DNA of 64,000 bases, taken from assembly GCF_006345805.1 (NCBI RefSeq), contig NC_043002.1, positions 37,014,001 to 37,078,000 on the forward strand, in the 5' to 3' direction. The first letter of the stretch is position 1; the number at the start of each line of letters is the position of its first letter. Position numbers and translations under genes: made by a program. Shown one piece after another: positions 1-64,000 of the stretch. The notes under the pieces were generated by a model. It saw nothing but the letters and a program-made list of their open reading frames with translations. It did no database searches and was not told the DNA's origin. This DNA is from Octopus sinensis. Lineage: Eukaryota.

Positions 1-1609
1 ATGATTTAGAACAGATACCATAAGTAATTCTATCCTCCATCGTTGTCGTTGTCATCATCATCATTGTCATTGTCATCGCTGTTGCCGCCACCGCTGCCAC
101 CGTCATCGCTGCCACCGCCGTCATTGTCGTTTAACATCTGTTTTCCATGCAGACATGGGTTGGACTCAATCAGTTTGATTTCTTAGATTATGTTCTAAGC
201 ATCAACTTAATAATTACAAAGTTAATTACTTTACAAAATTACTCTAAATTCTTGATTATTTCCCAAAATTAGCTGAAATGTGTAGGCAGTTTCTAAAAAA
301 GATGTTACAAGTGACAAACTATTTGTTCTTGGAAGCCTCTGTGTGTGTTTACTTGACTTACTAGTAATAGCAGTCAAATATCTTTCAAATGACAGCAAAC
401 GTGGTGCAGAGTCACTCCACCCATAAATTTCATTAGAAATATGGTCAGAAAAAGGTTAAACCAACAAAAGACATGTAGTTCTGTTGTGAAAACAACTGAG
501 ATAATTAAATAAAATTTCAATGTAACCTTTGCTTTTTAAAAGATGGTAGTGTGTAATTAATAACTATTACTTCTCATAAGTTTAAGTGACTTATGTAGAA
601 ATTCCTATGTTCTTTTCTATTCTAGGCACAAAGTCTGAGATTTTGGGGGAGGGGGGGCAGTCGATTAGATCGACCCCAGTACACAACTGGTATGTAATTT
701 ATTGACCCTGAAAGGATGAAAGGCAATGTCGACCTTGGCGGAATTTGAATTCATAACGTAAAGACAGACAAAATACTGCTAAGTATTTTGCCTGGCATGC
801 TAACATTTCTGCCAGCTCATCACCTTATAGAGATTCCTATATTGACTAACAATAGTTTACAGCAATATACATGGCTGCAATATTTTCTAATAATTAAAAA
901 AAAAAAACATTTAAAATATTTGATAATGGATCGAACTGAAGTAATTTTTTTCTTGTGTGAAATACTTTACTTAATTGTCATTGATGGTATTTTACTGTGC
1001 ATGTAGGTAAAATCTTATAAGAGATCAAAAGTCAGCAACAAATTTCTAAATAGTTGCTTAAAAAGGGGTTACAAACTACATGCTATCTGCTATTATGAGC
1101 CTCTGTATATTTGCTTGATTTTCTAGAAATAGCAGCCAAATATCCCTCAAATCAAACTCTACATTCTCACCTTCACCCACACATTGATAAGACACAATGT
1201 CTGAAAAAAATAGGTAGTTTGGTCATGACTAGAATGCCTTTGATTGTTGTACATCTTACGTAATCAGGGATGATCTGAGCTAAACAACAATTCTTTCTAC
1301 TATAGGCACAAGGCTTGAAATTTTAAAGGCGGGACCTAATTGATTACATTGATCCTAGTGCTCAGCTGGTACTTATTTTAGTGACTTCAAAAAGATGATA
1401 GGCAAAGTTCATCTTGGTGGAATTTGAAATGCTGCTAAGTATTTTGCCCAGTGTGCTAATAATTCTGCCAGCTTACTGCCTTAACAACAACAACAATTAT
1501 ATTAAGATAATTGTTTGAATTTGTAGAAATGTCTAACCTCCAAACTGATATTGAACTTCTGTACTCTTAGAATAAAATCAAGCCTCTGAATTTGTTCTCA
1601 TATTTAATA

Positions 1610-2200
1610 TGTGCACTGGTTTGGTCATGTGATGAGTAAGGATATAAACAGTTGCATACAGAAGTGCCAGTCATTTAAAGTGGATGGAACTTAGGGAAGA
1701 GGGTGAGCCAGGAAGACATGGGATGAAGCACTGAAGGCTGATCTCAAGACACTGAGCCTTATGAAGGAGATGACAAAGGACCAAGTTATCTGGCTCCTTG
1801 CTGTACCCAAGAAGACTTCTATGCCACAGTAGAATTTGAAGCACTAATTTCCTAGGCTGGTGAGATAGATGTCATTAATGTTCCACTTGAATCTTTGCAG
1901 GAAAAGATATATGCAAAGAAAAAATTCCTTCTGAGAAGGAGACACTGAGCACAGTGACCAGTGCAGGACTGGAAGAAGAAGTTTGATGAAAAGGAGAGAG
2001 ACAAGTAGATCAGAAGTGAGTTAATGGAGGTATACAGCAGTTTGATACATGAAGACTAGTGGAATAAGGTACCTTACTTGAAAACATGTAAATGTTGGCT
2101 TCAGAAAGGGTAACTGACCATAGACTTCTACTCAAGAGGTTTCAACTGACCCATGCTAGCATGGGAAAAGTGGATGTAAAAAAAATGATAATGATGATGA
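1610..2200 (+). mobile_element. 5'-truncated RTE-clade LINE (RT C-terminus, 3' end, (GAT)n tail)
   Basis: Translation HWFGHVM...RKTWDEALKADLKTL with stops; 3' end CCATGCTAGCATGG...GATGATGA shared with many copies. Confidence 0.8.
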
Positions 2201-2263
2201 CCTAACTTCCATATTGTTATTGAAAACAAGACATACCTAATTAAATGCTAAATGTTAAAGCTA

Positions 2264-2383
2264 ACATACATACATACATACATACATACATACATACATA
2301 CATACATACATACATACATAAATACATACATACATACACACATACACATAAATATATGTATATATATATGTGTATATGTATAG

Positions 2384-2418
<35 letters not shown>

Positions 2419-2610
2419 TAGATAGATAGATAGATAGATATAGATAGATAAATATATATATATGTACATATATGTATACATATACATACATACATAGCTA
2501 CACACACACACACACATATATATGATGCTAAACAATGATGATGATGTATGCTATATATATGTATATACATACATATGTATATATGTATCTATCTCTCTAT
2601 CTATATGTAA

Positions 2611-2651
<41 letters not shown>

Positions 2652-2660
2652 CCAAACAGC
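2264..2660. repeat. Compound microsatellite (TACA)n/(TA)n/(TAGA)n/(CA)n
   Basis: Direct inspection; similar tracts at about 4315-4425, 5130-5340, 6945-7058, 33165-33410, 36040-36300, 54085-54350, 62520-62700. Confidence 0.97.
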
Positions 2661-4312
2661 CCAAAAGCAAGTGCCAGACAGGTTAAGTAAACTGTCAGTT
2701 ACTTGGTTTGATTGAATCCATTTTATCTGCTTTAATGAAACAATGTTTAAACGTGTGAAGAACAATTTTGTTTCTTGTGTCAGAAAATTATCTTTTGGCA
2801 ATATTCTCTAGCTTCTTACTTAATTTTCTGCCAGGATTTATTAAATTATCTATTTTCAGCACAGCTTGTTGCTAACTAAAATCTCTCTCTCAAGAAAAAA
2901 AGAAAAAAAAGAAAAAAGTTCTTTAGTTACTTTAGTTGTGTAACTTATGACATTTTTTAAAAAAGCAAAATTTTTTTTAGTTCTGCTTAACTAAAATAAA
3001 AAATAATAGTTACAATAAATAAAAGAAATTGTAAATAAATCATTATGATATATTTTACAATCAAATAATGAATGAATGGAATCAATTTTAATGAAAGTTT
3101 AAATCCAGGGACTGGGTGTTCTTGGCAAAAGTTTCATTTTGGTACAAGTCTGTAAGTCAACAATTAATTTTGTATAAAACTTGAAATTGGCTAAAAAAAA
3201 AATGATAAAATGAAAGTGTATAAAATAAAATAGAATAAAAATTGATTTCAAGCCAGAGGATTGATCTAAGGCAATGATTGATTAAAAATGAAAAGAAAGA
3301 GAGAGAATAAATAATAAAAAGAAAAAAATGAAAAGAAAATTAACTTTTGGGGGCTGTCAATGACTTGAGTTTTATTGAAACTTTCTGAAGATTGATTTTT
3401 TTTTTTTTTAAAGAAATGCTGATAGTAAGAGAAGGAGGCAGAAGGGATGGATAGGGGAAGAATTGATACAGGACCAAATATTGATGTTAAAAACTGTAAA
3501 GAGGGAAAATATATAAAGAAGGAAATTAATAACAGATGAGTGTGATGGTAAATGATCGCAGTGTTAATAATGATGGTCATAATACTATAGCGGTAGTGGT
3601 GGTGGTGGTGGTGGTGGTGGTGGTGTGGTGGTGGTGGTGGTGGTGGCAGTAGTAGTAGTATTAGTAGTATCAGAAAGGATATGATTATGAAAATGATAGT
3701 GGAAATGGCGATGGTAGTGTTGGTAATTGGGAAAAATGATGATGATGATGAAGAGGAGAATGGTGATGAAGAGAAGGACTTTACCGCTGATGTAGTTAAC
3801 AATGATGATAATGATAATGAAGATGATGATATTGATAATATCGATGACGATAATAGTAGTAGCAGTGGTAATGATAACAGCAGTGATAGCAAAGAGTAAG
3901 CAACACAAATGATGGTGTTGGTCATGATAGGTTATTATGATAGAGAATGGGATATGTTTGAACATATCTGAGGAAACATGATAGTGAAATGTAAAGAAGG
4001 TAGGTGCAATGGTGAGAGAAAACAAGGATGATTCTACAAGAGCAGCTAATGATATTTATCATTTTTATGACTGTTTTAACTCTTAACATGCTGGTTTGGC
4101 TTGCGTTAGATGTGTCCGATTGATAGCCTCTTGTTACTCTGCCCTATTACTTTTAAGACTTAGGATAACTGCCTTGTTTGGCATTTTCATTGGCTGACTT
4201 CACTGTTGTGATCTGATCACCACGAGCCACCAGCTGATGTAATTTTCCTCACATTTCACAAAATCTTAATCTTTCTTTGTAATCAGTTTCTAATATCTAA
4301 CATTTATTTCTC

Positions 4313-4394
<82 letters not shown>

Positions 4395-5337
4395 TATATA
4401 TGTGTATATGTATACATCTATATATGTAAAGATGTAGGCATGACTCTGTGATTCAGAAGCTTTCTTCTTAACCATCATGTCTCAGATTCAGTCCTTATGG
4501 CATGGCACCTAGGACAAGTGTCTTTTACCACAGCTTTGGGCAGACCAAAATCTTGTGCATGGATCTGAAAGAAGCCCATCACATATCATCATGATCATCA
4601 TCGTCATCATCATTTAACATTTGCTTTTCATGCTGGCATGGGTTGGACGGTTTGCAGAAGCTGGCAAGCCAGAAGACTGCACCAGGATTCACTGTTTTGG
4701 CATGTTTCTTATAGGTAGGCATCCTTCCTAATGCCAACCACCCTATACAGTAGACTGAGTGCTTTTTACATGGCATATGTATATATATATATATATGTAC
4801 GTTTGCATGTGTGTATTTATGAGTATCCTTGTCTTGACATCTTGAGGTGGTTGTAAATGAGTATTTCCATCTGACCCATGCAAGCTTGGAAAACAATTAT
4901 GATAATGATAATGATGACATATAAAAAAAAATCATCTAGTATACTCTGTTAAGTGGTTGGTGTTAGGATGGATATCCAGCCATAGAATCCATGACAAAAG
5001 TTGTCAATAGAGCTTGGTGCAGTCCTCTGGTTTGCCAACTCTGTCCGACCAACCAACTCTTGCCAGCAGGGATAACAGACATTAAATGATGCTGATCATT
5101 AATTAATTAATTAATTCATTCATTCATTCATTCATCCATTCATTCCTTCCTTCCTTCATACATGCATGCATGCATGCATACATACATACATACATACATA
5201 CATACATACATACATACATACATACATACATACATACATACATACATACATACATACATACATACATACATAAATACATACATACATGCATGCATACATA
5301 CATTCATACATACATACATACATGCATACACACATAC

Positions 5338-5625
5338 ATAAAATCAGCTGCCCAGCAGATATTAACATAAAGCTGAAGATCAATGAAAAAGAGAATGCCT
5401 ATGTTGACCTATTGAGAAATTTACAGTTTCTCTGTCCAGATTACAAGTACAGGTTTATACCTGTAACTATTGAGGCCCAGGGATATGTAATACACTGCCT
5501 AAATACCGATCTTGAGAAATTAGGCTTCTCAAAACCAGAAAGGAGAAAGCTGATTCGAAGACTATAGATGCAAGCCATCACTGGAACTGTAAAAATCTGT
5601 AAAACGTTCTAGAAGTTTGTCATTT
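5338..5625 (+). mobile_element. 3' fragment of an RLE-type non-LTR retrotransposon (R2/R4/NeSL-like endonuclease region)
   Basis: ISCPADINIKLKINEKENAYVDL...YRFIPVTIEAQG resembles the C-terminal restriction-like endonuclease region; stops near the end. Confidence 0.65.
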
Positions 5626-5940
5626 AAGTATATATGACCATGTTTGGATATACAAGTATATACATGAGAAGACGTCATCATCATCATCATTTAACATCCG
5701 TTTTCCGTGCTAGCACGAGTTGGACGGTTCGACAGGGGTCTGGGAAGCCAGGAGGCTGCACCAGGCTCCAGTCTGATCTGGCAGTGTTTCTACAGCTGGA
5801 TGCTTCTTTCAGTTTCTAATAACCAGATGCACTCTAAGGCTTTAGTTGCCCTGCGGCTATAGTAGAAGACACTTGCCCAAAGTGCCACACTGGGACTGAG
5901 CTCCAAACCATGTGGTTGGAAAGCAAGCTTATTCCCACAC

Positions 5941-5975
<35 letters not shown>

Positions 5976-6867
5976 AATGAATACATTGTCTCTTGCACAT
6001 CTGACCCGCAAGAATTAGGAGACAAAGCATCTCAAACCACATCTCATTTTTCATAAAGTATGAGAAAGGTTACAGTATAATATATTTCTATGTGGGGATA
6101 GGCATAGCTGGATGGTTTTGATCATAGATTTGCCCATTGAAAGCCGACTTGAGGCTAAAACAACAACGACAACAACAACACAACAATAACAACAACATGA
6201 AAATGGGAAATAGGAAGTATTTATATGGTAAAGGTATGTCTGATTATATATGCTTCCATTTAACTTCTATGTAGCCCAGTACAATCTCTTACATGATTAG
6301 ACAGTCAGCAGCCAATCTGACATTAATCCTCACCCAGTTTACTGTGTAAAAATAAATGTGGAACAGAAGCAAATTGAAATAAAATATAAACCTGCCAAAG
6401 AATAGAAGAACCTCTCATAAGAGAGAAGACACCAGTGAGCCCCCAACATACGTAGAAATTAGACAGACACCATCAGGTTATCTGTATTTGGGGGGGGGGG
6501 GAAACTACTCGATATTGATAATGATGTAGCTAAACTTAGGCATAGCTGTGTGGTTAAGATGCTTGCTTTGCAACCATGTGGTTGCTGGTTCACTTCTACT
6601 GTGTGGAACCTTGGGAAAGAATCTTCTACTATAACCCCTGGCTGACCAATGACTTATGAGTAAATCTGGCAGATGGAAACTATGTGGAAACCAGTTGCAT
6701 GTGTGTGTGTGTGTATACATCATCTATCTGAAAAAGAAGCACTAAACATAAAGCAGTAATGCATTTATAAGTAGCAGAGTCTATGTTCAGTCATAGAGTG
6801 ACCAATGGTTTCACATTCACAAAAGCCTTAGCCAGATGTGACATGAGTTACTTTTGACTTCAGCTTT

Positions 6868-6912
6868 AGAGTCTGATGAGACTTTGTGGATGTAAAACCA
6901 TTGGTCCACTCT
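6868..6912 (+). ncRNA. Degenerate hammerhead-like motif in a fold-back element
   Basis: AGAGT CTGATGA GAC TTTGTGGA TGT AAAA CCATTGG TC CACTCT; the opposite arm keeps GAAA CCATTGG TC ACTCT. Confidence 0.5.
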
Positions 6913-6941
6913 ATGACCAAACATAGACTCAACTACTCATA

Positions 6942-7048
<107 letters not shown>

Positions 7049-7058
7049 ATATATATAT

Positions 7059-7371
7059 GTGGAGGCGCAATGGCCCAGTGGTTAGGGCAGCAGACTCGCG
7101 GTCGTAGGATCGTGGTTTTGATTCCCAGGCTGGGCGTTGTAAGTGTTTATTGAGCGAAAAAGCATAAAGCTCCACGAAGCTCCGGCAGGGGGTAGTGGCG
7201 ACCCCTGTTGTACTCTTTCGCCACAATTTTCTCTCACTCTTTCTTCTGTTGGCCTGCTTGCTTAGCCAGCGGGGTGGCGTCATTTGAAGGCTAAAACAAT
7301 GCAAAGCGCATTGTGACTAGCGATGTTTAGCAACATCTGATAGCCTGGTCAATCACGGTGATCACGGTGAT
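7059..7371 (+). mobile_element. tRNA-derived SINE family D
   Basis: Head TGGCCCAGTGG (A box) and GGTTTTGATTCCC (B-box-like); head shared with 43924 and 37815. Confidence 0.8.
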
Positions 7372-7522
7372 ATATATATACATTAATATCTTGCTATGGC
7401 ATTGCAATACAAATAACTTGGAGTAGAACTAAATGCACATATGCTTCAGAATAGGCGAGTACAGAACGGTAATAAGAAATTAAGATGACATTAGAATAAA
7501 CAATTATCTTATGAACTTCATT

Positions 7523-7603
7523 GGCTTACAGCTGTTTCTGCAATGAGATGCAGTTGACTCATAGCTGAGTGTCTAAGTATCACCTTATAGCTTCATCAGA
7601 GCT
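7523..7603 (-). ncRNA. Hammerhead-like motif in a fold-back element
   Basis: Minus strand: AGCT CTGATGA A GCTATAAG...CTCATTGC A GAAA CAGCTG TA AGCC; palindrome ACAGCTGT; GUA; stem II partly decayed. Confidence 0.5.
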
Positions 7604-7727
7604 TTAAGCATTGAGTCCGCTGCATCTTATAGCAGAAATTGATGTAAGCTAATGAAGTTCACAAGATAGTTGTTTATTCCTTTGTCATTTCAATTTCTTA
7701 TATATATGTATATGTATATATATATAA

Positions 7728-8150
7728 CATCATCATCGTTTAACGTCTGCTTTCCATGCTAGCATGGGTTGGACGGTTCAACCGGGGATCTGGGAAGCCA
7801 GAAGGCTGCACCAGGCTCCAGTCTTATCTGGCAATGTTTCTACAGCTGGATGCCCTTTCTAACGCCGACCACTCTGTGAGTGTAGTGGGTGCTTTTTACG
7901 TGCCACCTGCACAGGTGCCAGGCGAGGCTGGCAACGGCCACGGTCGGATTGGTGCATTTTACGTGCCACCGGCACAGAAGCCAGTCGAGGCGGCGCTGGC
8001 ATCGGCCACGATTCGAATAGTGCTTTTTACGTACCACCAGTCCAGGGGTCCTGGCATCTGCTGGGTGCCAGTCATAGGATTGGTTCAATTCCGATTTCGA
8101 TTTCGACTTCGATTTCACTTGCCCCAACAGGTCTTCGCAAGCAAAGGGGG
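7728..8150 (-). repeat. RTE-LINE 3'-end family copy; further copies about 4590-4780(-), 4940-5095(+), 5675-5805(-), 8740-9055(+), 10080-10240(+), 24720-25020(-), 32040-32310(+), 37340-37440(+), 38370-38512(+), 48150-48350(-), 50980-51140(+), 60440-60655(-)
   Basis: Shared CATCATCGTTTAACGTCCGCTTTCCATGCTAGCATGGGTTGGACGG...GCTGGATGCCCTTCCTAA. Confidence 0.85.
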
Positions 8151-8235
8151 GTTGGCATATATATGTATATATCAAGTTAAATGAAGAGTGGGAAGTTTAA
8201 TAATTATTTATTATTGACAAATTGGCCATCTTTAC

Positions 8236-8331
8236 TTCTTACAGCCATTTCAATTAATACTCAATAATTCAATTACAAATTTGTGCATTAAATTTACATT
8301 TATTTGACATGACCATAATTTCATCAGAGAA
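8236..8331 (-). ncRNA. Hammerhead-like motif with a long stem II insert
   Basis: Minus strand: TTCT CTGATGA AATTA...TAATT GAAA TGGCTG TA AGAA. Confidence 0.5.
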
Positions 8332-8417
8332 AAAAGTCACACTTTGAGTCTGCTGAAATGAACTGATAGGTTGGTATGTAACATCTGAAGGTATATCAAG
8401 GGAAGACGATATATATA

Positions 8418-8463
<46 letters not shown>

Positions 8464-10440
8464 AATCCTTGTGGCTTAGTCGTTTAGCAAAGGTTTAGAG
8501 TAAGTACCAGGCTTTATGAAAATAATAAGTAGTAGGGCAATTTTTTGGCTAAACTCTTCAAGACAGTGCCTCAACATAGTCACAGACTAATGACAGTAAC
8601 AAATAAAAGTTAAAAGGTACCAGATATATAAAAAATTGTGATGAGATATTGTTCCATTTGTTCTGTCCCTAAAGTGGCTGAATTCCTTTTGAGCATTGGG
8701 CCTCACAAAGGCAATGACAAAGATCTTTGGCATTATGTCATGCTTGAGAAGAAGACCCATCAAGTCAAGCAAAATTGCAGTCATGGCAGATACTGGTGTC
8801 ACATAAACTGGCACCTGTGCCAGTGGTACATAAATTGCACCCCAGTGTCACACAAAGAGCCACCGTGCAGGTAGCACATAAAAGCACCCATTATACTCTC
8901 AGTGCAGTTGGCATTAGGAAGGGCATCCAGCTGTAGAAAACCATGCCAAATCTGACTGGTGTCTAGTGCAGCCTTCCAGCATGCCAGCCCAGTCAAACCA
9001 TTTGACCTAGCATGGACAAAGGACATTAAATGATGATGATGATGATTTTGATGATGATAATGTGGAATTACATCAGAGAATGAAATACAGTTGGTGAAAT
9101 ATTAAATATTTTCTCATTTCATGATATACTTTTTGTATACATTTTGTATTGACTCTTGATAATGCTGACAACTTCTTAATTTATTTCTAGGAATTCTATT
9201 TAGTTTGCATTGTTGCTAAGTCTTATATTTTTAAGTCATAATAGTCACTGCTTGCCCCTGCCCACCCACTTTCTTGTTAGTATTAGGGCCAGGTCTCTGA
9301 TTTGAGGCTGTCTTCCTCAACTAGTTTCGAAGGCCCTGGGAAAAGATTAAGGAGCCATAGACACTGATTTACTCTCTCAGACTAAATGGCAAAAAGGAAA
9401 GTAACGTAGCTTAGTAGCTTTTCTCTCCTGTTGCTGTTGTTATTGTTATTGCTGTGTGTGTGTGTGTGTGTGTGTGTGTTGTGTGTTGTGTGTGTGTGTG
9501 TGTGAGAGACAGAAAGAGAGATAGCAATGAAAAGTGACAAATGATTAGAGACTATGCTGAGACACACCCAATATGAAAAAGAAGGATGCCAGTTGATCAT
9601 GATGAAGACAACCATGATGATGAGGCTGTTGAGGATAATGTAATGTTTTATATTATTGTTAACTTATTTAGATTGTTGCAAACTACTGAACCTGAAGTGG
9701 CAGGAGCTGTGTGGGTTACACTGCATGTTAGTTTCATTGTGTGCCTATTGTCAGAATGTGTGACGAATGTGTGATGAAGTGTATTATTTTGAATAGTTTA
9801 AACATTTTTGCAACTTGTAACAAATGAAATCAAGAGCTGAACTGGAATGGAAGCACTGTTTGAAAACTTGCATCAGATTATCTTTATTTGATTAAATGAT
9901 AAATGAAGTGCTGATGAGAATTCTGAGTGCTAAATCATTTCCATTAATTGGGATAATGATACTTTGCTATGGAGGAGAGAATGTCAAATTAAATAAGCCA
10001 GTATTTTACATCCAGTTTCTTGTCAATAGTCCTTGGTCATGTATTTATGGTAACATGACTAGTGCTGGTGCTATGAAAAAAGTACTCTGTATATGTTTGG
10101 AAATTAGGAAGAACATCCAGTCATAGAAACTATGCCAAAACAGACATAGGAGCATGGTGCAGTTGTCAGGCTCATCAGATTCTACCCAACTGTCCAGCCT
10201 GTGTCAGAAGGAAAGATGGACATTAAAAGCTGATGATGAACAATTCTTGGGTTAAATGTTTAACTGAATGATAAATGTAAAAGATTTTTTCCCTTTGAAT
10301 TTAAACTGAATGCTTCTTTCTTGATCTGATTTTCAGAAAATTGCATTTATTTATTGATATTATTTTGATATACAGAGTAAAAACTTAATAGTACATAAAA
10401 AACACTGTGGGACAAGAATGGAAAAAAAAAGCACTCTTAC

Positions 10441-10592
10441 CTTAATACTACAATAAATCCGTCAAATAAATTGAACCCGTCACTAATATATCCAAAAAGA
10501 CCATATGCTGCAACTTTGAGCAGCATCTCAACAGCAAAAAGAAAACTGAAGACTATATTGCTGTATTCTAATGCTTGTGTCAATTCTTCTGG
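10441..10592 (-). CDS. Cav3: Cav3 coding exon, domain II S2-S3 (152 nt, phase 0-2): [50 protein letters not shown](S)
   Basis: Acceptor ttttatttgcag|CCAGAA, donor TTAAG|gtaaga. The peptide matches the Cav3 pattern [41 protein letters not shown].IVVIS. Confidence 0.96.
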
Positions 10593-11239
10593 CTGCAAAT
10601 AAAATATGAAAAGTGAGAAATAAATAACAAAAATGTAAAAGTGTATTGTGTATGTTTTATGAAAGGATAGAATCTTTGTCACATCAAAAATTAAATAATT
10701 AACAAAATTACCATTACATCAAATGAAATTACAAGTATTTCATCATAAATTAATGGATAAAGAAATCTATATTTATTTGGCACGTTCAAAATTTGCTTTA
10801 TGTAAAGATCAATAAAAAGAGATTTGTACAATTTTATGAGGACATCGTTTTATAGAAAATGTGTAGATTTTATGTTGTATTGACTCTAAGACCTCAGTGC
10901 AGAATAAAGAAAGTTTGTATAGATTGGAAGGGAATAAAATACAGGTGAATGTATAATGAGAATTTAAGAAAATTTGGTTAAAGAAACTGATGCAAATTAA
11001 AAGTATTGCTTCTCCTCAAAAATGAAAGGTGCTGATAACTGAGGTATTGAAACTATCCAGATATGTAAGTCATGTGCTATTTAATAATATTATTAACCAT
11101 GTTGTTATTATTGTGCTATCATTAATAACTGGCAGAACAGTGTCATTGTTAATAACTACAAGAGTAACAAAGATTAACTGGACAGATACAATTATAAATA
11201 TATCAAACTGTTGTAATATGATATGAAAGTGTCTGAGAT

Positions 11240-12540
11240 TGCTTTTAGCAAAATGAGTTCTGGATGGATAGATCTATATAACATCCACTTTGGTGGTGGA
11301 ACAGCACATCCTTTATTTAGTGAAATATCTGTAAGAGAAGTTCTTTGCTAAAGAAAAACTACTTCTTTGTATTTGACAATCTTGCAGAAGCTTTGGACAG
11401 AGTCTCATATGTTGTAATCGGGTGGGTGCTAAGTGTGCATGAATAGATTATGAGTGTCATGATGTTATTAAAGAAAGTGTTACTATCAAGGCCCTAGTCA
11501 GGGGTGAGTTCAGTGAGAAATTTATTGTATACAGAGAAGTGCTCAGCAGAACTCATCGTCTATTATAGCTCTTGAATCTATAATTTAAGATTTGTATGTT
11601 GATGACCAGGTTTTTACAGAAAAATCTAGCAAAAAGTTACAAAAATGTCTCATGGTCTAGAGTCCAATGGTCCAAAAGACAACTTGGCAAACATCATGTA
11701 GGGAAAGAGTTGGTAGGAACTGGATATTGTGTACTTAGTGTTAGAAATGAAACACAAAGTATAGTGACAGGGAATTAAAACTTTGGCTGTATTAAATGCA
11801 CAGAAATAGTTATCAGTAAGAAATGAAGATGATGGACAGTTTGGATAGCTAACTAGATGTAGCTTATAATTTATGTTATTTGGATGGAGGGAAAAAGTTT
11901 ACTGTGTTAGGAAGGGATGGAAAAGTTCAGGGACATGTTTCATTTACTGATAATAAAGACTTGCTCTTTGGATGTGAATGGAGGAGGTATGATGTATGAA
12001 AAGATTGATACCACAGCACATTGTGATGTGGACATTGTATATGTAAGATCTGTACAAGCTGGAGAGAGCTGTATGTATAATGGATGCTTAAAATTAATCT
12101 GCATGAAAAGTGGAGAACAGTAAGATTAGAAAGTAACTGAACATTAAAGGTAGATGCTAAAATATGCTGCCTATACACCTATATTGGCATGGACATTTAA
12201 TACATATATAGATGATTAATGTGAAATGAAGAATTGCTCTCTGCTGTTGGTGAAATATTTGAAGAAGAGAAATAAATTCTAAGATATGGGATTATATTTA
12301 AATCTTTGGACTTTAGAGAATACATGATGATAAATTGACAAAATGCTGTACAGCATATCTACTTAACCCAGAAGGGAAAATCAACAACAAAACACTTATA
12401 ATGGTGACTATGAAGACCTAGAACAACTAGATGAAAGAAAGCATAGGTTTGATCATACTCAAACTGCTTTAAGAAAATATTGATGGAATGTCTGTGCTGA
12501 GGGGCAGTTTAAAATGTGGTTGAGAGTAAATCTTGATCAA
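11240..12540 (+). mobile_element. Old RTE-like LINE RT remnant
   Basis: FVFDNLAEALDRVSYVVIGWVL resembles the RTE motif FVDLEKAFDRV..EVIWWAL; heavily decayed, ends approximate. Confidence 0.55.
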
Positions 12541-13539
12541 CCAGTTTGGACAACAAATTGATTGTATATAGAGTTAAATTTAGAATGATTCTGTTATTTA
12601 GAACTATTAAAATTATGGAATTAAATAATTAAATGAAAATTATTACTGCACAAATGATTTGTAAAGGTAAATTTTTGACACCCACTATCAACTTTGCAAA
12701 TGTAAAATAATAACTCCAAAAATTCGATGGGCACAGTTTGTTGCCATAGTCTCAACTACTTACTGGCAAACTCCCCACTGAACACATCTACAACACTTAG
12801 AACACTACTGCAATTCTATACTAAAGCACTCTCTTTCCAAAAAATTCAACAGCCTCATTACTTTTATTTCTGAGAACTAATAAAAACAGATAACTATCAA
12901 CTGCTTTGTGCCCACCACCAACATTTACTGGCATAGAAATAGAATTGTGGAGAGAGCATAAAATGTTCAGACTGCAGTCAAAGTCAAGATTGTATAATAA
13001 ATATTACCTCTATGTTAATTTATTTCATTTCATAAATAGTAGTTGAAACTCTTGTTTAGTTTTGAGGCAAGCCCTTATTGGAGATGTAGTCAAATCCTAT
13101 TTTATGGACTCAACCATGTTCTAAAATAAGTCGAAAGGTAAGCTACTATAAATCGGCACGAACTTTCTGGACAACCCAATAGTTTTAAAAATAGTGAAAA
13201 GTTTCACAAATAACTGTCACTATTAAACTAATGTTTAGAACATAAATTAGCTGAAATTTTGGTGGAATATTTTAACTTAAATTACTTTAAAACTATAGGT
13301 TTGTATCATGGAACCAGGGATGGCTTCAGGTGGGCTGCTATCAAAACATTTTGCTGCTCTTTTTAGAGAGTTTGAGTAGCCACTAAGAGGTTTGAGTGTT
13401 GACTTGTTGAAACTCTGCTTTTTGATGACAATAGTGATGATTACATTGATGAAACTGAGTCTGTGTTGTTAATTCTAATTTTCTATTATGAATATTAATA
13501 TGGACTTTATTGGGAATTAAAAGTTGGCACCATTATTAA

Positions 13540-15080
13540 GGTAGTGAGCTAGCAGAATCATTAGCACTTTCGGGGTCGATAAATTAAGTACCATTTACAC
13601 ACTGGAGTCGATATAATTGAATTAATCCGTTTGTCTGTCCTTGTTTGTCCTCTCTATGTTTAGTCTCTTGTAGGCAATAAAGAAATAAGAAACGTTCGCT
13701 ACATACAATAAAAAAAAGGCGGCGAGCTGGCAGAAATGTTAGCATGCTGGGCAAAATGCTTAGCAGTATTTCATCTGTCTTTACATTCTGAGTTCAAATT
13801 CCGACTTTGCGTTTCATCCCTTCTGGGTCGATTAAATAAGTACCAGTTACACACTGGGGTCGATATAATCGACTTAATCCGTTTGTATGTCTTTGTTTGT
13901 TCCCTCTGTGTGTAGCCCCTTGTGGGCAGTAAAGAAATGAGAATCCTTAGCACTACAGGTAAAATGCTTAGCAGTATTTCATCCATCTTTATGTTCTGAG
14001 TTCAAATGTTGCCAGTGTTGATGTTGCCTTTCATCCTTTCAGAGTTTATAAAATAAGTACTAGTTCAGCACTGGCATCGATCTAATTCACTAAGCCTTTC
14101 CTCTGAAATTGCTGGCCCTGCACCAAAATCTGAAATCATTGCTAAGGCAGTGAGCTGACAGAATCATTACCCAGAATGCTTAGCAGCATTTATTCCAGCT
14201 GTTTGCATTCTGAGTTCAAATTTGACTGAGGTCAACTTGTTTGGTTTTTCCTCCTTTTTGGGATTGATAAAATAAGTACCAGTTGAGCACTGTGGCTGAT
14301 GTAACTGACATATGCTCTCTGCTAAAAATTGCTGAAGCTATGCCAAAAGTTGAAACTGTTACAGGTCACATCTTTCAAAAGATAATCCTGAATAACTCCC
14401 TCATTATCGTATATTAGAACAAGATATTTTTTCAGTTAAAGCATTGTTATAATGGTTTCAAATTTTTCCACAAGGGCAGCAATTTTGGAGGATGGGATGA
14501 GTCAATTACATCGCTGCCAGCGTTCAACTGGTACTTATTTTATCGACCCCAAGAGGATGAAAGGTAAAGTTGACCTTGGTGGAATTTGAACTCAAAACGT
14601 AGCAACGGCTGAAATACTGCTAAGCATTTTGTCTGGCATGCTAATGATTCTGCCAGTTCACCACCGTATATATCATTATTATAATAAGAAGAATTGTGAG
14701 GCTGGTGCAGATGCTAAAAGATTTATTCAGTCATATTACTTTACTGTCTTGTAAGAAGTGACTTCCAATAAAAGAAAGGAATTTGTTAGTGCTGGTTTCA
14801 CAACCCTGAAACAGAAGCCCCCCTCATTACTTCATAAGTTCTAATACTATATTAAGGTGGCTTTAAAGATGGTGAGTTGGCAGAATCATTAGCATGCTGG
14901 GCAAAATGCTTTGTAACATTTCATCCGTTCCTACATTTAAATTCTGCTGAGATTGACTTTGCCGTTCATACTTTTGGGGCTGATGAAATAAATATAAGTT
15001 GAGCACTGGGGTTGATATAATTAACTTACTCCTGTCCCTGAAATTGCTGGCCTTGTACCAAAATTTTAAACCATATTAAG
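13540..15080. repeat. Cluster of about 6-7 SINE family B copies of different ages
   Basis: Repeated GCTGGCAGAA...TCTGAGTTCAAATT...ATAAGTACCAG; mostly +, one - copy about 14460-14665. Confidence 0.8.
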
Positions 15081-17272
15081 GTGAATTCAATCTACTACGC
15101 TAAAGTTTTATAAAATTGCTATCAGTGCATTAAAACTGGGTGTATATGAAGAAGCACATGTCATAATGTGTAAAATATTAAAGATGAACACTTGTATTTT
15201 AGCAAAAAAAGAATTTGGAAATGTGAATGTTTTCTTGGATTGAAGTTATTTACTTTTTCCATTGCAAACAAATCTACACAAGAGAATAATGGAAAGTGGA
15301 AAAAATAAATAAATAAAAGGAAACAAATTTAGACACTTTTATATTATTCTCAGAAAGAAATTCCAAGAAAATTTTGCTCACAGTTACAAAATTGTCTGGA
15401 TTCCTGTACAAGTTATTTATTTTATTTTTGCTGCGAAAAAAAAAAAAAAAAAGCTCTAAGCATGTAAACTAGAAAAGCTACATTATGTCAACTTCTAGAA
15501 CATAGCATCCTCAAGTATGGTAACTTTTATTAACAAAATGGAGAAATAAGAAAGTTGCTGCTGTTTCATCATGAAATCAATGCTTATGACCTGGCTGATA
15601 TCAGAAAGTAGGGAAAACCATTTGGTATTTGCTGTTATAATTTCTTGTCTTAAATGATATCTTTATGGATGGGAAAATGTGTGATCTTTATATCCTTTTA
15701 CTCATTTAAACATCTCATTTCATGGACTGCAGCTATGCTGGGGTGCCAAATTGCAATGCAGTTACTGTCTACCAATTTTGTAAACAATAGCTGTATGGAA
15801 TCCCATGCAGTTCGATTTGTTCAACTGTAGTCACAGTAATAAACAAAAATGGAAAACAGTTCAAAGTGCTGTGTAGCAGGACAGAACTCAGAACCACACA
15901 GTTGCAAAATTAACTACATAACTTCACAGACAGCTCTGTGTTGTGTTATTTGTTTTAATATAATAAATTTAAAGCAGACAATTATTCAAGGAATGGAAAT
16001 TGTAAGAATACCATTATTACAAACTTCACACTGAACATAACTGTTTCTCTGAAGAATTAATTCTTTATAAACTAGTTTATTATGAAACTATTTCATGATG
16101 CCAATGGTAGAAAACAACTGTTTTACTATTGCTATGGAATAACCATGTTATAAAGCAACTGTCTAAATATCTATAATGAAAGCGTACAGAACATTCTCTT
16201 TAGAAAAATGTTCTTTAATAGAAATACAATGAAACAGAAGATAATGATTTCCTCAAAGGAAAATATCTGGAACATTCTATGACAATAAAATTCATGTGGA
16301 ACAATCCATTCACTGCAGTACAATTTAATGGAAACAGCGTTTAATTATAACTTTCTTCAAACCTGAAGGAAAGACTTTGAAAACGGAAAAAAAAAAATGA
16401 AAACAAAAAGAAAAAAACAAGTGAAAAAAAACAAGTTTTAATTTCCTCATTTTAGATTTCCATTCTGAGGCTGTCATTGATCCTGAAGTGATGGATTAAC
16501 ATATAATTTCTTTTTATTGCATTTTTATATCTACTTTTCTATGTAACAACAAGGCATATGTTTCTGAAAATTTGATTATTTGTATAGAATCTTGGATGCT
16601 CTTCATAACACTTATTATTTAGCAGTGATGTGTGTGAGTGATGTCTAATGTTGTTCATTAATTGTAGCCAATTCTGATCTATTCTAACAGTCTATGGCTT
16701 TTCTCTTTCTCTTTTGTGTTTTTTAATGGTTTACTCATCATCAGAAGAAAGGTAGCATTCATGGTGTCCATGATTGATAGCAAAGAAGAAAAGAAGTCAT
16801 CCTTAAACTGGAGACTTTGTCCAAATGCTTGCAACAAACTGAATAGTTATGAAGATGCCCAAGGACTGGGTGATGGTGTTAAAACACAACAGATTAAGTC
16901 TATGTTCCAAAAACAGGCTGGTCTCTCTGGCAGGCTTCCACACCAATTCTTTTTTTTTTTCTTCTTCTTACTTGTCTAGTCTGAGAGTAACCATGCCTTT
17001 TTCAGGCCAACTCAAATTAGTGAGTTTGAAATCATTAATGCTTCATTAAAACCACTGCAGGTGAGATATAAACATGGAGAAGATTCCTGAGGGTCAGTAC
17101 TCTGAGGGGGAAGGATTGGGGATACTGCAAGACTGCTTTCATTAGTTTGAGGGCATTTTCAATTCAAATGAATAGAATAGGTGGCACTTCTTCCAACATT
17201 TATATGTATATGTGTGTATGTATATATGTATTTTTCTATACACACAGACACGTGTGTATGTTTATGTGTGTA

Positions 17273-17274
<2 letters not shown>

Positions 17275-17362
<88 letters not shown>

Positions 17363-17445
17363 CCTACCTACCTACCTACCTACCTACCTACCTACCTACC
17401 TACCTACCTACCTACCTGCCTGCCTGCCTGCCTGCCTGTCTGTCA

Positions 17446-17490
<45 letters not shown>

Positions 17491-17500
17491 ATTATCTATC
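17275..17500. repeat. Compound tetranucleotide array (TATC)n-(TACC)n-(TGCC)n-(TGTC)n
   Basis: Direct inspection. Confidence 0.97.
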
Positions 17501-19514
17501 TATTATTTAGTTTAGAAATTAAAATATTGTTTTCCCAATTATCCACAGGTGGGAGTTTGATGTCTACATGTATGAAATTATAATAAGCATCTGAAGTAAT
17601 TCTAGCAGGCTATTACTTGAGGAAATAAAGAGCTGGTCTAAATATCTCTACATAATTCTGGTGGGATTTGAACTTGAAATTTATAGGGACTAATTCCAAA
17701 TAGTGTCACACATTTAATATATTGCCATTAAGCATCACACCTGTCTGCTCTGAAGTCTCATTAATCCTCCTCCTTTCTTTTGTAAATATTAGGATGTTAG
17801 CTATTACTATCAGTTCATCCACTATCAACACTATTACCATTAACACTATAGTCTCATATTTGTGGCAATCATGTTGACTTCCAGCTATTAATATTTATAT
17901 AGTAACACCACATTGTCCCTATAGTCCTTGGCACTAGTATTCATTCAATGATAACAATAATTATCTATACCACCACAACTGCTACTGCCTTAACCAGCTC
18001 CCCCACCGGCAATACACCAACATCACAAGGCCACTGTCAACTGCTATTATCTTCTCCCATTATCAGGTGTTTCCCCAGTCTCCCCATCCATCAACACCAC
18101 TATCTCTTCTATCACCTCCACCAACATATCAATAATATCATTCAATAATTGATCTTCTGACATCTCAGCATTCCATACATTTCACTATTCTTCTTCTTTC
18201 ACCTCACTAGCACTAAACCAACAACACCATCCTCATCATGGCCAACCAGAACTAAATCCCTCCACCAAATATCACAAAATTAACAGCCATGGTACAACCT
18301 CCATATTGATCGATTTCTTTACATAGCTAAAGGAATATATTCCATCAGGAAAGACTTTTTTCTGACAGCACCCTTGAATAAAATGCATCTCCCTGTTTCC
18401 TTGGATATGAAAACAAATATGAGCCATTGATGGAACCTTTATGTGGTCATTCAACCTGCTAGAAATAGTAGCCAAATCTATCTCAAATTGTCCCTGCCCC
18501 CATCATTTTGTAAGGGACTTCATTTGTTCCTTGAACAATGATGAGAGTTACTGAGATATAAGAAGAAAAATAAACTCTTCAGTATACGAGTTAACAACTG
18601 AACCCCTATGTGGCATTCAATCTGCTTGATATAGTGACAATGAAATCGACTTTAAATCATATCCTGTTATCTAAAACAAAAATAACAACAACAAAAAATA
18701 GAAAAGAATTGATACATTAGATAATAGAGTCCACTGGGACTCTTTAGTATAGTTGAAAAAAAAACAAAACAAAAAAAAACAAGAAAAACGAAAGTGAAAG
18801 ATCAACTGGTCATTGCTGGAATGCCTTTGATCATAAGTTCCACTTGATCAAACCTGACCTGGGACTAAACAACAACAACAACTGTTGCAGCAGCAGTAGC
18901 AACAACAACAATGAACATGATAAACAAATCAGTCTGTAAACCATCATCCACTTTTTGTTGGAATATTTCCTCAACAGGAAGAGCTTATATAATGTCCATG
19001 TCATTTAATATTCAGTCGATAAATATCTGTATAATGGCTGTGATCATTGAATATTCAATGCCGCTTCATTGAATAAATGATGTTATTTTTTTTTGCCTCT
19101 TTTCTCCAGCTTTTATTTTTTTTTATATTGATAGTACTCTTCCATTTCTCATTTATGATCTCAGCTGGTTGTTGTTGCTGTTGTTATGGTTGAGAAATTG
19201 TGTTCTGTTGTTGTCTTTGTTTAGCACCTAACATGTCCTGATTTAACAGTCTTACAAAAAGCTTTCCCTGCAATGACAGCCTTGCCTATTTCTGTATCAG
19301 GCACTACATGGTCAAATATATCAGGGACTACTTAATTCAATGTATCGATGAAGTGGTTGACACAGAATTTTATCTTTGTATGGGTCAAGAAAATCAGTAC
19401 CAAATAATTTACTCAAGTCATTTAAGTCATCTGTTCCCTTTTTTTCCATAATTTGTGGCAAAATGGTATAAATGTTTCAAGTTACAAATGATTATTACTA
19501 TTATCATTATTATT

Positions 19515-19973
19515 AGGGTGGTAGGCTGGCAGAATCATTACCATGCTGGGCAAAATGCTTAACAGTATTACGTCTGTGTCTGTGTTTTGAGTTCCAATTT
19601 CGCTGAGGTCAACTTTGCCTTTCATCCTTTCAGGATTGATAAATTAAGTATCAGTGAAACACTGGAATTGATGTAATCAACTAGTCCCCTCTCCTAAAAT
19701 GTTAGGCCTTGTGCCTTCAGTAAAAAGAGTTATTATCATTATTATTATTTAGGTAAGGCGTTGAGCTGGCACAATTGTTAGTATGTTGGAAAAAATGCTT
19801 AGTGACATTTCATTCTTCTTTATGTTGTGAGTTCAAATTCCGCTGAAGTTAACTTTGCCTTTCATCCTCTCAGTATTAATGAAAAAGTACCAATTGAGCA
19901 CCGAGGTCAATGTAATCGACTAGAACTCCACACTCAAATATTTCAGGCCTTGTGCCTATAGTAGAAAGGATTA

Positions 19974-20013
<40 letters not shown>

Positions 20014-20225
20014 GGTGGTGATGGGGTAGACTCATTAGCATGCTAGACAAAATGTTTGGCAGCATTTCGTTCATCTCTGTGTTCTGAGTTCAAATTCTGC
20101 TGAGATCAACTTTGCCTTTTGTCCCTTAGGGGTCAATGAAATAAGTACCAGTTAATCACTGGGGTTGATGTCATTGATATACCCCTTCCCTAAAACTGCT
20201 GGCCCTGTACCAAAATTTGAAACCA
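19515..20225 (+). repeat. Three head-to-tail SINE family B copies joined by (ATT)n; others at about 620-835(-), 1290-1480(-), 27020-27210, 39420-39580, 54700-54810, 61770-61980(-)
   Basis: Each unit ends in ATTATT before the next AAGG(T/C)GG head. Confidence 0.8.
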
Positions 20226-20243
20226 TTATTATTATTATTATTA

Positions 20244-20281
<38 letters not shown>

Positions 20282-20287
20282 GTTATT

Positions 20288-20810
20288 ACTGAGTGAGAGA
20301 GAGCAGTGCACGCAATCAAAGTGACACTGAGGCAGAATATATGAAGCTTAGTACACTCATCATGACTACCTGTCTGATAAGGATACATCAGGCACATGCA
20401 TCACAACCATATGTGTGTGACATAGTGATCTTATAATCAAGATAAGCAGCACATGATCTTGCAGGTGGGGCCCAGTTAGAATTTTCTTCAGGTTGAGTAG
20501 CCCATCCCACTCAAAAGGTCCCTGAATAAGGGTTGTTTAAGGATGTTGAACGAAACACCCATGTTTTTACAGGTGAATTATTCAAACCCCAAAGAATTTC
20601 TCTCAACACATGACTATGATGCTCCTCAGAGATACATATATTGTCAGCCAACAAGGGACATGCTCAATTGGTTAAGGTCAAACAAATGACAAGCAAATCT
20701 GTGGTACTGAGCAGAATATCTTTTACACCAAGACAAAGCATGTACATGATAATACTTCCAGTCAATTAAGATCAGAAGCCATGGCAGACAGTGCCTGGTA
20801 CTGCATTATT
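20288..20810. repeat. About 520-bp interspersed repeat of unknown class (partial inverted copy about 29170-29345)
   Basis: 20580-20720 matches the reverse complement of 29170-29345. Confidence 0.55.
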
Positions 20811-21647
20811 CTTATTAATTATAATATGAAGGCACATGGCCAAGTGATTAGGCTGTTGCAATTATGATTGTGAGATCATAGTTTCAATTCTTAGACCAGG
20901 TGGTGTGTTGCATTCTTGCACAAAACATTTCACCTCACATTGCTTTGAGTTCACTTCAACACCTGACGCATGGTACACCATGCACCTGTTCAGGCAATGT
21001 TGATTTCATGGAGGGTGAGAGCCAATGTATGGTACATACTTTTGATCACTATAAACAAATAATTTGTGCAGCTCATACATTGTTTTCGATGGGAGAGTCC
21101 TTCATTATTATTATAATTATTATTATTATTTTATGTTTGACTTTTGCTTTACATTTGTTCAAGTTGGCTCCAAATCTCACCCAGAGACCTCAAGAGACAA
21201 CAAGTTGGAAGTTCATGCTGGTGTTATGCCTAGGGTGCCATATATTTGGTTTTGTACTTAGTGTTGTACTAGTGAATGTTTAAGAAACCATAAGAAAATT
21301 GTTTGTTTTAAAACTTGAGATTACATAGAAAGTATTATTATTATTATTGTTATTATTGTTGTTGTTATTATTATTATTATATTATTATTATTATTATTAT
21401 ATTATTATTATCATCATCATTATCATTATCATTCAGTCGCCTTATTTTTATCATGTGCTTTCACTGTACTACTGAGCGCAGCTCTGTGCGGCTTGGCTAT
21501 GTGCTGTGGTTTGTTATGATTCTCTTATTGTTACTGTATTGAAAGTGTTTTATGTAGGATGTGTGCAGAGCCTAGTAGTGCTATTTTCTGTATGTTATAT
21601 ATATATTTGTTATTCCTCATGTTTTTGTTATGTATTTGTCTGAATTA

Positions 21648-22025
21648 GGCATAGGAGTGGCTATGTGGTAAGTAGCTTGCTTACCAACCACGTGGTTCCG
21701 GGTTCAGCCCCACTGCTTGGCACTTTGGGCAAGTGTCTTCTACTATAGCCTCGGGCCGACCAAAGCCTTGTGAGTAGATTTGGTAGACAGAAACTGAAAG
21801 AAGCCTAACGTATATATGTATATATATGTATGTGTGTGTGTATACGTTTGTGTGTCTGTGTTTGTCCACCCAACATCACTACATCTTCGTAACTTAGCGG
21901 TTCGGCATAAGCGACCAACAGAATAAGTACTAGGCTTACAAAGAATAAGTCGTTTGGTCAATTTGCTCGACTAAAGGTGGTGCTCCAGCATGGCCACAGG
22001 CAAATGACTGAAACAAGTAGAAGAG
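21648..22025 (+). mobile_element. tRNA-derived SINE family A, full length (about 390 bp)
   Basis: Head GGAGTGGCTGTGTGGTAAG...GGTTCAGTCCC, internal (TA/TG)n, tail GACTGAAACAAGTAAAAGAG; many copies in the window. Confidence 0.85.
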
Positions 22026-22659
22026 TTTTCTTTCTTTATCCTTTTTCTTTCCTTCTTTCTTCTTTTTTCCTTCTTCTTTCTGTCTTTCTTCTCCTGTTAC
22101 CCCCTCACTCCTACCTGGTAGTATTATGTCAGTAAAATTTCGAAAGAAATGCAACCCTCTCTGACTCTTTGATACACTCCTTGCTGATCCATCCCACACA
22201 CCTTACAACTTTTATGCACATCACACCTGAACACAGGTATTGTGATCAATACCACCAAGCAGACGACAATATTGACAGGGCACACACATACACACACATG
22301 CGGACACAAACACACACTCATGCACACACCCACATGTCTACACATACCCACACACATACCGACACACAAACATACACACACATGCTCATGCATGTGCACA
22401 TACACACACCACAAATTGCAAACATATAATACATACATTTATATACACAACACACACACACATCATACACATATACGCATACATAATACCCACACATATT
22501 TACATGTACAACATACATACTCTTATGCAATGCACAGACACCTATGTGCACAACAATACATGTACTTACACAACACATGCATGCACATAACAACACAAAA
22601 CACACACACACACACAAACATACAAAAGTGAATTAGTAACAACATACTGGTGCTTTAAA

Positions 22660-23385
22660 GATAGATGAATTAAAAAGAAGAAAAACTGGGAAGAAGAAAG
22701 GACAGACAGACAGAAAGAAAGGAAAGATAGAAAAGGAAGAAAGCCAAGGCAGAATGAAGGAAAAGGAAGAGAAAAGGGAAAAAGAAGGAAGAATGAAGCA
22801 AGAAATGGAGGAGAGTAGGTAGAAGAAAGTTAGAAAAAGAATAGTTGTAAAGAAGGAAAGAAAAAAGGAAGAAAATGAAAGAAAAACCAGAACAGATTGA
22901 AGAGAAAAAAAGAAATGAAGAAAACAAAGAAAGAAAGGAAAAAATAAGAAAAAAATGAAGAGAATGAAAGAAAGAAGGAAGAAAAAGGAAAAAGAAGAAA
23001 ATGAGAGAAAGAAGGAATGGTAGGAAGAAAGAGAAAAGGAGAAAAAGATGGAAGGAAAGGAAGAAAGGGAAAGAAGAAAATGAAAGAAGAAAGGAAGAAA
23101 GTAAAAAAACTGAAAGAAGAAATGAAGGAAGAATGAAAAAAGTGAATGAAGAAAGGAAGGAAGAAAGTAAAAAAAATGAAAGAAGAAAGGAAGGAAGAAA
23201 GAGAAAGGAAGAAAACAAATGATGGAAGGATAGGAAAGAGAGAAGAAGAAAGAAGGAAATGAAAGAAAGAAGGAGGGTAAGAAGAAAGAAAAAGAAAAAA
23301 ACGGAAAGATGAAAATAAAGGTAAGAAAAAAACTGAGAAAAACAACAGAATGGAGATAAAATGAAGGGAATGGAAGTGATATTAA
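22660..23385. repeat. About 720-bp polypurine (A/G) low-complexity tract
   Basis: Almost entirely A/G on + (GAAAG, GAAGG motifs). Confidence 0.95.
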
Positions 23386-25689
23386 CAATTAAGTGCCAGT
23401 GACAGCATGCATGAAAAACGGCTTTGTTATCTTGGTAAAAAAAAAAAAAAAATCAAGTAGGTAGGCAGGTAGGTAGGTAGATAGGTAGGTAGGAGCAAGT
23501 AGGTTACCAGATTTGGTAAGTGCAGATTTAGGCACACAGACAGGTTGCCGACACACACGGTGTAATTAGCTTTATCTACATCTCTTTTATTAACTTGAAC
23601 ATCCCTCCTGATCCTCCACAAAGGTAATCATTCATGGAAAATTATTGCTTTATTCTTTTAGAGTAAAAGAAGAAAAAAAATTACCAGAAAAAAAACAAAA
23701 ACAAGATCAAGTCAAAATACGTCAAAGCAAATTGCTTGCATGTTACGTTTGCATATAAGTGCACTGTACCTTTCTGTATTGTACTGTACAGCATGTAAAT
23801 TTTGTTTGCTAGTTGACCTGACCTTGCACTTGGTTATAAGGTTGACGTTTGTCTTCCATCCTTACAAGAATTATCTTTCTTTCTATCTTTTACTTGTTTC
23901 AGTCATTTGACTGTGGCCATGCTGGGGCACCACCTTGAAGAATTTTTAGTTGAAAGAATCAACCCCAGTACTTATTGCATTTTTTTGTTTGTTTTTTTGT
24001 TTGTTTTGCAAGCTTGGTACTTATTCTATTGTTCTCTTTTGCTGTACTGCTAAGTTACAGGTTCATAACTGCACCAAACACAGTTACCAAGTGGTAATGG
24101 GGAGCAAACACTGACACAAAGACACACACATGTGCACACATACACAGACACATACATATAACCTCAAACTGATAAAAGGTAAAGTTGACTTCAGCAGGAT
24201 TTGAACTCAGAGCACAGAGAGTAGCAAAGAACTTTCCAAAGTATTCTATATGACACTGAAGTAACTCTGTCAGCTCTTTGCTTTTTCTGTACAACAGTCT
24301 ATACTAAATCGAACTGTACTACAATCTTAAGTAAATTCCTTCGAATACCTCAACATATTATTCCATTTATCATGATTACATCATCATCATCATTTATCTT
24401 GATTACATCATCACCATATTCCTTGCTCACCTCCTCCTCATTATTTTCATTATTCACACACACACACACACACACACACTTTCATTTCCTGTCTACCAAC
24501 TCTGCTCACAGGGCTTTGGTTAGCTTGAAACTATAGTACAAGACACTTGCCAAAAGAACCTTGCAGAAACTTGGTGGGAGGTAGTTGGTTGATTAAAATG
24601 ACCCCTGATACTTTATTGTATGGACTCTGGAAAGATGAAAGGTAAAGCTTACCTTAGTGAGATAAGAAGCTCACAAAGTAAAGATTCCGTTAGGTGGTGG
24701 TGTAGGATCATCATCATTATCATCAACATCATCATTTAATGTCCGTTATCCATACTGGCATGGGTTGGATGGTTTGACCAGGGCTGGGAAGCTGAGGGGC
24801 TGCACTAGACTTCAGTTTGATTTGGCATGATTTCTATAACTGGATGCTCTTCCTAATGCCAACCACTCCAAGATTGTAATGGGTGCTTTTACATGCCACT
24901 GACATGAGTGCTAGTTGCATGACACCAGTATCTGTCATGACTCTGATTTCACTTGGCTTGCTGGATCTTCTACTCAAGTACAGGAGGCCCAATGCTTGAA
25001 AGGTGCTGTTTATGTGCCACCAGCACAATAAATTAAAATACTAGCCAAGTACATTATTACCTGACCCCAGCTAAAATGCCTGTGTTAGAAATCATTATGT
25101 ACATAGGACTATATTGTCCAATGCAATCTTTATCTTTTATGGTGATAGAGTGTTATTTCAGGAAGATTTGGCTGCTACCTCTTGCAAGTTGACAAACAAG
25201 CATGGAATATCCCTTCCTTGTTGGTTCAAAGTAAGTTGAATTATTGTTGTTATTTAGCCCCAGGTTAGCCCAAGCAGAGCAGACCTGCAATCAGAGTCAG
25301 TCCTGTTATGACCATTCCATTTTTCTTTTCAAAGATGTATGTAGAACTACATAATTGACTGTGACATTTCTTTATTGAAGATGTTTGGGTCATTTGGCTG
25401 CTGTTTCTAACAGCATATCTGAATATGGAGGAATCCACAAGTACGACTATGATATAACAACTTATCATTATCCCTCTCACCAGTACAACCAGCAGCAGCA
25501 TCAATAACACTTATCATCTTCATCTCTTCACTTATTATCATTATCACCACCAAAGGTGCTAGATTGGCAGGCTTGTTAGAGTATCAGAATAGAATGCCTT
25601 ACAGCATTTGTTTGGAGTTCATATGTATGTTCTGAGTTCAAATCCCAACAAGGTAAACTTTGTGTTTCATTCTTTCTTCTTGTCCAATA

Positions 25690-25860
25690 TTTTGAATCTA
25701 GGTTTGTTCCCGTTAAAAGGGATGGCCGAATCTTCCTCATTCCTACAGCAACTACTCTCATACCATCTCACCCTGTTTTGGACATCCTCTCTCTTCAAAC
25801 CAACCCTCCCAATCTCCTCTTCCATGTTTTCTGTGGTTGACCTCGCTTTCACAGTTTATT
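25690..25860 (-). mobile_element. RTE-like LINE RT C-terminal fragment
   Basis: EEEIGRVGLKREDVQNRVRW resembles the RTE C-terminal motif. Confidence 0.55.
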
Positions 25861-26319
25861 CAATCTAAACTCAAGCACTCTCCTCAGAGAACATGATCCT
25901 CATCCCTCTTCAACACAAGTCCATACCACTGCACTCCATTCACCCATGCCAGCTGTTCCACCAATTCCTCCAACCCCAGCATCCCCATCAAGTCCTCAGC
26001 CCTCTTTTTATCCCGTTTTGGGGGCTGATAAAATAAAGTAGCTGACACAAATACCTTTGCATAAAACTATAGGCTTTGTGTCAATGTTAAAAACAATTGG
26101 CAGAAATGAATCAGACAAAATGCTTTAATTTATTTAGTTCTGGCTCTTTACATTTTTGAGTATAAATCCTACAGAAATTAATTTTTGCCTTTCATGTTTT
26201 TCAGGGTTTATAAAATAAAGTTTCAGTGAAGGAGCAGGTGTAGCTGTGTGATTATGAAGCTCCCTTTGCAACCATGTGGTTTTTGGTTCAATTCCATTGT
26301 GTAGCACTTTGGGCTAGAG

Positions 26320-26574
26320 CAGTAGTTCCCAAACATTTTGGGGTTGCTACCCTCTTGACATCCAGGCCACATTCCTAGTGCTCCTCCACCCCAACTAATC
26401 ACCACAAGCATAGACCCCTTTCTGAAGCAAATTCAAAGCAACTGCATTTCACAAATAAAACTTAACCTAACGAACCCATTATTTTGTTGTTTTTATATTA
26501 ATCACTACCCCATTATCACCCCACCTTTCAGCCCCCAGGGGTGGGGGGGATACCGCTCACTTTGGGAACCACTG
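26320..26574. mobile_element. hAT (Charlie-like) MITE nested in a SINE
   Basis: Ends CAGTAGTTCCCAAA ... TTTGGGAACCACTG; 8-bp TSD GGCTAGAG/GACTAGAG. Confidence 0.8.
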
Positions 26575-27226
26575 GACTAGAGTCTTCTACTACAGCTCTG
26601 GGCTCACCAGTGCCTTGTAAGTGAATTTGGTAGATGGAAACGCTTCATATATATATATATGCATGTGTGTGTGTGTGTATGTGTGTATGTGTGTGAGTGT
26701 ATGTATGTGTGTGTGTGTGTGTCTTTGTCTCTGCTTTTATCATCCCACTGTTGGTTTGTCACCTAACTGGTGTTGATTTGTTCACTTCCCTATACATTAG
26801 CAGTTCAGCAAAAGAGACAGATAGAATAAGTACCAGACTTAAAGTTAAGTACTCGGGGGGCAATTTGTTCAACTAAAAACACTTTGAGTCAATGCCCCAG
26901 CATGGCCAATGTCCAATGACTGAAACGAATCACAGATAAAAGATAAAAGCATTATGCTTTGAACTCATTGTAGTTGACAAACCCCTGCCTCTCCAAATTA
27001 GCTATTTTAGAGCAGTAGATAGAGAGAATCGTTAGAGTAATTGGGAAAAATGCCATGTGGCATTTGTTCAGAGCTTTTTATGTTCTGATTTCAAATCCTA
27101 ATGAGGCCAACCTAGCCTTTCATCCCACTCTGGTCTATAAAACAAATCACAAAGCAAGGACTGGGACCAATATAATTGATTATTCCCACCTCCTCAATTT
27201 CAGGTGTTGTGACAATGTTAGTAACG

Positions 27227-27227
<1 letters not shown>

Positions 27228-27264
<37 letters not shown>

Positions 27265-27363
27265 TATTGTTATTGTTGTTGTTATTATTATTATTATCAT
27301 TATTGTTGCTGTTGTTGTTATTTTTATAATTATTATTGCTATTATTATTATTGTTGTTGTTGC

Positions 27364-27415
<52 letters not shown>

Positions 27416-27580
27416 GTTATTATTATTGTTGCTGTTGTTGTTGTTATCATTATCATTATTATTATTATTATTGTTATTATTATTATTATTTTTATTATTA
27501 TTATTATTATTGTTGTTATTATTATTGTTGCTGTTGTTGTTATTATTATTATTTTATTATTATTATTATTATTATTGTCA
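27228..27580. repeat. (ATT)n/(GTT)n trinucleotide array
   Basis: Direct inspection; other trinucleotide tracts at about 3590-3900, 31325-31570, 47900-48165. Confidence 0.97.
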
Positions 27581-29610
27581 ACATCGTTATTGTTATTCTC
27601 AACACTAATTTCCATAATTATCACTCTTTGTTATCATAATCTGGTGCTGCTGTGATTAATAATGATGTTTTTTTTTTTTTTTTGTTTTTTTTTTGTCAAA
27701 GCTATCAAGCATTTATCTTTCCTGCCTTCTTTCTCCTCCTCCTCCTCCTGCTCCTGCTCCTCTTCTTCTTCCTTTATTTTTCTCTTCAGCATTCTCTATA
27801 TTGCTTTCATCATTATTGTCATCTTTATTGTCTCATAACATCAATTTCCACATCATTGCCATTGCTAATCTTACAAATTTTGTATTCCACCACCACCACC
27901 ACCACCGTCAGCATCATCCCCCTACTCACCCACCACAATCATCGTCGTTATCATCATCATCATCGTCATAATCATCGTTACTGTCATTGTCATCATGATT
28001 GCTATCATTGTCATTGTCGTCGTCATCATCAACATCAACATCATCAACAACAACAACAGCAACAACAAGACTAGGAACAAGAACAACAACAGCAACAAGA
28101 ACAAGAACAACAACAACTCTATATCTCTGTTGTTATCATTATCAACATTATTATCTTCATTCCCATTTGTAACATTATCTTACTTCTTCCACCGGAAGAT
28201 TATTCCTAAAACCACCACCAAACAACATCATCTCCATCACCATCACCACATAAACCTCTCTACAATCCAATTTATCTGGATTCTTTTCCTTTCATTTTGC
28301 CATCATTAATTTACCTCCATGAGGTGTCAGAAGGAAGGATACAACCGTGATTAGGATTAATGATCAATTATAAAACGGTTAACATAGAAATATTGTAATA
28401 TATTTTTTGTCAACAAATTGTGTAATCTTTCAAGTTTTGCAACTCAACCATGTCATCATCAATATCTGTGCCTTTGTCATTATCAACATTATCATCTTCA
28501 TTCCTCATTACATTATAGAATGCTTGTTCCCTTCATTATTATTGTCCTCATCTTCACCCCCACCACACGATCCCCACCGCCGCTGCCAACTTTGCCATCA
28601 CCACCACCGTCATTATCATGGTCGTCACTATCATTGTCATTATTATCAACACCTCAGTATCCATTTATTTGGACTCTTACTTCGTTAATATCAACACCAT
28701 TAATTTACCTCCATGAGGTGTCAGAAGGAAGGATACGACTCCAATAAGATTAACAACCAATTATAAAACAGTTAATATTGAAATATTGGAATATTTATTT
28801 ATTTATTTATTTTGTCAACGAGTTGTGTGGCTGAAGTGGGAACTAACACTTCTTGATTGCTTTGAAGTATGAGAATATTGAAATGAACTTAAAATGCAAT
28901 GTTGCAATGTACTAGGACATTATACTATGGTGGTGAGTGGTAGTTTTCTCATGTGTCACCTGATTTAATGCCATCAGCTAAATAACAATGTGTGACATGA
29001 TTTTTTTGTCTTTGTCAGTAAGTGTTATTTCTTAGTTCTATCTAGAAATCAAAGGAAGTGACTACTATTCCCTTCACACTTTGCTTTTGTGACCTGAACA
29101 TCTATGTTTTGAAACTTACCTATTTTCCATTACATTTCAGACAGATTCAGCACTGAATTGCTGAAGCAGAAATATTATAGCAAATGTTCTGCTCAATATA
29201 ACAGATTTGCTTGTCATTTGCATGATCTTAACCACTTGAACATGCTCCTTGGTGGCTGATAATATGTGCATCTTTGATCATGCGCACGTGTAGCAGGGGA
29301 TCATCACAGCCATGTGTCGAAAGGGATTCTTTAGGGTTTGAATAAATGTAACAAAAGCAAAAGTTCAAAGGAAATATCGTCCATTTTTCATACTTAATAG
29401 AGGCAAGCAAATAGGAAATAACAATTGCTACTCATGGAGAAAAATCATGTTACACTGTGTAATGGAATTCTTTTGCAACGTCTACTCTGTTCTAAGCATT
29501 TAGAACCAGATGTCTGGTCTGAGGATTACTAAGTATTTTGACTTGCTTCTTTATTGTTAGCAAAAAGAGTCTCTACACTGTTGTTTAACCTGCTAGAAAT
29601 ATCATTCAAA

Positions 29611-29844
29611 GAAGGTGGCGAGCTGGCAGAAACGTTAGCATGCCAGGAGAAATGCTTTGTGGTATTTCGTCCACCGCTGCGTTCTGAGTTCAAATTCTGT
29701 CAAGGTCAACTTTGCCTTTCATTCTTTCGGGGTCGATAAATTAAGTACCAGTTACACACTGGGGTCGATGTAATCAACTTAATCCATTTGTCTGTCCTTG
29801 TTTGTCCCCTCTATGTTTAACCCTTTGTGGGTAATAAAGAAATA
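29611..29844 (+). mobile_element. SINE family B (about 235 bp) with 16-bp TSD
   Basis: GGCGAGCTGGCAGAAACGTTAGC...GTTCAAATT; AGAAATATCATTCAAA at 29595-29610 and 29845-29860. Confidence 0.9.
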
Positions 29845-32401
29845 AGAAATATCATTCAAATCTTTCTCTCAATTCTCATCTTTTTTGTATACATTAAATA
29901 ATGTAGGTCCCACAAACTTAAATAAAAGAGTGGCTGGTCATAGAATTGGAACAATTTTGATCATAAGTCTGGTCTCGCAAGGTTTACTTTAAAAAAAAAA
30001 ACTCCAAACAATCTGTGAGCCATGGTTTCAGCTTCTCTTTCCTCCTACAAGATTTAGATATCCTTCAAAGTTCAAGGGTCAAGTGCCATACTTCCTTTCT
30101 TGGATATTTAATTCTTGACGAGGTCAAAGCAGTGCTGCCATGATATATAGCATGTATTGAAAATTTAAAGCTGTCTGACACCCTCTGTCTCTCAATCTAA
30201 ACACAGATAATTATTTCATAGAAAATCTGAGAAAGAAGATGACTTGATCCCAGTGTCTGTACTTTTTTATTAACTCCAAATTGATAAAAGGTAAAGTTGA
30301 TTTCAGCAGGATTTGAACTCAGAGCACAGAGAGCAGCAAAGAACTTTTCAAAGTATTCTATATGACACTGAAGTAACTCAGTCAGCTCTTTGCTTTTTCT
30401 GTACAACAGTATTATACTAAATTGGACTGCACTACAATCTTAAGTAAATTCCCTCAAACACCTCAATAGATCATTATTCCATTTATCTTGATTACATCAT
30501 CATCCTACCTGGCATCACCATATTCCTTGCTCACCTCCTCCCCATTATTTTCAACATTATTCACACACAGACGAACATACACACACACACTCAAAATCTT
30601 GGTTGAAGAAAATATAATTAATTATGCTATCTTTGCTCTTCCTTAAACTAATTTGATTATGTTTTCAATGTCACAAATGTTACCAATCATTTCGTTATGT
30701 GCACAAAGATGCCTCTGTGCAATTGTTAAAATCTGTCACAAAAAAGCTAATAAATTTCCTTTAAGTCAGCTCTTAAAGACTTAAAAGAAATAAAATGTGT
30801 ATAAGACAGGTTGACAATCACCTATTTGACACCATCGACTTGCTGCTGACTTATTTGAATCAGACGTCTTCATGTCTCCCTAGAGGTGCAGCTGTGGCTG
30901 TGTAATAAGAAACTTGCTTCCAGCCACATGGTTCCAGGTTCAGTCCCATTGCGTGGCACCTTGGGCAAGTGTCTTCTACTACTTTGTGAGTGGATTTGGT
31001 ACATACTGAAAGATGCTTGTCACACACACACACACACACACATGTATGTATATATTTCTGTCTGTGTTTGTCCCTCCTTCACTGCTTGACAACCACTGTT
31101 GGTGAGTTTACATCCCTGTAACTTAGCAGTCTGGCAAAAGTAATTGACAGAATAAGTGCTAGGCTTAAGTAATAAGTGCTGGAGTCGATTTGCGCAACTA
31201 AAAAAAAGTCTCTTCAAGGTGGTGCTCCAGCATGGCCACAGTCAAATGACTGAAACAAGTAAAAGAATAAAAGAATATCTACATTTCTGCACATGTGTGT
31301 GTGTGCATGTGTAAATATACATCTGTGTTTGCCTCCTGCTCCTCCTCCTCCTCCTCCTGCTCCTCCTGCTCCTCCTCCTGCTCCTGCTCCTCCTCCTGCT
31401 CCTCCTGCTCCTCCTCCTCTTCATCTCATCATCATTACCATCTTCCTCCTCATCCATCCTACACCCCACCCCATCCTCCTCTTCATCACATCGTCATTAC
31501 CATCCTCCTCCTCATCCATCCTACACCGCCCCCATCATCATCATCATCATCATCATCATCTTCATCATCATGTCATGCAGTGGAATTGAGCCCAAATTCT
31601 CATAATTGCAAAACAAGCATCTAAACCAATCAGCTATGCTTTACATCCATAAAAATTCCCTATACTATAAACACTGACATACGCACAAGAAATGCCATCT
31701 TAAGTATACAAGTATGTTTCAGTTGAATGAAATAAGATTGTTATTAGTCACTTCAAATTTTGGTAACAAACTGAAATTATTAGTTGCTACTGTCTAAGAG
31801 AGAACTTAAGTTATCACTTATTATAAGAGTGGTGCCTCATTAACTCTTATACCTCGTTGGTGTCCAATCATACTAGGTCTTATGGAAAAATATAATTGGA
31901 TGCAATAGATGGTAATAGCAAATATCAAAATACCTAAAAAGGATTAAATAGATGTAAAGAAAATAAAACAAACACTAGATATCAAACTCTCTGAAGATAA
32001 TCTATGAACACGCACACACACACATATATATACAAATATAGCGCCACCCCGACTGGCCTCCGTGCCGGTGGCATGTAAAAAGCACCATCCGATTGTGGCC
32101 GTTTGCCAGCCTCATCTGGCACCTGTGCAGGTGGCACATAAAAAGCACCCACTACACTCTCAGAGTGGTTGGCCTTAAGAAGGGCATCCAGCTGTAGAAA
32201 CACTGCCACATCAGACTGGGCCTGGCGCAGTCTCCTGGTTTCCCAGACCCCAGTTGAACCGTCCAACCCATGCTAGCATGGAAAACGGACGTTAAATGAT
32301 GATGATGATATACATATACACACATACATACATATATATATATTTGTATGTATATATGTCTATATAAAATGGACATTAAATAATGCTGGCAATGACAATG
32401 A

Positions 32402-32439
<38 letters not shown>

Positions 32440-32751
32440 GTGTATTTTCCTCTTGTTAACAATTAACACGGAAAAAAATAGATAAATAGTTATCAGGGTA
32501 GCAAAAAATCACATAAGTAAAGAGGTTGTAACTCCTTGTTTTTAAAGGTAGAAACTTCGGGTTTACGTGCAATTTTTTGTATAATATATAAATAAATAAA
32601 TGGAGGTTAATGCAGGTATAATTCAAATAATTTTACTTCCGACATGTTTCGAAGATATCACTGATATTATCAGTGAAATCTTCGAAACATGTGTCTGAAG
32701 TAAAAGTATTTGAATTATACCTGCATTAAACTCCATTTATATATATATATA

Positions 32752-32903
32752 GGCACAGGAGTGGTAAGAAGCTCACTTCCTAACCACATGGTTCTGGGTT
32801 CAGTCTCACTGCCTGATACTTTGGGCAAGTGTCTTCTATTATAGCCTTGGGGTGACCAAAGCCTTGTGAATGGATTTGGTAGATGGAAACTGAAAGAAGC
32901 CTG

Positions 32904-32943
<40 letters not shown>

Positions 32944-33160
32944 TTGTGTGTCTGTGGTTGTCCCCCCACCCCATCAGTGCTTGACAACTGATGTCGGTGT
33001 GTTTACGTCCCTGTAACTTAGCGGTTCGGCAAAACAGATTGATAAAATAAGTACTAGGCTTACAAAGAATAAATCTTGGGGTTGATTTGTTTGACTAAAG
33101 GTGGTGCTCTAGCATGGCCACAGTCAAATGACTGAGACAATTAAAAGAATAAAAGAATAT
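32752..33160 (+). mobile_element. SINE family A; further or partial copies about 4437-4575, 5822-5940(-), 6538-6700, 23880-24135(-), 26232-26945, 30885-31275, 34002-34160, 47655-47790(-), 50039-50215, 50291-50470(-)
   Basis: Shared head and tail sequences. Confidence 0.82.
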
Positions 33161-33166
33161 ATGTTC

Positions 33167-33197
<31 letters not shown>

Positions 33198-33335
33198 CAT
33201 ATATACATACATACATATATACATACATACATATATACATACATATATACATACATACATACATTATACATACATACATACATACATACATAATATATAC
33301 ATATATACATACATATATATATATATATAATATAT

Positions 33336-33410
<75 letters not shown>

Positions 33411-34187
33411 ACAGATAGCCATTTATTATATTGTAAGTTTTTCAACTCTTGCATTAAGATTTATTTGTACATATGCATATAGATATTGTCCTCTCTCTGT
33501 ACGTGTACAGTTTAAAGGAAGAAAATGAAAATCCGAAAAATATACAAAAAAAAAATTTTAGAAAAAAAATTTTAGAAAAATATAGAAAATCTAAATTCAA
33601 ATGAAGCAAAATAAATGAAATATAGGAAAAATATCTTGCAGTAACAAAGTGAGAAGCAAAAACCAAAACAGAAACCAAAGAGAAAACAAACAAAAAGACA
33701 AAACAAATGAAAGGAAACAAAAAGCAAAAACAGATAGGATAGTCAGAAAATATCTCATTGGGAAAGTACTATTGTAATTATTGCTGAAGGCCTGCCGTAT
33801 GGTTTCTCCCTGAAGCTGTATTCTTCATTACTCTTTACTGTTTGCCAGTTAAGGGGGAAAAAGAGAACAAGGAAAGAATGGAACTGATGACTGGGGAAAG
33901 ATGGTAAAATGAAGTAGCAGGAAACAAACCACTTGTGAAGCAGGTAGGTGATGAATTGGAAGTAAGCTTACCAAAGAAAGCTGAAAGATTTAATTTTTGT
34001 TAGGCATGGCTGTGTGGTAAGAAGTTTGCTTTCCAACGACATGGTTTTGGGTTCAGTCCCACAGCACGAGACCCCAGGCAAGGATTTTCTAATATAGCTT
34101 CAGCCTGACCCAAGCCTTGTGAGTTGATTTGCTAGAGAGGAACTGAAGGAAGCTTGTTGCATATGTGTGTGTGTGTGTGTGTATATG

Positions 34188-34242
<55 letters not shown>

Positions 34243-34259
34243 ATATATCTATATCTATA

Positions 34260-34283
34260 TATATAGATAATATATATATACCT

Positions 34284-34320
<37 letters not shown>

Positions 34321-34600
34321 TAGATAATATATATATATATATACCTATATATATACATACATACATATACATATATAGATAATATATATATCTATATATA
34401 TATACATACATATACATATATAGATAATATATATATACCTATATATATATACATACATATATATATATATAGATAATATATATACCTATATATATATACA
34501 TACATATATATATATAGATAATATATATACCTATATATATATACATACATATATATATAGATAATATATATACCTATATACATACATATATATATATATT
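34260..34600. repeat. Higher-order minisatellite, about 7 units of about 42-57 bp within (TA)n
   Basis: Recurrent TAGATAAT-(AT)n-ACCTAT-(AT)n-ACATACAT unit. Confidence 0.85.
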
Positions 34601-35013
34601 TATATATATATATCAAGCACGAGTCACCAGTAATTACTCAGGGTAGGCAGTTGGTGATCTTTATCTAGTAAAACATAAAAAATAAGTGAACATGGGCATG
34701 TGACTGAGTTGTAGACAGATTTAGTTTTGCCTTCATAGTGTGTAAAGAAAACATTGTTGTAGGAATGTACGCAGCACATGTACTACAGCAGTTTTATGTG
34801 TAGCTTTAATACTGAGATTGAAAGGTAGGGACAAATTATCCCTACCTAATCTACAAAAAATAAAATATTTTGCATTTTATGAATAGTAATCAGAGTAACC
34901 TTCATAATGTTATTGAATTAGGTGCATATTTTGCCATAAAGAGAAAATACTACTATCAATCTATTTTATTCATGGTAGGCACTGCCTACCTTGCCTACTC
35001 AGGCCACATGTCC

Positions 35014-35064
<51 letters not shown>

Positions 35065-35267
35065 TAGGGGTTTGCTCCCCTGCTTGCAATATATTGGACA
35101 CAGGTTGTGTCATTAACCAGCTGGAGATGTTCACCTGGGGTTAAAAAAGAGTAGTAGTGTCATTCTGTATGGAACAGCCATGTTGAAGTGGCAACAAACA
35201 TTACTTTTCAGTAGTGTTTTCAGAACTAGCTACTTTGCTTCTTTATATATATATATATGTATATATA

Positions 35268-35606
35268 CTGAGACCTCCTTCTGTCATGACTGACCATGGG
35301 ATTGCACCTAGAAAGTTACCCTCCCAGACACAAGTCCAGGCAAGGTTGTTTATGGAAGAACAGCAGTCGCCCATGCATACTGGCCTCTCCTCTCCATGTC
35401 ACCAGTGTTATCCAAGGGAAAGGCAAAGGCTGATACAGCTTGGCACCTGTGACGTCGCAGCTCATTTCTACAGCTGAGTAAACTGGAGCAACATGAGATA
35501 CAGTGTCTTGCTCAAGAACACAACATGCAGCCCAGTCCGGGTTTTGAACTCACAACCTGACGATCATAAGCTCAACGCTCTAACCACTAAGCCATGTGCC
35601 TTCACA
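35268..35606 (-). mobile_element. tRNA-derived SINE family E
   Basis: Minus-strand head TGGCTTAGTGG...GAGTTCAAAACCC followed by TTCTTGAGCAAGACAC. Confidence 0.7.
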
Positions 35607-35905
35607 TGCTGCATGGAATTTTGTCAGTGAACAGGTTGTGGTGTCAGAGCGACGAAAATATTTTGGCAACTTAAATTTAAATGTTGAAGAGAGTCTAACG
35701 GTTTTTATGTGTTTCTTAAATGGCTTATAAACACCTTTCACGCTGCAATTGCTTTCGTTCCAGTACACGATCTCAGATCAGGTCACTTGCTATGCAAGTA
35801 CATCTCCGTAATATATATATATATATAAATATAGATATATTTGGTATGATAGATCATTAGCCACTAAACCTTTTTCTATTTTCTCTCCCTGTTTATTTCT
35901 GTGTT

Positions 35906-35943
35906 CCTTTCTGTCGAAGAGCGTAGGCTCGAAATGTAAAAGA
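35906..35943 (+). ncRNA. Hammerhead-like variant with CUGU-N-GA core
   Basis: CCTTT CTGTCGA A GAGC GTAG GCTC GAAA T GTA AAAGA. Confidence 0.45.
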
Positions 35944-36030
35944 CTTTCTCATTTCCCGAGCATTAAACTAAATACATCTGTTTGTTGTTTACACACCTGT
36001 CTTTATCTTCTATTTTTTTGTAAATTCTCA

Positions 36031-36079
<49 letters not shown>

Positions 36080-36088
36080 ATATATATA

Positions 36089-36164
<76 letters not shown>

Positions 36165-36240
36165 CATAAATATATATATATATAATATATATACATAAAT
36201 ATATATATATATATACATAAATATATATATATATATATAC

Positions 36241-36301
<61 letters not shown>

Positions 36302-36957
36302 AAAGGTTTGGTGCTGCAAACAGGAAAAATAAAACACAAAATGTGAATATATGTGAATTGTATTGTATTTACTAACATATGTATGTGTGTCTACATGTAT
36401 GTGTCTGTGGGTGTATGTGTGTATGTGTGTGTTTGTGTGTGTGGTATGTGCATGCATATATATGTGTGTGAGTCTTTGTATTTGTATCTGTCACACCACT
36501 GCTTGACAACTGGTGTTGGTTTGTTTACAACCCTGTAACTTAGCAGTAGACTTACAAAAAAAAAAAATTTATGTATGTTATCGCCAAATATAAAAGTAGT
36601 CATTATCCTCAGGCTTTAGAAAACTTATATTAATTCTTACTAATACTCATCATCCCCACCCTCCTCTCCTTCTCTTCTAACATTCGTCTTCTGTGAAGGT
36701 ACTAGCTGGCCCCGTGCCATCAAAAATGAAAGAATAGAGTATGGAGGAAGGAACTGGAATAGGTTTCTTGCTGTAATGAGGATACATGCTGTTCATATTA
36801 TACAGGTGTAGATAGATGTAATCAGTGTGGTGCTGGAAAGATGGTAATGATGAGGATATCAAGGTGGGCCTGGGGCCAGAAGAACAGAAATAATGGCTGA
36901 ATAGAAAGTTCTATTTTTCCTGTTTGTATCACCAAACCTATATATATATATATATGT

Positions 36958-37036
<79 letters not shown>

Positions 37037-37814
37037 AGCCTCCTGTGTACATAAACATGTAATGTGAAAGTGTCTTTTATGTTATTTACTTTCAGGTAGT
37101 CGCAGTAGTTTTAAAGTCGTATCAGATATATTTGTTGCAACATATGGAAATGTAGAAATATGCGAACACAAAGTGAAATAAAATTCTAAATAATGTTTCA
37201 ACTCCAGAATAAAAAAATCATTTCTCTCTTTTTGCTCTCTTTCTCTTTCTCTCTCTCTCTCTTCTATCTTCAAATTAATGTTTAAGAAATGAATAAAAAA
37301 TGAAATCTCTTTGGCAATTAATAAATATATTAAACTGGATATTAGATTGGAGCCTGGTGCAGCCTTCTGGCTTGCCTACTCCCAGTCAAACCTTCCAAAC
37401 CATGCCAGCATGGAAAGCGGACATTGAATGATGATGATGATATTAATGATCATCATCATTGCTTAACGTCTGCCTTCCATGCTGGCATGGGTAGATCACA
37501 GTATTGAGCAGACTATTGAATGTTATACATCACTGGTCACAATGCACTTCACATCATTTTAGCTTTTGAATTATGCCACCCCACTGGCTAATTTGAGCAG
37601 GCCAACATACCTCCACAAACAGGAAGGCTATTCCATTGCAGTGTTGCCCTTTTACAGCTGAGTGGACTCGAGCAATGTGAAATGAAATGTTCTGCTCAAG
37701 AACCTAATGTGCTGCCCAGTCCAGGAGTCAAACCCATGATCTGCCAATCATGAATGCAGCATCCAAACCATTAGGCCACACACCTTCACGTGTGTGTGTG
37801 TGCATAACTATATT

Positions 37815-38119
37815 TATTAATTTGTTGTTGTTCCTTCTTGAGTCGCACCTGGCTCATAGGGCCAGTTTCCTTGGCATATAGGTTCCCCACCTGGATGGGA
37901 TACCAGTCTGTCGCAGGTGAGCTGCAAGATACAGGAGGAAAGAGTGAGAGAAAGTTGTGGCAAAAGAGTCAGCAGAAGTTCGCCATTACCTTCTGCCGGA
38001 GACGTGTGGAGCTTAGGTGTTTTGCTCATAAACACACACATCGGCCAGTCTGAAATTCGAACCTGCAATCCATCAACTGTGAGTCTGCTGCTCTAACCAC
38101 TAGGCCACGTGCCTCCACA
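37815..38119 (-). mobile_element. SINE family D subfamily (3' end like the 43924 copy)
   Basis: Reverse-complement similarity to 43924-44236. Confidence 0.75.
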
Positions 38120-38185
38120 TTTATTCATTTATTTATCATAATTGTAGAAGAAGAATGGTGGCAAAGATTTCAATGTTACAGCCTG

Positions 38186-38223
38186 CTGATGATGGCTAGC
38201 AGGTCAAAACTTTAAGGTCACTA
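38186..38223 (+). ncRNA. Highly degenerate hammerhead motif, solo terminus of the same family as 43393
   Basis: CTGATGA TGGC TAGC AGGTC AAAA CTTTAAG GTC ACT; downstream flank resembles 43436-43510. Confidence 0.3.
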
Positions 38224-40133
38224 TTACCACTCTTTAAAAATATAATAAATATTATGTACTCTACAAAAGTATTAACTAATACTTCAGTTTAATGTAAGAT
38301 TGTTTTTTATTATAACTAGACATAAAAAACAATCATTAATACATGAATGTGTGTACGTGTGCACGCACACACATGTGTTAGGAAGGGCAGCCAGTTGTAG
38401 AAACCATGCCACAATAGACAATTGGAATCTGGACAGCTCCCTGGCTGGCCAGCTCCTTTCAAATCATCCAAATTATGCCAGCATGGAAAACAGATGTTAA
38501 GCAATGATGATGAAATCTTTCCTATATATATATTACAACTAACATTTGTGGATACATTTCCCTCTTACATAAAAATATACGTTTAAATTCATGTTTAGTA
38601 TATCAGAGTGTAGAAAGATAACTTTATTGCTTAGCCCCAATATTTCCTGGATGTCATGCTAAAACTTTCAAAATCACAAAGTAAGCTGTTGATTAAACAA
38701 AAGACTTGACATCCTAAAGGAAGTGCAGTGGGATGGGATAAGATCATAAATTTTTATTCTATCACTTATATTCTCTTGTGTTCTCAAGCATGTCACCCAA
38801 TATAACCATGCAATATTTACCAGTTACATAAACAGATGAAAATTAAAATCAAAACAGGTGGAGTGGAAACAGCTCCATAGAGAATGATTTGATGTAGAAG
38901 GAGAAGTTTCATAATGTCTTGTAAATTATTTGGTATGAACACTCTAAATAATTATATATGGCATTAAGCCCTGATCATGAGATAGCTTGTGACAAACTAA
39001 AATGCACTTACCCCTATTCTAAGATAGCTCATGTAAATCCACCCCTCTACTATTTGCTGACACATAACCCCAAGATAATTCATGCTTTGGTTGGTGCTTG
39101 TAAAACCAATTAATTTAGTTGTCATTGGAATTTCTTATACTGACCAATCTAAAAACGTTTTACTAATGTTATTGGCAAGTTTTGGTATACAATTTAGTTA
39201 TACAAACCAATTTCAATGCATTCCTACTCACTGCAGAAACATAACAATGATGGGTAAAAACAGCTAGTCACTCTTGTTGCTAGTGTAAAGAGGCACAACA
39301 TCTTTTTAGTCTCTAATGCCTGTTAATTAAGATCATTGAAAATCCTTTGATGATGATGATGATGGTGGTGGTGGTAGTGGTGGTAGTGTGGTGACGATGA
39401 TGAAGATGATGATGATGATGATGGCTGGCAGAATCATAAAAGTGTTGGAAGAAAAAAATGCCTTGTGGTACTGGTTCTGGCTGTATACATCTGAGTTCAA
39501 ATCAGTTGGGGTCAACTTTGTCTTTCAAAACTTTCAGGGTTAATAAAATAAGATACCAGTCAAGTACTAGGGTCAATATGTATAATTTGAAAGAAACAAG
39601 TTAACTGACTATATTGACTACACTTGTGCCTGTCTTTGAAGCTATTAATAATATTATTGTTATTGAGGGTTTGTTTAAATTTCTTTAATGAATACAAGAG
39701 AAAAACAGTATCAAGTTAGTTGTCTGTGAAGGAATAAGAGAAAAGCACACTGAACACACGAAGAACAGACTGGTTATGAAAACAACATCAACAGTCTCTT
39801 GGTAGATGTATCTGAGCTTTCAGCAGGATGTAGATCCCCTACTAATTTTCCAGCAGATAAAATCTTCACGGGTTTGTCCAGAATGGAACAACGTGTATGG
39901 CAGTCTCAGATAGCCACGGAATACTTCTCAGCTTGTATGGATGGGTTGCCTAAAATATTTTCCATCTTTTTCCTTTTTTTTTATATATATATTGTACCTT
40001 TCTCTAATGACAATATATACTGATCACTAATTATGTAGCAAAATTTCATTGTTACAATTAATTATAAATGACTACATACATACATGCATAAATACATACT
40101 TACATACATATACATACATATACATACATACTT

Positions 40134-40186
<53 letters not shown>

Positions 40187-40282
40187 ACCCAAACATGAAC
40201 AAAGAGAAAATACAACAATGCAAGGACGTGGAACAAGTATAATGTTGCTGGACGTTCAAGGAAAAGAAAGAAAGAAGAAGGA

Positions 40283-40315
40283 TTTAACATTTCGAGCGGA
40301 GCTCTTCAACAGAAA
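40283..40315 (-). ncRNA. Hammerhead-like variant with CUGU-N-GA core and different flanks
   Basis: Minus strand: TTT CTGTTGA A GAGC TCC GCTC GAAA T GTT AAA. Confidence 0.4.
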
Positions 40316-41892
40316 CATAGAAAAAGGAAAGGTCTAAGGGAAGATGGAAAACGAAAATCGCCAACGATACACAAGTGGTCTCACACACACACACACATAT
40401 ATGTATACACACATGAACATTTGTGTCCTACACTTCTCTATGGAAAACACCAATATCTGCTAAAAAGCACTATCTGAAAATACTACTACAAAAAAATAGT
40501 AAGTTCTATCAAAAGATTCAGATGGAAAAATTTACCATTACAAAAAAGACCAAATGGAAAACCAGCCTTCAACAACAGTTAAATGTCCACCTTCCATAGC
40601 TACAACTCTTCAAAGATGACCTATGTAGAATGATCGAGCAAATAAAACTCAACAAGTGAGCCAACAAACTGCAGAAAGAGTTGAAGCAGAAAATCAACTG
40701 AATAAAAACAAACCTGAATTTGTAAAATTGGATGAGACAAGCAACCTCTACCAGATAAGTCATCCTACTTATAACTGCTTTCTTTCTAACACAATATCTA
40801 ACATATACAAAAACATGAAATATGCAACTTTAAATGATATAAACACCACAGCCAAAGAAATAGCCACTAAATTAGGATAAATGATAAAGTAGACACATTA
40901 ACACCACAATCCTCAAATATAACCATGAAAGACCACAAGCCAAACATCAAAAGCAACCCATCTGTCAGACTTATAAATCCTTTGAAACCAGACAAAAAAA
41001 AAAAGATCATAGACAAATTTTCACCAAAAACTAAGAACAATATTGTCTGGAGTAACACATATGAAGTAATAGATTGGTTCAATAAGATTCTAAACAAAAA
41101 TGAATGCCATTTCTTCCAGTTTGACATCAGAGATTATTACATGTCAATATCAAATTTTTTTCTTATAGCTGCTTTGAACTTCACTAAAGCTGTAACCACA
41201 GTAAATGACACCAACATAGAAACAATATTACAAACAAGGAAATAACTCCTCTCCCATAACAATTCTTTCTGGATTACAAAAAACACTAAAGGATCATCTG
41301 ATCTAAGCATGGCATCAAAGGACTTGGCAGAGGTAAGTGACTCTGAACTAGTCTCTTCATGCCAGCATAAAATCTTAAAAACATTAAAACATTTCAAATC
41401 AATAATTTTTACTAATGGCTAAACATCTCACCAGCTTCTCTCCTTCCACCTGCACCATAAACTATCCCCATAACATGCATAACAAACACTTTTACAGCTT
41501 CATACTAAACAAGTACAGTAGAAATTATCTAGAAGTTTCCCTGTCCCCAACTAAAATCTCCACAAAATATTTTCCAATAGAAGTGCACAAATCTACATGC
41601 ACACACATAAATATATATTTGTAAGTAAGCAAGTTGGAAAACACTTTTCTTTTTAATTCATCATTTTAACTAAATATCTAAAAAAATTTAAATCAAGTTT
41701 TAAAATTAAATTTTATTTTTATTCTCATTTATATATATGAGTATATACAGTTTTTTATAATGCTCCACTTTTACATATATCCATAGGCCTAAAATAATAC
41801 ATCTTAAAATACTCACTTTTAAAACAGAATTGAAGAGCATTATTCACATTATTTACAATTGATGGATATTTGTCCTCAACTTGTTTGTTGTT

Positions 41893-41938
41893 AACACAAC
41901 ATTTCGGCTGATATACCCTCCAACCTTCATCAGGTGTC
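41893..41938 (-). ncRNA. Minimal type I hammerhead-like motif (left arm of fold-back element)
   Basis: Minus strand: GACAC CTGATGA A GGTTG GAGGGTATAT CAGCC GAAA T GTT GTGTT. Confidence 0.6.
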
Positions 41939-42213
41939 TTGGGGAAAATTCAAACATGGGTTCTCCTTCCTAAGGTATTTTTCGATGATGTTGTTGTTGT
42001 TATTATTATTATTATTATCATTATTATTATTATTATTATTATCATTATTTTAAATATTATCCAGGTCACTGCCTGGAATTGAACTCGGAATCTTGGGGTG
42101 AATAGCCTGCACACTTAATCACTACGCTATATGCCCGTGGGCATAGTGGTTAAGAGCGTAGACTATTAACCCCAAAATTCCAAGTTCAATTCCAAGCAGT
42201 GACATGAATAATG

Positions 42214-42247
<34 letters not shown>

Positions 42248-42299
42248 CAACATCGAAAATTACCTTAGGAATGAGAACCCAGGTTTGAAATTTCCCCAG

Positions 42300-42345
42300 G
42301 ACACCTGATGAAGGCTGGAGGGTATATCAGCTGAAACGTTGTGTT
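42300..42345 (+). ncRNA. Minimal type I hammerhead-like motif (right arm of fold-back element)
   Basis: GACAC CTGATGA A GGCTG GAGGGTATAT CAGCT GAAA C GTT GTGTT; stem III is the palindrome AACGTT; GUU triplet. Confidence 0.65.
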
Positions 42346-43074
42346 AACAACAAACAAGATGAGGACAAATATCTGTCAATTGTAAATAATGTAAATAATG
42401 TACATAATTCCTCATCTCTTAAATATAGAACAGAATTGAAGAAATATCTACTTTGCCCACAAACTCTGCCTCCACAAAACGCAGAGGTTAAAATTTCTGT
42501 ATATTAATCAAATTACTTATCGAACAATGAACCCCTAGAGGGAAACATACAGACTAACAACCTTTACACTTAACCACATCTTGTGAATATCAAAGCACAA
42601 GATAAACAAATTTCTATACAAACAATACCAAAACATGTCTGACTGATAATTCCAGCCTTCCAAAAACAAACAGAAAGTACCGTAAATCACAAAAGCAAAT
42701 AAAGGAACTGACCAGCTAAAAAGGGCCATCTTTTGTTGTGAACCCTAAAAAAATTCCATAACAAAAAAGTAAATACACCCAATTACTAAGTTTTTAAATA
42801 CTGGTCTAAAATTTGAAGCTTTGACATTTAATTTGCCAAAGCTAACGATTAAATTCTATTAAACCAAAAGTAATTAAAACTACTGGCACATCCTTTTTGT
42901 GAACCACTAAAACACAATCCCATGATCCGAAGGGGAGAAACCTAGATATACACAGCTGCTTACAACTTTCTACATACATGAATAAATTTTAAGCAATAAC
43001 ATAATCCCAAATTTAATCAGTAGAATTTCTCCAGAACACCTCTCCATCATAACTCACCCAACAACCTAATTACC

Positions 43075-43292
43075 TATTTCTTTACTACCCACAAGGGGCT
43101 AAACACAGAGGAGACAAACAAGGACAGACAAACGGATTAAGTCGATTACATCGACCCCAGTGCATAACTGATACTTATTTAATCGACCCCGAAAGGATGA
43201 AAGGCAGAATTTGAACTCGGAACATAGTGGCAGACGAAATACCGCTGAGCATTTCGTCTGGCGTGCTAACGTCTTTGCCAGCTCGCCGCCTT
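43075..43292 (-). mobile_element. SINE family B with 19-bp TSD
   Basis: ACCCAACAACCTAATTACC at 43056-43074 and 43293-43311. Confidence 0.92.
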
Positions 43293-43392
43293 ACCCAACA
43301 ACCTAATTACCACTCCACTCAAATCCATATATCCAAGGAAGATTTTAACTCAACAGAGACTACATAAAGCCAAGGTTATCTTCAAGGCACTC

Positions 43393-43435
43393 CAGTCTGA
43401 CGATGGCTTAGCTGGTCAAAACTTCGAAGTCACTG
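43393..43435 (+). ncRNA. Degenerate hammerhead motif at the 3' end of the PLE remnant (GAAA>AAAA)
   Basis: CAGT CTGACGA T GGC TTAGCTG GTC AAAA CTTCGAAG TC ACTG: perfect stem I, palindrome ACTTCGAAGT, GUC. Confidence 0.55.
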
Positions 43436-43577
43436 TCAACAATATTCTTGTTTAAGAATGATAAATTTGTACTCTACAACAGTATAGAGTAACCCATCAG
43501 GTTAATGTAAAATTGTTTTTATCATAACTGAACATAAAATCAAACAACATATGTATGTGAGTGCATGTGTGCACATG

Positions 43578-43610
<33 letters not shown>

Positions 43611-43923
43611 ATGTGTGCATGTGTGTGTGCGTGCATGTGTGTGTGTCTACACACATATTCTTATACCTGTGTTGACAGAAATTCTGCAGTCTTACTCCAT
43701 TAACAACAGGATTGTCTGCTTCAGTGTGCCAGCAAATTTAAAGGAAGTGTGAGGGAAAGTTTTAGCAAAAACAATGCCAGGGCAATGAGACATGAGATGA
43801 TGCATATATATATATTTATATCGATAGATAGATATGATGCATATATATATATATGTATGTGCACATATTTGTGTACACCTACGCACACACACATTGATTA
43901 AAGAGCTTCTAATGGTAAAAGGA

Positions 43924-44236
43924 TGCGGAGGCGCAATGGCCCAGTGGTTAGGGCAGCGGACTCATGGTCGGAGGATAGCGGTTTCGATTCCCAGACCAGG
44001 TGCTGTGTGTGTTTATTGAGCAAAAACACCAAAAAGCTCCACGAGGCTCCGGCAGGGAGTGGTGGCGACCCTTGTTGTACTCTTTCGCCACAACTTTCTC
44101 TCACTCTCTCTTCTTGTTTCTTGAGTAACACTGCGATGGACTGGCGTCTCGTCCAGCTGGAGGTGGGGGACACATACGCCACAGAAACTGGGAAACCGGG
44201 CCCATGAGCCTGGCTAAGCTTGAGAAGGGCGACGAG
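43924..44236 (+). mobile_element. SINE family D subfamily with 13-bp TSD, about 100 nt from the IIS1 exon donor
   Basis: AATGGTAAAAGGA at 43911-43923 and 44237-44249. Confidence 0.88.
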
Positions 44237-44337
44237 AATGGTAAAAGGAACAAAACACAGAAGTATGACAACAAAGGAAAATGGCATAAAGAATGGAAAA
44301 GCCAAACATTAAAAAATATCTACATCTAAAGATGTAC

Positions 44338-44459
44338 CTGGTTATGATATTCAATTCCCATGCTAAGAGTATTAATTAAGATGGCAAGTAGTATTCCTCG
44401 CTGGAATATTTTGCTTTCCACTGCCTTCTTCAAGTATCCTTGTGATTTTGTTAAAATTT
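44338..44459 (-). CDS. Cav3: Cav3 coding exon, domain II S1 (122 nt, phase 1-0): (E)[40 protein letters not shown]
   Basis: Absent from the ORF track; found by reverse-translating the expected motif. Acceptor tttttcag|AAATT, donor AACCAG|gtacat. The peptide matches the Cav3 pattern [29 protein letters not shown]. Confidence 0.95.
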
Positions 44460-44773
44460 CTGAAAAAGTAAAACAAAACAAAACAAATTATAGAATTAAA
44501 ATGACAATAGGAATCACAAATTTTAATCAGTCAGGTACTGTGAAATATTCATAATCTCCAAACACACATGCACACACACACACACACCACACACACACAC
44601 ACAAGTGTATGTGCATATATACACACAAAATTGAAATAAATTTGTAGAAATTTTGTTTGTTATCAATGTTAGCTCTTTTAACAACAAGAAATGGAACAGG
44701 ATTATTTCACTCACAGACAGATACAAAATAAAAAGCAAGAAAGTATGTATACATATAAAATAAAATGATGATG

Positions 44774-44813
<40 letters not shown>

Positions 44814-45191
44814 CAATAATAATGATGATGATGATGATGATAATAATAATGATGATGATGATGGTGGTGATGATGACGATGATGATAATTTTAATAATAA
44901 TACATAAAAATGTATGTTATTTTTACAAAAACCATTCACAGATGCACACACATGTGCACACCACACTCATAGAGTATCCTGATGTTACTTTCGCTTTCTT
45001 ACACAAATTTTTATGTTAATATGCTGTCATCTTTAACTCTTTTCTGTTGAATGTAGACATTTTTAGTCTATCAACTCATTTTGTATCTGCTTTCCATGCA
45101 GGCATGAAGTGGACAGGTCAGTCATTTCTTAATAGGAGTCACTAGTTCCTTAGACTGGTGCTCATTCATGTCATTTTGGTTAGTTTTTTAT

Positions 45192-45590
45192 GGCGTAGGA
45201 GTGGCTCTGTGGTAAGTAGCTTGCTTACCAACCACATGGTTCCGGGTTCAGTCCCACTGCATGGCACCTTGGGCAAGTGTCTTCTACTATAGTCTCAGGC
45301 CGACCAAAGCCTTGTGAGTGGATTTGGTAGACGGAAACTGAAAGAAGCCTGTCGTATATATGTATATATATGTGTGTATGTGTTTGTGTGTCTGTTTGTC
45401 CCCCCAACATCGCTTGACAACTGATCCTGGTGTGTTTACGTCCCCGTAATTTAGCAGTTCGGCAAAAGAGACCAATAGAATAAGTACTAGGCTTACAAAG
45501 AATAAGTCCTGGGTCGATTTGCTCGACTAAAGGCGGTGCTCCAGCATGGCCACAGTCAAATGACTGAAATAAGTAAAAGAGTAAAAGAGA
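45192..45590 (+). mobile_element. SINE family A, full length
   Basis: Closely similar to 21648-22025 and 48668-49082. Confidence 0.88.
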
Positions 45591-46012
45591 TGCCCTTCTT
45601 ATTCCCATCTATTTTGATGAGTGTATTGGATGCACTTCCCCTCATAGAACCAATACCAGTGAAATGGAATAGTCCTCAGCATGGCAGGACTAAAGAGACC
45701 TCACAAACATGCTTTCTGTGCTCACTTGCGAATCACTTTACAGTGTGTATTGGGTGTGTATTTCACAGTAACTGTAGACTTATTCACCAACCACTGTGGA
45801 TGAAACGCAGTGGAAGGAGGGTGGGCATCATAGCACAAGCACAGAACTCTGGTGCCTTGTATATGGTAAATGTAGAAAGGAGTCAGTATCCTTAAACTCT
45901 TAGACTGAGGAGTGGAATAGGAGAGGGTGCAATGACAGCGAATATGCTAGAAATGGTTGGTTGAAAGTGAAAGGTGAGAATGAGAATATATATCAAAACA
46001 GTATTTAATAAT

Positions 46013-46248
46013 TTATTTCTTTATTGCCCACAAGGGGCTAAACATAGAGGGAACAAACAAGGACAGACAAACGGATTAAGTCGATTACATCGACCCCAGT
46101 GCATAACTGGTACTTAATTTATCGACCCCCGAAAGGATGAAAAGCAAAGCCGATCCCGGCGGAATTTGAACTCAGAACGTAATGGCAGACGAAATATCGC
46201 TAAGCATTTTGCCCGGCATGCTAACGATTCTGTCAGCTCTCCGCCTTT
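46013..46248 (-). mobile_element. SINE family B with 17-bp TSD
   Basis: AAACAGTATTTAATAAT at 45996-46012 and 46249-46265. Confidence 0.92.
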
Positions 46249-46592
46249 AAACAGTATTTAATAATGTTCATTTGCTCAGGTGATCAAAGAGGGGGATAAA
46301 AGAATGAGCAATGGCATCAACAGGACCAGAATGAGTGGGGAAAGGGAGCAAGAGTGTAATGGGACAAAGACAAGGTTATCTTGGATAGAGTCAGGATGAG
46401 AGTGGTTGGTAATGGTAGTGGTGGACATATATGAGCAGATGGGTGAAAGGATCAAGAATATGATGGAGAGAGATGGGTTATTTGGGGTGGTAATGAATGT
46501 TAGACAAAGGTATGAGTGGATGATAAGATGGGTGGCAATAGAGGTGGTCAAAAGGAGAGACTTGTGGATGGCAGTTATGTCAGGCAAAGTCA

Positions 46593-46825
46593 AAGGCGGC
46601 GAGCTGGCAGAAACGTTAGCATGCCGGGCGAAATGCTTAGCGGCATTTCATCTGCCATTACGTTCTGAGTTCAAATTCCACCGAGGTCGTCTTTGCCTTT
46701 CATCCTTTCAGGGTCGATAAATAAAGCACCATTTACACACTGGCGTTGATGTAATCGACTTAATCCCTTTGTCTGTCCTTGTTTGTACCCTCTATGTTTA
46801 GCCCCTTGTGGGCAATAACGAAAAA
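46593..46825 (+). mobile_element. SINE family B, inverted relative to 46013-46248
   Basis: Full-length family B sequence. Confidence 0.9.
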
Positions 46826-47932
46826 TATATGTCAGGTAGTCATGGTATATCAGGTAGTGGGATGACAGTGGACTGATATACTCTCTTACACATAAGCTCT
46901 GTAAGTCCAAAGGAACTAGAATGCTGAGGATGATGTTTGTTAGTGGAGAGATGGGACGTATAGTAGAGAAGAAGATAAAAATTAGTTACATTGCATGCAA
47001 GAGTTGAATACCATTTTAGTGTAAACCATTTGGATGTGTTAGCCATAATACCAAAGCAATGGCATAGCTGTGTGTGTGTGTGTGCGTGCATGCAGTCCAA
47101 AACTCAATAAATATATCAAATGATAGATAGATACCAGAAAGTAGATGGATGAAGGAACATTAGAAGGTGAGGAAGGAAAAGAAAAACAATATGTAAAATA
47201 TATAAAAAATATGTAGAATATACTTAGACTAGTTAAATAAGTAAAGGATAGAAAGTGAAAAAAAAACATTAAATGATAAATAAAGGACAGTGAATGAATT
47301 AAAAAGAATAAAAATGTTAAATAAATACAGGTCAGTAATGAGTCAAATATGGTAATGAACCAGGAAGGTATTCAATCTATTAATAAATGAACTAATTAAA
47401 CTGAATACTAAAAGAGTTTTATTTTCAAAAAGTGTTAACGAGTGAACTGAATTGCATGTGGAGATACATAAAGAGAGTTGGTTGTGTATAGGTGTGGTAG
47501 TTTGTTTAAGTTTATGTGAATGTGTGTTGGTTGTCAACATAACTTGTATTAAAAGCCTAATAAAACTGATTTAAATTTATGGCTTTTTCAAAAATGCATT
47601 ATGCATTAATTTAAAATATATATTAACACTTTATTATGCATTTTACCATTTTACCATTTATCTTTTACTTGTTTCAGTCATTAGACTGCAGCCATGCTGG
47701 GGCTCTGCTCTGAGAGTTTAGTTGAACTAATTACTCCCAGTACATATTTTAAAAAAAATTCTAGTACTTATTCTATCAGTCTGGAAACTTAAATATCACT
47801 ATAAGTGTTACATGTGTTTGCTTGTATGTATAAGCATGTATGTAAGCATGTGTTTTAAGGGCATAAGTTTTAAGCCATTCAGACATACCAGAATTCAACC
47901 ACCACCACCACCATCATCCTCATCCTCATCAT

Positions 47933-47965
<33 letters not shown>

Positions 47966-48068
47966 CCATAAATCATCATCATCATCATCATAAATCATCA
48001 TCATCATCATCATCATCACCATCATCATCATAAATCACCATCATCATCATCATCACCATCATCATCAT

Positions 48069-48143
<75 letters not shown>

Positions 48144-48667
48144 TCATCATCCCCATCATCATCATTTAGTGTCTGTTTTCCATGCTGGCATGGAGGTCAG
48201 ATGGTTTGACTGGAACTGGTAAGCTGGAGAGCTACACCAGGCTCCAGTCTGTTTCGGCTTGGATTCTATGGCTGCATGCCCTTTCTAATGCCATCTACTC
48301 CACAAAGTGTACAGGGTGCCTTTCATGTGTCACTGACACAAGTGCATTTAACATGTCACCAGTATGGATGCCTAAAAATTACTTTCATTATAGATTCAAC
48401 GACAAATGTAAATTACTAACTAAATTACTAATACCTTGCTTTAATGTACCATACTTTCTGCTTTTATGTATAAACTCCAGAAGTGGATCCTTCTCCTCTG
48501 GTTGACAGAAAATCTCAGTCAAAATGGATTTTATAATAAATTCTGCTCAACTCTCAGTATTGAGTCACACCATTTATGAAAGTTCTGTCACTATTTTTAA
48601 ACTTACATTAAAATAAATAGCCTCATTTTAACATTCATATATGAAATTCTATATGCATATATATATA

Positions 48668-49082
48668 GGCGTTGGAGTGGCTGTGTAAGTAGCTTGCTTA
48701 CCAGCCACATGGTTCCGGGTTCAGTCCCACTGCGTGGCACCTTGGGCAAGTGTCTTCTACTATAGTCTCAGGCTGACCAAAGTCTTGTGAGTGGATTTGG
48801 TAGATGGAAACTGAAAGAAGCTTGTCGTATACATGTGTATATATATGTATGTGTGTGTATATGTATGTGTGTCTGTGTTTGTCCCCCCCCCCTTCACCAA
48901 CATCGATTGACAACCAATGGTGGTGTGTTTATGTCCTTGTAACTTAGCAGTTCGGCAAAAGCGACCGATAGAATAAGTGCTAGGCTTCCAAAGAATAAGT
49001 CCTGGGGTTGATTTGCTTGATTAAAGGCGGTGCTCCAGCATGACCGCAGTCAAATGACTGAAACAAGTAAAAGAGTAAAAGA
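48668..49082 (+). mobile_element. SINE family A, full length
   Basis: Same family. Confidence 0.88.
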
Positions 49083-49122
49083 TATAAATATATATATATA
49101 CACACACACACCACACACACAC

Positions 49123-49156
<34 letters not shown>

Positions 49157-49402
49157 ATGTGTGTGTGAGGTGAGTGTGTGAATGTATCTGGTTATATGGA
49201 TCTTCTGCTCAAACCAAGTGAACAATATTTTCATTGGTTTTTCAAATGCGAGTACTATATGTCATTCACAACCTTGACAGATATAGATGCATACACATAT
49301 ACATACATACACATATAATCATATACTTACAGATATGTATATGTATATGTACTTATATACATATATATGTATATCTACTTCTGTGTGCATATATATGTGT
49401 GT

Positions 49403-49438
<36 letters not shown>

Positions 49439-50220
49439 GTAATATGTATTTGTGTTTGTGCATCTGTGTGTCAGTGTATGTATATATATATATATATATA
49501 TATATAGGAGGTTATACATTATGTCTTCCTTTGTGAGCATGCAAGTGGCAATAAAAACTAATGTGTAGCACACAAATGACATTGCACTGAGGCATGAAAT
49601 GTCAATTATGTCAGAAAACAGGTGCAGTTCAGCCATTTATTAATTGCATTCTGGAAGTGCCAGAAGCAATTATCTTTGAATTTCTTGATTCCTCTTCTGA
49701 TCAAACTCGTAGAAGTACATTAAATGCTCTTATAGGTTTTCAAAAAAATCAAAATTTACCGAAAATTTTATTTGTCTTTTGAATGTCCTTTATAAGTTGT
49801 TATTAATAAACCCCTTTTGATATATTTACTCTCTAATTCATCTCTATTTTATTCCTGTTTCTAATATTATCCATGTATATTTTGCTATCTTATAAATAAT
49901 TTTGGCATCAATTTAAAAAATATCAGGCAAAGTATTGCTGCTAATAGAGGCAACACCATCACAGAAGGCTCCACACTAGTGAGGCTACATGTCTATGAAC
50001 TGAAACTTGTTAAAAGATTAATTGCTAGTTTAACCCGTAGGTGCAGGCATTGCTGTGTGGTGAGGAGTTTGCTTTCCAACCACTTGGATTGGGGTTCAGT
50101 CTCACTGCATGGCATTTTGAGACAGTACCTTCTATTATAGCATGAGCCAACAAAAGACTTCTATATGGATTTGGTGGATGACAAGTGAAAGAAGCCTTAT
50201 ATACATAAACATACACAGAC

Positions 50221-50253
<33 letters not shown>

Positions 50254-50659
50254 TGTATGTATGTATGTATGTATGTACGTACGTACATATACTCTTTTAC
50301 TTGTTTCAGTCATTTGACTGTGGCCATGCTGGAGCACTGGCTTTAGTTGAGCAAATCAACCCCAGGACTTGTCGGCCTGAGATTATAATAGAAGACTTGC
50401 CCAAGGTGCCACACAGTGGGAATGAACCTGGAACCATGTGGTTGGTAAGCAAGCTATTTACCACACATCAACTCCTGTATGTATGTGCAGATTATTATGT
50501 TTATGTATGTATTCTCATGCACAGAGTTACATATCTAGGATATGCTCATATATAATTAAATGATAAACTTCTGGTAATTTTTACAGATTTTTAGTTAGTG
50601 ATGTATGTATGTATGTATGTATGTATGTATGATGTTATCAGGTCATTCCTTTTTGGTTA

Positions 50660-50830
50660 TTGTTTGTGTGTGATTCTGGGCAGTGCTATTTCTGTGTATT
50701 CTATTAATGCTGGTGTTTCTCAAGGCTCTATTCTTGGTCCACTTCTCTTTCTACTCTACACCAATGATCTTCCTGCCAATGTTCTTCAATTCATCAACGT
50801 TTATGCTGATAATTCTACTCTTTATTCTGG
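50660..50830 (+). mobile_element. CR1/L2-like LINE RT fragment
   Basis: GVSQGSILGPLLFLLYTNDLP...VYADNSTL (RT motifs with decayed YADD). Confidence 0.85.
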
Positions 50831-51654
50831 TGCCCTTCATTCTCAATCTTCAGTGAAATCATGTCTGGTCATGGGGAAATATTACATTACTTGGAAACAA
50901 GTAAGGATTGGCAACAGGAAGGACACCAGTGGAATTTGAACTCAGAATGTAAAGACAGATGAAACATTATACTTTTGGAGTGGTTGGCATTAGGAAGGGC
51001 ATCCAGTAGTAGAAACGATGCCAAAACAGACTGGGGTCTGGTGCAACCTTCCAGCTTGCCAGCCCTGGTCAAAGCGTCCAACCCATGCCAGCATGGACAA
51101 TGGTCGTTAAATTATGATGATGATGATGGCGATGATGATGATATGTATGTAAATTTCTGGGTAACACTTAGAAAAATCTCTGTTACAAACCATAACCTGA
51201 ATGTGGTCTGTTTGCGACATAAATTCTTATACAAGCCTGACTTCTGGCAACTTAACCTTACATATTTGCATGACTGGACTCAAACAATAACTTATAAGCA
51301 AATTAAATTCTTTCACATCCAATCAGTTAGCAGCTGCTCTCAAGTTTATTTAGCCAAACCAGAAGAATTGCCTCTACTATTACTTCCTTCTCAACCAAAC
51401 CTTATAAACATTTACTTTTTTCTTCTCCTATTCCTATAAAAAATTCTTCTACTGTTTCCTTAGAGATTTATATTACATCTAATTGTCATATACATAGCTC
51501 CACTACTGCCTAATAAGGACCCCAACTTCACCTTCCAAAAGCTATATATAAAGTTCGAAATCTTAGTGAGATTTAGTCAAAGCTTTAAAGCTACTGTTGA
51601 TCTTTTTGTAAAAATATGTGTACATATATTCATAGACATACACACACACATATA

Positions 51655-51876
51655 CTCTTTTACTCTTTTACTTGTATCAGTCATTTGACTGTGGCCATGC
51701 TGGAGCACCACCTTTAGTCGAGCAAATCGACCCCCAGGACTTATTCTTTGTAAGCCTAGTACTTATGCTATCAGTCTCTTTTGCAGAACCGCTAGGTTAC
51801 GGGGACATAAACACACCAGCATCGGTTGTCAAGCTATGTTAAGGGGGGGGGGACAAACACAGACACACAAACATAT

Positions 51877-51937
<61 letters not shown>

Positions 51938-52126
51938 TAGATAGATAGATAGATAGATATATACGACGGGGTTCTTTCAGTTTCCGTCTACCAAATCCAC
52001 TCACAAGGCCTTGGTCAGCCCGAAGCTATAGTAAAAGACACTTGCCTAAGGTGCCATGCAGTGGGACTGAACCAGGAACCATGTGGTTCGTAAGCAAGCT
52101 ACTTACCACACACCCACTCCCATGCC
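51655..52126 (-). mobile_element. SINE family A, full length, with expanded microsatellite
   Basis: Reverse complement of family A. Confidence 0.88.
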
Positions 52127-52498
52127 TATATATGTTCAGGTGTGTGTGTCTATATATATGTGTGTTTATGTGTGGCACATAAGCATCATTGTCATTATTT
52201 TAACATCCATTTTTCCTGTATGCATGGATCAGAGAGAATTAGTTAAGGTAAACTTTCTAAGGCAGGATGTACACCTTGTAACTAATATACACCTGTTTCT
52301 GAGCAAAGGAATATTTTTCCATGGCCAGACATATTTTTCACATAGCACTCCGCAGAACATTGGAAATGAATAACATCATTGTTATGGTGGTGACACATAA
52401 TGTCAAGACAAGTATATGCATGCGCATGTGTACAAACAAACACACACCCAGATACACTCACACACATACATGCATGCACACACACACACACATGCTGG

Positions 52499-52888
52499 TC
52501 ACTCAAAAGTAGCTGGAACTGAAGAAAGAGGGAGATCCAGAGAGACATGGGACGAAGTACTGAAGGATGACCGAAGAATGTTGAAGCTTCCAGACAAGAT
52601 GACAATGCTCTGAGATACCTGGCACCTTCCAGTACTCAAGAAAACCTGTCCTCCACAACGGAAGCGCTTAAGGTCACATCCCCTGGTGAAGAGGGTTGGC
52701 ATGCAGAAGTCCTGTGCTAGTGCCATGTATAAGAACCCAGCTTACACTGTGAAGTGCTTGGTATTAGGAAGGGCATCCATCCGTAGAAACCAGGCTAAAT
52801 CAGACTGGAACCTGGTGCAGCTCTCTGGCATGCTAGCTCTGGTCAAACCAGCCAACCCATGTCACCATGGATGTTGAAGGATGATGAA

Positions 52889-52919
<31 letters not shown>

Positions 52920-52920
52920 C
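52499..52920 (+). mobile_element. 5'-truncated RTE-clade LINE 3' end
   Basis: RGRSRETWDEVLKDD followed by the shared 3' region and (GAT)n tail. Confidence 0.8.
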
Positions 52921-53322
52921 ATTGGTTTGTCAAAAGGTATGTAAATTGAAGCAATATACATACATACATACATATATATATATATTTATTTATATATACG
53001 TGTGCATGTGTATGTACACATGCATATACATTCAAATTAATTTGTTAAATTAATGATTAGTTTCGGTTCCTTCTCTTTAAAAGTACTACAGAACTAGACC
53101 TGAAATAGTCATTAATTTAATATAAGAAAATATTTTCACTTTACTTTATATGTCTAGTACTTTTACTTTTGGCTGCAGTTCTTTACGTTGGAAACAGAAA
53201 TATAGCAATCACTCATATATATATACATACAAACCTATATATATATAAACGTATACTACAAATCTCTCTCTCCCTTTCTCTTTCACTCTCTCTATTACAT
53301 ATATACACGTATATCTACATAT

Positions 53323-53404
<82 letters not shown>

Positions 53405-53413
53405 AATATATAT

Positions 53414-54083
53414 ATATAACAATTTAGGAGTGACCTTAACAGGCCATTCATCCACCAGAAAGAGCAGCCATAACTCACACTGCCAAGTAGTAGTAATTCA
53501 GAAATTAGGTGAAAATTTAAAAACATTTACCCTAATTCATCTTTTAGACGATGCATCGTTTCTGTGTTATTAATGATTAAATTAGCTTAATTAAATTAAA
53601 TTAAGCTAATCTACCATAGGTCACACTTCATCAGTAAAAAACCTGGGAGAGACAAATATACACGAGGCGTCTGTATCGATGCCTTCCGGAATATCTCTCT
53701 TAAAATTTTCAAGACTGACGTATTCGCGCCAAACTTATCAGCAGTAAATATAAACTGCCGATTCAATCTCAGAATTATTCAGAAAATTATCAATTAGTCA
53801 ATTTAGGGTAGCAAAAAATTCAATAGAAATTTATCGCTACCAGCGGCCTAGTGGAAAAGAGAAAATAGTCAAAGACTAAATATATAAATATAACAATTTA
53901 GGAGTGACCTTAACAGGCCATTCGTCCACCAGAAAGTGCTCTTTCTGGTGGACGAATGGCCTGTTAAGGTCACTCCTAAATTGTTATATTTAATATTTAG
54001 TCTTTGACTATTTTCTCTTTTCCACTAGGCCGCTGGTAGCGATAAATTTCTATTGAATTTTTTGCTACCCTAAATTGACTAAT
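53414..54083 (-). mobile_element. Penelope-type terminal structure (direct repeat, hammerhead, inverted copy) inserted in (TA)n
   Basis: 53414-53462 repeats 53890-53936; 53793-53936 is inverted at 53941-54083; hammerhead at 53541-53639; (TA)n on both sides. Confidence 0.65.
53541..53639 (-). ncRNA. Type I hammerhead ribozyme candidate with canonical core, on the Cav3 pre-mRNA strand
   Basis: Minus strand reads TTTTA CTGATGA A GTGT...(12-bp hairpin ATTAGCTTAATT/AATTAAGCTAAT)...ACAC A GAAA CGATGCATCG TC TAAAA: stem I TTTTA/TAAAA, palindromic stem III, GUC triplet. Confidence 0.75.
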
Positions 54084-54097
54084 ATAAATATATATAT

Positions 54098-54140
<43 letters not shown>

Positions 54141-54187
54141 CTCTCTCTCTCCCTTTCAGTTTCACTCTCTATATATACATATATAGA

Positions 54188-54223
<36 letters not shown>

Positions 54224-54246
54224 CTATATATCTATATATCTATCTA

Positions 54247-54321
<75 letters not shown>

Positions 54322-55077
54322 ATATATACGCATATATATATATATATTTATACACACATGCACACATGTATCCATCTTAATTTGTAATAATGATTTTCGA
54401 CATAAGTACATGGTCACAAATTTTAGGGGACGGTATAGTCAATCTAATTAACTTCAGTACTTGACTGCCAGAGTCAACCACACAAATTCATTTTAGAACA
54501 TAAAATAACTTACCTAAATACTGATGGCATTTAGTCTAGCAGCACTACCAATTTAGCTATAGCCAACTCAGTTTTAATGCAGGCACACAGTCACTGGTAC
54601 ACAGTAGGGAAAAGTAGATAGTCGACGAATTTGAACTTGATTGTAAGTAGTGTTACTACTCTGAGTAATGATAGCCCTGAGCTATCAGAATTATTAAAGC
54701 ATTTGGGAAAGTACTTTGCAGTTCTTGATTAGGTTCTTCTTTACATTCTAAGTTCAAATTCCACTTGAGTCAACTTTGCATTTCATCCCTCCAGGGGTCA
54801 ATTAAGTACTGGGACTGATGGTTCTGCCTAGTCTCTTCTCAAATTTTTTGACCATGTGATCCTAAATTAGTAGTGGCAGCAGCTGCCCTCCTCCTCTTCC
54901 TCGCATCCTCCCCTCCCCCCTCCTCACCACCACCACCACTACCAAGAAGAAAGAAAAACAAAAGAAAAATACTCAAGACTTAACACTTTATTAAAGAATC
55001 TCAGTCTTGCGTGAAATATTCTTAATCAAGCTTAATAAATTAATTTTAGCAATACATTAAATAAAAGCTCCACTTAC

Positions 55078-55290
55078 CATTTTTCATGAATTTTGTCCAC
55101 TTGTTTGGTATAACTGTTTCTTCTCTCCACTCTCCTTCTATGTCACTTTCACCACTGTCTGTCACCTCTTGTTCAGAATGTGAGAAATGACTAAGATGTG
55201 CATCACATTCATTGTGAATGCATGTGAGCTGCGGTGCAGACAAGCGCTTTTCTCCCAAGATATCAACAAGGAGACTTTCAGCGAGGGCTC
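55078..55290 (-). CDS. Cav3: Cav3 T-type calcium channel coding exon, distal I-II linker (213 nt, phase 1-1): (G)ALAESLLVDILGEKRLSAPQLTCIHNECDAHLSHFSHSEQEVTDSGESDIEGEWREETVIPNKWTKFMKN(E)
   Basis: Acceptor ttttttag|GAGCC and donor AATG|gtaagt; open frame; phase joins the 44459 exon (G|AA = Glu); an acidic Ser/Asp/Glu cluster precedes IIS1 as in Cav3 linkers. Homology of this exon alone is not recognisable by eye. Confidence 0.75.
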
Positions 55291-55432
55291 CTAAAAAATA
55301 ACAACAAATAATAAATGCTTGAATACATACATACATACATATGGGGGGGAATCCACAAAAAACAAAAGACAAAGACCGGTGGTGTAGACAACAAACAGAT
55401 GTATTAGTTTAACGCTCGGGAAGTGAAACAGT

Positions 55433-55468
55433 TTTTAACATTTCAAGCCAACGCTCTTCCACAGAAAA
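55433..55468 (-). ncRNA. Hammerhead-like variant with CUGU-N-GA core, about 145 nt upstream of a Cav3 acceptor
   Basis: Minus strand: TTTT CTGTGGA A GAGC GTTG GCTT GAAA T GTT AAAA. Confidence 0.4.
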
Positions 55469-55597
55469 CAACACAGAAAGAAACAAAGAGAGAAAATTAA
55501 GGATGTGTAGTGGCTAGCGATCTATCATGGTGAATGCCGGACAGAAGGGTCACACAGGAGAGCAAGGAAGAAGGGGAGATAATAAAGTAGTGGTGAT

Positions 55598-55648
<51 letters not shown>

Positions 55649-58170
55649 TATGTATATATGTATATATACATATATATATACATATATATATATACACATA
55701 ATATATATATATACACTCATATATATATACATGCATTTATATATACATACACTCACACACACATGCATGCACACATACACACACACATATACACATATAT
55801 ATATACATAATTTAATAGCTGGCTTATCTTTAAGTTATATTACAACTAAAAGTTCCACTATTTGTAGATCCACAGGTAACATATCCAATTTGCCTTTCAT
55901 ATCACATGCTAGAAAAAATTGGATTTTATTCATCACCTGAAGATTTGGAAAAGATGAAAAATTTTAGCTGTTATCTAACTGAAGGATAAACCTGCTGTTT
56001 AATATGAATATGTTTCTCTACATTATTAAATCATATTCTTTTGTTGAGTTCAATTTTGCTTGATTTGTTTAAACTCATACAAGCATATATGCATACATAT
56101 ATCTGACTATAAATGATATTGGTTGTGCTTTTATAAGAAAGAAACTCAATTTAGAGAAAAGAACAAACTAGAGTATGATATTTTAATTTCAATTGAAAAG
56201 TAGAACACTAACTCTGGGTTATATACATGCATAAATGTATCACATGTAGTTAGTTTATAGACAAGAAATTCTCAAACAATACTTCTAAGATTAATTCTTT
56301 TTATGTGGCTTCTGTATTTTTTAACCCAATTATTTTTAAAATTCAAGTTATCATTTGTCTATTCATTTTAGGTATTTATTTATCCAATCTAAAAGCTTAA
56401 TTGTCATGAAAGCGTCTTTGCCAATCAGATGTAACATGAAGACAGAAAAAAAACCCCCAAAAAATGAGAAATCACTACGAGCAACAACAATGAAAAACCA
56501 ATTAAATGAAAAATAATTTTCTTTAGGCAGAGTGTAAACTATAAAATACCACCAAGGTAGATAAAGAGTTAAATGCAAAACTTTTAAATAAAAAAAAAAT
56601 ATATATTTATGGAATAGATTATACTAATTAAATTAAAGAGAAAACAAGGTGTCTACTAATGCACAAAAGACAGATTAAAAGAGTGAAAACTAATAAATAA
56701 TTATTAATCGTGGAAAAATAATCTAAGGAACCCCAACAAAACTAAAATTTGTAATTATTGAATTAATCACTGTATGTCTTAATATGTTTAACGTTAAAAA
56801 AAAATAGAAAAAGAAACTGAATAATCATTTCTTTATATTCATTTGTAATATTTTTACTTCTGTTGATGCAATTATCACAGTCACTGTTGTTGTTGTTGTT
56901 ATTATTGTATATGTCTTTAGACTTCTCAGCTAAGAGAAAAAATTTTTTCACTTTTTTCCTAAATTTTTTCCTCACCTCTGAAAATGTGATCACTTTTAAT
57001 TTTAACCAGAAAAAAAAACAAGAAAAATTCACTGGTTAATTATATTTTGAGAATTATATAATTTTGTTATATTTTGAAGTCAATACTTTTCAACTAATTT
57101 GTATGTATTTTGATGTGTTGATTTATTTGACTGACATGTAATTTATGTTAATATATGGTTTATTGTTCTTTTTTTTCATTTGAATAAAGGATAGAGAAAA
57201 AGCTAAAGAAAACTATGGTAAATTTAAAACTTAAAAACCATAGAAAAGTAGAATAATGTAAAGTACATGGAAAACAAACAAGTGTAGAATACAAAGTGAT
57301 TTGTGATAAAGAAAATCACAAGAAATAGCTGAGCTGCATATATTAAAAGTTGCAATTATTTGAAAAATGCCAGAGAATGAGAAGAAAAAACCAGAAAAGG
57401 GAAAAAAGGGGGACAATTTAAAAAATGATCTAAACAAAAACAAAACTACAAAACAAAGAAAGCCGTAATATTCGTACATCGATCATTTCTGAAACATTCT
57501 CAAAATGGTGTGGCATTTTAGATTTAAACTATTTTCTGTTCTGTAAAGAAATGCTTCTGCACTTTTTTTGACTCCCTCTTAAAGTTATCCAGATTTAAAT
57601 TGATATCTTTTTATCCCATACAGCATATAACTTTATAATATTCTGGGTTGGAAAGAAATGATTCAATGGAATAATGGGTTTAAGTCTTTGTTTGATATCT
57701 TATGGTTTTTGAAAGTTGATACCTGTCACATCTTATATGTACTTTCATTCTCTACAAAGTTAATAAAACCATAACTAAATACTAGAAATCAATAACCAAG
57801 TTAATAATTGTAAAAAAAATACAAGATAAAAATACAAACAAAATAGAACAGAATTATAACTCAACAATAACTTATAAGTTATATAGTTAGTAGGAACTTA
57901 AAATGCAGTACGATATGTACATTAAGGTCATTAGTTACAAACCTAGCTATGGCTGTTTTGTACTATACATCTAATGCTAACCACTCAACCCTGAAAGGAA
58001 AATTGCTTTCCTTGGTTTGCCTACCTTACATGAAAATCAATAATATGCTTTTGTAAAATTATTTTCTTTAACGATTGTACCATAAGAAATAGACAGAATG
58101 TCAATACATATACATGCAAACATGTATGTATGTATGTATGTATGAATGTATGCATGTATGCATGTGTGTA

Positions 58171-58238
<68 letters not shown>

Positions 58239-58388
58239 AGAGGAATAGAACAACCTGCTACCTCAGAAGTCTACTGTGGATCCCTAGCTCCAGCCTCAGC
58301 TGTGAGCTTGGAACCTAACGGATGATCAATTATAGCACTTACACTGCTTACCTATTCGTTTACATCACCAGTAAACTAAACCCCTCAT

Positions 58389-58419
<31 letters not shown>

Positions 58420-58574
58420 CTATATATCATCATAATCATCATCATCGTTTAGCGTCCGCTTTCCATGCTGGCATGATATATACATATATATATATCATTT
58501 TCATTTTACATTTTATCACTTTATCTAGTTTCAGCTCACGAGCTGTGGCCATGCTGGGGCACCATATATATATA

Positions 58575-59724
58575 TTGGGTCATCCCATAAATAATGCATT
58601 TCTTTCAATTGCATGAACTAAAAGTTGGAGGGGGATGGGATAAACTACCTGCATCAACTTGCTACAAAAGCAGCTATTAATTTTACCTTGTCCTTATTCT
58701 AAGTGAAACTTTTAAAGAGTGCAGTTCGATTTTATCAGTTATTTTTCAAAGCTATAATGGAAGTGATGAAGGAGCATATTCAAACTGTTTTGCTTTATGA
58801 GTTCAATAAAGGCAATAATGCAACAAAAAGTGTGAATAATATAAATGCAATATATGGGGATCAGATAATAAGCATAAGCCAGTATCAACGTTGGTTCCAG
58901 AAATTCTGAGCTGGAAACTACAGTTGGATTTGGTCATTCAACCATCCATTGGCACCTATGTGCCATTGGAAAAGACAGCAAATTGGGTCAGTGGGTTCCT
59001 CACAAATCTTCTGAGTTTAATCACATGTAGAAAGTGCATGTTTGCTTGTTTTTGCTGTCATGTCTCATGAATGAGCCTTTTTTGGACTGAATTGTAACTG
59101 GTGACAAGAAATGGGTTCTGTATAAAAATGTCAGGTGCTGAGGACAGTGGGTTGGGAAAGGAGAAACACTGGCAACCCAGGCTAAAGAAGGTCTTCCGCC
59201 ATGTAAGGTGTTATTTGTTTGGTGGGATATGAAAAGGTTTAGTTCAATTTGAACTTTTAAACTCAAACCTAGTGATAGCTAAGGAGATCTACCATGAGCA
59301 GCTTGAGTGGTTTAAGCCAGCACTAGAAGAAAAAGGACCCTCTTTGGTTTCAAGACGAAAGGTGTTCTTCCATCAGGATAATGCTCGGCAACATACAGTG
59401 AAAATGACATTCCAAAGGCTGGAGCAGTTTAAATGGGAAATGATACCCCATCCATCCAATTTGATGGATATTGTCCCTTCTGATTATCATTTATTCCACA
59501 GTCTTCAAAATCATTTGGATGGAAAAAATATGAATTCTGTAGACGAGCTCAGAACAGTACTGTAGGAATATTTTTCATCATGGACAAGTGAATTTTAGAA
59601 GTCTACCAGATAGATGTAGGAAATGAAGGAGAGTATATTTTAGATTAATAAATAACTTTGTTTATCTTAATTTTGAAAAATAAAAGAAGTATAAAAAAAC
59701 TGCATTATTTATAGGATGACCAAC
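58575..59724 (+). mobile_element. Decayed, internally deleted mariner transposon
   Basis: 24-bp TIRs (21/24 match) flanked by TA; transposase remnants KEHIQTVLLYEF..QRWFQKF, WVPH, IVTGDKKW, HQDNARQH, DIVPSDYHLF; premature stops. Confidence 0.92.
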
Positions 59725-59772
<48 letters not shown>

Positions 59773-60064
59773 TAGATATATAAATAAATAAATGGAGTTA
59801 AACGCAGGTGTTATTCAAATTCTTTTACTTCCGACGTATTTTTTCGAAGACAACATTGGTATTATTCCAGAAGGAATAAAATGGTGTAAAACAAGGCAAT
59901 CTTCTCATCAGGGAAATAAAGAAACCAAACACATGAATAAGACATTTTAACAGGATGTGATGACTGTGTATATTGATGAAGGAAACGCTATTAAGTTGTT
60001 TTTAAAAAAACTTTTAGTAGATATAATGTCAAAGGTAGCATACAGAAAGAGAAGAGGGAGAAGG

Positions 60065-60118
<54 letters not shown>

Positions 60119-60135
60119 ACACATGTATACATATG

Positions 60136-60432
60136 TGAGGGTGCATGGCCTTGTAGTTAGGGTATTGGAATCATGATTGAGTGATTGTGATTTCAATTCC
60201 TAGGCCAGGTGGTGCATTGTGTTCTTGACTGAAACACTTCGTCTAACATTGCTTGGCGATCACTTCGACATCCGATGTGTGACACACAGTGCACCTATTC
60301 AGACAATGTTGATTTGATGGAGACAGGGAACTAATATGAAGCATGAACATTTGATCACTATAAACAAATCATTTTCGTAGGTCGTTTGGCAAAAGCTGAA
60401 CACTCATTTGTCATCTTCAATGGGAGAGTCCA
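60136..60432 (+). mobile_element. SINE family F (second copy about 20829-21105)
   Basis: Both copies share a tRNA-like head and TTTGATCACTATAAACAAAT...GGGAGAGTCC. Confidence 0.7.
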
Positions 60433-60438
60433 TCATCG

Positions 60439-60469
<31 letters not shown>

Positions 60470-60655
60470 TATCATCATCATTGTTTAACATCCACTTTCC
60501 ATGCTAGCATGGGTTGGACGATTTGACTGAGGTCTGGTGAACCAGATGGCTGCACCAGACTCCAATCTGATCTGGCAGAGTTTCTACAGCTGGATGCCCT
60601 TCCTAATGCCAACCACTCTAAGAGTGTAGTGGGTACTTTTACATGCCACCGGTAC

Positions 60656-60707
<52 letters not shown>

Positions 60708-60788
60708 GTCACTTTTTCATTTACTGGTCTTTACATTGCACAATAACTATGTTGGAGCATTGCCTAAAAGATATATTTGATCCTGTTG

Positions 60789-60820
<32 letters not shown>

Positions 60821-60881
60821 GTGTGTGTGTGTATGTGTGTGTGTGTATCTATCTATCTATATATATGTATGTATATGTATG

Positions 60882-60914
<33 letters not shown>

Positions 60915-61490
60915 ATGCATGCATGTGCATGTGTGTGTGTGTATACATACGTATGTATTTATGTATACACACAGGACATAATACATATAATAGGTTTTAT
61001 AAATATCTGTTACACAGAGATATACCTTGTGCTACACCAGTTTACCATTTGATCATTATTATTTAGAGTATAGATATGTGTTGTGAACCTTTGAAAGAAT
61101 AATTAGTTCTTATGTCATAATGTTTAATTCTGTAATTTTTGTTTTGGCCTACTATTATACAGAGGCAGCAAATTGGTAAAATCATTTGGATGTTGGTTAG
61201 AATGCCTTGCAATATTTATTCCAATTCTCTTCTCTTTGAGTCCAAGTCCTGCTAAAATTAACTTCTTTTTTTTCAAACTATTGGTGGATGCTGACGACCA
61301 CTCAGTTCAAAGCCTCTCTTGACCACAAATGGCCTGAACTCTTTGTATGAACACCACCCTGTACATAACTCCATGCCCCCCTACATGGCCTTACCTTTTG
61401 CTTTTTGAGCCCAAAAATTAACTTAACTAACTTAACTTAACACTTAATAAAGTTCCAGTCAAGTACATGAATAGGTTATTTTCTCTCTCA

Positions 61491-61530
<40 letters not shown>

Positions 61531-62639
61531 TGTGTATACAAGGGATTGTTTTGTGTTCCTATAGTTACCAATCAGCTGCAGCAGTCCAGTTCTGTTATTA
61601 ATATGTGGGTTGTTAATTAAAATAGCTTCTTTTGTTCGTGAGTTTCCAATGTCCCTTTCTGTTGCTTCGAGGGAAACTTGGATGTCTTGGGTGTGGGATT
61701 TCTGTAGGTGTTTTGTGACAGAAGAAGCATTAGCATAAAAGCTAACTTGATTAACAAGTACAGCCCATATATTAATAGTGGTTTCAAATTTTGGCACAAG
61801 GCCAAAAGGGGAGAGGGTAAATCAGTTACATCAACCCTAGTGCTCAACTGGTAATTATTTTATTGAACCTGAAAAGATGAAGACAAAGTTGACCCCATCG
61901 GCTATTGAACTCAGAACTTAAAAATGGATGAAATGCTGCAAAACATTCTGCCTGGTGTTTCTGACACCTTGCTACCTTAACCCACATATTAATAATAGAA
62001 CCAAACTGCATGCAGCTGATTGGCTGCTTTAGCAATATATAACAACCCCCCCCTCTCACACACAACAGGATAGAGAAGTCAACTCACAACACCATTTCTC
62101 TGAAGATTTCCTGAAGAAGAGGTTCTGTCACCAAAATATTGAAATACAAGACAAAAGTACCAACCATCAGCCTGTATCATTTTTTATAATTTGCAGTGTT
62201 TCTGCTTTATAAAAAAATAATAAAACACACACACACACACATACATGTGTATAAATGTATGAATTTATGTAGGCACAGATGGCCATATTTCAAATACCAA
62301 AGTTCAAATTACAAAGCTAAAGGAGACTCTCCTCTCCAAAGGATAACATAGAAATGCTTTAATTATATTGCAAACTTTTCTGTCATATGGAATTTCCCAA
62401 TTTCTATTATAAATGAAGTCACATTTAACCTTCCAATTTTCTTGTCATTAATATTGTCATCCTTAGAGGTCATTTTATGATTTAAAATATTGGTGGAAGC
62501 TGAGTAATTTATGTATATAAGTGTATCTATCTATTTGTCTGTCTATCTCCCTTTCTCTCTCTCTTTGTATATATATATATATGTATGTATCTATCTATAT
62601 ATATATATGTAGATACATACATACATATAATATATATAT

Positions 62640-62701
<62 letters not shown>

Positions 62702-62928
62702 CATACATGGCAAAAATGAGTTGTACTTGTATTTCAAAGGGTCAGCCTTGTCACTCTCTGTGTCACGCTGATTATCCCCGAGAACTACGTTAAGGGTACA
62801 CGTGTCTGTGGAATGCTCAGCCATTTGCACGTTAATTTCACGAGCAAGCTGTTCCGTTGATCGTATCAGCTGGGACCCTCGTCGTCGTAACCGGCGGAGT
62901 CTTTTTAGATATATATATATATATATAT

Positions 62929-62991
<63 letters not shown>

Positions 62992-63085
62992 TATAGGGGG
63001 AGAATTGACAAAAAAAACAAAAGATGAAGACAGGTGGTGTAGACAACAACAGATGTATTAGTTTAACGCTCAGGAAATGAAGAAG

Positions 63086-63123
63086 TCTTTAACGTTTCGA
63101 GCCTACGCTCTTCCACAGAAAGG
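63086..63123 (-). ncRNA. Hammerhead-like variant with CUGU-N-GA core, best-preserved copy
   Basis: Minus strand: CCTTT CTGTGGA A GAGC GTAG GCTC GAAA C GTT AAAGA. Confidence 0.5.
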
Positions 63124-63266
63124 AACACAGAAAGAAACAGGGAGAGAAAATAAAAAATATATTAATAATAATGATGAGACAGCAAAAGAATGAAAGAGAT
63201 CTCGATATTATGTAAATAGAGGAATTTATTTGTAATATAATATGTGACAATTATTCGGTTGCCATA

Positions 63267-63325
63267 ATAAAACTCCGAGTTTTGGATGTCAGGGCGGAAA
63301 TCTGCACCGACATCTCTTCAGTTAT
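63267..63325 (-). ncRNA. Degenerate hammerhead motif (GAAA>AAAA)
   Basis: Minus strand: ATAA CTGAAGA GATGTC [18 nt] GACATC C AAAA CTCGGAG TT TTAT. Confidence 0.4.
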
Positions 63326-64000
63326 AGAGGCAATTAAAATATGCTATGAAAATGACCATTAAACAAAGGAAAATTACTATGTAAATGACCATTATTAAGA
63401 CAAAAGAATGATCGTTAAATAAGGTAAAAAACTGAAGGGGAGAAAGTAAAAAGTAAAAGAGTTAGAAAGCTCATAGCAATCATGTGTGCACGCATGTACA
63501 TACATACACATTTGTGTATGCACACCCACGTACATGTGCGTATATGCATATGTTCACTGAGACTCACATGAAACACACATATGTGCACCCACACATATGT
63601 CAAATAGATGTGCATATATATGCAACCATGCATGTTCACTTATACAAATCCACACACACACATGCACATATCCATACATGCACAGTTATATTCAAATACA
63701 CACACGCGAACGCACACATGTGCATGTAACCATATGCACACAGTTATATTCAAAGGCACATCTAAAAAACATACATGCTATATATGCATATGCTCACTTA
63801 CACTCACATGGACTCCCACGTAAATATGCAACCATACACATGTGCATATACATGTACATATATACATACCTGCACACACACACACATACAAAAATTTCAT
63901 ATGCACGTCTATATATGCACATGCACAAGAAAAAAGAAGTGTAGAAGGTAAAATACAGGAAAAAAGTGTAAAAATATATAAAGCACTGAAATTATGAAAA

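What the first reader, a model, noticed from the sequence alone, without database searches (positions are those of the whole stretch)
53541..53639. Canonical-core hammerhead on the Cav3 sense strand, 1.4 kb downstream of a linker exon
Seen: CTGATGA, GAAA and GUC are all intact; stem I is 5 bp; stem III is the 10-nt palindrome CGATGCATCG with unmutated CpGs; stem II is extended and capped by a 12-bp hairpin. An A.A juxtaposition at the base of stem II recurs in the unrelated 7523 copy. The surrounding element has near-identical inverted arms, so it is probably young. Inference: this is the copy most likely to be active; predicted scission is between 53546 and 53545, inside the intron following the 213-nt exon.
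Basis: partly seen in the sequence, partly recalled or inferred. Interest (0 to 1): 0.85.

Follow-up and report, generated by a model that had tools for sequence, protein, structure and literature searches.

The report
Retroelement hammerhead motif in Cav3 intron
A complete hammerhead-ribozyme-like motif does sit on the sense strand of an intron of a cephalopod T-type calcium-channel gene, but it most likely belongs to a recently inserted small retroelement of a known kind; nothing shows that it cuts RNA or serves the gene.

Summary
The motif is real. On the minus strand, 53642-53539 holds CUGAUGA, GAAA and GUC, an 8-bp helix I, a 4-bp helix II under a long hairpin, and a palindromic helix III. 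Two corrections: scission would fall at 53547|53546, and the near-identical inverted arms lie beside the motif, not around it. Chance gives about 0.005-0.007 such motifs per 64-kb window, far fewer if a palindromic helix III is required.

The motif sits in a 472-nt unit followed by 64 nt of a second unit. A 146-nt head-to-head inverted copy precedes it, and the whole block splits an (AT)n microsatellite. Unit CpG o/e is 0.99 against 0.30 for the window. This matches the published insertion architecture of Penelope-like elements and resembles animal retrozymes. The window also holds two textbook Penelope-type minimal hammerheads at 41.9 and 42.3 kb.

Against an active ribozyme: A.A replaces G10.1-C11.1, helix I is all A-U/G.U, no tandem partner exists, and no related copy could be retrieved. 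Rfam finds nothing, but it also misses the textbook pair.

Verdict: probably a new member of a known kind, a passenger in the intron. Self-cleavage and any effect on Cav3 splicing are untested.

The parts
53539..53642 (-). Whole hammerhead-like motif of type I topology: helix I open, helices II and III closed
   Evidence: only descriptor hit in the window; the constrained hammerhead fold is 2.0 kcal/mol above the MFE for the 108-nt stretch
53635..53642 (-). Helix I, 5' strand GUUUUUUA (positions 2.8-2.1)
   Evidence: Pairs with 53546-53539 as 5 A-U, G.U, A-U, G.U
53628..53634 (-). Core C3-A9, CUGAUGA
   Evidence: Direct reading
53627..53627 (-). The A after A9. Either position 10.1 of an A.A mismatch with A53563, or the extra nucleotide between A9 and 10.1 that is typical of Penelope-type hammerheads
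   Evidence: literature feature
53623..53626 (-). Helix II, 5' strand GUGU
   Evidence: Pairs with ACAC 53567-53564; forms in the MFE
53573..53617 (-). A/U-rich hairpin capping helix II: 19 bp with one bulge and one G.U, 12 of them perfect Watson-Crick, 6-nt loop
53563..53567 (-). Helix II, 3' strand ACAC (53567-53564), plus the unpaired A53563 lying between it and G12
53559..53562 (-). Core G12 A13 A14 and A15.1 (GAAA)
53549..53558 (-). Helix III, the palindrome CGAUGCAUCG. As a monomer: 3 bp plus a UGCA loop. It could also form an intermolecular duplex in a dimer
   Evidence: palindromic helix III/loop 3 is described as a hallmark of metazoan type-I hammerheads
53547..53548 (-). U16.1 and C17; predicted scission 3' of C17, between 53547 and 53546
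   Evidence: Hammerhead numbering applied
53539..53546 (-). Helix I, 3' strand UAAAAGAU (positions 1.1-1.8)
53467..53938 (-). One full 472-nt non-coding unit that carries the motif. GC 33.5%; CpG o/e 0.99; longest stop-free stretch in the six-frame translation about 65 aa (plus strand)
   Evidence: Folded as a circle: -120 kcal/mol, z = -5.8 against dinucleotide shuffles
53403..53466 (-). Start of a second unit in tandem (repeat of 53939-53877, 95% identical), running into (AT)n
53939..54083 (+). Head-to-head inverted copy of the first 146 nt of the unit (145/147 identical), ending at (AT)n
53299..53418 (.). (AT)n microsatellite flanking the insertion on one side
54082..54352 (.). (AT)n microsatellite flanking the insertion on the other side
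55078..55290 (-). 213-nt exon upstream of the intron that hosts the motif. Placing it in the Cav3 I-II linker is inferred from its position
   Evidence: Splice sites; conserved only over the exon in a cuttlefish read contig; no PDB match
44335..44442 (-). Next Cav3 exon (domain II S1). The host intron would therefore be about 10.6 kb if no exon lies between
   Evidence: tblastn, 81% identity over 36 aa

Best explanation
The motif is the hammerhead of a small non-coding retroelement. The element resembles the non-autonomous derivatives of Penelope-like elements (PLEs) known as animal non-LTR retrozymes.

Shown:
- A 472-nt A/T-rich unit, followed by the first 64 nt of a second unit.
- A 146-nt head-to-head inverted copy in front of it.
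- The whole block interrupts an (AT)n microsatellite.
- The block has kept its CpGs in a CpG-depleted intron, so it arrived recently.

Inferred:
- It was inserted by target-primed reverse transcription with a PLE-type enzyme that primes on both DNA strands. That would give the partial tandem and the inverted copy.
- In the element's own life cycle the hammerhead would cut multimeric transcripts into unit lengths.

At this locus it is a lone copy that happens to lie in the sense orientation of a Cav3 intron, so it is transcribed as part of the pre-mRNA. All catalytic-core nucleotides are present, and helix III is stable enough for monomeric folding. However, the base of helix II is A.A instead of G-C, and helix I is weak. 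I therefore expect slow or negligible self-cleavage and no evolved role in Cav3 expression.
For: 1. The motif is complete and rare by chance: one hit in the window; 0/400 and 2/400 simulated windows; 0.007 expected per window by resampling. With a palindromic helix III required, the only solutions are the candidate's own.
2. Several features were not required by the descriptor but are named in the literature as hallmarks of metazoan and PLE hammerheads. These are a palindromic helix III/loop 3, an extra nucleotide after A9, a short helix I, and N7=U with GUC.
3. The architecture matches the published PLE insertion pattern: a partial tandem forming a pseudo-LTR, an adjacent inverted copy, and a microsatellite target, with (TA)n named for one clade. 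See for the locus.
4. A PLE enzyme has been shown to cleave and extend both target strands.
5. Unit size, low GC and lack of coding capacity fit animal retrozymes: 150-450 bp, GC below 45-50% (unit data).
6. The unit folds far better than shuffles, z = -5.8.
7. Youth: unit CpG o/e 0.99 against 0.30 for the window, in the top 1.4% of 472-nt windows; arms 145/147 identical.
8. This genome does carry PLE-type hammerheads. Two related minimal hammerheads lie on opposite strands at 42300-42345 and 41938-41893, and the differences between them preserve pairing.
9. A mismatch at the base of helix II has a precedent in a bona fide retrozyme hammerhead family: axolotl HHR_Amex2 has U.U there and cleaves weakly as a monomer.
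10. The hammerhead fold is only 2 kcal/mol above the MFE.
Against: - No second copy of the unit or the motif was found anywhere. None is in the window. None was found in viral or metagenome contigs. None was found through ORF-based protein searches. Family membership, covariation and conservation of the core are therefore untested.
- No Rfam hammerhead model matches at E<=10.
- G10.1-C11.1, reported as highly conserved even in minimal PLE hammerheads, is not adjacent to G12 here.
- Published PLE hammerheads lie in the pseudo-LTR. Here the duplicated part (64 nt) does not contain the motif.
- The element has only 1.13 units, whereas retrozymes are defined by tandem copies.
- The PLE clade reported to favour (TA)n targets (Naiad) lacks canonical hammerheads.
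- The inverted junction (53938/53939) does not coincide with the predicted ribozyme cut.
Confidence: 0.6

Rival explanations
1. It is a chance look-alike. The insertion or duplication is real and young, but it is not a ribozyme-bearing element. A/T-rich sequence full of small palindromes happens to place CUGAUGA, GAAA and a palindrome in the right order.
For: - About 0.005-0.007 relaxed-descriptor hits are expected per 64-kb window. That would amount to hundreds in a genome of a few Gb (genome size assumed from my own knowledge, not measured here).
- The strict descriptor, with 10.1-11.1 paired, finds nothing.
- Rfam gives no match.
- The descriptor was relaxed after seeing the candidate.
- Helix I is low-information A/U sequence.
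- No related copy was found.
- The unit is generally rich in hairpins.
Against: - The extra hallmarks (perfect 10-nt palindromic helix III, GUC, N7=U, 8-bp helix I) lower the chance estimate by about three orders of magnitude or more.
- The motif sits in an insertion whose architecture is that of hammerhead-carrying retroelements.
- The same window has genuine PLE-type hammerheads.
Confidence: 0.25
2. The motif is an efficient self-cleaving ribozyme that cuts nascent Cav3 pre-mRNA 1.4 kb after the 213-nt exon. By doing so it changes exon inclusion or transcript yield, perhaps as a presence/absence polymorphism.
For: - Sense orientation in the intron.
- Full catalytic core and a helix III stable as a monomer.
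- An internal loop after exactly 4 bp of helix II could stand in for loop 2 (inference).
- Precedents exist for conserved intronic hammerheads in amniote genes (RECK, CTCL, DTNB) and for the intronic CPEB3 ribozyme, whose rate competes with splicing (abstract of PMC10919898).
Against: - No conservation evidence at all, and the insertion is young, so it cannot be an evolved regulator.
- A.A at the helix II base, a weak helix I and no recognisable loop-loop contacts all predict low activity.
- PLE-type hammerheads tested in vitro showed no detectable activity as single motifs and only low activity as dimers or trimers.
- Intronic monomeric retrozyme copies are commonplace in frogs, about 43% of copies.
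- From my own knowledge, intronic ribozyme cleavage need not block splicing (exon tethering: Dye, Gromak and Proudfoot, 2006).
Confidence: 0.07

Closest known systems
Minimal hammerheads of Penelope-like elements (Cervera and de la Pena 2014, PMC4209133; Craig et al. 2021, PMC8557442)
   Same: - Type I topology, with CUGAUGA followed by an extra nucleotide before helix II.
- Palindromic helix III region and a short helix I.
- Carried by an insertion with a partial tandem and an adjacent inverted copy in a microsatellite.
- Copies are often single and truncated.
- The same window holds two clear members at 41.9 and 42.3 kb.
   Different: - The candidate has a real 4-bp helix III with a tetraloop, not a minimal one.
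- An additional A lies between 11.1 and G12, so G10.1-C11.1 does not abut the core.
- Helix II is 4 bp plus a 45-nt hairpin, not 6-8 bp.
- The element has no RT/GIY-YIG ORF.
- The motif lies outside the duplicated 'pseudo-LTR' part.
- There is no sequence similarity to the window's own PLE-type units.
Animal non-LTR retrozymes with type I hammerheads (Cervera and de la Pena 2020, PMC7229834; Li et al. 2026 preprint, 10.64898/2026.07.22.740005)
   Same: - Non-coding, A/T-rich unit of a few hundred nt with one type-I hammerhead.
- Tandem phase, and strong self-complementarity of the unit.
- A helix II base mismatch occurs in axolotl HHR_Amex2.
- Monomeric copies are scattered in genomes, including introns.
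   Different: - Only 1.13 units are present here, so there is one ribozyme and no flanking pair that could release a circle.
- At 472 nt the unit is slightly above the quoted 150-450 bp.
- There are no recognisable loop 1-loop 2 contacts.
- Expression as circular RNA is unknown.
Conserved intronic hammerheads of amniotes (RECK, CTCL, DTNB; Rfam HH9/HH10; reviewed in PMC6155905)
   Same: A type I hammerhead on the sense strand of a large intron of a protein-coding gene, thought to derive from retroelements.
   Different: Those are ultraconserved across classes and match the Rfam models. This one is a young insertion with no conservation evidence and no Rfam match.
CPEB3 intronic HDV-like ribozyme (PMC10919898)
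   Same: An intronic self-cleaving motif whose cleavage could compete with splicing of the host pre-mRNA.
   Different: It is a different ribozyme class, it is conserved in mammals, and its activity has been demonstrated.

Membership tests
Hammerhead ribozyme (type I) | Conserved core nucleotides C3 U4 G5 A6 N7 G8 A9, G12 A13 A14, A15.1-U16.1, H17 | tested here: met
   CUGAUGA 53634-53628, GAAA 53562-53559, U53548, C53547
Hammerhead ribozyme (type I) | Three helices radiating from the core, with helix II starting at a 10.1-11.1 pair (normally G-C) | tested here: inconclusive
   Helices I (8 bp) and III (4 bp) are fine. Helix II is 4 bp but is separated from the core by A.A. G10.1-C11.1 is reported as highly conserved. 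A U.U mismatch at this position exists in a genuine family.
Hammerhead ribozyme (type I) | Match to a curated covariance model (Rfam Hammerhead_1, HH9, HH10 and others) | tested here: not met
   No hit at the gathering score over the window, and none at E<=10 over 53300-53900. The test has low power here: the textbook PLE-type hammerheads at 41.9 and 42.3 kb are also missed.
Hammerhead ribozyme (type I) | Loop 1-loop 2 tertiary contacts, needed for fast cleavage at physiological Mg2+ | not testable with these tools
   No canonical loops are present. An internal loop follows bp 4 of helix II and helix I ends after 8 bp; whether these contact each other is unknown.
Hammerhead ribozyme (type I) | Site-specific self-cleavage 3' of H17 | not testable with these tools
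   Needs in vitro transcription or mapping of RNA ends.
Hammerhead ribozyme (type I) | Conservation and covariation among related copies | tested here: inconclusive
   No related copy could be retrieved. The source genome is not searchable with these tools.
Penelope-like element insertion | RT plus GIY-YIG endonuclease ORF | tested here: not met
   The longest stop-free stretch in the six-frame translation is about 65 aa, and the ORFs have no homologues. At most it is a non-autonomous derivative.
Penelope-like element insertion | Partial tandem forming a pseudo-LTR, plus an adjacent inverted copy | tested here: met
   53403-53466 repeats 53877-53939 (95%). 53939-54083 is the inverted copy of 53793-53938 (99%).
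Penelope-like element insertion | Insertion bias for microsatellites | tested here: met
   (AT)n lies on both sides. The bias is reported, with (TA)n named for Naiads, a clade that lacks canonical hammerheads.
Penelope-like element insertion | Hammerhead located in the pseudo-LTR | tested here: not met
   The motif (53642-53539) lies 73 nt upstream of the duplicated segment, not inside it.
Animal non-LTR retrozyme | Tandem repeats (two or more copies) of a 150-450 bp unit, each with a type I hammerhead | tested here: not met
   1.13 units of 472 nt with one hammerhead. Monomeric genomic copies of retrozyme families are known, but the family itself could not be identified.
Animal non-LTR retrozyme | Low GC and no coding capacity | tested here: met
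   GC 33.5%; no ORF with homologues.
Animal non-LTR retrozyme | Expression as linear and circular RNA of unit length | not testable with these tools
   No transcript data were available.

The most novel reading that the evidence does not exclude
Cephalopod genomes may carry a so far undescribed hammerhead variant class. In it, a symmetric A.A (1x1) internal loop separates the catalytic core from helix II. It would be borne by young, possibly still mobile, retrozyme-like elements, and this copy would be active enough to cut Cav3 pre-mRNA in animals that carry the insertion. The recurrence of CUGAUGA-A-G...C-A-GAAA in two unrelated elements of one window (C3=53634 and C3=7599) is the hint.
Probability: 0.1. 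Interest if true: 0.6.

Novelty: new member of a known kind. Interest (0 to 1): 0.3.

Why it matters
If the unit proves to be a family with a conserved core, it would add cephalopods to the animals known to carry hammerhead-bearing retroelements. My full-text search found no paper describing an octopus or cephalopod hammerhead: five papers hold both terms and none is about this. It would also give a natural test of how much a mismatch at the base of helix II is tolerated.

A young sense-strand copy in an intron of a neuronal ion-channel gene would be a convenient natural experiment on whether intronic self-cleavage affects splicing. The neighbouring 146-bp perfect hairpin may matter more to the host RNA than the ribozyme motif does. 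As it stands, this is an ordinary consequence of retroelement insertion, not a regulatory device.

Tried and rejected
- Rfam at gathering score on the whole window and at E<=10 around the motif: no hammerhead family. I do not count this as strong negative evidence, because the same search misses the clear PLE-type hammerheads.
- Search for other copies. Self-BLAST of the unit found none beyond the locus. Exact-pattern scans of viral contigs and metagenome contigs found none. Protein-database searches with the element's stop-free translations found none. An exact ORF look-up was not on record.
- Orthologous intron from relatives. The Logan contigs that carry the neighbouring exons are only 1.0-1.2 kb and stop short of the site.
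- tRNA/SINE origin of the unit: no tRNA-like gene.
- The 213-nt exon against PDB sequences: no match. Its assignment to the I-II linker rests on position, splice sites and conservation.
- Pfam on nearby ORFs, to tie the 41.9/42.3-kb hammerheads to a PLE reverse transcriptase: nothing above threshold there. The only RVT_1 fragment is at 50598-50939.
- The idea that the head-to-head junction marks a ribozyme-generated RNA 5' end was rejected. The junction (53938/53939) lies 392 nt from the predicted cut.
- The '7523 copy' as a second good hammerhead was rejected: 3-bp helix I, interrupted helix II, fold z = 0.03.

Full report
**1. What is in the sequence**

On the minus strand the stretch 53642-53539 reads:

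GUUUUUUA-CUGAUGA-A-GUGU-[internal loop + hairpin]-ACAC-A-GAAA-CGAUGCAUCG-U-C-UAAAAGAU

In hammerhead numbering the parts are:
- C3-A9 = 53634-53628.
- G12-A14 = 53562-53560, and A15.1 = 53559.
- Helix III is the 10-nt palindrome 53558-53549.
- U16.1 = 53548 and C17 = 53547.
- Helix I pairs 53642-53635 with 53546-53539: five A-U pairs, then G.U, A-U, G.U.
- Helix II is GUGU/ACAC (53626-53623 with 53567-53564). It is set off from the core by A53627 opposite A53563.
- After an internal loop, helix II is capped by a hairpin at 53617-53573.

**2. Gene context**

- The ORF fragment at 10437-10682 (minus) matches T-type channels best: Cav3.2 and Cav3.1 at E about 3e-29, against 3e-18 for L-type channels.
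- The domain II S1 exon lies at about 44442-44335.
- The exon at 55290-55078 is exactly 213 nt, with a polypyrimidine-AG acceptor and a GTAAGT donor.
- An ORF 69% identical to this exon occurs in short-read assemblies. One of those runs is cited as golden cuttlefish reads.
- DNA similarity to that contig stops within the exon. The exon is therefore real, and the window is from a coleoid cephalopod.
- The motif lies 1.44 kb into the following intron, on the sense strand. That intron is about 10.6 kb if no exon intervenes.

**3. Is it more than chance?**

- A type-I descriptor was applied: CUGANGA; helix II of at least 4 bp with one mismatch allowed at its base; GAAA; helix III of at least 4 bp including A15.1-U16.1; UH; helix I of at least 5 bp. 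It finds only this site on either strand.
- Simulated windows gave 0/400 hits (order-1 Markov) and 2/400 hits (order-3 Markov).
- Exhaustive resampling of the real sequence gave 0.007 expected hits per window.
- That rate alone would still allow hundreds of accidents in a genome of a few Gb. The genome size is my assumption from general knowledge, not a measured value.
- When the whole helix III/loop 3 must be a perfect palindrome, the only solutions among 128,000 start positions are the candidate's own. The literature lists this feature as a hallmark of metazoan type-I and Penelope-type hammerheads.
- These criteria were chosen after seeing the candidate, so the numbers are indicative only.
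- The constrained hammerhead fold is 2.0 kcal/mol above the MFE for the 108-nt stretch, and helix II forms in the MFE itself.

**4. Rfam**

- No family reaches its gathering score anywhere in the window.
- No hammerhead model appears even at E<=10 around the motif.
- As a control, the same search misses two clear Penelope-type minimal hammerheads elsewhere in the window (see section 6). The negative result therefore says little.

**5. The surroundings**

Self-comparison and tandem-repeat finding give this layout on the minus strand:

(AT)n | inverted copy of unit positions 1-146 (54083-53939) | unit positions 1-472 (53938-53467, motif at unit positions about 297-400) | unit positions 1-64 again (53466-53403) | (AT)n

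- The inverted arms are 145/147 identical, and the direct repeat is 95% identical.
- The arms lie beside the motif, not around it.
- Both outer ends stop just after a CCTAAATTG motif.
- The unit has 33.5% GC and 13 CpGs. Its CpG o/e is 0.99, against 0.30 for the window and a median of 0.24 for 472-nt windows. That puts it in the top 1.4%.
- The unit has no ORF with homologues and no tRNA-like part.
- Folded as a circle it reaches -120 kcal/mol, against -92 +/- 5 for dinucleotide shuffles, z = -5.8.

This is a young insertion into a microsatellite. Partial tandems that form pseudo-LTRs, an adjacent inverted copy, and microsatellite targets are the published signature of Penelope-like element insertions. 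A PLE enzyme has been shown to cleave and extend both target strands. Animal non-LTR retrozymes are described as A/T-rich 150-450-bp units with one type-I hammerhead. They are proposed to be non-autonomous derivatives of PLE pseudo-LTRs.

**6. Hammerheads elsewhere in the window**

Listing every CUGANGA site revealed two related motifs on opposite strands:
- 42300-42345 (+): GACAC-CUGAUGA-A-GGCUGG...UCAGCU-GAAA-CG-UU-GUGUU
- 41938-41893 (-): the same motif, with pair-preserving differences in helix II (G.U to G-C, C-G to U.G) and a CpG-to-TpG change in the ACGU palindrome.

They lie in inverted arms that are 91% identical. They fit the published minimal PLE hammerhead point by point: an extra nucleotide after A9, G10.1 paired with 11.1, a 6-bp helix II, palindromic 15.2-16.2 and a 5-bp helix I. 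So this genome does carry such elements, again in head-to-head pairs.

The '7523' motif (C3 = 7599, minus strand) shares the CUGAUGA-A-G...C-A-GAAA arrangement. However, its helix I has only 3 bp, its helix II is interrupted and its helix III is a loopless palindrome. It also shows no fold signal, z = 0.03. It sits in an old 76%-identical palindrome at 7472-7701. It may be a decayed relative, or nothing at all.

**7. Will it cleave?**

For:
- The core is complete.
- Helix III has 4 bp and a tetraloop, which is more stable than the 1-2 bp typical of metazoan type-I motifs that need dimers.
- Helix II has the canonical 4 bp before a loop.

Against:
- The G10.1-C11.1 pair, reported as highly conserved, does not abut G12. 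The extra A after A9 is normal for PLE hammerheads, but the extra A before G12 is not.
- The closest precedent is the U.U mismatch of axolotl HHR_Amex2, which cleaves 22% in an hour as a monomer.
- Helix I is entirely A-U/G.U.
- There are no recognisable loop-loop contacts.
- There is no second copy nearby for dimer formation.
- PLE hammerheads tested in vitro showed no detectable activity as single motifs and only low activity as dimers or trimers.

I therefore expect weak or no cleavage. Only an assay can tell.

**8. Meaning for Cav3**

- Nothing links the motif to the 213-nt exon beyond proximity.
- The insertion is young, so it is not an evolved regulator.
- Monomeric retrozyme copies in introns are common in frogs, although somewhat depleted.
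- Conserved intronic hammerheads (RECK, CTCL, DTNB) and the CPEB3 ribozyme show that the idea is legitimate in principle. Those cases rest on deep conservation, which is absent here.
- In the pre-mRNA, the adjacent 146-bp near-perfect hairpin (53793-54083) is a stronger structural feature than the ribozyme motif.

**9. What could not be done**

- No other copy of the unit could be retrieved.
- Contigs from relatives are too short to reach the site.
- Family membership, covariation and the age of the insertion therefore remain open. These are the decisive next computations.

**10. Verdict**

- Most likely (0.6) this is the hammerhead of a young Penelope-derived, retrozyme-like insertion riding in a Cav3 intron.
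- A chance look-alike remains possible (0.25).
- A host-relevant active ribozyme is unlikely (0.07).
- It is a new member of a known kind, of modest interest.

Noticed in passing
window 42300-42345 (+) and 41938-41893 (-); arms 42240-42400 / 41998-41838: Two textbook Penelope-type minimal hammerheads lie on opposite strands, in inverted arms that are 91% identical. Each has CUGAUGA plus an extra A, a 6-bp helix II, GAAA-CG-UU (one copy has CpG>TpG) and a 5-bp helix I GACAC/GUGUU. The differences between the two copies preserve helix II pairing. Rfam does not detect them even at E<=10.
   Followed up: partly
It has the same CUGAUGA-A-G...C-A-GAAA arrangement and a loopless palindromic helix III (ACAGCUGU). 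Its helix I has only 3 bp and its helix II is interrupted. It lies in an old foldback whose arms are 76% identical. It fails the descriptor, and its fold z-score is 0.03.
   Followed up: partly
window 53793-54083: A 292-nt near-perfect palindrome (145/147) would form a roughly 146-bp double-stranded hairpin in the sense pre-mRNA of a neuronal channel gene. In a cephalopod this is an obvious candidate substrate for ADAR editing or Dicer (my inference, not tested).
   Followed up: no
window 53403-53420 and 54068-54083: Both outer ends of the insertion stop a few bases after the same CCTAAATTG motif, directly against (AT)n. This may mark two reverse-transcription start sites or microhomology with the target.
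   Followed up: no
window 53467-53938 versus the whole window: The unit has CpG o/e 0.99. The window has 0.30, and the median for 472-nt windows is 0.24. The older PLE-type arms at 41.8-42.4 kb have about 0.38. The window is strongly CpG-depleted, and the insertion has not yet decayed.
   Followed up: yes
window 44335-44442 (-), 10440-10646 (-), 55078-55290 (-): Three Cav3 exons were mapped on the minus strand: a 213-nt linker exon, domain II S1, and domain II S1-S3. The introns between them are about 10.6 kb and about 34 kb, so the window covers only part of the gene.
   Followed up: partly
L005 versus window 10374-11089; L001 versus window 55119-55285: A short-read contig from run SRR11869390 is 93% identical to the window across exon and intron, which suggests a sister species. 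Contigs carrying the linker-exon ORF align at 77% over the exon only; one of them is from ERR12945500, cited as golden cuttlefish reads.
   Followed up: partly
window 50598-50939 (+): A reverse-transcriptase fragment (Pfam RVT_1, E = 6e-7). ORFs at 40656-41245 with an RT-like 'FDIRDYYMSI' motif gave no significant Pfam hit. These are remnants of other retroelements in the introns.
   Followed up: no
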